NCBI RefSeq assembly: GCF_050320075.1 | Contig: NZ_CP190018.1 | Length of the DNA: 64,000 nt | Strand: one strand, 5' to 3' | From: Escherichia coli | Lineage (GTDB): Bacteria > Pseudomonadota > Gammaproteobacteria > Enterobacterales > Enterobacteriaceae | Part shown: piece after piece, positions 1-64,000 of the stretch | How the letters are laid out: every line of letters starts with the position of its first letter | Position numbering within the stretch: position 1 is the first letter of the stretch | The notes under the pieces: model-generated | What the model saw: only the letters and a program-made list of their open reading frames with translations | Database searches by the model: none | What the model was told of the DNA's origin: nothing | Program-made: the position numbers and the translations under genes

Positions 1-408
1 GACAGAGAGCAGTTCGCTGACGCGGTTAATATTGGTAAAAGTCAATGTTGGGCTGGCCCGTTTTACAGGAATTAATGCCTGACCCAGCTGGTTTAATACC
101 ACTGCAGTTAATAGCATGACCAGACCAATAATCACGATACGTCGTCTGCCAGGGGCGTTTTCTTTCAGCCAGAAACTCAGCATCAACATTCCCATCGCCA
201 GCAGAGAACAACCGTCGAAAGCGCGATTGTTGGTCAATGCAACCAGCCACAAAAAGGCCTTACTTTCGACCAGTTTCTGATTAAAGAAATAAAAAATATC
301 CGCATCAATCGGCAACCAGAATCCATGATTAACGGGAATATACCAGGAAAGAAACAGCGCGAGGCCGACAATATTCAACAACACTATTTGCGGCAAATTT
401 TTAATCAT
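1..408 (-). CDS. lpxT: Lipid A 1-diphosphate synthase LpxT (YeiU), N-terminal part; 3' end lies beyond the window
   Basis: Reverse-strand translation from ATG at 406-408 reads MIKNLPQIVLLNIVGLALFLSWYIPVNHGFWLPID..., open to the window edge; synteny downstream of yeiR. Confidence 0.8.
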   Translation of the reverse strand, partial: MIKNLPQIVLLNIVGLALFLSWYIPVNHGFWLPIDADIFYFFNQKLVESKAFLWLVALTNNRAFDGCSLLAMGMLMLSFWLKENAPGRRRIVIIGLVMLLTAVVLNQLGQALIPVKRASPTLTFTNINRVSELLSV

Positions 409-446
409 ATTTTCTCTAATTATCTTACTGAAAAACGCAGGCAACC

Positions 447-1433
447 TTACGCGGTAGTCGCTAAACGAAGCTTCAACAGCGCGCTCTGCAAGGCATTCCA
501 GTCAGCTTCGCTGCTGGAAATCAGCTCAATACGACTGTCCGGTGGCGCAACGTTTTGCGTTTCAATGTGCAGGTCATCGCCCTGACGGTTGATTCGCACC
601 AGCCCTTCGGGAATACGCATCACGCCTTTGACGCGTTCCACCGGTGCAAGTCGCGCCCATTCCAGAATGCCAATGGTGTCGAATACCGTATCAGCGTCGA
701 ATATCCAGCCACAAGCCTGATGCCCTTGTCCGCTGTTCAGACTGCGACGCCAGCGTTGATGCTCTGGCAGGCTTAACGCTGCTAACCCTTTTTTCACGCT
801 ATGATGATGAGAATGTGCGGCGCTGGCGGGCAACTCGGCTAAATTGCGACGCGGCAAATCCAGAAGATGACCGTCAATTTTCCCATGCTCGCTGTGAATT
901 AATTGCCGATCGCCACCATTTTGCTGCCACCAGCGCTGTAGCGCTTGCTCACTTTCGGGCGTCGCACGGTCGGATTTATTGGCGACAATAATGTCTGCGG
1001 CAGCCAGCTGGTCACGGAAGTTTTCATTGCTGGCGCTTTTTTCGTCCAGCAGCAGGCGTGGATCGAGAATGCACAACGTGGCGCGCAGATCTATCCACGG
1101 TTCATAGACTGGTGCGGTTAAGAGATCGAGGATTTGTTTCGGATGGCCCAGCCCGGTCGGCTCTATCAACAAGCGGTCTGGTTTTCCCTGACGCAGTAAG
1201 GTATTCAATCCTACCTGCATGGGTAAACCATTAACGCAGCACATGCAGCCGCCGGGGATCTCTTTCAGCAATGCGCCGCTATCGGCGAGCAAAGCACCAT
1301 CAATTCCGACTTCCCCAAATTCATTAACCAGTACCGCCCATCTTTCGTTGGGATCTTTATGGGCTAACAGATGAAGAATCGACGTAGTTTTCCCGCTGCC
1401 GAGAAAACCGGTGATGAGGTTGGTCCTGGTCAC
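447..1433 (-). CDS. yeiR: COG0523-family zinc-binding GTPase YeiR
   Basis: 328-aa ORF; P-loop GFLGSGKTT and GGCMCC metal-binding motif; His-rich C-terminal region. Confidence 0.9.
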   Translation of the reverse strand: MTRTNLITGFLGSGKTTSILHLLAHKDPNERWAVLVNEFGEVGIDGALLADSGALLKEIPGGCMCCVNGLPMQVGLNTLLRQGKPDRLLIEPTGLGHPKQILDLLTAPVYEPWIDLRATLCILDPRLLLDEKSASNENFRDQLAAADIIVANKSDRATPESEQALQRWWQQNGGDRQLIHSEHGKIDGHLLDLPRRNLAELPASAAHSHHHSVKKGLAALSLPEHQRWRRSLNSGQGHQACGWIFDADTVFDTIGILEWARLAPVERVKGVMRIPEGLVRINRQGDDLHIETQNVAPPDSRIELISSSEADWNALQSALLKLRLATTA

Positions 1434-1550
1434 AACGGCTCCGCAATACTCTTAAAAGTTAACTGAGCGTTAATCCTGGCTAAAAAAGGCAGAAAAGAGA
1501 AGGGGGGAGCGGACGAAGGCGAGCTTCATCCGCTTTAACCGCAGAAATCG

Positions 1551-3017
1551 TTAAATTTTGAGGGTGTTTAATAGCGCCTGATGCGCGCCGAATTGTGCGA
1601 TTTGTTGCCAGGCTTGTTCGATAGCCTGCACAAAATGCGGGTTATCTGGCAGATCATCACCGAAAACTTCACGCAGGGAAAGCAGGGCGGTGACGCGTTG
1701 TTCACTGCTACTGCCCGCAACAAGTTCGCGAATTTTATCGCTAAGCGGATCGCGAACATCAATGGCATTTCCGGCATCATCAACGCCGCTGACGTAACGC
1801 ATCCAGCCTGCAACGCCTAATGCCAGCAACGACCAGTCCGTTTCGCGCGCCAGATGTATGCGAATACCTGCCAGCATACGTTGCGGTAATTTCTGGCTAC
1901 CATCCATTGCGATTTGCCAGGTCTTATGTTTCAGCGCCGGGTTAGCAAAACGTGCAATTAACTTATCCGCATATTGTGTTAAATCGACATCTTTAATTCG
2001 CAGTGTTGGCGCTTGCTCATCCAGCATTAATGTTCTGGCGGCATGGCGAAATGCGCGATCCTGCATGCAATCACTGATATGGGCGAATCCTGAGAGGTAA
2101 CCCAGATAAGCGAGAAAAGAGTGGCTGCCATTAAGCATACGCAGTTTCATCTCTTCCCATGGCAGGACATCATTCACCATTTGTACACCTGCGACTTCCC
2201 AGGCAGGACGCCCAGCGACGAAGTTATCTTCCACCACCCACTGGATAAACGGTTCGCAGCTAATCGCGCAGGGATCATTCACCCCCAGATGCTGGCTGAT
2301 TTCCGCTAGTGATTCGTCGGTTGCAGCCGGAACAATGCGGTCGACCATGGTTCCCGGAAAACTGACGTGTTCTTTTATCCACCCGGCGAGTTCTGGTGAA
2401 CGTTTTTCCGCCATCCCCAGCACCGCGTTTTTCACCACATGGCCATTGTCGGGAATATTGTCGCAGGAGAGTACGGTAAACGGTGCAAGGCCGCGTTCAC
2501 GGCGTCGTTTCAGTGCTTCGACGAGAATACCCGGCGCGGAGTGAGGTTCTTCAGGGTTTTGTAGATCGTGAATAATCCGCGGATTGCTGGTGTCGAGTGC
2601 ACCGGTGGCCGGGTCAATACAATAGCCTTTTTCGGTAATCGTCAGGGAAACAATTGCCACCTGTGGCTCGCAAAACTTCTCAATAATTGCCGCTAAGGAA
2701 TCCAGTTTTGCATTCAGGCATTCGTGAACGGCACCGACAATTATCGCCTGATTGCCGTCCGCCCCTTTCTCCAGCACGGTATATAAATGGTTCTGTGCGC
2801 GGAGCTGGCTCATCAGTTGATCGCCGCTGAACAAGCTGATTTCACAGATCCCCCAGTCGCCGCCCTGGGCATTCAGCACACGATCGGTCAGTAATGCCTG
2901 ATGTGCGCGGTGAAAGGCACCAAAGCCAAAATGAACGATACGTGATTGCAACTGCTGGCGATCGTAGCGTGGAGCGTGTACATGATGCGGGAGCGTAACG
3001 GAGGCGATTGTATTCAT
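1551..3017 (-). CDS. yeiQ: Mannitol dehydrogenase-family oxidoreductase YeiQ
   Basis: 491-aa ORF from a GTG at 3026; first ATG at 3017 gives 488 aa (MNTIASVTLPHH...); start choice uncertain. Confidence 0.85.
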   Translation of the reverse strand: MNTIASVTLPHHVHAPRYDRQQLQSRIVHFGFGAFHRAHQALLTDRVLNAQGGDWGICEISLFSGDQLMSQLRAQNHLYTVLEKGADGNQAIIVGAVHECLNAKLDSLAAIIEKFCEPQVAIVSLTITEKGYCIDPATGALDTSNPRIIHDLQNPEEPHSAPGILVEALKRRRERGLAPFTVLSCDNIPDNGHVVKNAVLGMAEKRSPELAGWIKEHVSFPGTMVDRIVPAATDESLAEISQHLGVNDPCAISCEPFIQWVVEDNFVAGRPAWEVAGVQMVNDVLPWEEMKLRMLNGSHSFLAYLGYLSGFAHISDCMQDRAFRHAARTLMLDEQAPTLRIKDVDLTQYADKLIARFANPALKHKTWQIAMDGSQKLPQRMLAGIRIHLARETDWSLLALGVAGWMRYVSGVDDAGNAIDVRDPLSDKIRELVAGSSSEQRVTALLSLREVFGDDLPDNPHFVQAIEQAWQQIAQFGAHQALLNTLKI

Positions 3018-3239
3018 AGGAGTCACGTCTTAGTAACGATTAATTAACAATGACAGTGTAAAGTTATATGACAGCAATTGAAATTGGTCTGGATTGTTAA
3101 TGCGATGAAGTGTGAGGGCGATCAATCAACGAGTGAATATTGCGGGCGTAAGGTGTTCAGGAAGCGCAAAATAGAAGATTGGTATAATAAATTAAAAAAG
3201 GGACAGCCTGAGCTATCCCTTTTCTGCATGCGGCTGAAG

Positions 3240-3812
3240 TTAGTCAGCACGCCCCATATAACGGCGTTCTTCGATATGGATACGAATTTTTTCGCCCGGG
3301 CTTAAGTATTCTGGTACCTGAATCACCAGACCAGTGCTCAATGTCGCCGGTTTGTTACGGGCGCTGGCAGATGCCCCTTTGATGCCAGGTGCGGTTTCAA
3401 CGATTTCCAGATCAACGGTCTGCGGCAGCTCAAGCGCCAGCAGTTGACCGTCCCAGGTCAGCACCTGCATGTCCGGCATGCCGCCCTCTGGCATAAACAG
3501 CAACTCTTCTTCAATCTGATCTTTGGTGAAGGTATACGGGGTATAGTCTTCTTTATCCATAAAGACATATTCGTTACCATCGACATAGGAGAAGTCAACG
3601 TAACGGCGGGTCAGAGTCACGGTGTCAACGATATCATCTCCTTTGAAACGCTCTTCTACTTTCAGCCCGGTACGGACATCAGAAAAACGCATTTTGTACA
3701 GCGTAGCGGCACCGCGGGCAGTGGGCGACTGAATATCAATGTCCTTAACCAGCAGCAGTTTGCCGTTGTAATTCAGTACCATACCTTTTTTAATTTCGTT
3801 CGCTCTTGGCAT
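3240..3812 (-). CDS. yeiP: Elongation factor P-like protein YeiP
   Basis: 190-aa protein from internal ATG at 3812 ([20 protein letters not shown]...), preceded by an AGGA RBS; the listed 275-aa ORF is an upstream in-frame extension. Confidence 0.9.
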
Positions 3813-3966
3813 CGAAAAATTCCTGTAGTCGAAAATGTCAAAAATATCGCGACAAAGTACTCGCGACGGGCCTTTCGGGCAAGTGGTATTCGCACTTTTG
3901 CTGGTGCAAAAAAGGTGGTACTGTGCGCGCTCATCAATCCGGTGGTTAACCTTAAGAGAACAACGT

Positions 3967-4221
3967 ATGGAATGCCGTCCGGGTTGCGGGGCGTGTTGCA
4001 CTGCCCCTTCAATTTCCAGCCCTATTCCCGGTATGCCAGATGGCAAGCCCGCCAATACGCCCTGCATTCAGCTTGATGAACAGCAACGCTGTAAAATTTT
4101 CACCTCGCCACTGCGACCGAAAGTTTGTGCGGGCTTACAAGCCAGCGCTGAAATGTGCGGTAACTCGCGTCAGCAGGCAATGACCTGGCTTATCGATCTG
4201 GAAATGCTGACCGCGCCTTAA
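3967..4221 (+). CDS. yeiW: Cysteine-cluster protein YeiW (UPF0153)
   Basis: 84-aa protein [22 protein letters not shown]... inside the 128-aa ORF; Cys-rich. Confidence 0.8.
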
Positions 4222-5399
4222 ACATCTTTAATCCGCAGTAAGCAAAACAGAGTGGCGATAATCATCACCATCGCAAACCAGAACACAGCGTGATAATTCC
4301 AGATCTCGGCGACGATGCCCGCCACTGATCCTGCGATGATCCAGCCCACGCGCGAAGTGTTGGTATAGAGCGTGGTGGCTGAACCTGCCTGACCGGGCAT
4401 CAAATCCTGAAAATAGAGCATCCCGATGCCGCCCAGAATGCCAATAAAAATAGCATTAAGCAGCTGCAAGCCCAACAGAATGACAGGTGAATGCGCCATC
4501 AGCATTCCTGCGTAAAAACAGACGCCACCCACGGCAGCAACGCGCATTAAGAAACGCTTACCCAAACGTTTGGCGAAATATCCGGCAATCAACATGGTCG
4601 GGATTTCCAGCCCGGCGGCGGTCCCCATCATCACACCGGCCAGTTTCTCGGGAAGATGCAGTTCGTTGATAATAAATAGCGGCATGTTGATGATGTACAG
4701 GCTGTTCGAGCCCCACATCAATGTACAAATGACAAACAGCAGCAGCGTATCGCGACGGTTACGGCGCGGCGCTTCAACCGTGCCGGTCGCCAGTGGAAGT
4801 TCTTTTTGCATCGACGGTAAAAACAGCCACACCATCACACCGCAAACAATAAACGCTACCGCTGCGCTCAGATACATTACCGTAAAGCTGAAACCCATCG
4901 CTAAGGCATAAGCCAGCGGCGGGCCAATGACCCATGCCAGTGAAACCTGAGCGCGTAAAAAAGAGCTGAACATCACCGCTTCACGTCCGGTTTTGTCAGC
5001 ATGTTCACGGGCGAGGGCAAACATTTGCGGGTTAGCAGTCGAGCCAAAGCTGCTAAGAAAGACGCCAACGAATAGCAAAACAAAGTAGTTGCGATTCCAG
5101 GCAAAAAGAGTGCAGGCCAGCACGCCTAACAGGCAGCAAAAGACAATCAGCGATTTGCGATCGCCGCGCTTATCAGAGCGCCCGGCGAGAAACTGACTTA
5201 CCAGAATCCCAATGACAGCGCTGCCGGTAAAGAAGAATCCCACCATCGCCGGGCGGGCATGTACTTCATCAGTAAGAAAAATACTGAGTGTCGGGGTTTG
5301 TAGAGCGCCCGCAATACCGGTGAGAAAGGCAACGATTAAAAACGCCATCGAGGTCAGGTCAAACGATTTCGCGCTGGAGACTGCGGGGGAGTTATGCAT
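4218..5399 (-). CDS. setB: Sugar efflux transporter SetB (MFS)
   Basis: 393-aa multi-TM ORF; synteny next to fruB. Confidence 0.9.
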
Positions 5400-5665
5400 G
5401 CTGGTCGATCACTGGAAGAGGAAGACGCGGAGTTTACGCTGCTTGTCAGAAAATAAACAGACAGCGAAATCAAAAGCGCCACGAATAATCAAAATGCCAT
5501 TTCACTGTTGCTGATTGGCTGCTGACGCTGCTGAAATGAAATTGCTGATAACGGATTTTCCCATCAGCAATTAGGAAAAATGACAAAAAATTGTGCAGCA
5601 CATCAAACTTTTGCTCATAACTTTACGGCTTTCCTTGCGTGCTGAAACAGAAGTATTATGCTTTC

Positions 5666-5680
5666 TTGAAACGTTTCAGC
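5666..5680. promoter_or_regulatory. Candidate Cra (FruR) operator, distal site in the fruB promoter region
   Basis: ttgaaacgtttcagc, near-perfect TGAAACGTTTCA palindrome; a TATTAT -10-like hexamer sits about 10 bp upstream. Confidence 0.55.
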
Positions 5681-5731
5681 GCGATCTTGTCTTTAACCCT
5701 AAGCCAGGTTGGCGCTTTTTTTCTCATAGAA

Positions 5732-5752
5732 GCTGAATCGTTTCAATTCAGC
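5732..5752. promoter_or_regulatory. Candidate Cra (FruR) operator, proximal site just upstream of the fruB RBS
   Basis: gctgaatcgtttcaattcagc palindrome followed by RBS agagaggag and ATG at 5767. Confidence 0.6.
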
Positions 5753-5766
5753 AAGAGAGGAGAACT

Positions 5767-6897
5767 ATGTTCCAGTTATCCGTACAGGACATCCATCCGG
5801 GCGAAAAGGCCGGAGACAAAGAAGAGGCGATTCGCCAGGTCGCTGCGGCGCTGGTGCAGGCCGGTAATGTAGCTGAAGGCTACGTCAATGGCATGCTGGC
5901 GCGCGAACAGCAAACCTCTACGTTCCTCGGCAATGGTATTGCTATTCCACACGGCACTACCGACACCCGCGATCAGGTGCTGAAAACCGGCGTTCAGGTA
6001 TTTCAGTTCCCGGAAGGCGTCACCTGGGGTGACGGCCAGGTAGCGTACGTGGCGATCGGTATTGCTGCCAGCTCGGATGAACATTTGGGCCTGCTACGCC
6101 AGCTGACCCACGTACTGAGCGATGATTCCGTTGCTGAACAACTGAAGTCAGCAACAACAGCAGAAGAACTTCGCGCATTGCTGATGGGCGAAAAGCAGAG
6201 TGAGCAGCTGAAGCTCGACAACGAAATGCTGACGCTGGATATCGTCGCCAGCGATCTGCTGACTCTTCAGGCGCTGAACGCTGCTCGTCTGAAAGAGGCG
6301 GGGGCAGTTGACGCCACTTTCGTCACCAAAGCCATCAATGAACAACCGCTGAACCTCGGACAGGGTATCTGGCTGAGCGATAGCGCCGAAGGCAATCTGC
6401 GTAGCGCGATTGCGGTAAGCCGTGCGGCAAATGCTTTTGATGTGGACGGCGAAACGGCAGCCATGCTGGTGAGTGTGGCGATGAATGACGATCAGCCCAT
6501 TGCGGTTCTAAAGCGTCTCGCTGATTTGTTACTCGACAATAAAGCTGACCGCTTGCTGAAAGCGGATGCGGCAACGTTGCTGGCGCTGCTGACCAGCGAT
6601 GATGCGCCGACCGACGACGTGTTAAGCGCGGAGTTTGTGGTGCGCAATGAACACGGCCTGCATGCTCGTCCAGGTACCATGCTGGTCAATACCATTAAAC
6701 AATTTAACAGTGATATTACCGTGACAAACCTTGATGGCACCGGCAAACCGGCAAACGGACGTAGTCTGATGAAAGTTGTGGCACTTGGCGTTAAGAAAGG
6801 TCATCGCCTACGCTTTACCGCCCAGGGTGCAGATGCTGAACAGGCGCTGAAAGCCATTGGCGACGCTATCGCTGCTGGTCTTGGGGAGGGCGCATAA
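5767..6897 (+). CDS. fruB: Fructose PTS multiphosphoryl transfer protein FruB (EIIA-FPr)
   Basis: 376-aa ORF; stop overlaps fruK start (TAATG). Confidence 0.93.
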
Positions 6898-7835
6898 TGA
6901 GCAGACGTGTTGCTACTATCACCCTTAATCCGGCTTATGACCTTGTTGGTTTCTGCCCGGAAATTGAACGCGGCGAAGTGAACCTGGTGAAAACCACCGG
7001 TCTGCATGCGGCGGGTAAAGGCATCAACGTGGCCAAAGTGTTAAAAGACCTGGGAATTGATGTCACTGTTGGCGGCTTCCTCGGTAAAGACAATCAGGAT
7101 GGTTTTCAGCAACTGTTCAGCGAGCTGGGCATTGCCAACCGTTTCCAGGTTGTACAGGGGCGCACCCGAATTAACGTTAAGCTGACGGAAAAAGACGGCG
7201 AAGTGACCGACTTCAACTTCTCGGGTTTTGAAGTCACTCCCGCCGACTGGGAACGCTTTGTGACTGATTCTCTGAGCTGTCTCGGTCAGTTCGATATGGT
7301 CTGTGTCAGCGGAAGCTTACCGTCAGGCGTCAGCCCGGAAGCGTTCACCGACTGGATGACTCGCCTGCGTAGTCAGTGTCCTTGCATTATCTTTGATAGT
7401 AGCCGTGAAGCGTTAGTAGCAGGTTTGAAAGCGGCACCGTGGCTGGTGAAACCTAACCGCCGCGAGCTGGAAATCTGGGCAGGCCGTAAACTGCCTGAAA
7501 TGAAAGATGTGATTGAAGCTGCACATGCGCTACGTGAACAAGGTATCGCGCATGTCGTTATTTCACTGGGTGCCGAAGGCGCGCTTTGGGTTAATGCCTC
7601 CGGCGAATGGATCGCCAAACCACCGTCAGTCGATGTCGTAAGCACCGTTGGCGCAGGGGATTCTATGGTTGGTGGCCTGATTTATGGCTTGCTGATGCGT
7701 GAATCCAGTGAACACACACTGCGTCTGGCGACAGCTGTTGCAGCCCTGGCGGTAAGTCAAAGCAATGTGGGTATTACCGATCGTCCGCAGTTGGCCGCAA
7801 TGATGGCGCGCGTCGACTTACAACCTTTTAACTGA
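6897..7835 (+). CDS. fruK: 1-phosphofructokinase FruK
   Basis: 312-aa ORF; PfkB-family GAGDSMVGG motif. Confidence 0.93.
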   Translation: MSRRVATITLNPAYDLVGFCPEIERGEVNLVKTTGLHAAGKGINVAKVLKDLGIDVTVGGFLGKDNQDGFQQLFSELGIANRFQVVQGRTRINVKLTEKDGEVTDFNFSGFEVTPADWERFVTDSLSCLGQFDMVCVSGSLPSGVSPEAFTDWMTRLRSQCPCIIFDSSREALVAGLKAAPWLVKPNRRELEIWAGRKLPEMKDVIEAAHALREQGIAHVVISLGAEGALWVNASGEWIAKPPSVDVVSTVGAGDSMVGGLIYGLLMRESSEHTLRLATAVAALAVSQSNVGITDRPQLAAMMARVDLQPFN

Positions 7836-7851
7836 CAGCAGGAGAGGCATA

Positions 7852-9543
7852 ATGAAAACGCTGCTGATTATTGACGCTAATCTCGGTCAGGCACGCGCCT
7901 ATATGGCGAAGACCCTGCTGGGCGCGGCGGCGCGAAAAGCAAAACTGGAAATCATCGACAATCCGAACGACGCTGAAATGGCGATTGTTCTCGGTGATTC
8001 CATCCCGAACGACAGCGCGCTGAACGGTAAAAATGTCTGGCTGGGCGATATTTCCCGGGCAGTTGCGCACCCTGAGCTGTTCCTGAGTGAAGCCAAAGGC
8101 CATGCGAAACCTTACACTGCGCCGGTCGCTGCGACAGCACCGGTTGCCGCCAGCGGTCCGAAACGCGTAGTTGCGGTGACTGCTTGCCCGACTGGCGTAG
8201 CACACACCTTTATGGCGGCTGAAGCCATTGAAACCGAAGCGAAAAAACGTGGCTGGTGGGTGAAAGTTGAAACCCGTGGTTCGGTTGGCGCGGGTAATGC
8301 AATCACCCCTGAAGAAGTAGCCGCAGCAGATCTGGTGATTGTGGCGGCAGATATTGAAGTGGATCTGGCGAAATTTGCTGGTAAACCGATGTATCGCACC
8401 TCTACCGGTCTGGCGCTGAAGAAAACCGCGCAGGAACTGGATAAAGCGGTTGCTGAAGCAACGCCGTATGAACCGGCGGGCAAAACTCAAACAGCGACCA
8501 CTGAAGGTAAGAAAGAGAGTGCAGGCGCTTACCGTCACTTGCTGACGGGCGTCTCTTACATGCTGCCGATGGTCGTTGCAGGTGGTCTGTGTATCGCGCT
8601 TTCTTTTGCTTTTGGTATCGAAGCGTTTAAAGAGCCGGGTACGTTGGCTGCGGCGCTGATGCAGATTGGTGGTGGTTCAGCCTTTGCGTTGATGGTGCCG
8701 GTACTGGCAGGTTATATTGCCTTTTCCATTGCCGATCGTCCGGGTCTCACGCCGGGTCTGATTGGCGGTATGCTGGCGGTCAGCACCGGTTCTGGCTTCA
8801 TTGGCGGTATTATTGCGGGCTTCCTGGCTGGTTACATTGCGAAGTTAATCAGTACGCAATTGAAACTGCCACAGAGTATGGAGGCGCTGAAACCGATTCT
8901 GATCATTCCGCTAATTTCCAGTCTGGTGGTCGGTCTGGCGATGATCTACCTGATCGGTAAACCGGTTGCTGGCATTCTCGAAGGGTTGACTCACTGGCTG
9001 CAGACCATGGGGACTGCGAATGCGGTTCTGCTGGGGGCGATCCTCGGTGGCATGATGTGTACTGACATGGGCGGTCCGGTAAACAAAGCAGCGTACGCGT
9101 TCGGTGTGGGTCTGCTGAGTACTCAAACCTATGGCCCGATGGCGGCGATTATGGCGGCAGGTATGGTGCCACCGCTGGCAATGGGCCTGGCAACAATGGT
9201 GGCGCGTCGTAAATTCGACAAAGCGCAGCAGGAAGGTGGCAAAGCCGCTCTGGTATTGGGACTGTGCTTCATTTCGGAAGGTGCAATTCCGTTTGCTGCC
9301 CGTGATCCGATGCGAGTGCTGCCGTGCTGTATCGTGGGTGGGGCGCTGACTGGCGCAATCTCAATGGCGATTGGTGCGAAACTGATGGCACCGCACGGTG
9401 GTCTGTTTGTTCTGCTGATCCCTGGCGCGATTACGCCGGTATTGGGTTACCTGGTAGCCATTATTGCCGGTACGCTGGTGGCGGGTCTGGCCTATGCCTT
9501 CCTGAAACGTCCGGAAGTGGACGCAGTAGCGAAAGCAGCGTAA
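7852..9543 (+). CDS. fruA: Fructose PTS EIIB'BC component FruA
   Basis: 563-aa ORF with a soluble N-terminal domain followed by a multi-TM domain. Confidence 0.93.
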   Translation: MKTLLIIDANLGQARAYMAKTLLGAAARKAKLEIIDNPNDAEMAIVLGDSIPNDSALNGKNVWLGDISRAVAHPELFLSEAKGHAKPYTAPVAATAPVAASGPKRVVAVTACPTGVAHTFMAAEAIETEAKKRGWWVKVETRGSVGAGNAITPEEVAAADLVIVAADIEVDLAKFAGKPMYRTSTGLALKKTAQELDKAVAEATPYEPAGKTQTATTEGKKESAGAYRHLLTGVSYMLPMVVAGGLCIALSFAFGIEAFKEPGTLAAALMQIGGGSAFALMVPVLAGYIAFSIADRPGLTPGLIGGMLAVSTGSGFIGGIIAGFLAGYIAKLISTQLKLPQSMEALKPILIIPLISSLVVGLAMIYLIGKPVAGILEGLTHWLQTMGTANAVLLGAILGGMMCTDMGGPVNKAAYAFGVGLLSTQTYGPMAAIMAAGMVPPLAMGLATMVARRKFDKAQQEGGKAALVLGLCFISEGAIPFAARDPMRVLPCCIVGGALTGAISMAIGAKLMAPHGGLFVLLIPGAITPVLGYLVAIIAGTLVAGLAYAFLKRPEVDAVAKAA

Positions 9544-9700
9544 TAAAAGGTGTGTTACAGGGCAGAAATTTCCTGCCCTGTAACATTTGATGCGCGCAAA
9601 GAGAATGACCGGTTTGTGAATGTAATTTTATGAATTTAAATGGTTTTATCTTTTAGTGGAAACCTGAAACTTTCATCAAACACTAAGGTTATTTCCTCAA

Positions 9701-9727
9701 GGGCAGATTAATTTCTGCCCTTTTTTA
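9701..9727 (+). terminator. Rho-independent terminator downstream of fruA
   Basis: gggcaga...tctgccc stem followed by a T7 run; a similar hairpin without a T-run lies at 9555-9584. Confidence 0.6.
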
Positions 9728-9810
9728 GTGTTCCTGTTCTGTGCATCCCGTCACAGGTGATGCTGCCAACTTACTGATTTAGTGTATGATGGTGTTTTTG
9801 AGGTGCTCCA

Positions 9811-10086
9811 GTGGCTTCTGTTTCTATCAGCTGTCCCTCCTGTTCAGCTACTGACGGGGTGGTGCGTAACGGCAAAAGCACCGCCGGACATCAGCGCTAT
9901 CTCTGCTCTCACTGCCGTAAAACATGGCAACTGCAGTTCACTTACACCGCTTCTCAACCCGGTACGCACCAGAAAATCATTGATATGGCCATGAATGGCG
10001 TTGGATGCCGGGCAACTGCCCGCATTATGGGCGTTGGCCTCAACACGATTTTCCGCCATTTAAAAAACTCAGGCCGCAGTCGGTAA
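9811..10086 (+). CDS. insA: IS1 InsA
   Basis: 91-aa [30 protein letters not shown]... Confidence 0.95.
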
Positions 10087-10508
10087 CCTCGCGCATACAG
10101 CCGGGCAGTGACGTCATCGTCTGCGCGGAAATGGACGAACAGTGGGGATACGTCGGGGCTAAATCGCGCCAGCGCTGGCTGTTTTACGCGTATGACAGGC
10201 TCCGGAAGACGGTTGTTGCGCACGTATTCGGTGAACGCACTATGGCGACGCTGGGGCGTCTTATGAGCCTGCTGTCACCCTTTGACGTGGTGATATGGAT
10301 GACGGATGGCTGGCCGCTGTATGAATCCCGCCTGAAGGGAAAGCTGCACGTAATCAGCAAGCGATATACGCAGCGAATTGAGCGGCATAACCTGAATCTG
10401 AGGCAGCACCTGGCACGGCTGGGACGGAAGTCGCTGTCGTTCTCAAAATCGGTGGAGCTGCATGACAAAGTCATCGGGCATTATCTGAACATAAAACACT
10501 ATCAATAA
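10005..10508 (+). CDS. insB: IS1 InsB (made as InsAB' by -1 frameshift at the A6C motif at 10063-10069)
   Basis: 167-aa ORF overlapping insA; AAAAAAC slippery site present. Confidence 0.93.
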
Positions 10509-10523
10509 GTTGGAGTCATTACC

Positions 10524-11391
10524 ACATCCGGCAATAGATTTATTAGGCATCACCATTGTGGCGGGTAATCAGACGCTTGATAAAACATTAATTAATGGCC
10601 TGAATGTTTGCCAGAAACTGGAGATTAATGTTCCGGTTTATGCGGGGATGCCACAGCCCATTATGCGTCAACAAATCGTTGCCGATAATATTCACGGTGA
10701 AACCGGACTGGATGGCCCGGTATTCGAGCCGCTGACCCGCCAGGCAGAAAGCACTCATGCGGTGAAATATATCATCGATACCCTGATGGCAAGCGATGGC
10801 GATATCACTCTGGTGCCGGTTGGTCCGCTTTCAAATATCGCGGTGGCAATGCGCATGCAGCCCGCAATCCTGCCGAAAATCCGTGAAATTGTGCTGATGG
10901 GCGGCGCTTACGGTACTGGCAACTTTACGCCATCCGCCGAGTTCAACATCTTTGCTGACCCGGAAGCCGCACGCGTGGTGTTCACCTCCGGCGTTCCGTT
11001 GGTGATGATGGGCCTCGATCTCACCAACCAGACCGTTTGCACCCCGGACGTGATTGCCCGGATGGAAAGGGCAGGCGGCCCTGCCGGAGAGCTGTTCAGC
11101 GACATCATGAACTTCACTCTCAAAACCCAGTTCGAAAACTATGGCCTGGCTGGCGGCCCGGTGCACGACGCCACCTGCATCGGTTATCTGATCAACCCTG
11201 ATGGCATTAAAACCCAGGATATGTACGTCGAAGTGGATGTTAACAGTGGCCCTTGCTATGGGCGTACCGTCTGCGACGAGCTGGGCGTTCTTGGCAAGCC
11301 AGCCAATACCAAAGTCGGCATCACTATTGATACCGACTGGTTCTGGGGCTTAGTCGAAGAGTGCGTGCGCGGCTACATCAAAACCCATTAA
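10524..11391 (+). pseudogene. rihB: rihB (ribonucleoside hydrolase 2), 5'-truncated by IS1; first ~24 codons and promoter missing
   Basis: Reading frame ...[20 protein letters not shown]... starts inside the gene directly at the IS1 right end; the listed ORF starts with a TTG inside IS1. Confidence 0.85.
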
Positions 11392-11490
11392 GTGTTGATA
11401 ACAAGCCGGGCCGGTATCGCAAGATGCAGGCCCGGCTATTTCTGATGGGCAGAAAGCCGTCGCCCAAAATGACATGAAGAGATAATAACT

Positions 11491-12741
11491 ATGGATGTCA
11501 TGAGAAGTGTTCTGGGAATGGTTGTATTGCTGGCAATTACGTTTTTGCTGTCAGTAAACAAGAAGAAGATCAGCCTGCGTACCGTTGGCGCGGCGTTAGT
11601 GTTACAGGTCGTGATTGGCGGCATTATGCTTTGGTTACCACCAGGGCGTTGGGTCGCAGAAAAAGTCGCTTTTGGCGTGCATAAAGTGATGGCGTACAGC
11701 GATGCAGGTAGCGCATTTATCTTTGGTTCTCTGGTCGGACCGAAAATGGATACCTTATTTGATGGCGCAGGATTTATCTTTGGTTTCAGGGTATTACCGG
11801 CAATTATCTTCGTTACAGCACTGGTGAGTATTCTCTACTACATCGGTGTGATGGGGATCTTAATTCGCATTCTCGGCGGTATCTTCCAGAAAGCATTAAA
11901 TATCAGCAAGATCGAGTCATTCGTCGCGGTCACTACCATTTTCCTCGGGCAAAACGAAATTCCGGCAATCGTCAAACCCTTTATCGATCGGCTGAATCGC
12001 AATGAATTATTTACAGCGATTTGTAGTGGCATGGCCTCGATTGCTGGTTCGACAATGATTGGTTACGCTGCACTGGGCGTGCCTGTGGAATATCTGCTGG
12101 CGGCATCGTTAATGGCGATCCCCGGCGGGATCTTGTTTGCCCGCCTGTTAAGCCCGGCTACCGAATCTTCGCAGGTTTCCTTTAATAACCTCTCTTTCAC
12201 CGAAACTCCGCCAAAAAGCTTTATCGAAGCAGCGGCGAGCGGTGCGATGACCGGACTGAAAATCGCCGCAGGTGTGGCGACAGTGGTGATGGCATTTGTT
12301 GCAATAATTGCGTTGATTAACGGTATTATCGGCGGCGTTGGCGGCTGGTTTGGTTTTGAACATGCCTCGCTGGAGTCCATTTTAGGTTACCTGTTGGCTC
12401 CACTGGCGTGGGTGATGGGGGTTGACTGGAGTGATGCGAATCTTGCCGGGAGTTTGATTGGACAGAAACTGGCGATTAATGAATTTGTCGCTTACCTCAA
12501 TTTCTCACCTTATCTGCAAACAGCTGGCACTCTGGATGCTAAAACCGTGGCGATTATTTCCTTCGCGTTGTGCGGTTTCGCTAACTTTGGTTCTATCGGG
12601 GTGGTGGTGGGGGCGTTTTCTGCGGTTGCGCCACACCGTGCGCCGGAAATCGCCCAGCTTGGTTTACGCGCGCTGGCGGCGGCGACACTTTCTAACCTGA
12701 TGAGTGCCACCATTGCAGGATTCTTTATTGGCTTAGCGTAG
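11491..12741 (+). CDS. nupX: Nucleoside permease NupX (YeiJ), CNT family
   Basis: 416-aa multi-TM ORF. Confidence 0.9.
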   Translation: MDVMRSVLGMVVLLAITFLLSVNKKKISLRTVGAALVLQVVIGGIMLWLPPGRWVAEKVAFGVHKVMAYSDAGSAFIFGSLVGPKMDTLFDGAGFIFGFRVLPAIIFVTALVSILYYIGVMGILIRILGGIFQKALNISKIESFVAVTTIFLGQNEIPAIVKPFIDRLNRNELFTAICSGMASIAGSTMIGYAALGVPVEYLLAASLMAIPGGILFARLLSPATESSQVSFNNLSFTETPPKSFIEAAASGAMTGLKIAAGVATVVMAFVAIIALINGIIGGVGGWFGFEHASLESILGYLLAPLAWVMGVDWSDANLAGSLIGQKLAINEFVAYLNFSPYLQTAGTLDAKTVAIISFALCGFANFGSIGVVVGAFSAVAPHRAPEIAQLGLRALAAATLSNLMSATIAGFFIGLA

Positions 12742-12796
12742 TGCGCGATTTATGAGCCGGATAAGACGCGGTCAAGCGTCGAATCCGGCAAGATTG

Positions 12797-13885
12797 TTAC
12801 ACCATCGGCACTAATGAAAGCGCGTTATCGGCAGACAGGGTAGGGTTGTTTAAGCTGCCGCTGGCGCGTGAAATTGCCGCGCAGGCCATCGCAAAACGGG
12901 CGCTGTCACGGAAATTGTTTCCTTCCAGAAAGCTATATACCAGGCCCGCCATAAAACCATCGTCAGCACCAAAACTGTCTACTGTCGTATGCGCTGGTGC
13001 GGTCAGCAAAAATTGTTCTCCATCCTTTTCGCTGCAATAAACTGACTCATCGGGCAAATAAACAAACAGTTGCTGAACGTCTTGCTGATGCAACGCATTC
13101 ACTGCGGTATTACGGTCAGCATCGCTGGTGATCGCCTGTCCCCATAAAATTTCCAGCTCCGGTAAAGTGGGTTTCAGGGTGTGAATATGCGCCAGCCAGT
13201 GTTTGATTTTGCCCGCTTTGAATTCTGAAACGGTATCGACAAACACCGGGATTTCATCAGCGAGGGTAAAGACCCACTCCAGCGCCTCGGCTGTCAGGTT
13301 GCAATCAGCCAGTACCACGCCCGCATGACGAAGTAAATCGCGCGACCCGTTCAGTAGTTGCGGTGTCAACTGTTCCAGCAGATGGGTATCGTTAATCGCC
13401 AGCACGGTTTGATCGTCTCGATTGGCAATTGCCAGATACGTCGATGTGCTTTGACCATGTAAACGAACGCAGCCGGAGACATTCACGCCGGCGCGGCGCG
13501 TTTCTTCCAGGAGCATTTCGCCATAAAAGTCATCGCCAATCACTGAAAGCAAATGGACGTCGCGGCCTAACAGCGCCAGATTGTGGGCGATATTGCGTCC
13601 AACGCCGCCTGCCGAGCAATGAATTGTACCGGGATGAGAAGCCGCTTGCGGGTAACGGATATCCGCCATCCCGCGAATATCCATATTGATTGTCCCCACC
13701 ACTACGCAGTATTCCTGCTCGGTGAGAATGTAACCTTTGCCTTTAATCCGACCTTTGCGCATTAAATCCATAATATGCGCCGCAACGCGCGAACGGCTGA
13801 TTTGCAGCATATCAGCAATTTCGTTCTGCTGAATCAGCGGGTTACGCCGTAAAATTGCAAGGATCTCCTTCTCCCGGTTGTTCAT
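12797..13885 (-). CDS. yeiI: HTH-containing PfkB-family sugar kinase YeiI
   Basis: 362-aa ORF; N-terminal HTH (ILAILRRNPLIQQNEIADMLQISRSRV) plus ribokinase-like domain. Confidence 0.88.
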   Translation of the reverse strand: MNNREKEILAILRRNPLIQQNEIADMLQISRSRVAAHIMDLMRKGRIKGKGYILTEQEYCVVVGTINMDIRGMADIRYPQAASHPGTIHCSAGGVGRNIAHNLALLGRDVHLLSVIGDDFYGEMLLEETRRAGVNVSGCVRLHGQSTSTYLAIANRDDQTVLAINDTHLLEQLTPQLLNGSRDLLRHAGVVLADCNLTAEALEWVFTLADEIPVFVDTVSEFKAGKIKHWLAHIHTLKPTLPELEILWGQAITSDADRNTAVNALHQQDVQQLFVYLPDESVYCSEKDGEQFLLTAPAHTTVDSFGADDGFMAGLVYSFLEGNNFRDSARFAMACAAISRASGSLNNPTLSADNALSLVPMV

Positions 13886-13887
13886 CT

Positions 13888-14745
13888 TCAGGCTACCGCT
13901 TTTTCAGTTTGTTGCGCTTTCAGCCAGGCGATCTCTTCTGCCCAGATATCCGGGTTGATGGTTTCAAGGATCAGCGGAATGCCGTCGAAACGGTCGTCCT
14001 GCATGATCCAGCGGAACGCATCATGACCGATATTGCCTTCACCGAGGCTATGATGGCGGTCAACGCGGCTGCCAAAGGTGCTTTTCGCATCGTTAAGGTG
14101 CATCCCGCGCAGATACTTAAAGCCGACAATACGGGCAAAATCCGCGAACGTTTTCTCGCATTCGGCTGGAGTACGCAAATCATACCCGGCAGCAAAAGCA
14201 TGGCAGGTATCAATGCAGACGCCGACGCGGGATTTATCTTCCACGCCGTCGATAATCGCCGCGAGATGTTCGAATTTAAACCCTAAGTTACTGCCCTGAC
14301 CGGCGGTGTTTTCAATCACCGCTGTCACACCTTGAGTTTTATCCAGCGCAATGTTGATGGATTCGGCAATACGCGCAAGGCAATCCTCTTCTGAAATCTG
14401 CATCAGATGGCTGCCAGGGTGGAAGTTGAGCAAAGAAAGCCCCAGCTGTTCGCAACGCTGCATTTCATCTATAAACGCATCGCGCGATTTTTCCAGAGCT
14501 TCAGCGACCGGATGTCCGAGGTTAATCAGATAACTGTCGTGGGGAAGAATTTGCGCCGATGTGTAGTGATATTTTTCACAGGCGGCTTTGAATTCATCGA
14601 TGGTTTGCGTCGTGAGCGGTGCGGCACGCCACTGACGTTGGTTTTTGGTGAACAAGGCAAACGCGGTTGCGTCGATTTCGGCGGCGCGAATTGCGGCATT
14701 TGCCAGACCGCCAGCAGCACTAACGTGCGCTCCAATGTATTTCAT
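13888..14745 (-). CDS. nfo: Endonuclease IV
   Basis: 285-aa [17 protein letters not shown]... Confidence 0.95.
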
Positions 14746-14818
14746 GCGAGGACTCCTGTTAAACCCGCTGGAGGAAAACGGTAATGATAGCGGGTTAACA
14801 GGAGCAAGATGTAGTGGT

Positions 14819-15868
14819 TTATGCGATGACGCTTTGAATCACATAGTTAATCGCACCACCACCAACAATCAGCCAGGCAAACAGTACCAGTGCCATCAGC
14901 AGAGGTTTCGCCCCGGCTTTTTTCAGCGCGCTGACGTGAGTGGTCAGACCCAGCGCCGCCATCGCCATTGCCAGCAGGAAGGTATCCAGCGTTACCAGCA
15001 TGTTCACCACGCTCTGCGGTAACAGGTGGAACGAGTTAAAGATGGCAACTACGATGAACAAGATGGCAAACCACGGAATAGTGATTTTGCTTTTCTCGCC
15101 GCTGTTCGCCCCAGACAGCTGTTTAACACGCGCCGCCAGCAGGATGAGGAACGGAGCCAGCATCATCACGCGCAGCATTTTGGAAATAACTGCTGCGTTT
15201 TCTGCATCCGGGCTGATGGCATGACCTGCCGCCACCACCTGCGCCACTTCGTGCACAGTAGAACCAATGTAGATACCGAAAGTTTCCGGACTAAACCATT
15301 GAGACATCAGCGGATATATCGCCGGGTAGAGGAAAATCGCGACGGTCCCGAAGATAACAACGGTCGCAACAGCCACGGTTACTTTACTGGCTTCCGCTTT
15401 CACTACCGGCTCAGTCGCCAGTACCGCGGCAGCACCACAAATACTGCTACCGGCACCGATCAACCAGCTGGTGTGCTTATCCAGACCAAACACTTTCTGC
15501 CCCAGGAAGCAAGCCAGCAGGAAGGTACTGGACAGCGTCAGCACGTCAATGATGATCCCACTGATACCGACATCGGCAATTTGCGAGAACGTCAGACGGA
15601 AGCCATAAAGAATGATACCCAGACGTAATAAATATTGCTTGGCAAACAGCACACCACCGTCACAGCTTTTCCAGATGTGCGGATAGATGGTGTTGCCTAA
15701 AACCATCCCCAACAAAATTGCGAGGGTGAGGGCACTAAACCCGGCACCCGCAACCGCGGGAATGGAACCACCCCACAGGGCGACCCCGGTGATAACTGCA
15801 CTCAGGGCTAACCCCGGAATAAAATGCCACAGTGTACGATGTTGTTTCTGTAAGGTGATATTCGTCAT
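14819..15868 (-). CDS. yeiH: UPF0324 inner membrane protein YeiH
   Basis: 349-aa multi-TM ORF, divergent from yeiE. Confidence 0.88.
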
Positions 15869-15966
15869 AACCCTCTCCTTTAACCGGGCATAAGGTTACG
15901 ACTAACTGGTTTAAAAATAAAATTGATTATATATTTATAATTAATCTTTATAAGTGGTAAGCGACT

Positions 15967-16848
15967 ATGCACATCACCCTCCGGCAGTTGGAAGTTTTTG
16001 CAGAAGTATTGAAAAGTGGATCAACCACCCAGGCGTCGGTGATGCTGGCGTTGTCGCAATCAGCAGTGAGCGCAGCCTTGACCGACCTGGAAGGGCAGCT
16101 TGGCGTTCAACTGTTTGATCGCGTGGGGAAAAGACTGGTAGTTAATGAACACGGGCGACTGCTCTATCCGCGCGCGTTGGCACTGCTTGAACAGGCGATC
16201 GAAATCGAACAACTGTTTCGCGAAGACAACGGTGCGATTCGTATCTATGCCAGTAGTACCATCGGTAACTACATTCTGCCTGCAGTTATCGCCCGTTATC
16301 GCCATGATTATCCGCAGTTGCCGATTGAACTTAGCGTTGGGAACAGCCAGGACGTGATGCAAGCGGTGCTGGATTTCCGCGTTGATATTGGCTTTATTGA
16401 AGGACCGTGCCACAGCACTGAAATCATCTCAGAACCGTGGCTGGAAGACGAGCTGGTGGTTTTCGCCGCGCCGACTTCACCATTGGCTCGTGGACCTGTC
16501 ACCTTAGAACAGCTGGCCGCTGCGCCGTGGATCCTGCGTGAACGCGGCTCCGGCACGCGGGAGATTGTCGATTATCTGTTGCTGTCACATTTACCGAAGT
16601 TTGAGATGGCGATGGAATTAGGTAACTCCGAGGCAATCAAACATGCGGTGCGTCATGGGTTGGGAATTAGTTGCCTGTCGCGGCGGGTGATTGAAGATCA
16701 ATTGCAGGCAGGCACATTAAGTGAAGTTGCGGTCCCTCTGCCGCGCCTGATGCGTACGTTGTGGCGTATACATCATCGGCAAAAACACCTTTCCAACGCG
16801 CTACGGCGCTTTCTGGACTATTGCGATCCCGCGAATGTACCGCGTTAA
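15967..16848 (+). CDS. yeiE: LysR-family transcriptional regulator YeiE
   Basis: 293-aa ORF with N-terminal LysR HTH ([21 protein letters not shown]). Confidence 0.9.
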
Positions 16849-17052
16849 GTTGCTGTACAAGAACATGCTGGTGCTGTGTCGATTTCGTGACGCAGCGCCC
16901 TCAGCATGCATTCGCCAGAAAAGAGATTGGCTGCTTTACTTATAATCCCTGGGCGATCATGAAGGTGTCTTATAACCGTGTATTTCTGCCGGAAGGATTG
17001 CCAATCGTCTGCTACAATCGCGCCTCATTTTTAAGATGGATAGCATTTTTGT

Positions 17053-18522
17053 ATGGGTTCCGAAACTAAAACTACAGAAGCGCCGGGCTTACGCCGTGAA
17101 TTAAAGGCGCGTCACCTGACGATGATTGCCATTGGCGGTTCCATCGGTACAGGTCTTTTTGTTGCCTCTGGCGCAACGATTTCTCAGGCAGGTCCGGGCG
17201 GGGCATTGCTCTCGTATATGTTGATTGGCCTGATGGTTTACTTCCTGATGACCAGTCTCGGTGAACTGGCTGCATATATGCCGGTTTCCGGTTCGTTTGC
17301 CACTTATGGTCAGAACTATGTTGAAGAAGGCTTTGGCTTCGCGCTGGGCTGGAACTACTGGTACAACTGGGCGGTGACTATCGCCGTTGACCTGGTTGCA
17401 GCTCAGCTGGTCATGAGCTGGTGGTTCCCGGATACACCGGGCTGGATCTGGAGTGCGCTGTTCCTCGGCGTTATCTTCCTGCTGAACTACATCTCAGTTC
17501 GCGGCTTTGGTGAAGCGGAATACTGGTTCTCACTGATCAAAGTCACGACAGTTATTGTCTTTATCATCGTTGGCGTGCTGATGATTATCGGTATCTTCAA
17601 AGGCGCGCAACCTGCGGGCTGGAGCAACTGGACAATCGGCGAAGCGCCGTTTGCTGGTGGTTTTGCGGCGATGATCGGCGTAGCTATGATTGTCGGCTTC
17701 TCTTTCCAGGGAACCGAGCTGATCGGTATTGCTGCAGGCGAGTCCGAAGATCCGGCGAAAAACATTCCACGCGCGGTACGTCAGGTGTTCTGGCGAATCC
17801 TGTTGTTCTATGTGTTCGCGATCCTGATTATCAGCCTGATTATTCCGTACACCGATCCGAGCCTGCTGCGTAACGATGTTAAAGACATCAGCGTCAGTCC
17901 GTTCACCCTGGTATTCCAGCACGCGGGTCTGCTCTCTGCGGCGGCGGTGATGAACGCAGTTATTCTGACGGCGGTGCTGTCAGCGGGTAACTCCGGTATG
18001 TATGCGTCTACTCGTATGCTGTACACCTTGGCGTGTGACGGTAAAGCGCCGCGCATTTTCGCTAAACTGTCGCGTGGTGGCGTGCCGCGTAATGCGCTGT
18101 ATGCGACGACGGTGATTGCCGGTCTGTGCTTCCTGACCTCCATGTTTGGCAACCAGACGGTATACCTGTGGCTGCTGAACACCTCCGGGATGACCGGTTT
18201 TATCGCCTGGCTGGGGATTGCCATTAGCCACTATCGCTTCCGTCGCGGTTACGTATTGCAGGGACACGACATTAACGATCTGCCGTACCGTTCAGGTTTC
18301 TTCCCATTGGGGCCGATCTTCGCATTCATTCTGTGTCTGATTATCACTTTGGGCCAGAACTACGAAGCGTTCCTTAAAGATACCATTGACTGGGGCGGCG
18401 TAGCGGCAACGTATATTGGTATCCCGCTGTTCCTGATTATTTGGTTCGGCTACAAGCTGATTAAAGGAACTCACTTCGTACGTTACAGCGAAATGAAGTT
18501 CCCGCAGAACGATAAGAAATAA
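17053..18522 (+). CDS. lysP: Lysine-specific permease LysP (APC family)
   Basis: 489-aa 12-TM ORF MGSETKTTEAPGLRRELKARHLTMIAIGGSIGTGLF... Confidence 0.93.
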   Translation: MGSETKTTEAPGLRRELKARHLTMIAIGGSIGTGLFVASGATISQAGPGGALLSYMLIGLMVYFLMTSLGELAAYMPVSGSFATYGQNYVEEGFGFALGWNYWYNWAVTIAVDLVAAQLVMSWWFPDTPGWIWSALFLGVIFLLNYISVRGFGEAEYWFSLIKVTTVIVFIIVGVLMIIGIFKGAQPAGWSNWTIGEAPFAGGFAAMIGVAMIVGFSFQGTELIGIAAGESEDPAKNIPRAVRQVFWRILLFYVFAILIISLIIPYTDPSLLRNDVKDISVSPFTLVFQHAGLLSAAAVMNAVILTAVLSAGNSGMYASTRMLYTLACDGKAPRIFAKLSRGGVPRNALYATTVIAGLCFLTSMFGNQTVYLWLLNTSGMTGFIAWLGIAISHYRFRRGYVLQGHDINDLPYRSGFFPLGPIFAFILCLIITLGQNYEAFLKDTIDWGGVAATYIGIPLFLIIWFGYKLIKGTHFVRYSEMKFPQNDKK

Positions 18523-18542
18523 GTTTCCTCCCTTCCTTGCTA

Positions 18543-18570
18543 AGCCCTCTCAACCGAGAGGGCTTTTTCA
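18543..18570 (+). terminator. Rho-independent terminator downstream of lysP
   Basis: agccctctc aacc gagagggct hairpin followed by TTTTT. Confidence 0.7.
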
Positions 18571-18616
18571 ATTCCATTTCCCTGACAAATCATGCGGATA
18601 TAAAATTTAACATTTG

Positions 18617-18648
18617 GATTGATAATTGTTATCGTTTGCATTATCGTT
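18617..18648. promoter_or_regulatory. Candidate Fur box(es) in the cirA promoter
   Basis: gattgataattgttatcgtttgcattatcg resembles the GATAATGATAATCATTATC iron box; cirA is a classical Fur target. Confidence 0.55.
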
Positions 18649-20193
18649 ACGCCGCAATCAAAAAAGGCTGACAAATCAGAGGCTGTTCCGGCTTTCTGGG
18701 ATGATCACCTGCATACAAATAAGTCCACCGCGATGCTGCCGTACGCAAGGGGACATGAAGAAGATGTGAGCGATAACCCATTTTATTTTCGTAGTTACCT
18801 CATGGAGATATGGAATGTTTAGGTTGAACCCTTTCGTACGGGTCGGGCTGTGTTTGTCCGCTATTTCTTGTGCATGGCCTGTGTTAGCGGTCGATGATGA
18901 TGGCGAAACGATGGTTGTCACTGCATCTTCCGTTGAGCAAAACCTTAAAGATGCACCCGCCAGTATCAGCGTCATTACCCAGGAAGACCTGCAGCGAAAA
19001 CCGGTACAGAATCTGAAGGATGTCCTCAAAGAAGTGCCTGGCGTACAACTGACGAACGAAGGGGATAACCGTAAGGGCGTTAGTATTCGTGGTCTGGGCA
19101 GCAGCTACACCCTGATTCTCGTCGACGGTAAACGCGTTAACTCCCGCAATGCCGTCTTCCGCCACAATGATTTCGATCTGAACTGGATCCCGGTCGATTC
19201 CATCGAACGTATTGAAGTGGTCCGTGGCCCGATGTCGTCGCTGTACGGTTCCGATGCGCTCGGCGGTGTAGTGAATATCATCACCAAAAAAATCGGTCAG
19301 AAATGGTCGGGTACCGTTACCGTCGATACCACCATTCAGGAACATCGCGATCGCGGTGATACCTATAACGGTCAGTTCTTTACCAGCGGACCATTAATTG
19401 ACGGCGTGCTGGGAATGAAAGCTTACGGCAGCCTGGCAAAACGTGAAAAGGATGACCCGCAAAACTCAACGACCACCGATACCGGAGAAACGCCGCGTAT
19501 TGAAGGATTCTCCAGCCGCGACGGCAATGTGGAATTTGCCTGGACACCGAATCAAAATCACGATTTTACTGCCGGATACGGTTTCGACCGTCAGGATCGT
19601 GATTCCGACTCGCTGGACAAAAACCGCCTGGAACGCCAGAACTACTCCGTCAGCCATAATGGGCGTTGGGATTACGGCACCAGCGAACTGAAATACTACG
19701 GTGAGAAAGTCGAGAACAAAAACCCTGGCAACAGCAGCCCGATAACTTCCGAAAGCAATACGGTCGACGGCAAATACACGTTGCCGCTGACGGCGATTAA
19801 TCAGTTTCTCACGGTTGGCGGTGAATGGCGTCACGACAAACTTAGCGATGCGGTGAACCTGACCGGGGGAACCAGTTCCAAAACGTCTGCCAGCCAGTAC
19901 GCGCTGTTTGTGGAAGATGAATGGCGGATCTTCGAGCCGCTGGCGCTGACGACCGGCGTACGTATGGACGATCATGAAACCTACGGTGAACACTGGAGTC
20001 CGCGTGCCTACCTGGTTTATAACGCCACCGACACCGTAACGGTGAAAGGGGGCTGGGCGACGGCATTTAAAGCACCTTCTCTGTTGCAACTTAGCCCTGA
20101 CTGGACGAGCAATTCCTGCCGTGGCGCATGTAAGATTGTGGGTAGCCCGGATCTGAAACCAGAAACCTGTACTGACCCCAAAAAGTTGGACAG

Positions 20194-21084
20194 TTAAACA
20201 CGAGGCATATAGGTCTGATTCCGATATTCAATTGGAGTCAGACCTTTTAATTTCAGGCTAATTCTTCTGCTGTTGTAGTATTCAATATATTCCGTAACAG
20301 CATCCTTCAGTTCGCTTATATTACTGAACTCATCAAGATAAAAACACTCCGACTTTAAGGTTCCAAAGAAACACTCCACCACAGCATTATCCAGACAATT
20401 GCCTTTTCTGGACATGCTTTGTTTAATACCATGTTCTTTAAGGATATTTTGATATCTTCTCATACGATACTGCCATCCCTGGTCAGAGTGCAGAACAGGA
20501 TGCTCGTGAGGATTAAGCTTTTTGAATGCCTGATCGAGCATATTCTCAACCATGTTCATCACTGGTCTTTCCGAAAGGCTGTAAGAAATAACTTCGTTGT
20601 TGAAGAGATCTATTACTGGAGACAAATACAGCTTGCGCCCATTGACTACAAATTCAGTAACATCGGTAACCCACTTCTCGTTTGGCCGCGTAGCCTTGAA
20701 ATCTCTTTGGAGAACATTAGGGGCGGTTTGCCCTACCTCTCCTCTGTAAGAGCGGTATCGCTTGACCTTAATCGCTGCTTTAAGTGAGAGGGTTCCCATC
20801 AGGCGCTGAACAGCTTTATGGTTAATCTGTTTCCCTTCTCGATGAAGAGACAGCGTTACCCTACGGTATCCGTATCGGCCTCTATTCTCGTGATAAATCT
20901 CACCAATACGCTTTTTAACGTCCGCATACTTGTCAGGCTTGCTGAGAGCCTTTAGATGGTAATAAAACGTACTGCGCGGTATCTCCGCAGCCCTGAGAAG
21001 CTCATCAAGAGGATAAAACTGCCTTAGCTCGTTGAGTACTTTTACTTTTTCGTGGGATGAGCTAAGGCTTTCAGCTTTTTTAGA
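20194..21084 (-). CDS. insK: IS150 OrfB (InsK) transposase catalytic part, expressed as OrfAB by -1 frameshift
   Basis: Frame open from the A AAA AAG slippery site near 21079-21085 to the stop at 20194; no own start codon in that frame upstream of 20799. Confidence 0.85.
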
Positions 21085-21563
21085 TACATAAGCCGCGTTT
21101 CAAGAAATCGAACTTGCCTTTCAAGATCCTCAATGCGTCGGTCTTTTGACAGCTCCAATGCTGATGCCGCTTTTTCTGGATCAACTGATATTGCAATGTT
21201 TCTTTTGGTGCCAATCTTGAGCGCGCGTAAACCAGCTTCTCCGCGCTCTTCATAGACCTTCAGCCACCTGGCTACAGAACCACTACCAGCAAGCATAAAG
21301 TGAGCAGCAGCCTGATTAAGGGACATGTGCTGCTCGATCACAGCTTTCACGACCTTAATACGCAACTCTGGATCAGCACTAACGCCTTTAGGTTTGGGAA
21401 TTAAACCTTTTTCTCCATGTTTTTCATAGAGGGCAACCCATGTCCTGACCTGGGTTCGGGGGACACCAAAACGTGCCGAGATGATCCTGTAACCATCATC
21501 AGTTGTGAAGTAGTGATTCACGACTTCAAGGCGCTTTTCAAAAGGGTATTTTGGCTTTGACAT
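21042..21563 (-). CDS. insJ: IS150 OrfA (InsJ)
   Basis: 173-aa MSKPKYPFEKRLEVVNHYF... ending ...[13 protein letters not shown]. Confidence 0.92.
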   Translation of the reverse strand: MSKPKYPFEKRLEVVNHYFTTDDGYRIISARFGVPRTQVRTWVALYEKHGEKGLIPKPKGVSADPELRIKVVKAVIEQHMSLNQAAAHFMLAGSGSVARWLKVYEERGEAGLRALKIGTKRNIAISVDPEKAASALELSKDRRIEDLERQVRFLETRLMYLKKLKALAHPTKK

Positions 21564-22271
21564 ATTAGGGGCTATTCCATTTCATCGTCCAACAAAATGG
21601 GTGCAGTACAACCAGCGAAAGTTGGGAACTGGGGCTTTACTACATGGGCGAAGACGGCTGGCTGGAAGGGGTAGAGTCCAGCGTTACCGTTTTCCGTAAC
21701 GATGTGAAAGATCGCATCAGCATCAGCCGTACGTCTGACGTCAATGCTGCACCGGGCTACCAAAACTTTGTTGGTTTTACAGCGAACGGTGTGCCGGTAT
21801 TTAGCTACTACAACGTTAACAAAGCTCGTATTCAGGGCGTGGAAACCGAACTGAAAATTCCGTTCAACGATGAATGGAAACTGTCGATCAACTACACCTA
21901 CAACGATGGTCGTGATGTCAGCAACGGCGAAAACAAACCGCTATCCGATCTGCCGTTCCATACTGCTAACGGTACGCTGGACTGGAAACCGCTGGCGCTG
22001 GAAGACTGGTCATTCTATGTTTCTGGTCACTATACCGGGCAGAAACGAGCCGACAGCGCGACGGCTAAAACACCGGGCGGTTATACCATCTGGAATACCG
22101 GCGCGGCCTGGCAGGTGACTAAAGACGTCAAACTGCGCGCAGGCGTGCTGAACCTTGGCGACAAGGATCTCAGTCGTGACGACTACAGCTATAACGAAGA
22201 CGGACGTCGTTACTTTATGGCAGTGGATTATCGCTTCTGATGAGAAGATGCCCGGCGAACCGGGCGGACTT

Positions 22272-23141
<870 letters not shown>

Positions 23142-23365
23142 TCATCATACCGTTTATTCAATGTGCTGTGAGTAACTTTCACTTCCGTATTTGCATAACG
23201 ATGTTTTAACATCTGCTGATGAAAGGCAGCGGCAATTACAATAATTATCGCTGTGAATACTGGATTATGTGCGCCGCCTCACGCACAATAATCAGGCTGT
23301 AAATCAGCTTAATAACTTTGCCCCCACGCAGGGCGGAGGCGTCACACCTGCAGGAGAAATCATAA

Positions 23366-24034
23366 ATGCCATCACTCAGTAAAGAAGCGGCCCTGGTTCA
23401 TGAAGCGTTAGTTGCGCGAGGACTGGAAACACCGCTGCGCCCGCCCGTGCATGAAATGGATAACGAAACGCGCAAAAGCCTTATTGCTGGTCATATGACC
23501 GAAATCATGCAGCTGCTGAATCTCGACCTGGCTGATGACAGTTTGATGGAAACGCCGCATCGCATCGCTAAAATGTATGTCGATGAAATTTTCTCCGGTC
23601 TGGATTACGCCAATTTCCCGAAAATCACCCTCATTGAAAACAAAATGAAGGTCGATGAAATGGTCACCGTGCGCGATATCACCCTGACCAGCACCTGTGA
23701 ACACCATTTTGTTACCATTGATGGCAAAGCGACGGTGGCTTATATCCCGAAAGATTCGGTGATCGGTCTGTCAAAAATTAACCGTATTGTGCAGTTCTTT
23801 GCCCAGCGTCCGCAGGTGCAGGAACGTCTGACCCAGCAAATTCTCATTGCGCTACAAACGCTGCTGGGCACCAATAACGTGGCTGTCTCTATCGACGCGG
23901 TGCATTACTGCGTGAAAGCGCGTGGCATCCGCGACGCAACCAGTGCCACAACAACGACCTCTCTTGGTGGATTGTTCAAATCCAGTCAGAATACGCGCCA
24001 CGAATTTCTGCGCGCTGTGCGTCATCACAACTGA
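23366..24034 (+). CDS. folE: GTP cyclohydrolase I
   Basis: 222-aa [27 protein letters not shown]... Confidence 0.95.
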
Positions 24035-24050
24035 TTAAAAGGCAGGAACC

Positions 24051-25208
24051 ATGGAGCGCAACGTCACGCTCGATTTTGTTCGCGGCGTCGCCATTCTGGG
24101 GATCCTGCTATTAAACATCAGCGCCTTTGGGCTACCAAAGGCGGCTTATCTCAATCCCGCCTGGTACGGCGCTATTATGCCGCAGGATGCATGGACCTGG
24201 GCATTTCTCGATCTCATCGGCCAGGTGAAATTCCTCACGCTTTTTGCGCTGCTGTTTGGTGCTGGCCTGCAAATGTTGCTGCCCCGTGGCAGACGCTGGA
24301 TCCAGTCGCGGTTAACGCTGTTAGTCTTGCTGGGCTTTATTCACGGTTTATTGTTCTGGGACGGCGATATTCTGCTGGCTTACGGGCTGGTGGGCTTAAT
24401 CTGCTGGCGGCTGGTGCGCGATGCGCCATCAGTAAAAAGCCTGTTTAATACAGGCGTCATGCTTTATCTGGTGGGGCTTGGCGTTTTGATGTTATTGGGG
24501 CTGATTTCCGACAGCCAGACCAGCCGCGCCTGGACGCCGGATGCATCGGCTATTTTGTATGAAAAATACTGGAAGCTTCACGGCGGCGTTGAAGCGATCA
24601 GTAATCGTGCCGACGGTGTTGGCAACAGTTTACTGGCACTGGGCGCACAGTATGGCTGGCAACTGGCAGGGATGATGCTCATTGGTGCGGCGCTGATGCG
24701 CAGCGGCTGGCTGAAAGGGCAGTTCAGCTTACGTCACTATCGTCGTACTGGTTTTGTGCTGGTGGCGATTGGGGTGACCATTAACCTTCCTGCCATCGCC
24801 CTGCAATGGCAGCTGGACTGGGCGTATCGCTGGTGTGCCTTCTTACTTCAAATGCCGCGGGAACTGAGTGCGCCGTTTCAGGCGATTGGCTATGCGTCGC
24901 TGTTTTATGGTTTCTGGCCGCAATTAAGCCGCTTTAAGCTGGTGCTTGCGATCGCCTGCGTCGGACGGATGGCGCTGACCAACTATCTATTGCAAACGCT
25001 GATTTGTACCACGCTTTTTTACCACCTCGGTTTGTTTATGCATTTTGACCGCCTGGAGCTGCTGGCGTTTGTTATTCCGGTATGGCTGGCGAATATCCTC
25101 TTCTCTGTTATCTGGCTGCGTTACTTCCGCCAGGGGCCGGTGGAATGGCTCTGGCGTCAGTTAACTTTGCGTGCTGCCGGACCGGCAATATCTAAAACAT
25201 CAAGATAA
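24051..25208 (+). CDS. yeiB: DUF418-family inner membrane protein YeiB
   Basis: 385-aa multi-TM ORF immediately after folE. Confidence 0.88.
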   Translation: MERNVTLDFVRGVAILGILLLNISAFGLPKAAYLNPAWYGAIMPQDAWTWAFLDLIGQVKFLTLFALLFGAGLQMLLPRGRRWIQSRLTLLVLLGFIHGLLFWDGDILLAYGLVGLICWRLVRDAPSVKSLFNTGVMLYLVGLGVLMLLGLISDSQTSRAWTPDASAILYEKYWKLHGGVEAISNRADGVGNSLLALGAQYGWQLAGMMLIGAALMRSGWLKGQFSLRHYRRTGFVLVAIGVTINLPAIALQWQLDWAYRWCAFLLQMPRELSAPFQAIGYASLFYGFWPQLSRFKLVLAIACVGRMALTNYLLQTLICTTLFYHLGLFMHFDRLELLAFVIPVWLANILFSVIWLRYFRQGPVEWLWRQLTLRAAGPAISKTSR

Positions 25209-25238
25209 CGATCTGGATCACATTCGTTAACAAAACGG

Positions 25239-25254
25239 CTGTAACCGTTTCCAT
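25239..25254. promoter_or_regulatory. Candidate GalR/GalS operator upstream of galS
   Basis: cTGtAAcCGtTTcCAt fits the gal operator pattern TGnAAnCGnTTnCA. Confidence 0.5.
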
Positions 25255-25257
25255 TGC

Positions 25258-25273
25258 TGTGACTCGATTCACG
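25258..25273. promoter_or_regulatory. Candidate CRP site upstream of galS
   Basis: tgtga ctcgat tcacg, near-consensus TGTGA-N6-TCACA. Confidence 0.45.
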
Positions 25274-25349
25274 AAGTCCTGTATTCAGTGCTGACAAAAT
25301 AGCCGCCAGCAAGCAGTCATTTACTGCAATCTCATAACAGGTAGTGAAT

Positions 25350-26390
25350 ATGATCACCATTCGTGATGTAGCGCGTCAGGCTGGCGTCTCTGTGGCAACG
25401 GTTTCCCGAGTGCTCAATAACAGTACGCTGGTCAGTGCCGACACGCGTGAAGCAGTAATGAAAGCCGTTAGTGAGCTGGATTATCGACCAAATGCCAATG
25501 CCCAGGCGCTGGCAACTCAGGTTAGCGACACCATTGGCGTGGTGGTGATGGACGTTTCTGATGCGTTTTTCGGCGCGCTGGTAAAAGCGGTGGATCTGGT
25601 CGCCCAGCAGCATCAGAAATACGTGCTAATCGGCAATAGCTATCATGAAGCGGAAAAAGAGCGTCACGCCATTGAGGTGTTAATTCGCCAGCGTTGTAAT
25701 GCATTGATTGTTCACTCAAAAGCATTGAGTGACGATGAACTGGCACAATTTATGGATAACATTCCCGGTATGGTGTTAATCAACCGCGTTGTGCCGGGGT
25801 ACGCCCATCGTTGCGTTTGCCTGGATAATCTCAGCGGTGCCCGAATGGCGACGCGCATGTTGCTGAATAACGGTCATCAACGTATTGGTTATCTTTCTTC
25901 CAGTCACGGCATTGAAGATGACGCCATGCGTAAAGCAGGCTGGATGAGTGCGTTGAAAGAGCAGGATATTATTCCGCCGGAAAGCTGGATTGGCACTGGC
26001 ACGCCGGACATGCCGGGCGGTGAGGCGGCGATGGTTGAACTGCTGGGGCGCAATCTACAACTTACCGCTGTATTTGCTTATAACGACAATATGGCCGCTG
26101 GCGCACTGACAGCATTAAAAGATAATGGCATTGCGATTCCGTTACATCTCTCAATCATCGGTTTCGATGATATTCCCATCGCCCGTTACACCGACCCGCA
26201 ATTAACGACTGTGCGTTATCCCATTGCTTCAATGGCGAAATTAGCCACCGAACTGGCCTTGCAGGGGGCAGCAGGCAATATTGATCCGCGTGCCAGCCAC
26301 TGTTTTATGCCGACGTTAGTGCGTCGCCATTCTGTCGCAACGCGCCAGAATGCGGCGGCGATCACTAACTCAACAAATCAGGCGATGTAA
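25350..26390 (+). CDS. galS: Galactose isorepressor GalS (LacI family)
   Basis: [24 protein letters not shown]... HTH; the listed ORF starts two codons upstream (MNM...). Confidence 0.92.
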
Positions 26391-26400
26391 CCGCTTTCAA
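26385..26400. promoter_or_regulatory. Candidate GalR/GalS operator of the mgl promoter, overlapping the galS stop codon
   Basis: aTGtAAcCGcTTtCAa fits TGnAAnCGnTTnCA; sits directly upstream of the CRP site. Confidence 0.55.
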
Positions 26401-26402
26401 TC

Positions 26403-26418
26403 TGTGAGTGATTTCACA
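26403..26418. promoter_or_regulatory. Candidate CRP site of the mgl promoter
   Basis: tgtga gtgatt tcaca, perfect TGTGA-N6-TCACA. Confidence 0.6.
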
Positions 26419-26669
26419 GTATCTTAACAATGTGATAGCTATGATTGCACCGTTTTAACGTTGTAACCCGTATGTAACAGTGAATAATCACTTTCACCGA
26501 GGTAATAGCGTCATAACAACAATTAAAGCCGTTTTCTGGAGCGTTACCGGGCATGGAAGAACGAATTTTAAAAAGTGAGCTTCGGCGTTCAGTAACACTT
26601 CATTAACTCTACTGCCCCGCCGAGCATTTATCTCAAGCACTACCCTGCATAAGAAAAACCGGAGATACC

Positions 26670-27668
26670 ATGAATAAGAAGGTGTTAACCCTGTCTGCTG
26701 TGATGGCCAGCATGTTATTCGGTGCCGCTGCACACGCTGCTGATACTCGCATTGGTGTAACAATCTATAAGTACGACGATAACTTTATGTCTGTAGTGCG
26801 CAAGGCTATTGAGCAAGATGCGAAAGCCGCGCCAGATGTTCAGCTGCTGATGAATGATTCTCAGAATGACCAGTCCAAGCAGAACGATCAGATCGACGTA
26901 TTGCTGGCGAAAGGGGTGAAGGCACTGGCAATCAACCTGGTTGACCCGGCAGCTGCGGGTACGGTGATTGAGAAAGCGCGTGGGCAAAACGTGCCGGTGG
27001 TTTTCTTCAACAAAGAACCGTCTCGTAAGGCGCTGGATAGCTACGACAAAGCCTACTACGTTGGCACTGACTCCAAAGAGTCCGGCATTATTCAGGGCGA
27101 TTTGATTGCTAAACACTGGGCGGCGAATCAGGGTTGGGATCTGAACAAAGACGGTCAGATTCAGTTCGTACTGCTGAAAGGTGAGCCGGGCCATCCGGAT
27201 GCAGAAGCACGTACCACTTACGTGATTAAAGAATTGAACGACAAAGGCATCAAAACTGAACAGTTACAGTTAGATACCGCTATGTGGGATACCGCTCAGG
27301 CGAAAGATAAGATGGACGCCTGGCTGTCTGGCCCGAACGCCAACAAAATCGAAGTGGTTATCGCCAACAACGATGCGATGGCAATGGGCGCGGTAGAAGC
27401 TCTGAAAGCACACAACAAGTCCAGCATTCCGGTGTTTGGCGTCGATGCGCTGCCAGAAGCGCTGGCGCTGGTGAAATCCGGTGCACTGGCGGGCACCGTA
27501 CTGAACGATGCTAACAACCAGGCTAAAGCGACCTTTGATTTGGCGAAAAACCTGGCCGATGGCAAAGGTGCGGCTGATGGCACCAACTGGAAAATCGACA
27601 ACAAAGTGGTCCGCGTACCTTATGTTGGCGTAGATAAAGACAACCTGGCTGAATTCAGCAAGAAATAA
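26670..27668 (+). CDS. mglB: Galactose/glucose-binding periplasmic protein MglB
   Basis: 332-aa ORF with signal peptide [23 protein letters not shown]. Confidence 0.95.
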
Positions 27669-27728
27669 GACTGATTGGGCGCAGTCGTTTACTGCGCCCT
27701 TATTGTATGGCCAACAAGGTAAAATTAT

Positions 27729-29249
27729 ATGGTCAGCTCAACGACTCCGTCTTCCGGGGAATACTTGTTGGAAATGAGCGGTATCAACAAGTCTTTTCCT
27801 GGTGTTAAGGCACTTGATAACGTTAATTTAAAAGTCCGGCCACATTCTATCCATGCATTAATGGGGGAAAACGGCGCAGGAAAATCAACATTATTAAAAT
27901 GCCTGTTTGGTATTTATCAAAAAGACTCCGGCACCATTTTATTCCAGGGTAAAGAGATCGATTTCCATTCTGCCAAAGAAGCGCTGGAAAATGGTATTTC
28001 GATGGTACACCAGGAGTTAAACCTGGTATTACAACGTTCGGTGATGGATAACATGTGGCTGGGGCGATATCCCACCAAAGGCATGTTTGTCGATCAGGAC
28101 AAAATGTACCGCGAAACCAAAGCGATTTTTGATGAACTGGATATTGATATCGATCCGCGTGCGCGCGTCGGCACATTATCCGTTTCGCAAATGCAGATGA
28201 TCGAAATCGCCAAAGCGTTTTCCTATAACGCGAAAATTGTGATTATGGATGAACCGACTTCTTCGTTAACCGAAAAAGAGGTCAATCATCTGTTCACTAT
28301 TATTCGTAAATTAAAAGAGCGCGGCTGCGGTATTGTTTATATCTCACATAAAATGGAAGAAATCTTCCAGTTATGTGATGAAGTTACCGTATTGCGCGAC
28401 GGTCAGTGGATCGCCACTGAACCGCTGGCAGGACTGACGATGGACAAGATCATCGCCATGATGGTTGGGCGTTCTCTTAACCAGCGTTTCCCTGACAAAG
28501 AAAACAAGCCGGGCGAAGTGATTCTTGAAGTGCGTAACCTGACGTCGCTGCGCCAGCCGTCGATTCGCGATGTCTCGTTTGATCTGCATAAAGGGGAGAT
28601 CCTCGGTATTGCCGGTCTGGTGGGGGCGAAACGTACCGATATTGTTGAGACGTTATTTGGTATTCGCGAGAAATCGGCTGGCACCATTACGTTGCACGGC
28701 AAAAAGATCAATAACCATAATGCCAACGAAGCCATAAACCACGGATTTGCACTGGTAACTGAAGAGCGCCGCTCAACGGGAATTTATGCCTATCTGGATA
28801 TCGGTTTTAACTCGTTAATTTCCAATATTCGCAACTACAAAAATAAAGTTGGTTTACTGGATAACTCGCGGATGAAAAGTGATACCCAGTGGGTGATTGA
28901 TTCGATGCGGGTAAAAACACCGGGGCATCGGACGCAAATTGGTTCGCTCTCCGGTGGTAATCAGCAAAAGGTGATTATTGGTCGCTGGCTGTTAACGCAA
29001 CCAGAAATATTAATGCTCGATGAACCGACGCGCGGTATTGATGTCGGGGCGAAGTTTGAGATCTATCAGTTAATTGCCGAGCTGGCGAAGAAAGGCAAGG
29101 GGATTATTATTATCTCCTCCGAAATGCCAGAGTTGTTAGGGATAACAGACCGTATTCTGGTCATGAGTAATGGTCTCGTTTCCGGAATTGTCGATACAAA
29201 AACAACAACGCAAAACGAAATTCTGCGTCTTGCGTCTTTGCACCTTTAA
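27729..29249 (+). CDS. mglA: Galactose ABC transporter ATPase MglA (two ABC domains)
   Basis: 506-aa ORF; Walker [10 protein letters not shown]. Confidence 0.95.
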
Positions 29250-29264
29250 GATTAGGGGCTTCCC

Positions 29265-30275
29265 ATGAGTGCGTTAAATAAGAAAAGTTTTCTTACTTAC
29301 CTGAAAGAGGGCGGTATTTACGTCGTTCTTTTAGTTTTGCTGGCAATTATTATTTTCCAGGATCCTACATTTTTAAGTCTGTTGAACTTAAGTAATATTC
29401 TCACCCAGTCATCGGTGCGTATTATTATCGCGCTTGGTGTGGCAGGGTTAATTGTCACCCAGGGGACCGACCTTTCTGCGGGGCGTCAAGTAGGGCTGGC
29501 GGCAGTGGTGGCAGCGACATTATTGCAGTCCATGGATAACGCCAACAAAGTGTTCCCGGAAATGGCGACGATGCCGATTGCGCTGGTTATTCTGATTGTC
29601 TGTGCCATTGGTGCGGTGATCGGTTTGATCAACGGTCTGATTATCGCCTATCTCAACGTGACGCCGTTCATTACCACGCTCGGCACGATGATCATCGTCT
29701 ATGGCATCAACTCGCTCTATTACGACTTTGTCGGGGCGTCGCCGATTTCTGGTTTCGACAGTGGCTTCTCTACCTTTGCTCAGGGCTTTGTCGCGCTGGG
29801 GAGTTTCCGTCTCTCTTACATCACCTTCTACGCGCTGATTGCGGTGGCGTTCGTCTGGGTGTTGTGGAACAAAACCCGCTTCGGCAAGAACATTTTTGCT
29901 ATCGGCGGTAACCCGGAAGCGGCAAAAGTTTCTGGTGTCAACGTCGGCCTGAACCTGCTGATGATCTACGCGTTGTCTGGTGTGTTCTATGCCTTCGGCG
30001 GGATGTTAGAAGCCGGACGTATCGGCTCTGCCACCAACAACCTCGGCTTTATGTATGAACTGGATGCTATCGCGGCGTGCGTGGTGGGCGGCGTATCGTT
30101 CAGCGGCGGTGTGGGGACGGTGATTGGCGTGGTGACCGGGGTAATTATTTTTACCGTCATCAACTATGGCCTGACGTACATCGGTGTAAACCCGTACTGG
30201 CAGTACATCATCAAAGGGGCGATTATTATCTTCGCCGTGGCGCTGGATTCACTGAAATACGCGCGTAAGAAGTGA
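29265..30275 (+). CDS. mglC: Galactose ABC transporter permease MglC
   Basis: 336-aa multi-TM ORF. Confidence 0.93.
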   Translation: MSALNKKSFLTYLKEGGIYVVLLVLLAIIIFQDPTFLSLLNLSNILTQSSVRIIIALGVAGLIVTQGTDLSAGRQVGLAAVVAATLLQSMDNANKVFPEMATMPIALVILIVCAIGAVIGLINGLIIAYLNVTPFITTLGTMIIVYGINSLYYDFVGASPISGFDSGFSTFAQGFVALGSFRLSYITFYALIAVAFVWVLWNKTRFGKNIFAIGGNPEAAKVSGVNVGLNLLMIYALSGVFYAFGGMLEAGRIGSATNNLGFMYELDAIAACVVGGVSFSGGVGTVIGVVTGVIIFTVINYGLTYIGVNPYWQYIIKGAIIIFAVALDSLKYARKK

Positions 30276-30290
30276 TGTGATTGTGGGTAT

Positions 30291-30340
30291 TGCCGGATGC
30301 GTCGCATCCGGCAATCGGTGCCAAATGCCGGATGCGTCGC
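30291..30340. repeat. REP (BIME) elements between mglC and preA
   Basis: gccggatgcgtcgcatccggc palindrome plus a second atgccggatgcgtcgc copy. Confidence 0.75.
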
Positions 30341-30345
30341 TGGTT

Positions 30346-31581
30346 TTACAATGTTACAGAGTGTTCTTTCTCTCCCTTCTTAAACTTCACTTCCCCAAGC
30401 TCAATACAACCCACCGGGCAGACGTGACCACAAAGCAGACAACCCACGCATTTCTCGGTATTACAATGCGGCGTGCGTGTTTTCTCGCTCCATTCCATCG
30501 CCTGGTGACCGCCGTCGTAACAGGAAATATAACAGCGTCCACAGCCAACACATTTATCGAGATTGATACGGGGATAGACAATATAACTGCGGTCTAAATC
30601 TTCCGCCGGAACAATATTGTTATTCGCCAGACCTACCATCTCCTGCAACGAATCAAATCCCTGATCGGCGAGATAATGCGACAACCCGCTCGCCATATCT
30701 TCCACTATCCGATACCCGTACTGCATAATGCCGGTGGTCACCTGTAACGTTGCTGCGCCGAGCAATAAAAACTCCGCCGCATCCTCCCAGGTTTCAATGC
30801 CGCCGATACCGCTGATCGGGAAATCGCGCAGCTCTGGATGGGTACGTATTTGCTGAATGAAGCGCAGGGCGATCGGTTTTACCGCTTTACCGGAATATCC
30901 GGAAATACTCGATTTACCGTTAACGATCGGCATACCGATTTTCTGATTAAGATCGATATTGGTGATGGATTTAACGGTGTTAATCGCCGCAATGCCATCT
31001 GCGCCGCCGCGCTTCGCCGCCAGCGCCACTTCGCACATATCACCGATATTCGGCGTCATCTTCGCCAGCATTGGCAGCGTGGAACCACGTTTTACTGCCC
31101 GACAATATTTTTCTACCAGCTCCGGGCTTTGCCCGACATCGCTACCCATCGCATGAGAAGTCATTTGCGGACAGGAGAAGTTACACTCGATCATATCCGC
31201 GCCAGCTTCTTGCACCAGACGCGCCAGCTCTTCCCATTGCTGCTCATTTTCGCCCATGATTGAAGCGATCAATACTTTGTCCGGGTAATCTTCTTTCAGC
31301 CGACGCAGGGCGGCCAGATTATCTTCCAACGGATGTTCAGCAATCTGCTCCATATTTTTGAAGCCGATAAAACCGGTATCTTCTTTCACCAGATGATCAA
31401 AACGCGGCGAGACTTCGTTGGCGATAAAAAAGCCGATCGTTTTAAACACCACGCCGCCCCAGCCAGTGTCGTAGGCTTTGGCACACATCTCATAGCAGTT
31501 GCCTACCGGCGAAGAAGAGAGGCAGAACGGGTTGGGAAACTTCACGCCGCAAAAAGTAATCGAAAGATCTTTCGTTAACAT
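30346..31581 (-). CDS. preA: NAD-dependent dihydropyrimidine dehydrogenase subunit PreA (YeiA)
   Basis: [19 protein letters not shown]...; C-terminal 4Fe-4S Cys clusters; listed ORF starts two codons upstream. Confidence 0.92.
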
Positions 31582-32813
31582 GAGCAAGCTCCCTCTAAAT
31601 AGTGATGAATCGCCTCGGCGGCTTCTTTCCCGGTTTTCACGGCATAGACCACGGTTTTGTCCCCCTCAACAATATCGCCAGCAGCAAAGACTTGCGGATC
31701 GCGGGTCTGGTAATTTTGTGTATTGATGGTGTTACGCTGCGGCTCTAACTCCGCAAAGGCATCCAGTCTGGCATGCTGACCGACGGCGAGAATAATTTTA
31801 TCTGCCGCCATCGTCAGTTCGCCCGGTAACCGTACATGCTTAAACGTGACTTTATTGCCTTCCACGGCTACTGGCGTGAATCCATCGATGATCGAAACGC
31901 CCAGCTCCCGAGCGCTGGCAAACTCTTTTTCGCTTGCCGGAAACTCATCTAACTCTTCACGCGCTACGCAAGTTACCGCCTGACAGCCGAGAACTTTCAG
32001 CGTGCTGGCTACGTCCATCGCGACATCACCGCCGCCGATAATTAATGCGCTTTGTGGAATGCTGATATCGCCTTGCGCCTGTCGTGCACGTTGCAAGAAG
32101 TCGACGGCAATCTCAACGTCGCTATGCTCAAACAGTGGTAGCCCCGAACCGCTCGATAACCCCACGGTGACCAGTACCGCGCGGTTTTCCGCTTTCAGCT
32201 GATCCAGGGTAAATGTGTTACCGATTTCGTTATTGCACTTAATGGTCACGCCCATTTTTTCAATACGGGCGATTTCTGCATCCAGTACTGATTGCGGTAA
32301 CCGGAATTGCGGAATGCCGTTACGCAACCAGCCACCGGGTTGTGCTTCTTTCTCATAGATCGTGACGTCATAACCCTGGTTTGTCAGCGTCACACTGGCC
32401 TGCAATCCGGCAGGACCTGCGCCAATAATGGCGACTTTGCCGAGCGTTTTAGTACCGGGCTGATAAATTTCCATCCCAGTTTGTTGTTCAAAATCAGTAA
32501 CAAAACGCTGTAAGCGACCGATATCAATGGGAGTATCAACACCGGCACGGGTACAACCGCTTTGGCATAATTTCTCCGTCGGGCACACTCTGGCACAAAC
32601 GGCACCGAGGGCATTATTTTCGCGAATTGTCTCGGCAGCGCCTTTAAAATTACGAAAGTAGATTGAGCGAATAAATTTCCCCGGATCGGTCTGTGCCGGG
32701 CAAGCCTGACTACAGGGGGCGTCATGGCATAATAAACAGCGAGAGGCTTCTTTAATCGCCAGTAACGGTGTAAAAGCCGGAGTGAGTTCATCCAGATAAT
32801 TTTGTTGCGGCAT
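31575..32813 (-). CDS. preT: NAD-dependent dihydropyrimidine dehydrogenase subunit PreT (YeiT)
   Basis: 412-aa ORF; Fe-S Cys motifs and FAD/NAD GAGPAG fold; overlaps preA start. Confidence 0.92.
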
Positions 32814-32874
32814 GTGATCTTCCTTAATGCTATGAGTAATTAAGGCGAACGCTAAATATACTCGTCATACTTCA

Positions 32875-33045
32875 AGTTGCATGTGCTGCGTCTGCGGGTT
32901 ATTCGGCCCATCCATGGGCCTCACCCCTTATGGGGCCGCTGCAGGCAGCGTTCAAATCCGCTCCATGCGGATTTGTCGCTCACCCCAGTCACTTACTTAT
33001 GTAAGCTCCTGGGGACTCTCTCACTTGTCGCCTTCCTGCAACTCG
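32875..33045. repeat. ERIC (IRU) intergenic repeat element
   Basis: Contains gctcaccccagtcacttacttatgtaagctcctggggac, the reverse complement of the ERIC core; boundaries approximate. Confidence 0.7.
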
Positions 33046-33293
33046 AATTATTTAGAGTATAAATATTGCGTGCTGATATTAAGGCTATGCGCGTGGGGAA
33101 ATTTAAACTGTGAAAGGATTCACAAATAGCTGTGGTTCAGAATGTTATATCCGCAGCTTATTGAGTGAAGTAATAATTATTCTCAATAATTAACAGAAAA
33201 GAGAAAATATTAACGATAGAAAATAAGATAAACAATCAGGTAATGGTGCCAACTTACTGATTTAGTGTATGATGGTGTTTTTGAGGTGCTCCC

Positions 33294-33569
33294 GTGGCTT
33301 CCATCTCCATCAGTTGTCCCTCCTGCTCAGCTACTGAAGGCGTGGTGCGTAACGGTAAAAGTACTGCCGGACATCAGCGCTATCTCTGCTCTCACTGCCG
33401 TAAAACATGGCAACTGCAGTTCACTTACACCGCTTCTCAACCCGGTACACACCAGAAAATCATTGATATGGCCATGAATGGTGTTGGATGCCGGGCAACC
33501 GCCCGCATTATGGGCGTTGGCCTCAACACGATTTTACGTCACTTAAAAAACTCAGGCCGCAGTCGGTAA
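33294..33569 (+). CDS. insA: IS1 InsA (variant)
   Basis: 91-aa [21 protein letters not shown]...; 3 substitutions relative to the copy at 9811. Confidence 0.95.
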
Positions 33570-33991
33570 CCTCGCGCATACAGCCGGGCAGTGATGTGAT
33601 TGTCTGCGCTGAAATGGACGAACAGTGGGGCTACGTCGGTGCTAAATCACGTCAGCGCTGGCTGTTTTACGCGTATGACAGGATACGGAGGACGGTTGTG
33701 GCGCACGTCTTCGGTGAACGCACTCTGGCCACACTGGAGCGTCTTCTGAGCCTGCTGTCGGCCTTTGAGGTCGTGGTATGGATGACGGATGGCTGGCCGC
33801 TGTATGAATCCCGCCTGAAGGGAAAGCTGCACGTAATCAGCAAGCGTTACACTCAGCGCATTGAGCGACATAACCTGAATCTGAGACAACATCTGGCAAG
33901 GCTGGGACGGAAGTCACTGTCGTTCTCAAAATCGGTGGAGCTGCATGACAAAGTCATCGGGCATTATCTGAACATAAAACACTATCAGTAA
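33488..33991 (+). CDS. insB: IS1 InsB (variant)
   Basis: 167-aa ORF; about 12 substitutions relative to the copy at 10005. Confidence 0.93.
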
Positions 33992-34001
33992 GTTGGAGTC
34001 A

Positions 34002-35982
<1,981 letters not shown>

Positions 35983-36111
35983 GGCGTTGCCTCATAATCA
36001 TGTAATGGGATAACAGTTTACGAACCCGTTGTGGCTTTATATGTGATCTGAATCTCATTAATTATGCAACGCGTGAAACATACATCAAAAATGCGCGACG
36101 CATCGCAAATT

Positions 36112-37238
<1,127 letters not shown>

Positions 37239-37440
37239 TTAATTCGTAAAACGTGCTACCGATCACATTAAGAAATCAGCGCTTATTTTTTCGCTCCCCG
37301 GCATTACGCAATGCGCAGCGAACTCAGGCATACATCAAGCATAGAGAGGGATTGCAGTTTGCAGCAATCCCTCTTTGCAGACCTTTAATCCGCTGACCAT
37401 AGGCGCTAACATAGCGCCTCATTTTTTTGCGGGTGATGAT

Positions 37441-38388
37441 ATGCGTGTGTTATTGGCACCGATGGAGGGAGTGCTTGACTCTCTGGTGCGTGAATTGCTG
37501 ACCGAAGTTAACGACTACGATCTGTGCATCACCGAGTTTGTCCGCGTGGTGGATCAACTGCTGCCGGTAAAAGTCTTTCATCGCATTTGCCCTGAGCTAC
37601 AAAACGCCAGCCGGACACCATCTGGTACGCTGGTGCGCGTGCAGTTGTTAGGTCAGTTCCCACAATGGCTGGCAGAGAACGCCGCCCGTGCGGTGGAGTT
37701 AGGTTCCTGGGGCGTGGATCTCAATTGCGGCTGCCCGTCGAAAACGGTTAACGGTAGCGGCGGCGGGGCGACGTTACTCAAAGATCCTGAACTCATCTAC
37801 CAGGGTGCAAAAGCGATGCGTGAAGCTGTACCGGCGCATTTGCCCGTCAGCGTGAAAGTGCGTCTGGGCTGGGACAGCGGTGAGAAGAAATTTGAAATCG
37901 CCGATGCGGTTCAACAGGCTGGCGCTACGGAGCTGGTGGTGCATGGGCGGACGAAAGAGCAGGGTTACCGCGCGGAGCATATTGACTGGCAGGCGATTGG
38001 CGATATTCGCCAGCGGCTGAATATTCCGGTGATTGCCAACGGTGAAATCTGGGACTGGCAGAGCGCGCAACAATGCATGGCGATCAGCGGCTGCGACGCA
38101 GTGATGATTGGTCGCGGGGCGCTCAATATTCCCAACCTGAGCCGGGTGGTAAAATATAACGAACCGCGAATGCCGTGGCCGGAGGTGGTTGCTTTGCTGC
38201 AAAAATATACCCGTCTGGAAAAGCAGGGCGATACCGGGTTATATCACGTTGCGCGGATTAAACAGTGGTTGAGTTATTTGCGTAAAGAATACGATGAAGC
38301 AACGGAATTATTTCAGCATGTTCGGGTGTTGAATAATTCCCCTGATATTGCAAGGGCTATTCAGGCAATTGATATCGAGAAACTCTAA
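37441..38388 (+). CDS. dusC: tRNA-dihydrouridine synthase C
   Basis: 315-aa protein from ATG at 37441 ([14 protein letters not shown]...); TIM-barrel Dus motifs. Confidence 0.92.
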
Positions 38389-38439
38389 AAAACCATAGTG
38401 ATGTTTTTTGACAATGTGTTAGCTCTTTATCAATAGGCC

Positions 38440-38700
38440 GCACGGTTGTTTGGTGGCGTCAAAATTGCCGAGGCGTTCCCTGAAGGCCGGGGCAGCCCAC
38501 ATGGATGTGGGCTGAGGGCGCGTTTTACAGGGATGTTACCTCGCGCCCGACCCGGTAGCCGTAAGGGATAAGCCGAGGGCACCGCGCAGCGGCGATTTTG
38601 TTCGCCAGAGCCCGGGGGTGCAGGGGGCGGCGGCGATTGGCCGCCCCCTGCGCGCTCCTTGCGCCAGTGATTATATGAAGCAATGCACATGACAGGAGCG
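38440..38700. other. GC-rich structured intergenic element of unknown function
   Basis: Visibly GC-rich; perfect 22-bp palindrome at 38493-38514 and a 12-bp stem / 8-nt loop hairpin at 38620-38651; the only ORF is a Pro/Gly/Arg-rich 86-aa frame. Confidence 0.4.
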
Positions 38701-38760
38701 CAACAGGATGAGAGACTGAAATATTCTCGTTATTTTCGGACCTGATGACATTAATTAATT

Positions 38761-38844
38761 TTAAAATATCATCTTAAATACGCCAGTCACCACCAGTAGC
38801 CCAATCAGGAAAATAATCAATACAGCCCAGAGTATAATTTTCAT
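38761..38844 (-). CDS. yohP: Small membrane protein YohP (27 aa)
   Basis: Reverse-strand ORF MKIILWAVLIIFLIGLLVVTGVFKMIF; below the ORF-track size cutoff. Confidence 0.8.
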   Translation of the reverse strand: MKIILWAVLIIFLIGLLVVTGVFKMIF

Positions 38845-39067
38845 TGGCGTTCCTTTATTTGTGAGTGCTGAATAAGTATAGGAAAAAACGAAGCCCTTTG
38901 CCGTTATCCATAAACGATTAAGATAAATCGGAAGATATCATTCACTTAGTGTATATTTTTCTGGATATGTCGTTTTATTGCCACTGATGTATTGCCACGC
39001 GAAACTAAAAAATATATCGCAACACACGGTAATCTCCGCGCACCTTTTCTTACCTGATTATTCCCCC

Positions 39068-40504
39068 ATGAATCGTGATTCCTTTTATCCAGCCATCGCC
39101 TGTTTTCCGCTGTTACTGATGCTGGCCGGGTGTGCGCCTATGCATGAAACCCGCCAGGCGTTAAGCCAGCAAACGCCCGCTGCACAAGTTGACACCGCAT
39201 TACCCACGGCGCTGAAAAATGGTTGGCCAGACAGCCAATGGTGGCTGGAGTATCACGATAATCAACTCACTTCCTTAATTAACAATGCACTACAGAACGC
39301 ACCGGATATGCAGGTGGCTGAACAGCGCATTCAGCTAGCTGAAGCCCAGGCGAAGGCAGTTGCCACTCAGGATGGTCCGCAGATCGACTTTTCGGCGGAT
39401 ATGGAGCGGCAAAAAATGTCGGCAGAAGGCTTAATGGGGCCGTTTGCTCTGAACGATCCGGCCGCAGGTACGACCGGCCCGTGGTACACCAACGGTACTT
39501 TTGGCTTAACGGCGGGCTGGCATCTCGATATCTGGGGAAAGAATCGGGCGGAGGTTACTGCCCGCCTGGGTACGGTTAAAGCACGGGCGGCGGAACGCGA
39601 GCAAACCCGCCAATTGCTGGCTGGCAGCGTAGCCCGCCTGTACTGGGAGTGGCAAACCCAGGCGGCGTTAAACACTGTCTTGCAGCAAATAGAAAAAGAG
39701 CAGAACACCATTATCGCGACCGATCGCCAGCTATATCAGAACGGGATTACTTCTTCAGTTGAAGGTGTGGAAACCGATATTAATGCCAGCAAAACCCGGC
39801 AGCAGCTCAACGATGTCGCGGGGAAAATGAAAATTATTGAGGCACGGTTAAGCGCACTTACAAATAACCAGACAAAGTCATTGAAGCTTAAACCGGTCGC
39901 GTTGCCGAAAGTGGCAAGCCAGCTTCCTGATGAACTGGGGTACTCCTTACTGGCCCGGCGGGCAGATTTGCAGGCGGCGCACTGGTACGTTGAGTCATCG
40001 CTAAGCACCATTGATGCGGCAAAAGCGGCATTTTATCCTGACATCAACCTGATGGCCTTCCTGCAACAGGATGCGTTGCACTTAAGCGATCTGTTCCGTC
40101 ATTCCGCGCAGCAAATGGGCGTTACGGCAGGCCTGACGCTACCCATTTTCGATAGTGGTCGTCTTAACGCCAATCTCGATATCGCAAAAGCCGAAAGCAA
40201 CTTGTCTATCGCCAGCTACAACAAAGCGGTGGTTGAAGCGGTGAATGACGTGGCGCGGGCAGCCAGTCAGGTTCAGACACTGGCGGAGAAAAACCAGCAT
40301 CAGGCGCAAATTGAGCGCGATGCCTTGCGTGTGGTAGGTCTTGCGCAGGCGCGCTTTAACGCGGGCATCATTGCGGGTTCCCGCGTCAGCGAAGCCAGAA
40401 TCCCCGCGCTGCGTGAGCGGGCCAATGGCCTGTTATTGCAAGGGCAGTGGCTGGATGCCTCCATTCAACTCACTGGTGCGTTGGGCGGGGGTTACAAACG
40501 CTGA
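39068..40504 (+). CDS. mdtQ: Outer membrane efflux lipoprotein MdtQ (OprM/NodT family), intact
   Basis: 478-aa protein from ATG at 39068; lipobox LLMLAGC; uninterrupted frame (listed ORF has a 30-codon upstream extension). Confidence 0.85.
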   Translation: MNRDSFYPAIACFPLLLMLAGCAPMHETRQALSQQTPAAQVDTALPTALKNGWPDSQWWLEYHDNQLTSLINNALQNAPDMQVAEQRIQLAEAQAKAVATQDGPQIDFSADMERQKMSAEGLMGPFALNDPAAGTTGPWYTNGTFGLTAGWHLDIWGKNRAEVTARLGTVKARAAEREQTRQLLAGSVARLYWEWQTQAALNTVLQQIEKEQNTIIATDRQLYQNGITSSVEGVETDINASKTRQQLNDVAGKMKIIEARLSALTNNQTKSLKLKPVALPKVASQLPDELGYSLLARRADLQAAHWYVESSLSTIDAAKAAFYPDINLMAFLQQDALHLSDLFRHSAQQMGVTAGLTLPIFDSGRLNANLDIAKAESNLSIASYNKAVVEAVNDVARAASQVQTLAEKNQHQAQIERDALRVVGLAQARFNAGIIAGSRVSEARIPALRERANGLLLQGQWLDASIQLTGALGGGYKR

Positions 40505-40556
40505 TGATATGCGCCTTCTATACTTAACGTTTATTCAGCGTTAAGTGGAGAACTCG

Positions 40557-41318
40557 ATGGCACAGGTTGCGATTATTACCGCCTCCGATTCGGGGATCGG
40601 CAAAGAGTGCGCGTTATTACTGGCGCAGCAGGGGTTTGATATTGGTATTACCTGGCACTCAGATGAAGAAGGGGCAAAAGATACCGCGCGTGAGGTAGTT
40701 AGCCACGGCGTACGTGCGGAGATCGTGCAGCTGGATCTCGGCAATCTACCAGAAGGGGCACTGGCGCTGGAGAAACTCATTCAACGGCTGGGGCGCATTG
40801 ATGTGCTGGTGAATAATGCGGGTGCAATGACCAAAGCGCCGTTTCTTGATATGGCTTTTGATGAGTGGCGCAAGATTTTTACCGTTGATGTCGATGGTGC
40901 ATTCTTATGCTCGCAAATTGCGGCTCGTCAGATGGTGAAACAAGGGCAGGGCGGTCGCATCATCAACATTACGTCGGTACATGAACATACGCCGCTGCCG
41001 GATGCCAGCGCCTACACAGCCGCTAAACATGCGCTCGGTGGGTTAACCAAAGCGATGGCGCTGGAGCTGGTCAGGCATAAGATTTTGGTGAACGCAGTCG
41101 CGCCTGGGGCGATCGCCACGCCAATGAATGGCATGGATGACAGCGACGTGAAGCCCGACGCGGAGCCTTCGATTCCCTTGCGGCGTTTTGGCGCAACGCA
41201 TGAGATTGCCAGCCTGGTGGTGTGGCTTTGTTCGGAGGGCGCAAATTACACCACCGGGCAGTCGTTGATAGTGGATGGCGGCTTTATGTTGGCGAATCCA
41301 CAGTTCAACCCAGAATAG
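40557..41318 (+). CDS. yohF: Short-chain dehydrogenase/reductase YohF
   Basis: 253-aa protein; TASDSGIGK Rossmann motif, YTAAK catalytic motif. Confidence 0.9.
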   Translation: MAQVAIITASDSGIGKECALLLAQQGFDIGITWHSDEEGAKDTAREVVSHGVRAEIVQLDLGNLPEGALALEKLIQRLGRIDVLVNNAGAMTKAPFLDMAFDEWRKIFTVDVDGAFLCSQIAARQMVKQGQGGRIINITSVHEHTPLPDASAYTAAKHALGGLTKAMALELVRHKILVNAVAPGAIATPMNGMDDSDVKPDAEPSIPLRRFGATHEIASLVVWLCSEGANYTTGQSLIVDGGFMLANPQFNPE

Positions 41319-41369
41319 CGCAGTGAGGTGCGTGGATATTTCATTGGGTAATATTTTGGTCGGCATGAA

Positions 41370-41466
41370 AAGACGCACAAGCGTCGTATCAGGCATGGTA
41401 CTCCGGATGTCGGATGCGGCGCGAACGCCTTATCCAGGGCAATGGTTTTACGCCTGATGATCCGGC
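41370..41466. repeat. REP/BIME cluster between yohF and yohD
   Basis: cggatgtcggatgcggcgcgaacgccttatccagg plus flanking REP-like half sites. Confidence 0.55.
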
Positions 41467-42026
41467 TTTTTCTTCCCGCGTCGTTTCAGCCACCAGCGCA
41501 CGCCCACCACCAGAACCACGACCAGAATCAACCAGACCCAGTGCTTCAAATGCTGGTCGAGATTGTGCAACCACGGCGCAATCACCTGACCACCAGCGTA
41601 ACCAATAGTGGTAAAAATCAACGCCCAGGCAAATGCGCCGAGAATATTCAGCGGCAGAAAGATTTTCGGCGGCAGCTGGCTGGCACCAATCAGCGTCGGG
41701 CCAATCACCCGAAAGCCATACATAAAGCGCGTACCAATGACAAACAGATACGGATGGCGTTGGATAAGTTTCTGCGCCCGCTCAATTTTATCCTGATGTT
41801 TCGAGAAACGGCGTAACAGCTTGCCGCCAAACCGCCGCCCGCACAGATAGAGCACCTGGTCGCCAATCATGCCGCCAAGCGCCACAGAAAGTACCACCAG
41901 CGGGAACTTTAATAGCCCCTGATGCGCCGCAACGCCTCCCAGCAAAGTCACGGTTTCACCTTCCGCCAGGCTACCGATCACCAGCGCGGCATAACCATAT
42001 TGTGAGATAAGTGTATTGAGATCCAT
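41448..42026 (-). CDS. yohD: DedA-family inner membrane protein YohD
   Basis: 192-aa protein from ATG at 42026 (MDLNTLISQYGYAALVIGSLAEGE...). Confidence 0.9.
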   Translation of the reverse strand: MDLNTLISQYGYAALVIGSLAEGETVTLLGGVAAHQGLLKFPLVVLSVALGGMIGDQVLYLCGRRFGGKLLRRFSKHQDKIERAQKLIQRHPYLFVIGTRFMYGFRVIGPTLIGASQLPPKIFLPLNILGAFAWALIFTTIGYAGGQVIAPWLHNLDQHLKHWVWLILVVVLVVGVRWWLKRRGKKKPDHQA

Positions 42027-42195
42027 AGGCCAGTCTGTCTCCCTTTGGTTGCCAGTAAGCATACACCCTGTGAATCATTCACGCTGAAAAAGGACGTTCA
42101 TCAGACAGTGAAAATTACATGGGCGAACAAAAAATAATCACAAGCTGACTTATACTTGAACTGTCAGGTTCATGAACTCACAACAAGGGGGCGGT

Positions 42196-42783
42196 ATGAG
42201 CCATGTCTGGGGACTGTTTTCCCATCCCGATCGTGAAATGCAGGTGATTAATCGCGAAAACGAAACGATTTCTCACCATTACACCCACCACGTTTTGCTG
42301 ATGGCGGCGATTCCGGTGATTTGCGCCTTCATTGGCACTACACAGATTGGCTGGAATTTTGGCGATGGCACTATCCTGAAGTTATCCTGGTTTACCGGAC
42401 TGGCGCTGGCTGTCTTGTTTTACGGCGTTATGCTGGCTGGGGTCGCGGTGATGGGGCGGGTCATCTGGTGGATGGCGCGTAATTATCCGCAGCGTCCGTC
42501 ACTTGCGCACTGCATGGTCTTCGCGGGCTACGTTGCAACTCCGCTGTTTTTAAGCGGTCTGGTGGCGCTTTATCCACTGGTCTGGTTGTGTGCGCTGGTC
42601 GGCACGGTGGCGCTGTTTTACACCGGCTACCTGCTTTACCTTGGTATTCCGAGCTTCCTGAATATCAACAAAGAGGAAGGCCTTAGCTTCTCTAGTTCGA
42701 CGCTGGCGATTGGCGTGCTGGTACTGGAAGTGCTGCTCGCCCTAACCGTTATACTATGGGGCTACGGTTATCGTTTGTTCTAG
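42196..42783 (+). CDS. yohC: Yip1-family inner membrane protein YohC
   Basis: 195-aa protein from ATG at 42196 (MSHVWGLFSHPDREMQ...). Confidence 0.88.
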   Translation: MSHVWGLFSHPDREMQVINRENETISHHYTHHVLLMAAIPVICAFIGTTQIGWNFGDGTILKLSWFTGLALAVLFYGVMLAGVAVMGRVIWWMARNYPQRPSLAHCMVFAGYVATPLFLSGLVALYPLVWLCALVGTVALFYTGYLLYLGIPSFLNINKEEGLSFSSSTLAIGVLVLEVLLALTVILWGYGYRLF

Positions 42784-42956
42784 AAAGTTCTTTGACGTTG
42801 CATTGCTGGCGTAAATGTCAGCAATGCAGCATTTCCTCACGATTCTCCTTTGACGATCGCACTTTTTGCTCGTTATGATGGCGTCGCTAGCCTCAGTAAA
42901 TCCTTACTCCGGCGGTGCGCAACCCGTGCGCGTGAACCACTATCTGAATGCTCATC

Positions 42957-43889
42957 ATGCCGAAATTTCGAGTTTCTTTATTTAGCCTGGCCCTGATGCT
43001 GGCTGTGCCTTTTGCACCGCAGGCCGTTGCGAAAACGGCAGCCGCTACCACCGCTTCACAACCGGAAATTGCCTCCGGTAGCGCGATGATTGTTGATCTG
43101 AATACCAACAAAGTGATCTATTCGAACCACCCGGATCTGGTGCGTCCGATTGCGTCTATCAGCAAATTAATGACCGCGATGGTTGTGCTGGATGCACGAC
43201 TGCCGCTGGATGAAAAACTAAAAGTGGATATCAGCCAGACGCCGGAGATGAAAGGGGTCTATTCGCGCGTACGACTGAATAGCGAAATCAGCCGTAAAGA
43301 TATGCTGTTGCTGGCGCTGATGTCTTCAGAAAACCGCGCGGCGGCAAGCCTTGCGCACCATTATCCCGGTGGTTACAAAGCCTTTATTAAGGCAATGAAT
43401 GCGAAAGCGAAATCGCTCGGAATGAACAACACGCGCTTTGTTGAACCTACCGGATTGTCGGTGCATAACGTTTCAACTGCCCGTGACTTAACCAAACTGC
43501 TCATTGCCAGCAAACAATATCCGTTGATCGGGCAGTTAAGTACTACCCGGGAAGATATGGCAACCTTCTCTAATCCGACGTATACGCTGCCGTTCCGCAA
43601 TACTAATCATCTGGTGTATCGCGATAACTGGAATATTCAGTTAACCAAAACCGGCTTTACCAATGCGGCGGGCCATTGTCTGGTGATGCGTACGGTTATC
43701 AATAATAAACCGGTGGCGCTGGTAGTGATGGACGCGTTTGGCAAATATACCCATTTTGCCGATGCCAGCCGCCTGCGTACCTGGATTGAAACCGGTAAAG
43801 TGATGCCTGTGCCGGCAGCAGCGTTGAGCTATAAAAAACAAAAAGCCGCCCAAATGGCGGCGGCGGGGCAGACGGCACAGAACGATTAA
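42957..43889 (+). CDS. pbpG: D-alanyl-D-alanine endopeptidase PBP7
   Basis: 310-aa protein with signal peptide; SISK active-site serine motif. Confidence 0.92.
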
Positions 43890-43926
43890 GTGAATTCGGA
43901 TGGCGATACTCTGCCATCCGTAATTT

Positions 43927-45642
43927 TTACTCCACTTCCTGCCAGTTTTTCCGTTTACTGGTTTTACCGATCCCCGGATTCATGCTGTTGGTCGGATCGT
44001 TCTCGCGATAGAACTTCTGCAACGTCTCCGGTGCTTTATACAAATGACCGACGTTATGCTCGGCAGGGTACTGCGCGCCGCGCTGCTGTAGCAGTTCCAG
44101 CATCTGTTCTTTTAACGCATGCACATCCACGCCTTTTTTCACTATGTAATCCTGATGGAAGACATAGCACATAAAATGGCCGTAATAGAGCTTGTGCACC
44201 AGCTGGCTGTCGATCTCCGGCGGTAAATGCTCATACCACTCGGTGTCGTTACGCCGCAGAGCGATATCCAACGCCAGAATGTCTTCGACTTCATCGGAAT
44301 GCACCGCCTGATAACGAATTGCTGCGCCCGCAGCGGCGAAACGGTGTAAAAACGCTTTGCTGCCTTCCTCCGGCGTACAGACAAAGAAATCGCCTTCGGC
44401 CTGTTTGAAATAATCCACCAGCCACGATTTGGCTTCGCCCACGCCATCGCCCGCCATTTTTAACAGCAGATGATGCTCGTATTTATCGCGCCAGTTTTTC
44501 ATGCGCGGCGGTAAATGGCTGGGGAACAGGTGACCGAATTTTTGCATCGCACGGTCAGTAAAATGCGGACGGAAGAATTTCACTTTCTCCAGCATCGCAT
44601 CGGTGCGTCCCTTGAGATTAAAGAAGAACGGCATCTTGTCGGTGCCTAACTTATCAATCATCAGGAAGGTGTCTTTGCCGTATTTTTCCGCAATATCGTA
44701 GATATCCCGGTGCATATATTCCCCGGCAACCGGCAGATTTTCGAAGTTAGCCAGAATATGACGGCGGATTTCGGTCAGCACTTCCGGCTGGTTGGTGCCG
44801 ATATAAAACACCTGCTGATTTTTTTCCGCTTCGAAGGTATCAAGACGTACTGCAAAGACCGCCAGCTTCCCGGCGCAACCAGAAGATTCAAATAACCGAT
44901 CAGGATCGGCGTTATAACGTGCGGGCGTGTCGGCTTCAATATCACGAACGCGGTGGACATAGTCATAATCGTGGGCGTGACGACCATCGTGACGCACATC
45001 GTCATCTTTGATGCGATCATCATCCAGCTTGCTAAGGATCTGCTCCGGCGTTTCGCCCAGATCAATCCCCAGATGGTTCACCAGCGTCAGTTTGCCGTCT
45101 TCATTTATACGCGCGAATAACGACATTTCGGTATACGCCGGGCCACGTTGCACCAGCGAGCCGCCGGAGTTGTTACAAATACCGCCGATGACCGATGCGC
45201 CTATACACGATGATCCAATCACTGAGTGCGGTTCGCGTCCCAGCGGTTTGAGGGCTTTTTCCAGCGAATAGAGCGTGGTGCCCGGATAGGCCAGCACCTG
45301 TTCGCCCTTGCCAAGAACGTGCAGCTTGTCGAGACGCAGGGTGCTGATGATAACGACATCGCGATCATAATCGTTACCGTTTGGCGTCGATCCTTCGGTC
45401 AGGCCTGTATTGGCGGCCTGCATCAGAATAATTTTGTCGGCGGTGACGCAGGCTTTCAGCACCCGCCACAATTCTAGTAGTGAGCCAGGGAAAACGACAG
45501 CCAGCGCGTCGCCCTGACCAGAACGGAAGCCCTTGCGATAGCGGGCCGTTTTTGCGGGATCGGTGAGCAGGTGTGAAGAACCCACCAGACGAGCAAGTTC
45601 ATTCAAAAAGGCTTTATTATCAGTTGTTGTCATGGAAGACAT
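43927..45642 (-). CDS. dld: FAD-dependent D-lactate dehydrogenase
   Basis: 571-aa protein from ATG at 45642 (MSSMTTTDNKAFLNELARLVG...). Confidence 0.93.
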   Translation of the reverse strand: MSSMTTTDNKAFLNELARLVGSSHLLTDPAKTARYRKGFRSGQGDALAVVFPGSLLELWRVLKACVTADKIILMQAANTGLTEGSTPNGNDYDRDVVIISTLRLDKLHVLGKGEQVLAYPGTTLYSLEKALKPLGREPHSVIGSSCIGASVIGGICNNSGGSLVQRGPAYTEMSLFARINEDGKLTLVNHLGIDLGETPEQILSKLDDDRIKDDDVRHDGRHAHDYDYVHRVRDIEADTPARYNADPDRLFESSGCAGKLAVFAVRLDTFEAEKNQQVFYIGTNQPEVLTEIRRHILANFENLPVAGEYMHRDIYDIAEKYGKDTFLMIDKLGTDKMPFFFNLKGRTDAMLEKVKFFRPHFTDRAMQKFGHLFPSHLPPRMKNWRDKYEHHLLLKMAGDGVGEAKSWLVDYFKQAEGDFFVCTPEEGSKAFLHRFAAAGAAIRYQAVHSDEVEDILALDIALRRNDTEWYEHLPPEIDSQLVHKLYYGHFMCYVFHQDYIVKKGVDVHALKEQMLELLQQRGAQYPAEHNVGHLYKAPETLQKFYRENDPTNSMNPGIGKTSKRKNWQEVE

Positions 45643-45837
45643 TTTCCACTCCTTGTGGTGGCGAAAAAATATCACAAACTAGAATAGCGCCTTGTATAAC
45701 AATTCAGCGAGTGAATATTTTGAAAATTCAGACAATAAACTGAGCATTCTTTTTCTCTCTCCATCATGCTTATGGCAAACTACGGTTTTTGCACCATTTT
45801 CGCTGCCACGTCGGGCAACAAAGGAAGAAAAATCCAT

Positions 45838-48135
45838 ATGAAATGGCTATGTTCAGTAGGAGTCGCGGTGAGTCTGGCCCTGCAGCCAGCACTGGCGGAT
45901 GATTTATTCGGCAACCATCCATTAACGCCCGAAGCGCGGGATGCGTTCGTCACCGAACTGCTTAAGAAAATGACAGTTGATGAGAAAATTGGTCAGCTGC
46001 GCTTAATCAGCGTCGGCCCGGATAACCCGAAAGAGGCGATCCGCGAGATGATCAAAGACGGTCAGGTTGGGGCGATTTTCAACACCGTAACCCGTCAGGA
46101 TATCCGCGCCATGCAGGATCAGGTGATGGAATTAAGCCGCCTGAAAATTCCTCTTTTCTTTGCTTACGACGTGCTGCACGGTCAGCGCACGGTGTTCCCG
46201 ATTAGCCTCGGTCTGGCCTCGTCTTTTAACCTCGATGCAGTGAAAACGGTCGGACGTGTCTCTGCTTATGAAGCGGCAGATGATGGCCTGAATATGACCT
46301 GGGCACCGATGGTCGATGTCTCGCGCGATCCGCGCTGGGGACGTGCTTCCGAAGGTTTTGGCGAAGATACGTATCTCACCTCAACAATGGGTAAAACCAT
46401 GGTGGAAGCGATGCAGGGTAAAAGCCCGGCAGATCGCTACTCGGTGATGACCAGCGTCAAACACTTTGCCGCATACGGCGCGGTAGAAGGCGGTAAAGAG
46501 TACAACACCGTCGATATGAGTCCGCAGCGCCTGTTTAATGATTATATGCCGCCGTACAAAGCGGGGCTGGACGCAGGCAGCGGCGCGGTGATGGTGGCGC
46601 TGAACTCGCTGAACGGCACGCCAGCCACCTCCGATTCCTGGCTGCTGAAAGATGTTCTGCGCGACCAGTGGGGCTTTAAAGGCATCACCGTTTCCGATCA
46701 CGGTGCAATCAAAGAGCTGATTAAACATGGCACGGCGACAGACCCGGAAGATGCGGTGCGCGTGGCGCTGAAATCCGGAATCAACATGAGCATGAGCGAC
46801 GAGTACTACTCGAAGTATCTGCCTGGGTTGATTAAATCCGGCAAAGTGACGATGGCAGAGCTGGACGATGCTGCCCGCCATGTACTGAACGTTAAATATG
46901 ATATGGGGTTGTTTAACGACCCATACAGCCATTTGGGGCCGAAAGAGTCTGACCCGGTGGATACCAATGCCGAAAGCCGCCTGCACCGTAAAGAAGCGCG
47001 TGAAGTGGCGCGCGAAAGCTTGGTGTTGCTGAAAAACCGTCTCGAAACGTTACCGCTGAAAAAATCGGCCACCATTGCGGTGGTTGGGCCACTGGCGGAC
47101 AGTAAACGTGACGTGATGGGCAGCTGGTCCGCAGCCGGTGTTGCCGATCAATCCGTGACCGTACTGACCGGGATTAAAAATGCCGTCGGTGAAAACGGTA
47201 AAGTGCTGTATGCCAAAGGGGCGAACGTTACCAGTGACAAAGGCATTATCGATTTCCTGAATCAGTATGAAGAAGCGGTCAAAGTCGATCCGCGTTCGCC
47301 GCAAGAGATGATTGATGAAGCGGTGCAGACGGCGAAACAATCTGATGTGGTGGTGGCTGTAGTCGGTGAAGCACAGGGGATGGCGCACGAAGCCTCCAGC
47401 CGGACCGATATCACTATTCCGCAAAGCCAACGTGACTTGATTGCGGCGCTGAAAGCCACCGGTAAACCGCTGGTGCTGGTGCTGATGAACGGGCGTCCGC
47501 TGGCGCTGGTGAAAGAAGATCAGCAGGCTGATGCGATTCTGGAAACCTGGTTTGCGGGGACTGAAGGCGGTAATGCAATTGCCGATGTATTGTTTGGCGA
47601 TTACAACCCGTCCGGCAAGCTGCCAATGTCCTTCCCGCGTTCTGTCGGGCAGATCCCGGTGTACTACAGCCATCTGAATACCGGTCGCCCGTATAATGCC
47701 GACAAGCCGAACAAATACACTTCGCGTTATTTTGATGAAGCTAACGGGGCGTTGTATCCGTTCGGCTATGGGCTGAGCTACACCACTTTCACCGTCTCTG
47801 ATGTGAAACTTTCTGCGCCGACCATGAAGCGTGACGGCAAAGTGACTGCCAGCGTGCAGGTGACGAACACCGGTAAGCGCGAGGGTGCCACGGTAGTGCA
47901 GATGTACTTGCAGGATGTGACGGCTTCCATGAGTCGCCCTGTGAAACAGCTGAAAGGCTTTGAGAAAATCACCCTGAAACCGGGCGAAACTCAGACTGTC
48001 AGCTTCCCGATCGATATTGAGGCGCTGAAGTTCTGGAATCAACAGATGAAATATGACGCCGAGCCTGGCAAGTTCAATGTCTTTATCGGCACTGATTCCG
48101 CACGCGTTAAGAAAGGCGAGTTTGAGTTGCTGTAA
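45838..48135 (+). CDS. bglX: Periplasmic beta-glucosidase BglX (GH3)
   Basis: 765-aa protein from ATG at 45838 with signal peptide MKWLCSVGVAVSLALQPALA; RBS aaggaaga. Confidence 0.93.
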   Translation: MKWLCSVGVAVSLALQPALADDLFGNHPLTPEARDAFVTELLKKMTVDEKIGQLRLISVGPDNPKEAIREMIKDGQVGAIFNTVTRQDIRAMQDQVMELSRLKIPLFFAYDVLHGQRTVFPISLGLASSFNLDAVKTVGRVSAYEAADDGLNMTWAPMVDVSRDPRWGRASEGFGEDTYLTSTMGKTMVEAMQGKSPADRYSVMTSVKHFAAYGAVEGGKEYNTVDMSPQRLFNDYMPPYKAGLDAGSGAVMVALNSLNGTPATSDSWLLKDVLRDQWGFKGITVSDHGAIKELIKHGTATDPEDAVRVALKSGINMSMSDEYYSKYLPGLIKSGKVTMAELDDAARHVLNVKYDMGLFNDPYSHLGPKESDPVDTNAESRLHRKEAREVARESLVLLKNRLETLPLKKSATIAVVGPLADSKRDVMGSWSAAGVADQSVTVLTGIKNAVGENGKVLYAKGANVTSDKGIIDFLNQYEEAVKVDPRSPQEMIDEAVQTAKQSDVVVAVVGEAQGMAHEASSRTDITIPQSQRDLIAALKATGKPLVLVLMNGRPLALVKEDQQADAILETWFAGTEGGNAIADVLFGDYNPSGKLPMSFPRSVGQIPVYYSHLNTGRPYNADKPNKYTSRYFDEANGALYPFGYGLSYTTFTVSDVKLSAPTMKRDGKVTASVQVTNTGKREGATVVQMYLQDVTASMSRPVKQLKGFEKITLKPGETQTVSFPIDIEALKFWNQQMKYDAEPGKFNVFIGTDSARVKKGEFELL

Positions 48136-48169
48136 TGCTTTAGTAAGGGCGCGACGTTTGCGCCCTTTG

Positions 48170-48203
48170 TAGGCCGGATAAGGCGCTCGCGCCGCATCCG
48201 GCA
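48170..48203. repeat. REP element downstream of bglX
   Basis: taggccggataaggcgctcgcgccgcatccggca; preceded by a gggcgcgacgtttgcgccc terminator-like hairpin. Confidence 0.7.
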
Positions 48204-48345
48204 GGAAACGCCGGACCGAATATGCCTCTTAAGTATTTATCTGATTCTGCAACTGAATCCTTCCGCTCAAGCTAACCCCGCCATTATCAACTATGCTTTT
48301 CTCTTAATTCGCTGAAAACAACAGTAAAAGAATGAGGAAAGCATC

Positions 48346-49263
48346 ATGCCACTCTTAAAGCTCTGGGCAGGTTCACTGGTTATGTTGGCAGCCGTGAGCC
48401 TGCCGCTACAGGCGGCTTCCCCCGTTAAAGTCGGTTCAAAAATCGATACCGAAGGTGCGCTACTCGGCAATATCATTTTGCAGGTGCTGGAAAGCCACGG
48501 CGTACCGACGGTGAATAAAGTGCAACTCGGAACGACTCCTGTGGTGCGCGGGGCGATTACTTCCGGTGAACTGGATATCTATCCGGAATATACCGGCAAT
48601 GGCGCTTTCTTCTTTAAAGATGAAAACGATGCAGCGTGGAAAAACGCGCAGCAAGGTTACGAGAAAGTCAAAAAGCTCGATTCGGAGCACAACAAGTTAA
48701 TCTGGCTGACGCCCGCGCCTGCAAATAACACCTGGACTATCGCCGTGCGTCAGGATGTGGCAGAGAAAAATAAACTCACTTCGCTTGCCGACCTGAGTCG
48801 TTATCTGCAAGAGGGCGGCACCTTCAAACTGGCAGCCTCGGCAGAGTTTATCGAACGCGCCGATGCGTTACCCGCGTTTGAAAAAGCCTATGGCTTTAAG
48901 CTCGGTCAGGATCAGTTGCTGTCACTGGCTGGTGGCGACACGGCGGTGACGATCAAAGCCGCTGCCCAGCAAATCTCTGGCGTTAATGCTGCAATGGCTT
49001 ACGGCACTGACGGCCCGGTAGCGGCGCTGGGGCTGCAAACCTTAAGCGATCCGCAAGGTGTGCAACCTATCTACGCGCCTGCACCAGTGGTGCGTGAGTC
49101 GGTGTTGAGGGAGTATCCGCAAATGGCACAGTGGCTACAGCCAGTCTTCGCCAGCCTCGATGCAAAAACATTGCAGCAACTGAATGCCAGCATTGCTGTG
49201 GAAGGACTGGATGCCAAAAAAGTGGCTGCCGACTACCTGAAACAAAAAGGGTGGACGAAGTAA
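48346..49263 (+). CDS. osmF: Glycine betaine-binding periplasmic protein OsmF (YehZ)
   Basis: 305-aa ORF with signal peptide; first gene of the osmF-yehYXW ABC operon. Confidence 0.92.
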   Translation: MPLLKLWAGSLVMLAAVSLPLQAASPVKVGSKIDTEGALLGNIILQVLESHGVPTVNKVQLGTTPVVRGAITSGELDIYPEYTGNGAFFFKDENDAAWKNAQQGYEKVKKLDSEHNKLIWLTPAPANNTWTIAVRQDVAEKNKLTSLADLSRYLQEGGTFKLAASAEFIERADALPAFEKAYGFKLGQDQLLSLAGGDTAVTIKAAAQQISGVNAAMAYGTDGPVAALGLQTLSDPQGVQPIYAPAPVVRESVLREYPQMAQWLQPVFASLDAKTLQQLNASIAVEGLDAKKVAADYLKQKGWTK

Positions 49264-49269
49264 TTTCCC

Positions 49270-50427
49270 GTGACTTATTTCCGTATTAATCCTGTTCTGG
49301 CGCTGCTGCTGTTGCTGACGGCAATCGCAGCGGCGCTGCCGTTTATCAGTTACGCGCCTAATCGTTTAGTTTCGGGTGAGGGGCGTCATCTCTGGCAGCT
49401 GTGGCCGCAAACGATCTGGATGCTGGTGGGCGTTGGTTGCGCCTGGCTGACGGCCTGTTTTATTCCCGGTAAAAAAGGCAGCATTTGTGCACTCATTCTG
49501 GCGCAATTCGTCTTCGTATTGCTGGTGTGGGGAGCTGGAAAGGCGGCGACCCAACTGGCGCAAAATGGCAGTGCGCTGGCGCGTACCAGCCTCGGCAGTG
49601 GTTTCTGGCTGGCTGCGGCGCTGGCATTGCTGGCCTGTAGCGATGCCATCCGCCGAATCTCCACGCATCCGCTGTGGCGCTGGTTGTTGCATATGCAGAT
49701 TGCCATTATTCCGCTGTGGTTGCTGTACTCCGGCACGCTTAACGATCTCTCACTAATGAAAGAATACGCCAACCGTCAGGATGTGTTTGACGACGCGCTG
49801 GCACAACATCTGACGTTGCTGTTTGGTGCGGTGCTGCCTGCGTTAGTGATTGGTGTGCCGTTGGGCATCTGGTGCTACTTTTCCACTGCTCGGCAGGGGG
49901 CAATTTTTTCTCTGCTCAATGTGATTCAGACCGTGCCTTCGGTGGCGCTCTTTGGCCTGTTGATTGCGCCGCTTGCCGCGCTGGTTACGGCCTTTCCGTG
50001 GCTGGGGACGCTCGGCATAGCAGGAACCGGAATGACACCCGCACTGATTGCGCTGGTGCTCTATGCCTTGCTGCCGCTGGTGCGCGGCGTGGTAGTCGGT
50101 TTGAACCAGATCCCGCGCGATGTGCTGGAAAGCGCCAGAGCGATGGGGATGAGCGGGGCGCAGCGTTTCCTGCATGTTCAGTTACCGCTGGCGTTACCGG
50201 TATTTCTGCGCAGCCTGCGGGTGGTGATGGTGCAAACTGTAGGTATGGCGGTGATTGCGGCGTTAATCGGCGCAGGCGGTTTTGGTGCGCTGGTTTTCCA
50301 GGGGCTGCTAAGCAGTGCCATTGATTTAGTGTTGCTGGGGGTGATCCCGGTAATTGTTCTGGCGGTGCTGATCGATGCGCTGTTCGATTTGCTTATCGCA
50401 CTGCTGAAGGTGAAACGTAATGATTGA
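49270..50427 (+). CDS. yehY: ABC transporter permease YehY
   Basis: 385-aa multi-TM ORF. Confidence 0.9.
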
Positions 50428-51346
50428 ATTTAGCCATGTCAGCAAACTGTTCGGCGCACAAAAAGCCGTTAACGATCTCAATCTCAATTTTCAGGAGGGG
50501 AGTTTTTCGGTGCTGATTGGTACATCAGGCTCCGGTAAATCCACCACCCTGAAAATGATTAACCGCCTGGTGGAGCATGACAGCGGCGTGATCCGCTTTG
50601 CCGGAGAAGAAATTCGCTCGCTGCCAGTGCTGGAGTTGCGCCGCCGGATGGGCTATGCCATTCAATCTATTGGCCTGTTTCCCCACTGGAGCGTGGCGCA
50701 AAATATTGCCACCGTGCCGCAATTACAAAAATGGTCGCGGGCGCGGATTGACGATCGTATCGACGAATTAATGGCGCTACTGGGGCTGGAGCCAAATTTG
50801 CGTGAGCGTTATCCGCATCAGCTTTCTGGCGGTCAGCAGCAACGTGTGGGAGTGGCGCGCGCACTGGCTGCCGATCCGCAAGTCTTACTGATGGATGAAC
50901 CTTTTGGCGCGCTGGACCCGGTAACGCGCGGCGCGTTGCAACAAGAGATGACGCGCATACACCGTTTGCTGGGGCGTACCATTGTGCTGGTCACTCATGA
51001 TATTGATGAGGCGCTACGACTGGCAGAACATCTGGTGTTGATGGATCACGGTGAAGTGGTGCAGCAGGGCAATCCGCTGACGATGCTGACTCGTCCGGCG
51101 AATGATTTTGTCCGCCAGTTTTTTGGGCATAGTGAACTGGGTGTCCGCCTGCTTTCGTTACGTAGCGTGGCGGATTACGTGCGTCGCGAAGAACGGGCAG
51201 AAGGTGAGGCGCTGGCAGAAGAGATGACTCTACGCGATGCGCTCTCCCTGTTTGTCGCGCGGGGATGCGAGGTGCTGCCGGTGGTGAACACGCAGGGCCA
51301 GCCTTGCGGCACGCTGCATTTTCAGGATCTGCTGGTGGAGGCGTAA
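50420..51346 (+). CDS. yehX: ABC transporter ATPase YehX
   Basis: 308-aa ORF; Walker [10 protein letters not shown], signature LSGGQQQR. Confidence 0.92.
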
Positions 51347-51350
51347 ACGT

Positions 51351-52082
51351 ATGAAGATGTTGCGCGATCCGCTGTTCTGGCTCATTGCTCTGTTTGTGGC
51401 GCTGATTTTCTGGCTGCCTTACAGCCAGCCGCTGTTTGCTGCCTTGTTCCCACAACTGCCACGACCCGTTTATCAGCAAGAAAGTTTTGCTGCTCTGGCA
51501 CTGGCTCATTTCTGGCTGGTGGGAATTTCGAGTTTGTTTGCGGTGATCATTGGCACTGGTGCAGGAATTATTGTTACTCGCCCGTGGGGCGCGGAATTTC
51601 GCCCACTGGTGGAAACTATTGCCGCCGTTGGACAGACTTTTCCGCCCGTCGCGGTGCTGGCGATTGCCGTTCCGGTGATTGGGTTTGGTCTGCAACCCGC
51701 GATTATCGCCTTGATCCTTTATGGTGTGCTGCCCGTCCTGCAGGCAACACTTGCCGGGCTGGGAGCGATTGATGCCAGCGTGACAGAAGTTGCGAAAGGT
51801 ATGGGAATGAGCCGTGGTCAGCGACTGCGTAAGGTCGAGCTACCGCTGGCGGCTCCGGTGATTCTGGCGGGCGTGCGAACTTCGGTGATTATCAACATTG
51901 GTACGGCGACGATCGCCTCAACGGTAGGGGCCAGCACGCTGGGTACGCCGATCATCATCGGGCTTAGCGGATTTAATACCGCGTATGTGATCCAGGGGGC
52001 GTTACTGGTGGCACTGGCGGCGATCATTGCAGACCGCCTGTTTGAAAGGCTGGTGCAGGCGCTTAGCCAGCACGCAAAATAA
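51351..52082 (+). CDS. yehW: ABC transporter permease YehW
   Basis: 243-aa multi-TM ORF. Confidence 0.9.
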
Positions 52083-52170
52083 AGGTATAACCTGCGAGCA
52101 TGACGCCACCAATTCCGCCTAACGCCATAAACAGGAACAGGGCGATGACCCCAATTTTAGCTATGCGCAT
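52063..52170 (-). CDS. yohO: Small membrane protein YohO (35 aa)
   Basis: Reverse-strand [38 protein letters not shown]; 3' end overlaps yehW 3' end by 20 nt on the opposite strand. Confidence 0.8.
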
Positions 52171-52229
52171 AATGCACTCCTTATGTTAACGAAAGGATTG
52201 TACAGTAAAGCGCATTTGTTAACGAATCA

Positions 52230-52961
52230 TTAAATGCCGAGTGGGAAAATATCATGGCCTTGTTCCTGCCAACTGGTGAGTTGCTGCTGTTGGGCGGAGG
52301 TTCGATTTTCACCGCACCACACCAGCAATGTACGGCCTTCGAACAGTTCAGGGCGTAGTTGATTGAGCGAGTGGGCGAGGACATCAATGCGCCATCCTTG
52401 TTGACTGGCAATCCAGCCCTCCAGCCACAGACGGGTGGTATCATGAATATTCCAGCCAACCACCAACGCATCTTTACCCTGTTTTTTACGTGCCGAAGCC
52501 AGGCAAATGGCGATGTAGTTGATCAGTACGCCGTCGAGGATCGCCAGCAGCGCCTGGAGAGTCGGTTGTTGGCACTGAAGTCGTCGGCGCAGAGGAATAA
52601 ACAGATGTGTGGTGAGCGTCTGGGCGGGGTAATCCTGACCGCGCTCTTTGATCCACGTTCGCAGGCTATGCAGATTGCCGCTTTGCAGGTAAGTCAGTAA
52701 TGTTTCTTGCTGATCGCGCCAGCCGTTCTGCACATCAACATTTTCATTACTGAGCAGCATTTTAACTTTGCTGACCTGCACGCCGTTGTCGATCCAGCGT
52801 TTGATCTCGCGGATCCGGTCAATATCGGCATCGTTGAACAGCCGATGGCCGCCGTCTGTCCGTTGCGGTTTCAGCAATCCGTAACGCCTCTGCCACGCGC
52901 GTAACGTGACAGGGTTAATATCACAAAGCAACGCCACTTCACCAATTGTGTAAAGCGCCAT
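52230..52961 (-). CDS. mlrA: MerR-family regulator MlrA (YehV)
   Basis: 243-aa ORF MALYTIGEVALLCDINPVTLRAWQRRYGLLKPQRTDGGHRLF... Confidence 0.93.
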   Translation of the reverse strand: MALYTIGEVALLCDINPVTLRAWQRRYGLLKPQRTDGGHRLFNDADIDRIREIKRWIDNGVQVSKVKMLLSNENVDVQNGWRDQQETLLTYLQSGNLHSLRTWIKERGQDYPAQTLTTHLFIPLRRRLQCQQPTLQALLAILDGVLINYIAICLASARKKQGKDALVVGWNIHDTTRLWLEGWIASQQGWRIDVLAHSLNQLRPELFEGRTLLVWCGENRTSAQQQQLTSWQEQGHDIFPLGI

Positions 52962-53182
52962 CGTCTCACCCTTGCTCGCGAGGTCCCGGTTTAACTTTAG
53001 ACGCAGTTTTGCGAACCAGGTAGTTTTGCCCGTTTTTTGTGCATCTATAGGGTGATTTTATTTTTGCCAGGCGATTTTGAGTGATCGTACTCACGAATTC
53101 TCATTTTTCTGCAAGAGTTCAAAGAAAGTTAAACGCAGGCAATGTATGTTACGCGTTTTAAAGGGAAGTGTGGTTTGCGGGT

Positions 53183-54868
53183 ATGTACGATTTTAATCTG
53201 GTGTTGCTGCTGCTTCAGCAGATGTGCGTTTTTTTAGTCATTGCGTGGTTAATGAGTAAAACGCCATTATTCATACCGTTAATGCAGGTCACGGTTCGTC
53301 TGCCGCATAAATTTCTCTGCTACATCGTCTTTTCCATCTTCTGCATCATGGGCACCTGGTTTGGGTTGCACATTGACGATTCTATTGCCAATACCCGTGC
53401 GATAGGCGCGGTAATGGGCGGCTTACTCGGCGGTCCGGTCGTCGGTGGGCTGGTTGGTCTGACCGGCGGGTTACATCGATATTCGATGGGGGGCATGACC
53501 GCGCTAAGTTGCATGATCTCGACCATCGTTGAAGGGTTGCTCGGCGGCCTGGTACACAGCATCCTGATCCGTCGCGGGCGCACTGATAAAGTCTTTAACC
53601 CCATTACCGCCGGTGCCGTCACGTTCGTCGCTGAAATGGTGCAAATGTTGATCATCCTGGCAATCGCCCGACCTTATGAAGATGCGGTGCGTCTGGTGAG
53701 TAATATTGCTGCGCCAATGATGGTCACCAATACCGTCGGCGCGGCGCTGTTTATGCGTATATTGCTCGATAAACGCGCGATGTTTGAAAAATACACTTCG
53801 GCTTTTTCTGCCACTGCGCTAAAAGTGGCTGCCTCGACGGAAGGCATTTTGCGCCAGGGGTTTAACGAAGTGAACAGCATGAAAGTGGCACAGGTGCTGT
53901 ATCAGGAGCTGGATATTGGTGCAGTCGCGATTACCGATCGAGAGAAATTGCTGGCCTTTACCGGAATTGGTGACGATCACCATTTACCCGGCAAACCGAT
54001 TTCTTCGACTTACACCTTAAAAGCGATTGAAACCGGTGAAGTGGTCTACGCTGATGGCAACGAAGTACCTTATCGTTGCTCTTTGCATCCGCAATGCAAA
54101 CTGGGGTCGACGCTGGTAATTCCGTTGCGTGGTGAAAATCAGCGGGTGATGGGTACCATCAAATTGTATGAAGCCAAAAACCGTTTATTCAGTTCAATCA
54201 ATCGCACGCTGGGTGAGGGGATTGCGCAACTGCTTTCGGCGCAGATCCTCGCCGGGCAATATGAGCGGCAAAAAGCGATGCTCACCCAGTCAGAGATCAA
54301 ACTGCTTCACGCCCAGGTGAACCCCCATTTTTTGTTTAATGCGCTTAACACCATTAAAGCGGTGATCCGCCGCGACAGCGAACAGGCCAGCCAGCTGGTG
54401 CAGTATCTTTCCACTTTTTTCCGCAAAAACTTAAAGCGGCCTTCGGAGTTTGTTACTCTCGCCGACGAAATTGAACATGTGAACGCTTATCTGCAAATTG
54501 AAAAGGCGCGCTTCCAGTCGCGGTTGCAGGTCAACATTGCTATTCCGCAAGAATTATCCCAGCAGCAATTGCCCGCGTTTACCCTGCAACCGATAGTGGA
54601 AAACGCTATTAAACATGGGACATCACAACTGCTGGATACAGGGCGAGTGGCAATCAGCGCCCGACGTGAGGGGCAACATTTGATGCTGGAGATCGAAGAC
54701 AACGCCGGTTTGTATCAACCGGTAACCAATGCCAGTGGGCTGGGGATGAATCTGGTGGATAAGCGTTTACGTGAACGGTTTGGCGATGACTATGGGATAA
54801 GCGTCGCCTGTGAGCCTGATAGTTACACCCGAATAACGTTACGACTACCATGGAGGGACGAGGCATGA
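53183..54868 (+). CDS. btsS: LytS-type sensor histidine kinase BtsS (YehU)
   Basis: 561-aa protein from ATG at 53183; membrane domain, GAF-like region, His-kinase motifs ([15 protein letters not shown]). Confidence 0.92.
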
Positions 54869-55584
54869 TTAAAGTCTTAATTGTCGATGATGAGCCGTTA
54901 GCACGGGAGAACCTGCGCGTATTTTTGCAGGAGCAGAGCGATATTGAAATCGTTGGAGAGTGTTCAAACGCCGTGGAAGGGATCGGCGCGGTGCATAAAC
55001 TGCGCCCGGATGTGCTGTTTCTTGATATCCAGATGCCGCGCATCAGTGGTCTGGAAATGGTGGGGATGCTCGACCCGGAACATCGTCCGTATATCGTTTT
55101 TCTCACCGCGTTTGATGAATACGCCATTAAAGCCTTTGAAGAACATGCTTTTGATTATCTGCTGAAGCCAATTGATGAAGCGCGACTGGAGAAAACGCTG
55201 GCGCGATTGCGTCTGGAGCGCAGCAAGCAGGATGTTTCGCTGTTACCGGAAAATCAACAGGCGCTGAAATTTATCCCTTGTACGGGGCATAGTCGGATTT
55301 ATTTGCTGCAAATGAAAGATGTAGCATTTGTCAGCAGTCGGATGAGCGGTGTCTACGTTACCAGTCACGAAGGGAAAGAGGGCTTTACCGAATTGACATT
55401 ACGTACCCTGGAGAGTCGTACACCACTACTACGCTGCCATCGTCAGTATCTGGTTAACCTCGCGCATTTACAGGAGATTCGTCTGGAAGATAACGGCCAG
55501 GCCGAGTTGATTTTGCGTAATGGCTTAACCGTGCCGGTCAGCCGTCGTTATCTGAAAAGCTTAAAAGAGGCGATTGGCCTGTAA
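54865..55584 (+). CDS. btsR: LytTR-family response regulator BtsR (YehT)
   Basis: 239-aa protein [16 protein letters not shown]...; ATGA overlap with btsS stop. Confidence 0.92.
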
Positions 55585-55630
55585 AAGACTGCTAAAATGG
55601 CTTTTTGCCTCATCAACACCTGAAGGCCTC

Positions 55631-56101
55631 ATGCTAAGTAACGATATTCTGCGCAGCGTGCGCTACATTTTGAAAGCCAATAATAATGACCTGGTGCGTA
55701 TTCTGGCGCTGGGTAATGTCGAAGCCACCACGGAACAGATCGCCGTCTGGCTACGTAAAGAAGACGAAGAGGGTTTTCAGCGTTGTCCGGACATTGTTTT
55801 GTCTTCCTTCCTCAATGGCCTGATTTATGAAAAACGCGGCAAGGATGAGTCTGCTCCGGCACTGGAGCCGGAACGTCGCATTAATAACAACATCGTGCTG
55901 AAAAAATTACGCATCGCGTTTTCGCTGAAGACCGATGACATTCTGGCGATCCTCACCGAACAGCAGTTCCGCGTTTCGATGCCGGAAATTACGGCGATGA
56001 TGCGTGCACCGGATCATAAAAACTTCCGCGAATGCGGCGATCAATTTTTACGTTATTTTCTGCGTGGACTGGCAGCGCGCCAGCATGTGAAGAAAAGCTA
56101 A
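55631..56101 (+). CDS. yehS: DUF1456 protein YehS
   Basis: 156-aa protein from ATG at 55631 (MLSNDILRSVRYILKANNNDL...). Confidence 0.88.
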   Translation: MLSNDILRSVRYILKANNNDLVRILALGNVEATTEQIAVWLRKEDEEGFQRCPDIVLSSFLNGLIYEKRGKDESAPALEPERRINNNIVLKKLRIAFSLKTDDILAILTEQQFRVSMPEITAMMRAPDHKNFRECGDQFLRYFLRGLAARQHVKKS

Positions 56102-56142
56102 GACGGGTATGGCGGCCATGCAAAAACATGGCCGCCGACAGA

Positions 56143-56604
56143 TTATTTCACTTCTTTAAAACCAGCGGCTTTCATCACCAGTTCCATTTGCGCCATAGTG
56201 ATACCTTTTTTGGCATCTTCAGCAGAAACGTTGATTCCTGAAATACCCTGCAGGGCTTTGAAATCCACTTTTTCCATATCGATAGTCACGTTTTCCTGCG
56301 CGTAGGTATCGGTATAGGTTAATTTTTCTTCAACACCCGCGATGTTTTTGTATTTGGCGCTTAACGGCTCAAGTGTCTTGGCAGCATCTTCTTTGGTGGT
56401 TGCACCAATGGAGGCAAATTGAATTTTGGTTTCAGAAGATTGCTTAAGCACCTTGTCACCTTTGTAGACATAGGTAATGGCAATTTCAGTACCGTTCAGA
56501 TTGGCGCTGAATTTTTTCGATTCTTCTTTGTCACCGCAGCCAGCAAGAGAGAAAACCAGAACAGATGCAACAACGAGGGAAAACAGCTTATTGAAAGCCT
56601 TCAT
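56143..56604 (-). CDS. yehR: Lipoprotein YehR (DUF1307)
   Basis: 153-aa protein from ATG at 56604; lipobox SLAGC. Confidence 0.88.
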   Translation of the reverse strand: MKAFNKLFSLVVASVLVFSLAGCGDKEESKKFSANLNGTEIAITYVYKGDKVLKQSSETKIQFASIGATTKEDAAKTLEPLSAKYKNIAGVEEKLTYTDTYAQENVTIDMEKVDFKALQGISGINVSAEDAKKGITMAQMELVMKAAGFKEVK

Positions 56605-56728
56605 GTAAAACTCCATTTTATTTAATCAAGAAACTGGTGACTCTCACCAGGAGCTATATAGGATATGCCTAATACCGTGACGTGAGCAGTCCGGAACTGG
56701 AGTAGAACTCTTAGTAAAAAGCACTATT

Positions 56729-58729
56729 TCATCCTTGTTGCTGAAGCATGGGGAATAATTGTTCGCAAAGTAAAACACCGTTATTCATTGCTTCTACCCG
56801 TGCCTCGCTTTCTGTATTACGAAATTGTGCCAACACATGTGCCAGCCGATAAAAAACCACCGCGGTGAGGTCATTCGCCAGCAACTCTGCCTGACCAATA
56901 GCACTCTGTTCCTGATAGCGCCAGCCGTTATGGAGCAGTTGAATAAGTAACGCCTGGCAGCGCATCAGCAACTGATGAGCGGTAGACGGCACAGGCAAAA
57001 CGCTGGCAGAAGGTAGCGGTGCCACAGGCGCAGTTTCTGCGTCCAGCGCCCAGGCGCGGGTTTTGGTCATCATTACCCGTGGTTCCAGTGTCAATTGCCC
57101 CTCTACAAAGCTGACAAAGCCAGAAACCAGACTCACGGGGTCGTCTGTTTGTTGCAAAAGCGCCGCCATGCGTTCAACGGCAAAAGGAGAACAGGCAGAT
57201 GCCGGAAGGGATAACGTCAGCAGATTATCTTCACCTTCGCCGCTGATTACCTGCGCGTCCAGCGTCTGGCGGCTGCTATCCCAACCGAGTGAAATACACT
57301 CAGCGACTGGCAGAATAAATAAGTTATCCACCTGATTAAGAGGCCGTATGCAGGCGGGGGGACGCTGGCGTAAATATTCACGCAAAGCCACAATGCCCGG
57401 CTGGCGCAACGGCGCACTCAACATTTGCCAGGCGTCTGGCGACAGTGGAACAACACTACTCAAGCGGTTGCGGGTAGCTAACAGCAGCTCGCCATCGGCA
57501 CTGCGTTTTGCTGCTTGTGAAACAATTTGCCCACCAGCCAGTGCGCCAGCCTGAAAACTAAACAGCCGACGCGTCGCTGCCGGTGAGTTTTCCTGTTCGC
57601 TTCTCGGCCAACTACGCGAAAGATGCAAAATACTGCCGGTGTCGGGATCGGTAAACCAGATGCGTAAACCATACTGCTCAATATCCTGCCAGCAACGCAT
57701 ACCTAAAGACACCAGCCGCAGATGATCAAGCTTTGCTTCTCCGGCAATGCCAGCGCCAACGACCGTGCGCCACGGCATGGGAGGAACTTCACCAACACTG
57801 TCGCGCCGGGCCATCTCTTGTGCACAATTTAATCGATTGTTTAATGCCGCAAGCTGACGTAAGCATTCTCCGGCATGATAGTGGCTGGCGCGGGCGTGGA
57901 AGGCATCAACGCTGGCGCGCAGTTGCCGTAGCGATTCACTCACCCAGCGCCAGTTGCAGCGTTCCGCCGCTTGCTGCGCGCGGCTGAAAGCAGCCTCGTA
58001 ATGAATAAGCGGCTGGCTGATGCCGCCAAGCCATAACGCCTGGCTTAATTGCTGAACATATTGACGACACGCGTCCCCCTCATCGTTGGCAAACGGATCG
58101 TCAGATGATGTGACGTGTTCGCTGCGCATCTGCCAGATTAAATGAGTAAATTCCGCTTGCTGCGCTTTGGCCTGGACAAAGGCCTGTACTGCCAGTACGA
58201 CATGTTCGCAAAGTGTTCCTTCAATACAATCACAGCGAGCGAAACGAATGCTGCTGCGGGAATAAAAACGTACATCGCTCATCGGTAAGCGGGCAGAGGG
58301 AATTTCGCTCGGCGTACAGAACAACTCAATGGTGATGCCTTTAGCGACCAGTGCCTGTGCGCGTTTGCGGGTGGCATCGGGCAGGGTAGCCAGTTCTTCC
58401 AGCCAGATTGCCGGATCCCACTCTTCTTCTTTTTCCGTAGTCTGGGTGGTGGCGCAAAGTCGCTGATAACTTAAAACCAGCATCACGCGATGGCGGCACA
58501 TGCCGCTGGCCCCGCAGCTGCACTGAGCCTCTTTCAGTGCCTGACCGTTCGCCAGCTGGGTACGGACACCGTCACTGAAGGTGGCGATTAAAGCGCCGTT
58601 CTCATGGCTGATCTCCGGGACGTTGCCATTTTCCAGTTCCTTAAGACTGCGCTTAACAAAACCGGCATTGCTTAACGCTGTCAGGGCCTGCGGTGTCAGT
58701 TCTAATAATTCCGGACGTAGTGAATTCAT
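56729..58729 (-). CDS. yehQ: SWIM zinc-finger protein YehQ
   Basis: ORF from ATG at 58729 (MNSLRPELLELTPQ...); two CxCx(n)CxH SWIM-type motifs (AQCSCGASGMCRHR, ARCDCIEGTLCEH); ATGA overlap with yehP stop. Confidence 0.85.
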   Translation of the reverse strand: MNSLRPELLELTPQALTALSNAGFVKRSLKELENGNVPEISHENGALIATFSDGVRTQLANGQALKEAQCSCGASGMCRHRVMLVLSYQRLCATTQTTEKEEEWDPAIWLEELATLPDATRKRAQALVAKGITIELFCTPSEIPSARLPMSDVRFYSRSSIRFARCDCIEGTLCEHVVLAVQAFVQAKAQQAEFTHLIWQMRSEHVTSSDDPFANDEGDACRQYVQQLSQALWLGGISQPLIHYEAAFSRAQQAAERCNWRWVSESLRQLRASVDAFHARASHYHAGECLRQLAALNNRLNCAQEMARRDSVGEVPPMPWRTVVGAGIAGEAKLDHLRLVSLGMRCWQDIEQYGLRIWFTDPDTGSILHLSRSWPRSEQENSPAATRRLFSFQAGALAGGQIVSQAAKRSADGELLLATRNRLSSVVPLSPDAWQMLSAPLRQPGIVALREYLRQRPPACIRPLNQVDNLFILPVAECISLGWDSSRQTLDAQVISGEGEDNLLTLSLPASACSPFAVERMAALLQQTDDPVSLVSGFVSFVEGQLTLEPRVMMTKTRAWALDAETAPVAPLPSASVLPVPSTAHQLLMRCQALLIQLLHNGWRYQEQSAIGQAELLANDLTAVVFYRLAHVLAQFRNTESEARVEAMNNGVLLCEQLFPMLQQQG

Positions 58730-59862
58730 GACTGAAGATTCTCCGCAAGCCATGATGCCAGCTCGCCCGGTGTCATGGCGGCTATTTGTGCGCCGACATT
58801 AACCAGCGCCTGGGCCGTATCGTGGTCATAGCAAGGTGTTGCGGTGCTATCGAGCGCCGCCAGTCCCAGCACTTTGATGCCGCTCTGGACACACTTTTTC
58901 ACCTGATGCGTCAGTAATGATGATGAACCCCCTTCGTAAAAATCGCTCACGAGGATAATGACGCTTTTCGCTGGTTGTTCAATAAGTTGCCGACCATATT
59001 CCATGGCACTGGCGATATTGGTTCCGCCGCCTAATTGCACTTTCATTAATAACTCTACCGGATCGGCAACGTCTGCCGTGAGATCAACCACGCTGGTGTC
59101 AAACGCCACCAGATGGGTACGAATACCGGGTAACTGCCATAAACAGGCCGCCATCACCGCTGAGTGGATCACCGAGTCAACCATCGATCCGCTTTGATCA
59201 ACCAGTAAGACCAGTTGCCATTGATCGCTATGGCGCTTAATGCGGCTGTTAAAGCGGGGGGATTCGATATACAACTTGCCGTGTTGCGGATGCCAGTGTT
59301 GCAGGTTGGCACGCAGCGTACTTTTGAAATCGAAATTACGCGCCAGTGGAATAAATGAGCGACGGCGGCGATCGCGGACACCAGAAAAAGCCTGGCGAAC
59401 TTCCTTTGCCAGTCGCGCCATAATCTCTTCAACAACCTGGCGCACTATCCGGCGAGCGGCAGCCAGCACTTCGGGATTCATCAGATGTTTGGTGTGCAAA
59501 ACGGCGCGTAGCAGGCTTTCAGAAGGCTGCATACGTTCCAGTACGTCGAGATTCGTCACCACATCTTCAATGCCATAGCGCAGCACGGCATCGCTTTCCA
59601 GCCGCTCGATCACCTGTTGCGGAAACAGCGTGTGAATACTGTTGATCCACTCAGGGGTGGTGAGATTTGAGCAACCTAATCCACCGGAGCGTTCACCACG
59701 CTGGAGCCGTTCAGGATCGCGCCCATACAGCCACTCCAGCGCGTGGTCTATCTGCCGGGCATTGTCATCCAGCCCACAAAGGGTCGTTTCTGCCGCTTCG
59801 CCAAGAATTAATCGCCAGCGTTGTAGCTCACGGGTGGTCAGAAGATCGTTCAGTTCAGACAT
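58726..59862 (-). CDS. yehP: von Willebrand factor A domain protein YehP
   Basis: 378-aa protein from ATG at 59862 (MSELNDLLTTRELQRW...); MIDAS motif DQSGS in LVLLVDQSGSM. Confidence 0.88.
   Translation of the reverse strand: MSELNDLLTTRELQRWRLILGEAAETTLCGLDDNARQIDHALEWLYGRDPERLQRGERSGGLGCSNLTTPEWINSIHTLFPQQVIERLESDAVLRYGIEDVVTNLDVLERMQPSESLLRAVLHTKHLMNPEVLAAARRIVRQVVEEIMARLAKEVRQAFSGVRDRRRRSFIPLARNFDFKSTLRANLQHWHPQHGKLYIESPRFNSRIKRHSDQWQLVLLVDQSGSMVDSVIHSAVMAACLWQLPGIRTHLVAFDTSVVDLTADVADPVELLMKVQLGGGTNIASAMEYGRQLIEQPAKSVIILVSDFYEGGSSSLLTHQVKKCVQSGIKVLGLAALDSTATPCYDHDTAQALVNVGAQIAAMTPGELASWLAENLQS

Positions 59863-64000: not shown

Follow-up and report, generated by a model that had tools for sequence, protein, structure and literature searches.

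We found that yehW, the terminal gene of the osmF-yehYXW transporter operon, and the small gene yohO meet in a convergent junction that has neither a spacer nor an intrinsic terminator, and we regard it as likely that this architecture is a by-product of the way the two genes abut and that the double-stranded RNA (dsRNA) formed there is incidental. In the window, by which we mean the whole stretch of 64,000 nt of Escherichia coli DNA that was analysed, yehW lies at 51351 to 52082 on the plus strand and encodes an ABC transporter permease of 243 aa (PF00528), and yohO lies at 52063 to 52170 on the minus strand and encodes a protein of 35 aa with a single hydrophobic helix. The original prediction had yohO, on the minus strand, overlapping the last 20 nt of the plus-strand yehW. 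This was confirmed by the open reading frame listing of the window, which places the tail-to-tail stretch shared by both strands at 52063 to 52082, and by RefSeq, where a 20-nt overlap is also annotated in an identical E. coli stretch (NZ_AP019189) and in K-12 MG1655 (yohO, 2215657-2215764; yehW, 2215745-2216476). The yohO-yehW region was recovered in 5423 of 5426 complete E. coli genomes, and the window differs from K-12 at 27 positions per 1701 nt compared, as befits an E. coli strain other than K-12. In the shared stretch, codon position 1 of yehW faces position 1 of yohO, position 2 faces position 3, and position 3 faces position 2, so that the yehW stop (TAA or TGA) faces Phe30-Ile31 of yohO (TTT/TTC-ATT). 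Both stop codons sit at the far ends of the overlap; hence, every mRNA encoding either full protein must cross all 20 nt.

The smaller partner is a genuine gene and not a chance open reading frame. Its product was detected by top-down mass spectrometry (PMC12529367) and matches the NCBIfam equivalog NF010225 over residues 1 to 35 of 35 with 80.1 bits (cutoff, 57); its relatives carry Pfam PF27791 in precomputed matches, and the family is that of the YohO/UPF0387 small membrane proteins. Like other members, which have 34 to 37 aa, it consists of one hydrophobic helix (mean hydropathy of 2.17 over residues 6 to 32) with a conserved core motif, which opens with MA(I/V)(G/S) and is nearly invariant; most positions are fixed across 78 loci. 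The entropy of the core by codon position 1/2/3 (0.21/0.04/1.07) follows the pattern of purifying selection, and a Shine-Dalgarno sequence, AAGGAG (52177 to 52182, minus strand), lies 6 nt 5' of the ATG in the window and in all 78 scored loci. A search of 1.84 billion representative proteins with YohO returned only 17 clusters, mostly of frameshifted variants, indicating that the family is narrow. Two published observations touch on the gene more loosely: in Shigella flexneri, yohO mRNA is about 8-fold lower (log2, −2.96) under anaerobiosis (PMC4229854), and a clone overexpressing yohO was retained after round one of a screen for candidates in alanine export (PMC10299036).

To place the overlap in an evolutionary context, we used 80 species-level loci of Enterobacteriaceae collected with MlrA as the anchor. 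The order mlrA, yohO, and convergent yehW is present in all 80 of these MlrA-anchored loci. The overlap measures 20 nt in 34 of the 80 (Escherichia, Citrobacter, Salmonella, Buttiauxella, and Cedecea) and 26 nt in 40 (Enterobacter, Leclercia, Kosakonia, Lelliottia, and others, where YohO has 37 aa); four loci have 23 nt and a single one has 17 nt, and nine further loci with other upstream neighbors again show 20 or 26 nt. All of these lengths equal 2 modulo 3, and the relative frame of the two genes is therefore constant throughout. The neighbor on the other side is less stable. In the window, mlrA (52230 to 52961, minus strand) precedes yohO by 59 nt in the same orientation, and in divergent members of the yohO family its place is taken by metG, a gene for a helix-turn-helix (HTH) regulator, a gene for a TonB-dependent receptor, or a divergent btsS. 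As yohO keeps yehW while the other neighbor changes, we conclude that its link is with the end of osmF-yehYXW rather than with mlrA. Some irregular records were also encountered in this survey. The yohO start is disrupted in Citrobacter amalonaticus AUH_CA_2023_1 (locus L008, 3793-3900) and yehW is interrupted in Leclercia adecarboxylata NCTC13032 (L043), each representing either a pseudogene or an assembly error. A record labelled Chryseobacterium sp. 18061 (L055) carries an enterobacterial mlrA-yohO-yehW locus; its YohO is identical to that of Citrobacter sp. 18056 (L054), with equal MlrA identity to the query, and the record is probably mislabelled or contaminated.

The substitution patterns in these loci indicate which of the two frames is constrained. 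In the part of yehW 5' of the overlap, the usual pattern holds, with fixed second codon positions and variable third ones. Within the overlap, position 2 of yehW, which faces position 3 of yohO, reaches an entropy of up to 1.6, and its positions 1 and 3 are almost invariant; the third-position variation of yohO is normal all through the overlap, and the yehW stop alternates between TAA and TGA together with the synonymous TTT and TTC codons of yohO Phe30. In the three YehW codons that directly precede the overlap, variation extends to every codon position. Conservation of YehW ends with the motif DR-x-FERL (here, DRLFERL) at about 52052, some 10 nt short of the yohO stop, and this point matches where the homologous domain ends in the OpuA structure. 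On these alignments, the last 6 to 8 residues of YehW are unconstrained, and the constrained parts of YehW and YohO abut without overlapping. Given that substitutions follow the yohO frame and that the YehW tail is free to vary, the coding overlap can be accounted for without regulation.

Sequence motifs upstream of yohO suggest that the gene has a promoter of its own. A −10 hexamer, TACAAT (52197 to 52202, minus strand), ends 26 nt ahead of the ATG. The corresponding hexamer is TATAAT in 53 of 78 loci, TACAAT in 16 (the window included), and TATACT in 8, and it ends 25 to 27 nt before the ATG in 74 of the 78 and 31 nt before it in 3, with none found in the remaining locus. It is kept where the upstream gene is metG, the HTH regulator, the TonB receptor, or divergent btsS and mlrA is absent, and it is presumably used by sigma-70. 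The data of Conway et al., as quoted in Table S1e of PMC7373196, define a yohO unit of 254 nt from a promoter at 2213660 to a terminator at 2213914 (U00096.2), which maps to 52189 through 51935 of the window; coordinates in U00096.2 were mapped with an offset of 1978 taken from the listed small interfering RNA (siRNA) sequences, and the E. coli start site is thus given here as this secondary citation of Conway et al. has it. The motif GTTAACA occurs twice on the minus strand on either side of the hexamer (52184 to 52190 and 52217 to 52223), the upstream copy 14 nt 5' of the hexamer and the downstream copy at the predicted start site. Of 78 loci, 59 have an upstream TTAACA at the same spacing, and about 90% of the aligned loci retain the downstream copy; the pair could be a binding site for a regulator. 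We also considered an MlrA box (TGTACA-N12-TGTACA, as quoted in PMC9662190) in the yohO promoter and rejected it, as the window holds 5 sites with three mismatches versus 2.1 expected, which is chance level. Between btsS and yohO, mlrA is missing in one of our loci (L091) and in Klebsiella pneumoniae MGH 78578 (tables of PMC3536570), and yohO is there divergent to btsS. The AT-rich block GCATTTAATG of E. coli includes the mlrA stop, and a similar block, AATTAATG, persists upstream of yohO in L091. Its retention without mlrA suggests that the block is probably part of the yohO promoter region.

Published 3' end mapping shows that yohO transcripts run into yehW. Term-seq places a 3' end of yohO mRNA at 52014 on the minus strand (MG1655 2215813), 49 nt past the yohO stop and 69 nt inside the yehW coding sequence (supplementary file 1 of PMC7815308); the source classes this end as "primary yohO, antisense yehW" and has three entries for it in a file that covers three growth conditions. 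A region of Rho termination lies at about 51832 on the same strand (MG1655 2215995), antisense to yehW (supplementary file 2 of PMC7815308). It is sensitive to bicyclomycin and lies about 180 nt beyond the Term-seq end. The 3' untranslated regions (UTRs) on both strands are C-rich and G-poor, and the yohO strand is C-rich at the Rho region. The Term-seq tables of PMC7815308 contain no 3' end for the osmF-yehYXW mRNA, and neither yohO nor yehW appears in the supplementary SMRT-Cappable-seq data. The original prediction named 3' end mapping as its check and termination of both transcripts before the overlap as the outcome that would speak against it; as full-length mRNAs necessarily span the overlap, that outcome cannot arise. 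In K. pneumoniae, a transcript of about 800 nt starts about 30 nt before a 37-aa open reading frame homologous to YohO and covers 92% of yehW; the genes upstream are on the other strand, with no mlrA (PMC3536570).

A scan for intrinsic terminators on both strands at the junction recovered nothing beyond a weak hairpin of 6 bp that lies inside yohO and has a poor T run, the junction RNA folds no better than shuffled sequence, and, with no spacer present between yehW and yohO, no bidirectional intrinsic terminator is found there. The yohO 3' UTR contains a 7-bp hairpin, GGCGGUC-6 nt-GAUCGCC (52019 to 52038, minus strand), which has no U tract and lies 5 nt upstream of the mapped end. RNAalifold gave essentially no consensus structure over alignments of the overlap and the yohO 3' UTR. 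In the E. coli hairpin, 79% of the alignment cells pair, with a covariation score of 0.166 versus 0.135 in shuffles; conservation of the Asp-Arg and Ala-Ile codons of yehW could account for this signal. Neither the RNAalifold result nor this weak covariation supports a conserved RNA structure in the yohO 3' UTR. An inverted repeat at the yohO start (ATGCGC...GCGCAT) was examined as a possible terminator of mlrA or yehW and rejected, since it is not conserved in other genera and folds like shuffled sequence. Upstream, another Term-seq 3' end falls 38 nt within the mlrA open reading frame (MG1655 2214904; about 52923 in the window, minus strand), directly 3' of a terminator-like hairpin and T run (52957 to 52935, with the tail GCGTTGCTTT), and there may be premature termination near the mlrA start.

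Evidence that both strands are transcribed comes from dsRNA captured with p19. The RNase III dsRNA cluster S-173, labelled "yehW yohO" and typed "Full," spans 51868 to 52159 of the window (U00096.2 2213690-2213981) on both strands, with 194 reads per million (RPM) in the sense and 174 RPM in the antisense orientation (PMC7373196). Reads on both strands mean that both are transcribed over about 290 bp. Its paired 21-nt duplexes could be located in the window, some beginning at the yohO stop codon, and the dsRNA signal at the locus is in roughly the top 5% of genes. The cluster indicates that the osmF-yehYXW mRNA extends at least 76 nt past the yehW stop; the reach of this mRNA into yohO is read from the cluster together with an ambiguous row quoted from Conway et al. 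In the 2025 ExcludonFinder survey, yohO-yehW is among 165 convergent excludons, each present in half or more of the 58 RNA-seq samples from MG1655 (PMC12288877), and the locus has the corresponding structure, namely, neighbors on opposite strands with overlapping transcripts and dsRNA processed by RNase III. The expectation that the transcripts are mutually antisense at their ends is thus borne out by the published Term-seq data, the dsRNA cluster, and the excludon list, and the predicted 20 nt understates the transcript overlap, which is about 290 nt or more. Existing annotation and publications already cover the overlap itself, the antisense transcripts, the dsRNA, and the designation as an excludon.

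Other promoter-like and transcriptional signals on the plus strand were noted in the vicinity. The sequence ATGACC-17 nt-CATAAT (52145 to 52173) lies inside the yohO start, and its CATAAT −10 is the reverse complement of the yohO start codon context. An antisense start that Huang et al. cite from Thomason et al. (minus strand, U00096.2 2213668) corresponds to about 52181 of the window, just downstream of this site, and a transcript from it would run antisense into mlrA. Duplexes from p19 capture are listed within mlrA, too (PMC7373196).

The account that we prefer brings these data together as follows. yohO would be an independent small gene with its own conserved promoter and a start near 52189. 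Because there is no intergenic terminator, its mRNA enters the antisense strand of yehW; this mRNA would be short, about 175 to 255 nt, and would extend 50 to 230 nt into yehW. Rho would halt transcription inside the yehW region, and the 3' end would then be trimmed back to the hairpin at 52014, presumably by an exonuclease. From the other side, the osmF-yehYXW mRNA, whose exact 3' end is extrapolated, would traverse most or all of yohO. Where both RNAs are present, they would pair and RNase III would cut the duplex. At the protein level, functional YehW would end at FERL, with its frame continuing through the 3' end of yohO to the first stop, and selection within the coding overlap acts on YohO only. 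Any effect of the transcript overlap on expression is probably modest, and the suggestion that the overlap couples the expression of the operon and yohO is a possibility only.

Several known systems resemble parts of this arrangement. Convergent excludons such as ydfV-relBE likewise involve neighbors on opposite strands, 3' transcript overlap, and dsRNA cut by RNase III, but at yohO-yehW the coding sequences overlap too and yohO is wholly covered, and the likeness is one of structure, the defining functional outcome of an excludon being reciprocal expression. The yohO end resembles those E. coli 3' ends that are terminated by Rho and trimmed to a stem-loop in its C-rich RNA, its hairpin that lacks a U tract, and the bicyclomycin-sensitive region downstream; it differs from them in that its trimming is deduced and its hairpin lacks convincing covariation. 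Some small membrane proteins are encoded beside transporter genes, as typified by KdpF, AcrZ, and MgtS. YohO is similarly a single helix of <50 aa and is invariably linked to a transporter operon, but yohO is transcribed from a promoter of its own on the opposite strand, and the likeness is one of gene arrangement and protein form. Short tail-to-tail gene overlaps occur in compact bacterial genomes, with 4-nt cases being common. As in those, the stop of each gene lies within the end of the other and one frame is constrained, but the overlap of yohO-yehW is longer (17 to 26 nt) and stable across the whole family.

The invariable arrangement and the strong dsRNA signal could also mean that the overlap is put to regulatory use. 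If the locus were a functional excludon, polymerase collision and RNase III cleavage would keep yohO and the 3' part of osmF-yehYXW from being expressed together, with yohO transcription during growth damping yehW and RpoS-dependent or osmotic induction of the operon damping yohO. This reading would suit the presence of the pair in the excludon list in ≥50% of the 58 samples, the formation of RNase III dsRNA, the retention of the arrangement in every locus examined (about 87 to 89), the calling of the Klebsiella yohO transcript in exponential phase only, with the operon segment called in both phases, and the standing of osmF as a core RpoS-dependent gene. However, inheritance and the cost of separating abutting genes can explain the conservation, the overlap varies freely in length and the YehW tail in sequence, and the overlap shows no RNAalifold structure and the E. 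coli hairpin only weak covariation. The literature searched contained no report of reciprocal yohO/yehW expression, and the available parts of the excludon paper, which reports 20 inversely regulated pairs, do not take up this one as an example. We therefore hold a functional excludon to be doubtful. As for the broader proposal that the junction is a working regulatory unit, in which antisense pairing and RNase III set the ratio of YohO to the RpoS-dependent betaine transporter and YohO might act on that transporter, we consider it quite unlikely. YohO might instead be an accessory or regulatory subunit of the OsmF-YehYXW transporter, the overlap then being secondary, which would be compatible with the other readings. 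The constancy of yehW beside yohO as the other neighbor varies (mlrA, metG, HTH regulator, TonB receptor, or btsS), a helix face that is rich in glycine and invariant (GGIGG), as is typical of packed helices, and the narrow, lineage-specific distribution of the family agree with such a role. Yet yohO has a separate promoter and the opposite orientation, and so is not co-expressed with the operon; the literature searched contained no report of a YohO interaction or of transport; and the overlap alone explains the linkage, as rearrangement cannot part overlapping genes undamaged. A partnership of this kind thus seems distinctly improbable.

Two further readings concern the transcripts themselves. 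yohO and mlrA share a strand, are 59 nt apart, and have no clear terminator between them, which makes some read-through from mlrA into yohO likely. It might accordingly be supposed that yohO is the tail of an mlrA-yohO transcript and that the antisense partner of yehW is the 3' end of mlrA mRNA, but the spacer holds the conserved −10 and a strong Shine-Dalgarno sequence, yohO and its promoter are kept where mlrA is absent, and the quoted data of Conway et al. give yohO a 254-nt unit to itself, rendering an mlrA-yohO operon very improbable as the explanation. The combination of a 35-aa hydrophobic peptide with antisense RNA that covers the whole gene and is an RNase III substrate is reminiscent of type I toxin-antitoxin pairs, in which a hydrophobic peptide is under the control of a dedicated antisense RNA. 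Here, however, the antisense partner is the operon mRNA and not a small RNA, the sole start mapped on that strand in the data as quoted (at about 52181) faces away from yohO, the gene is single copy and conserved, and a growth-based screen yielded a clone in which yohO was induced with IPTG. An Rfam scan gave only two subthreshold chance matches and hence no family assignment; together with the orientation of the start, this leaves the locus with no dedicated antisense RNA, and we rejected the pair as a type I toxin-antitoxin system, which we disfavor as extremely improbable.

For the convergent junction without spacer or terminator, this analysis adds to the published record that the overlap is frame-locked across the family, that selection within it acts on the YohO frame only, and that yohO is linked to yehW rather than to mlrA. 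These additions make the locus a compact test case for whether a natural terminator-less convergent junction has any regulatory effect, and they bear also on the role of the uncharacterised YohO.
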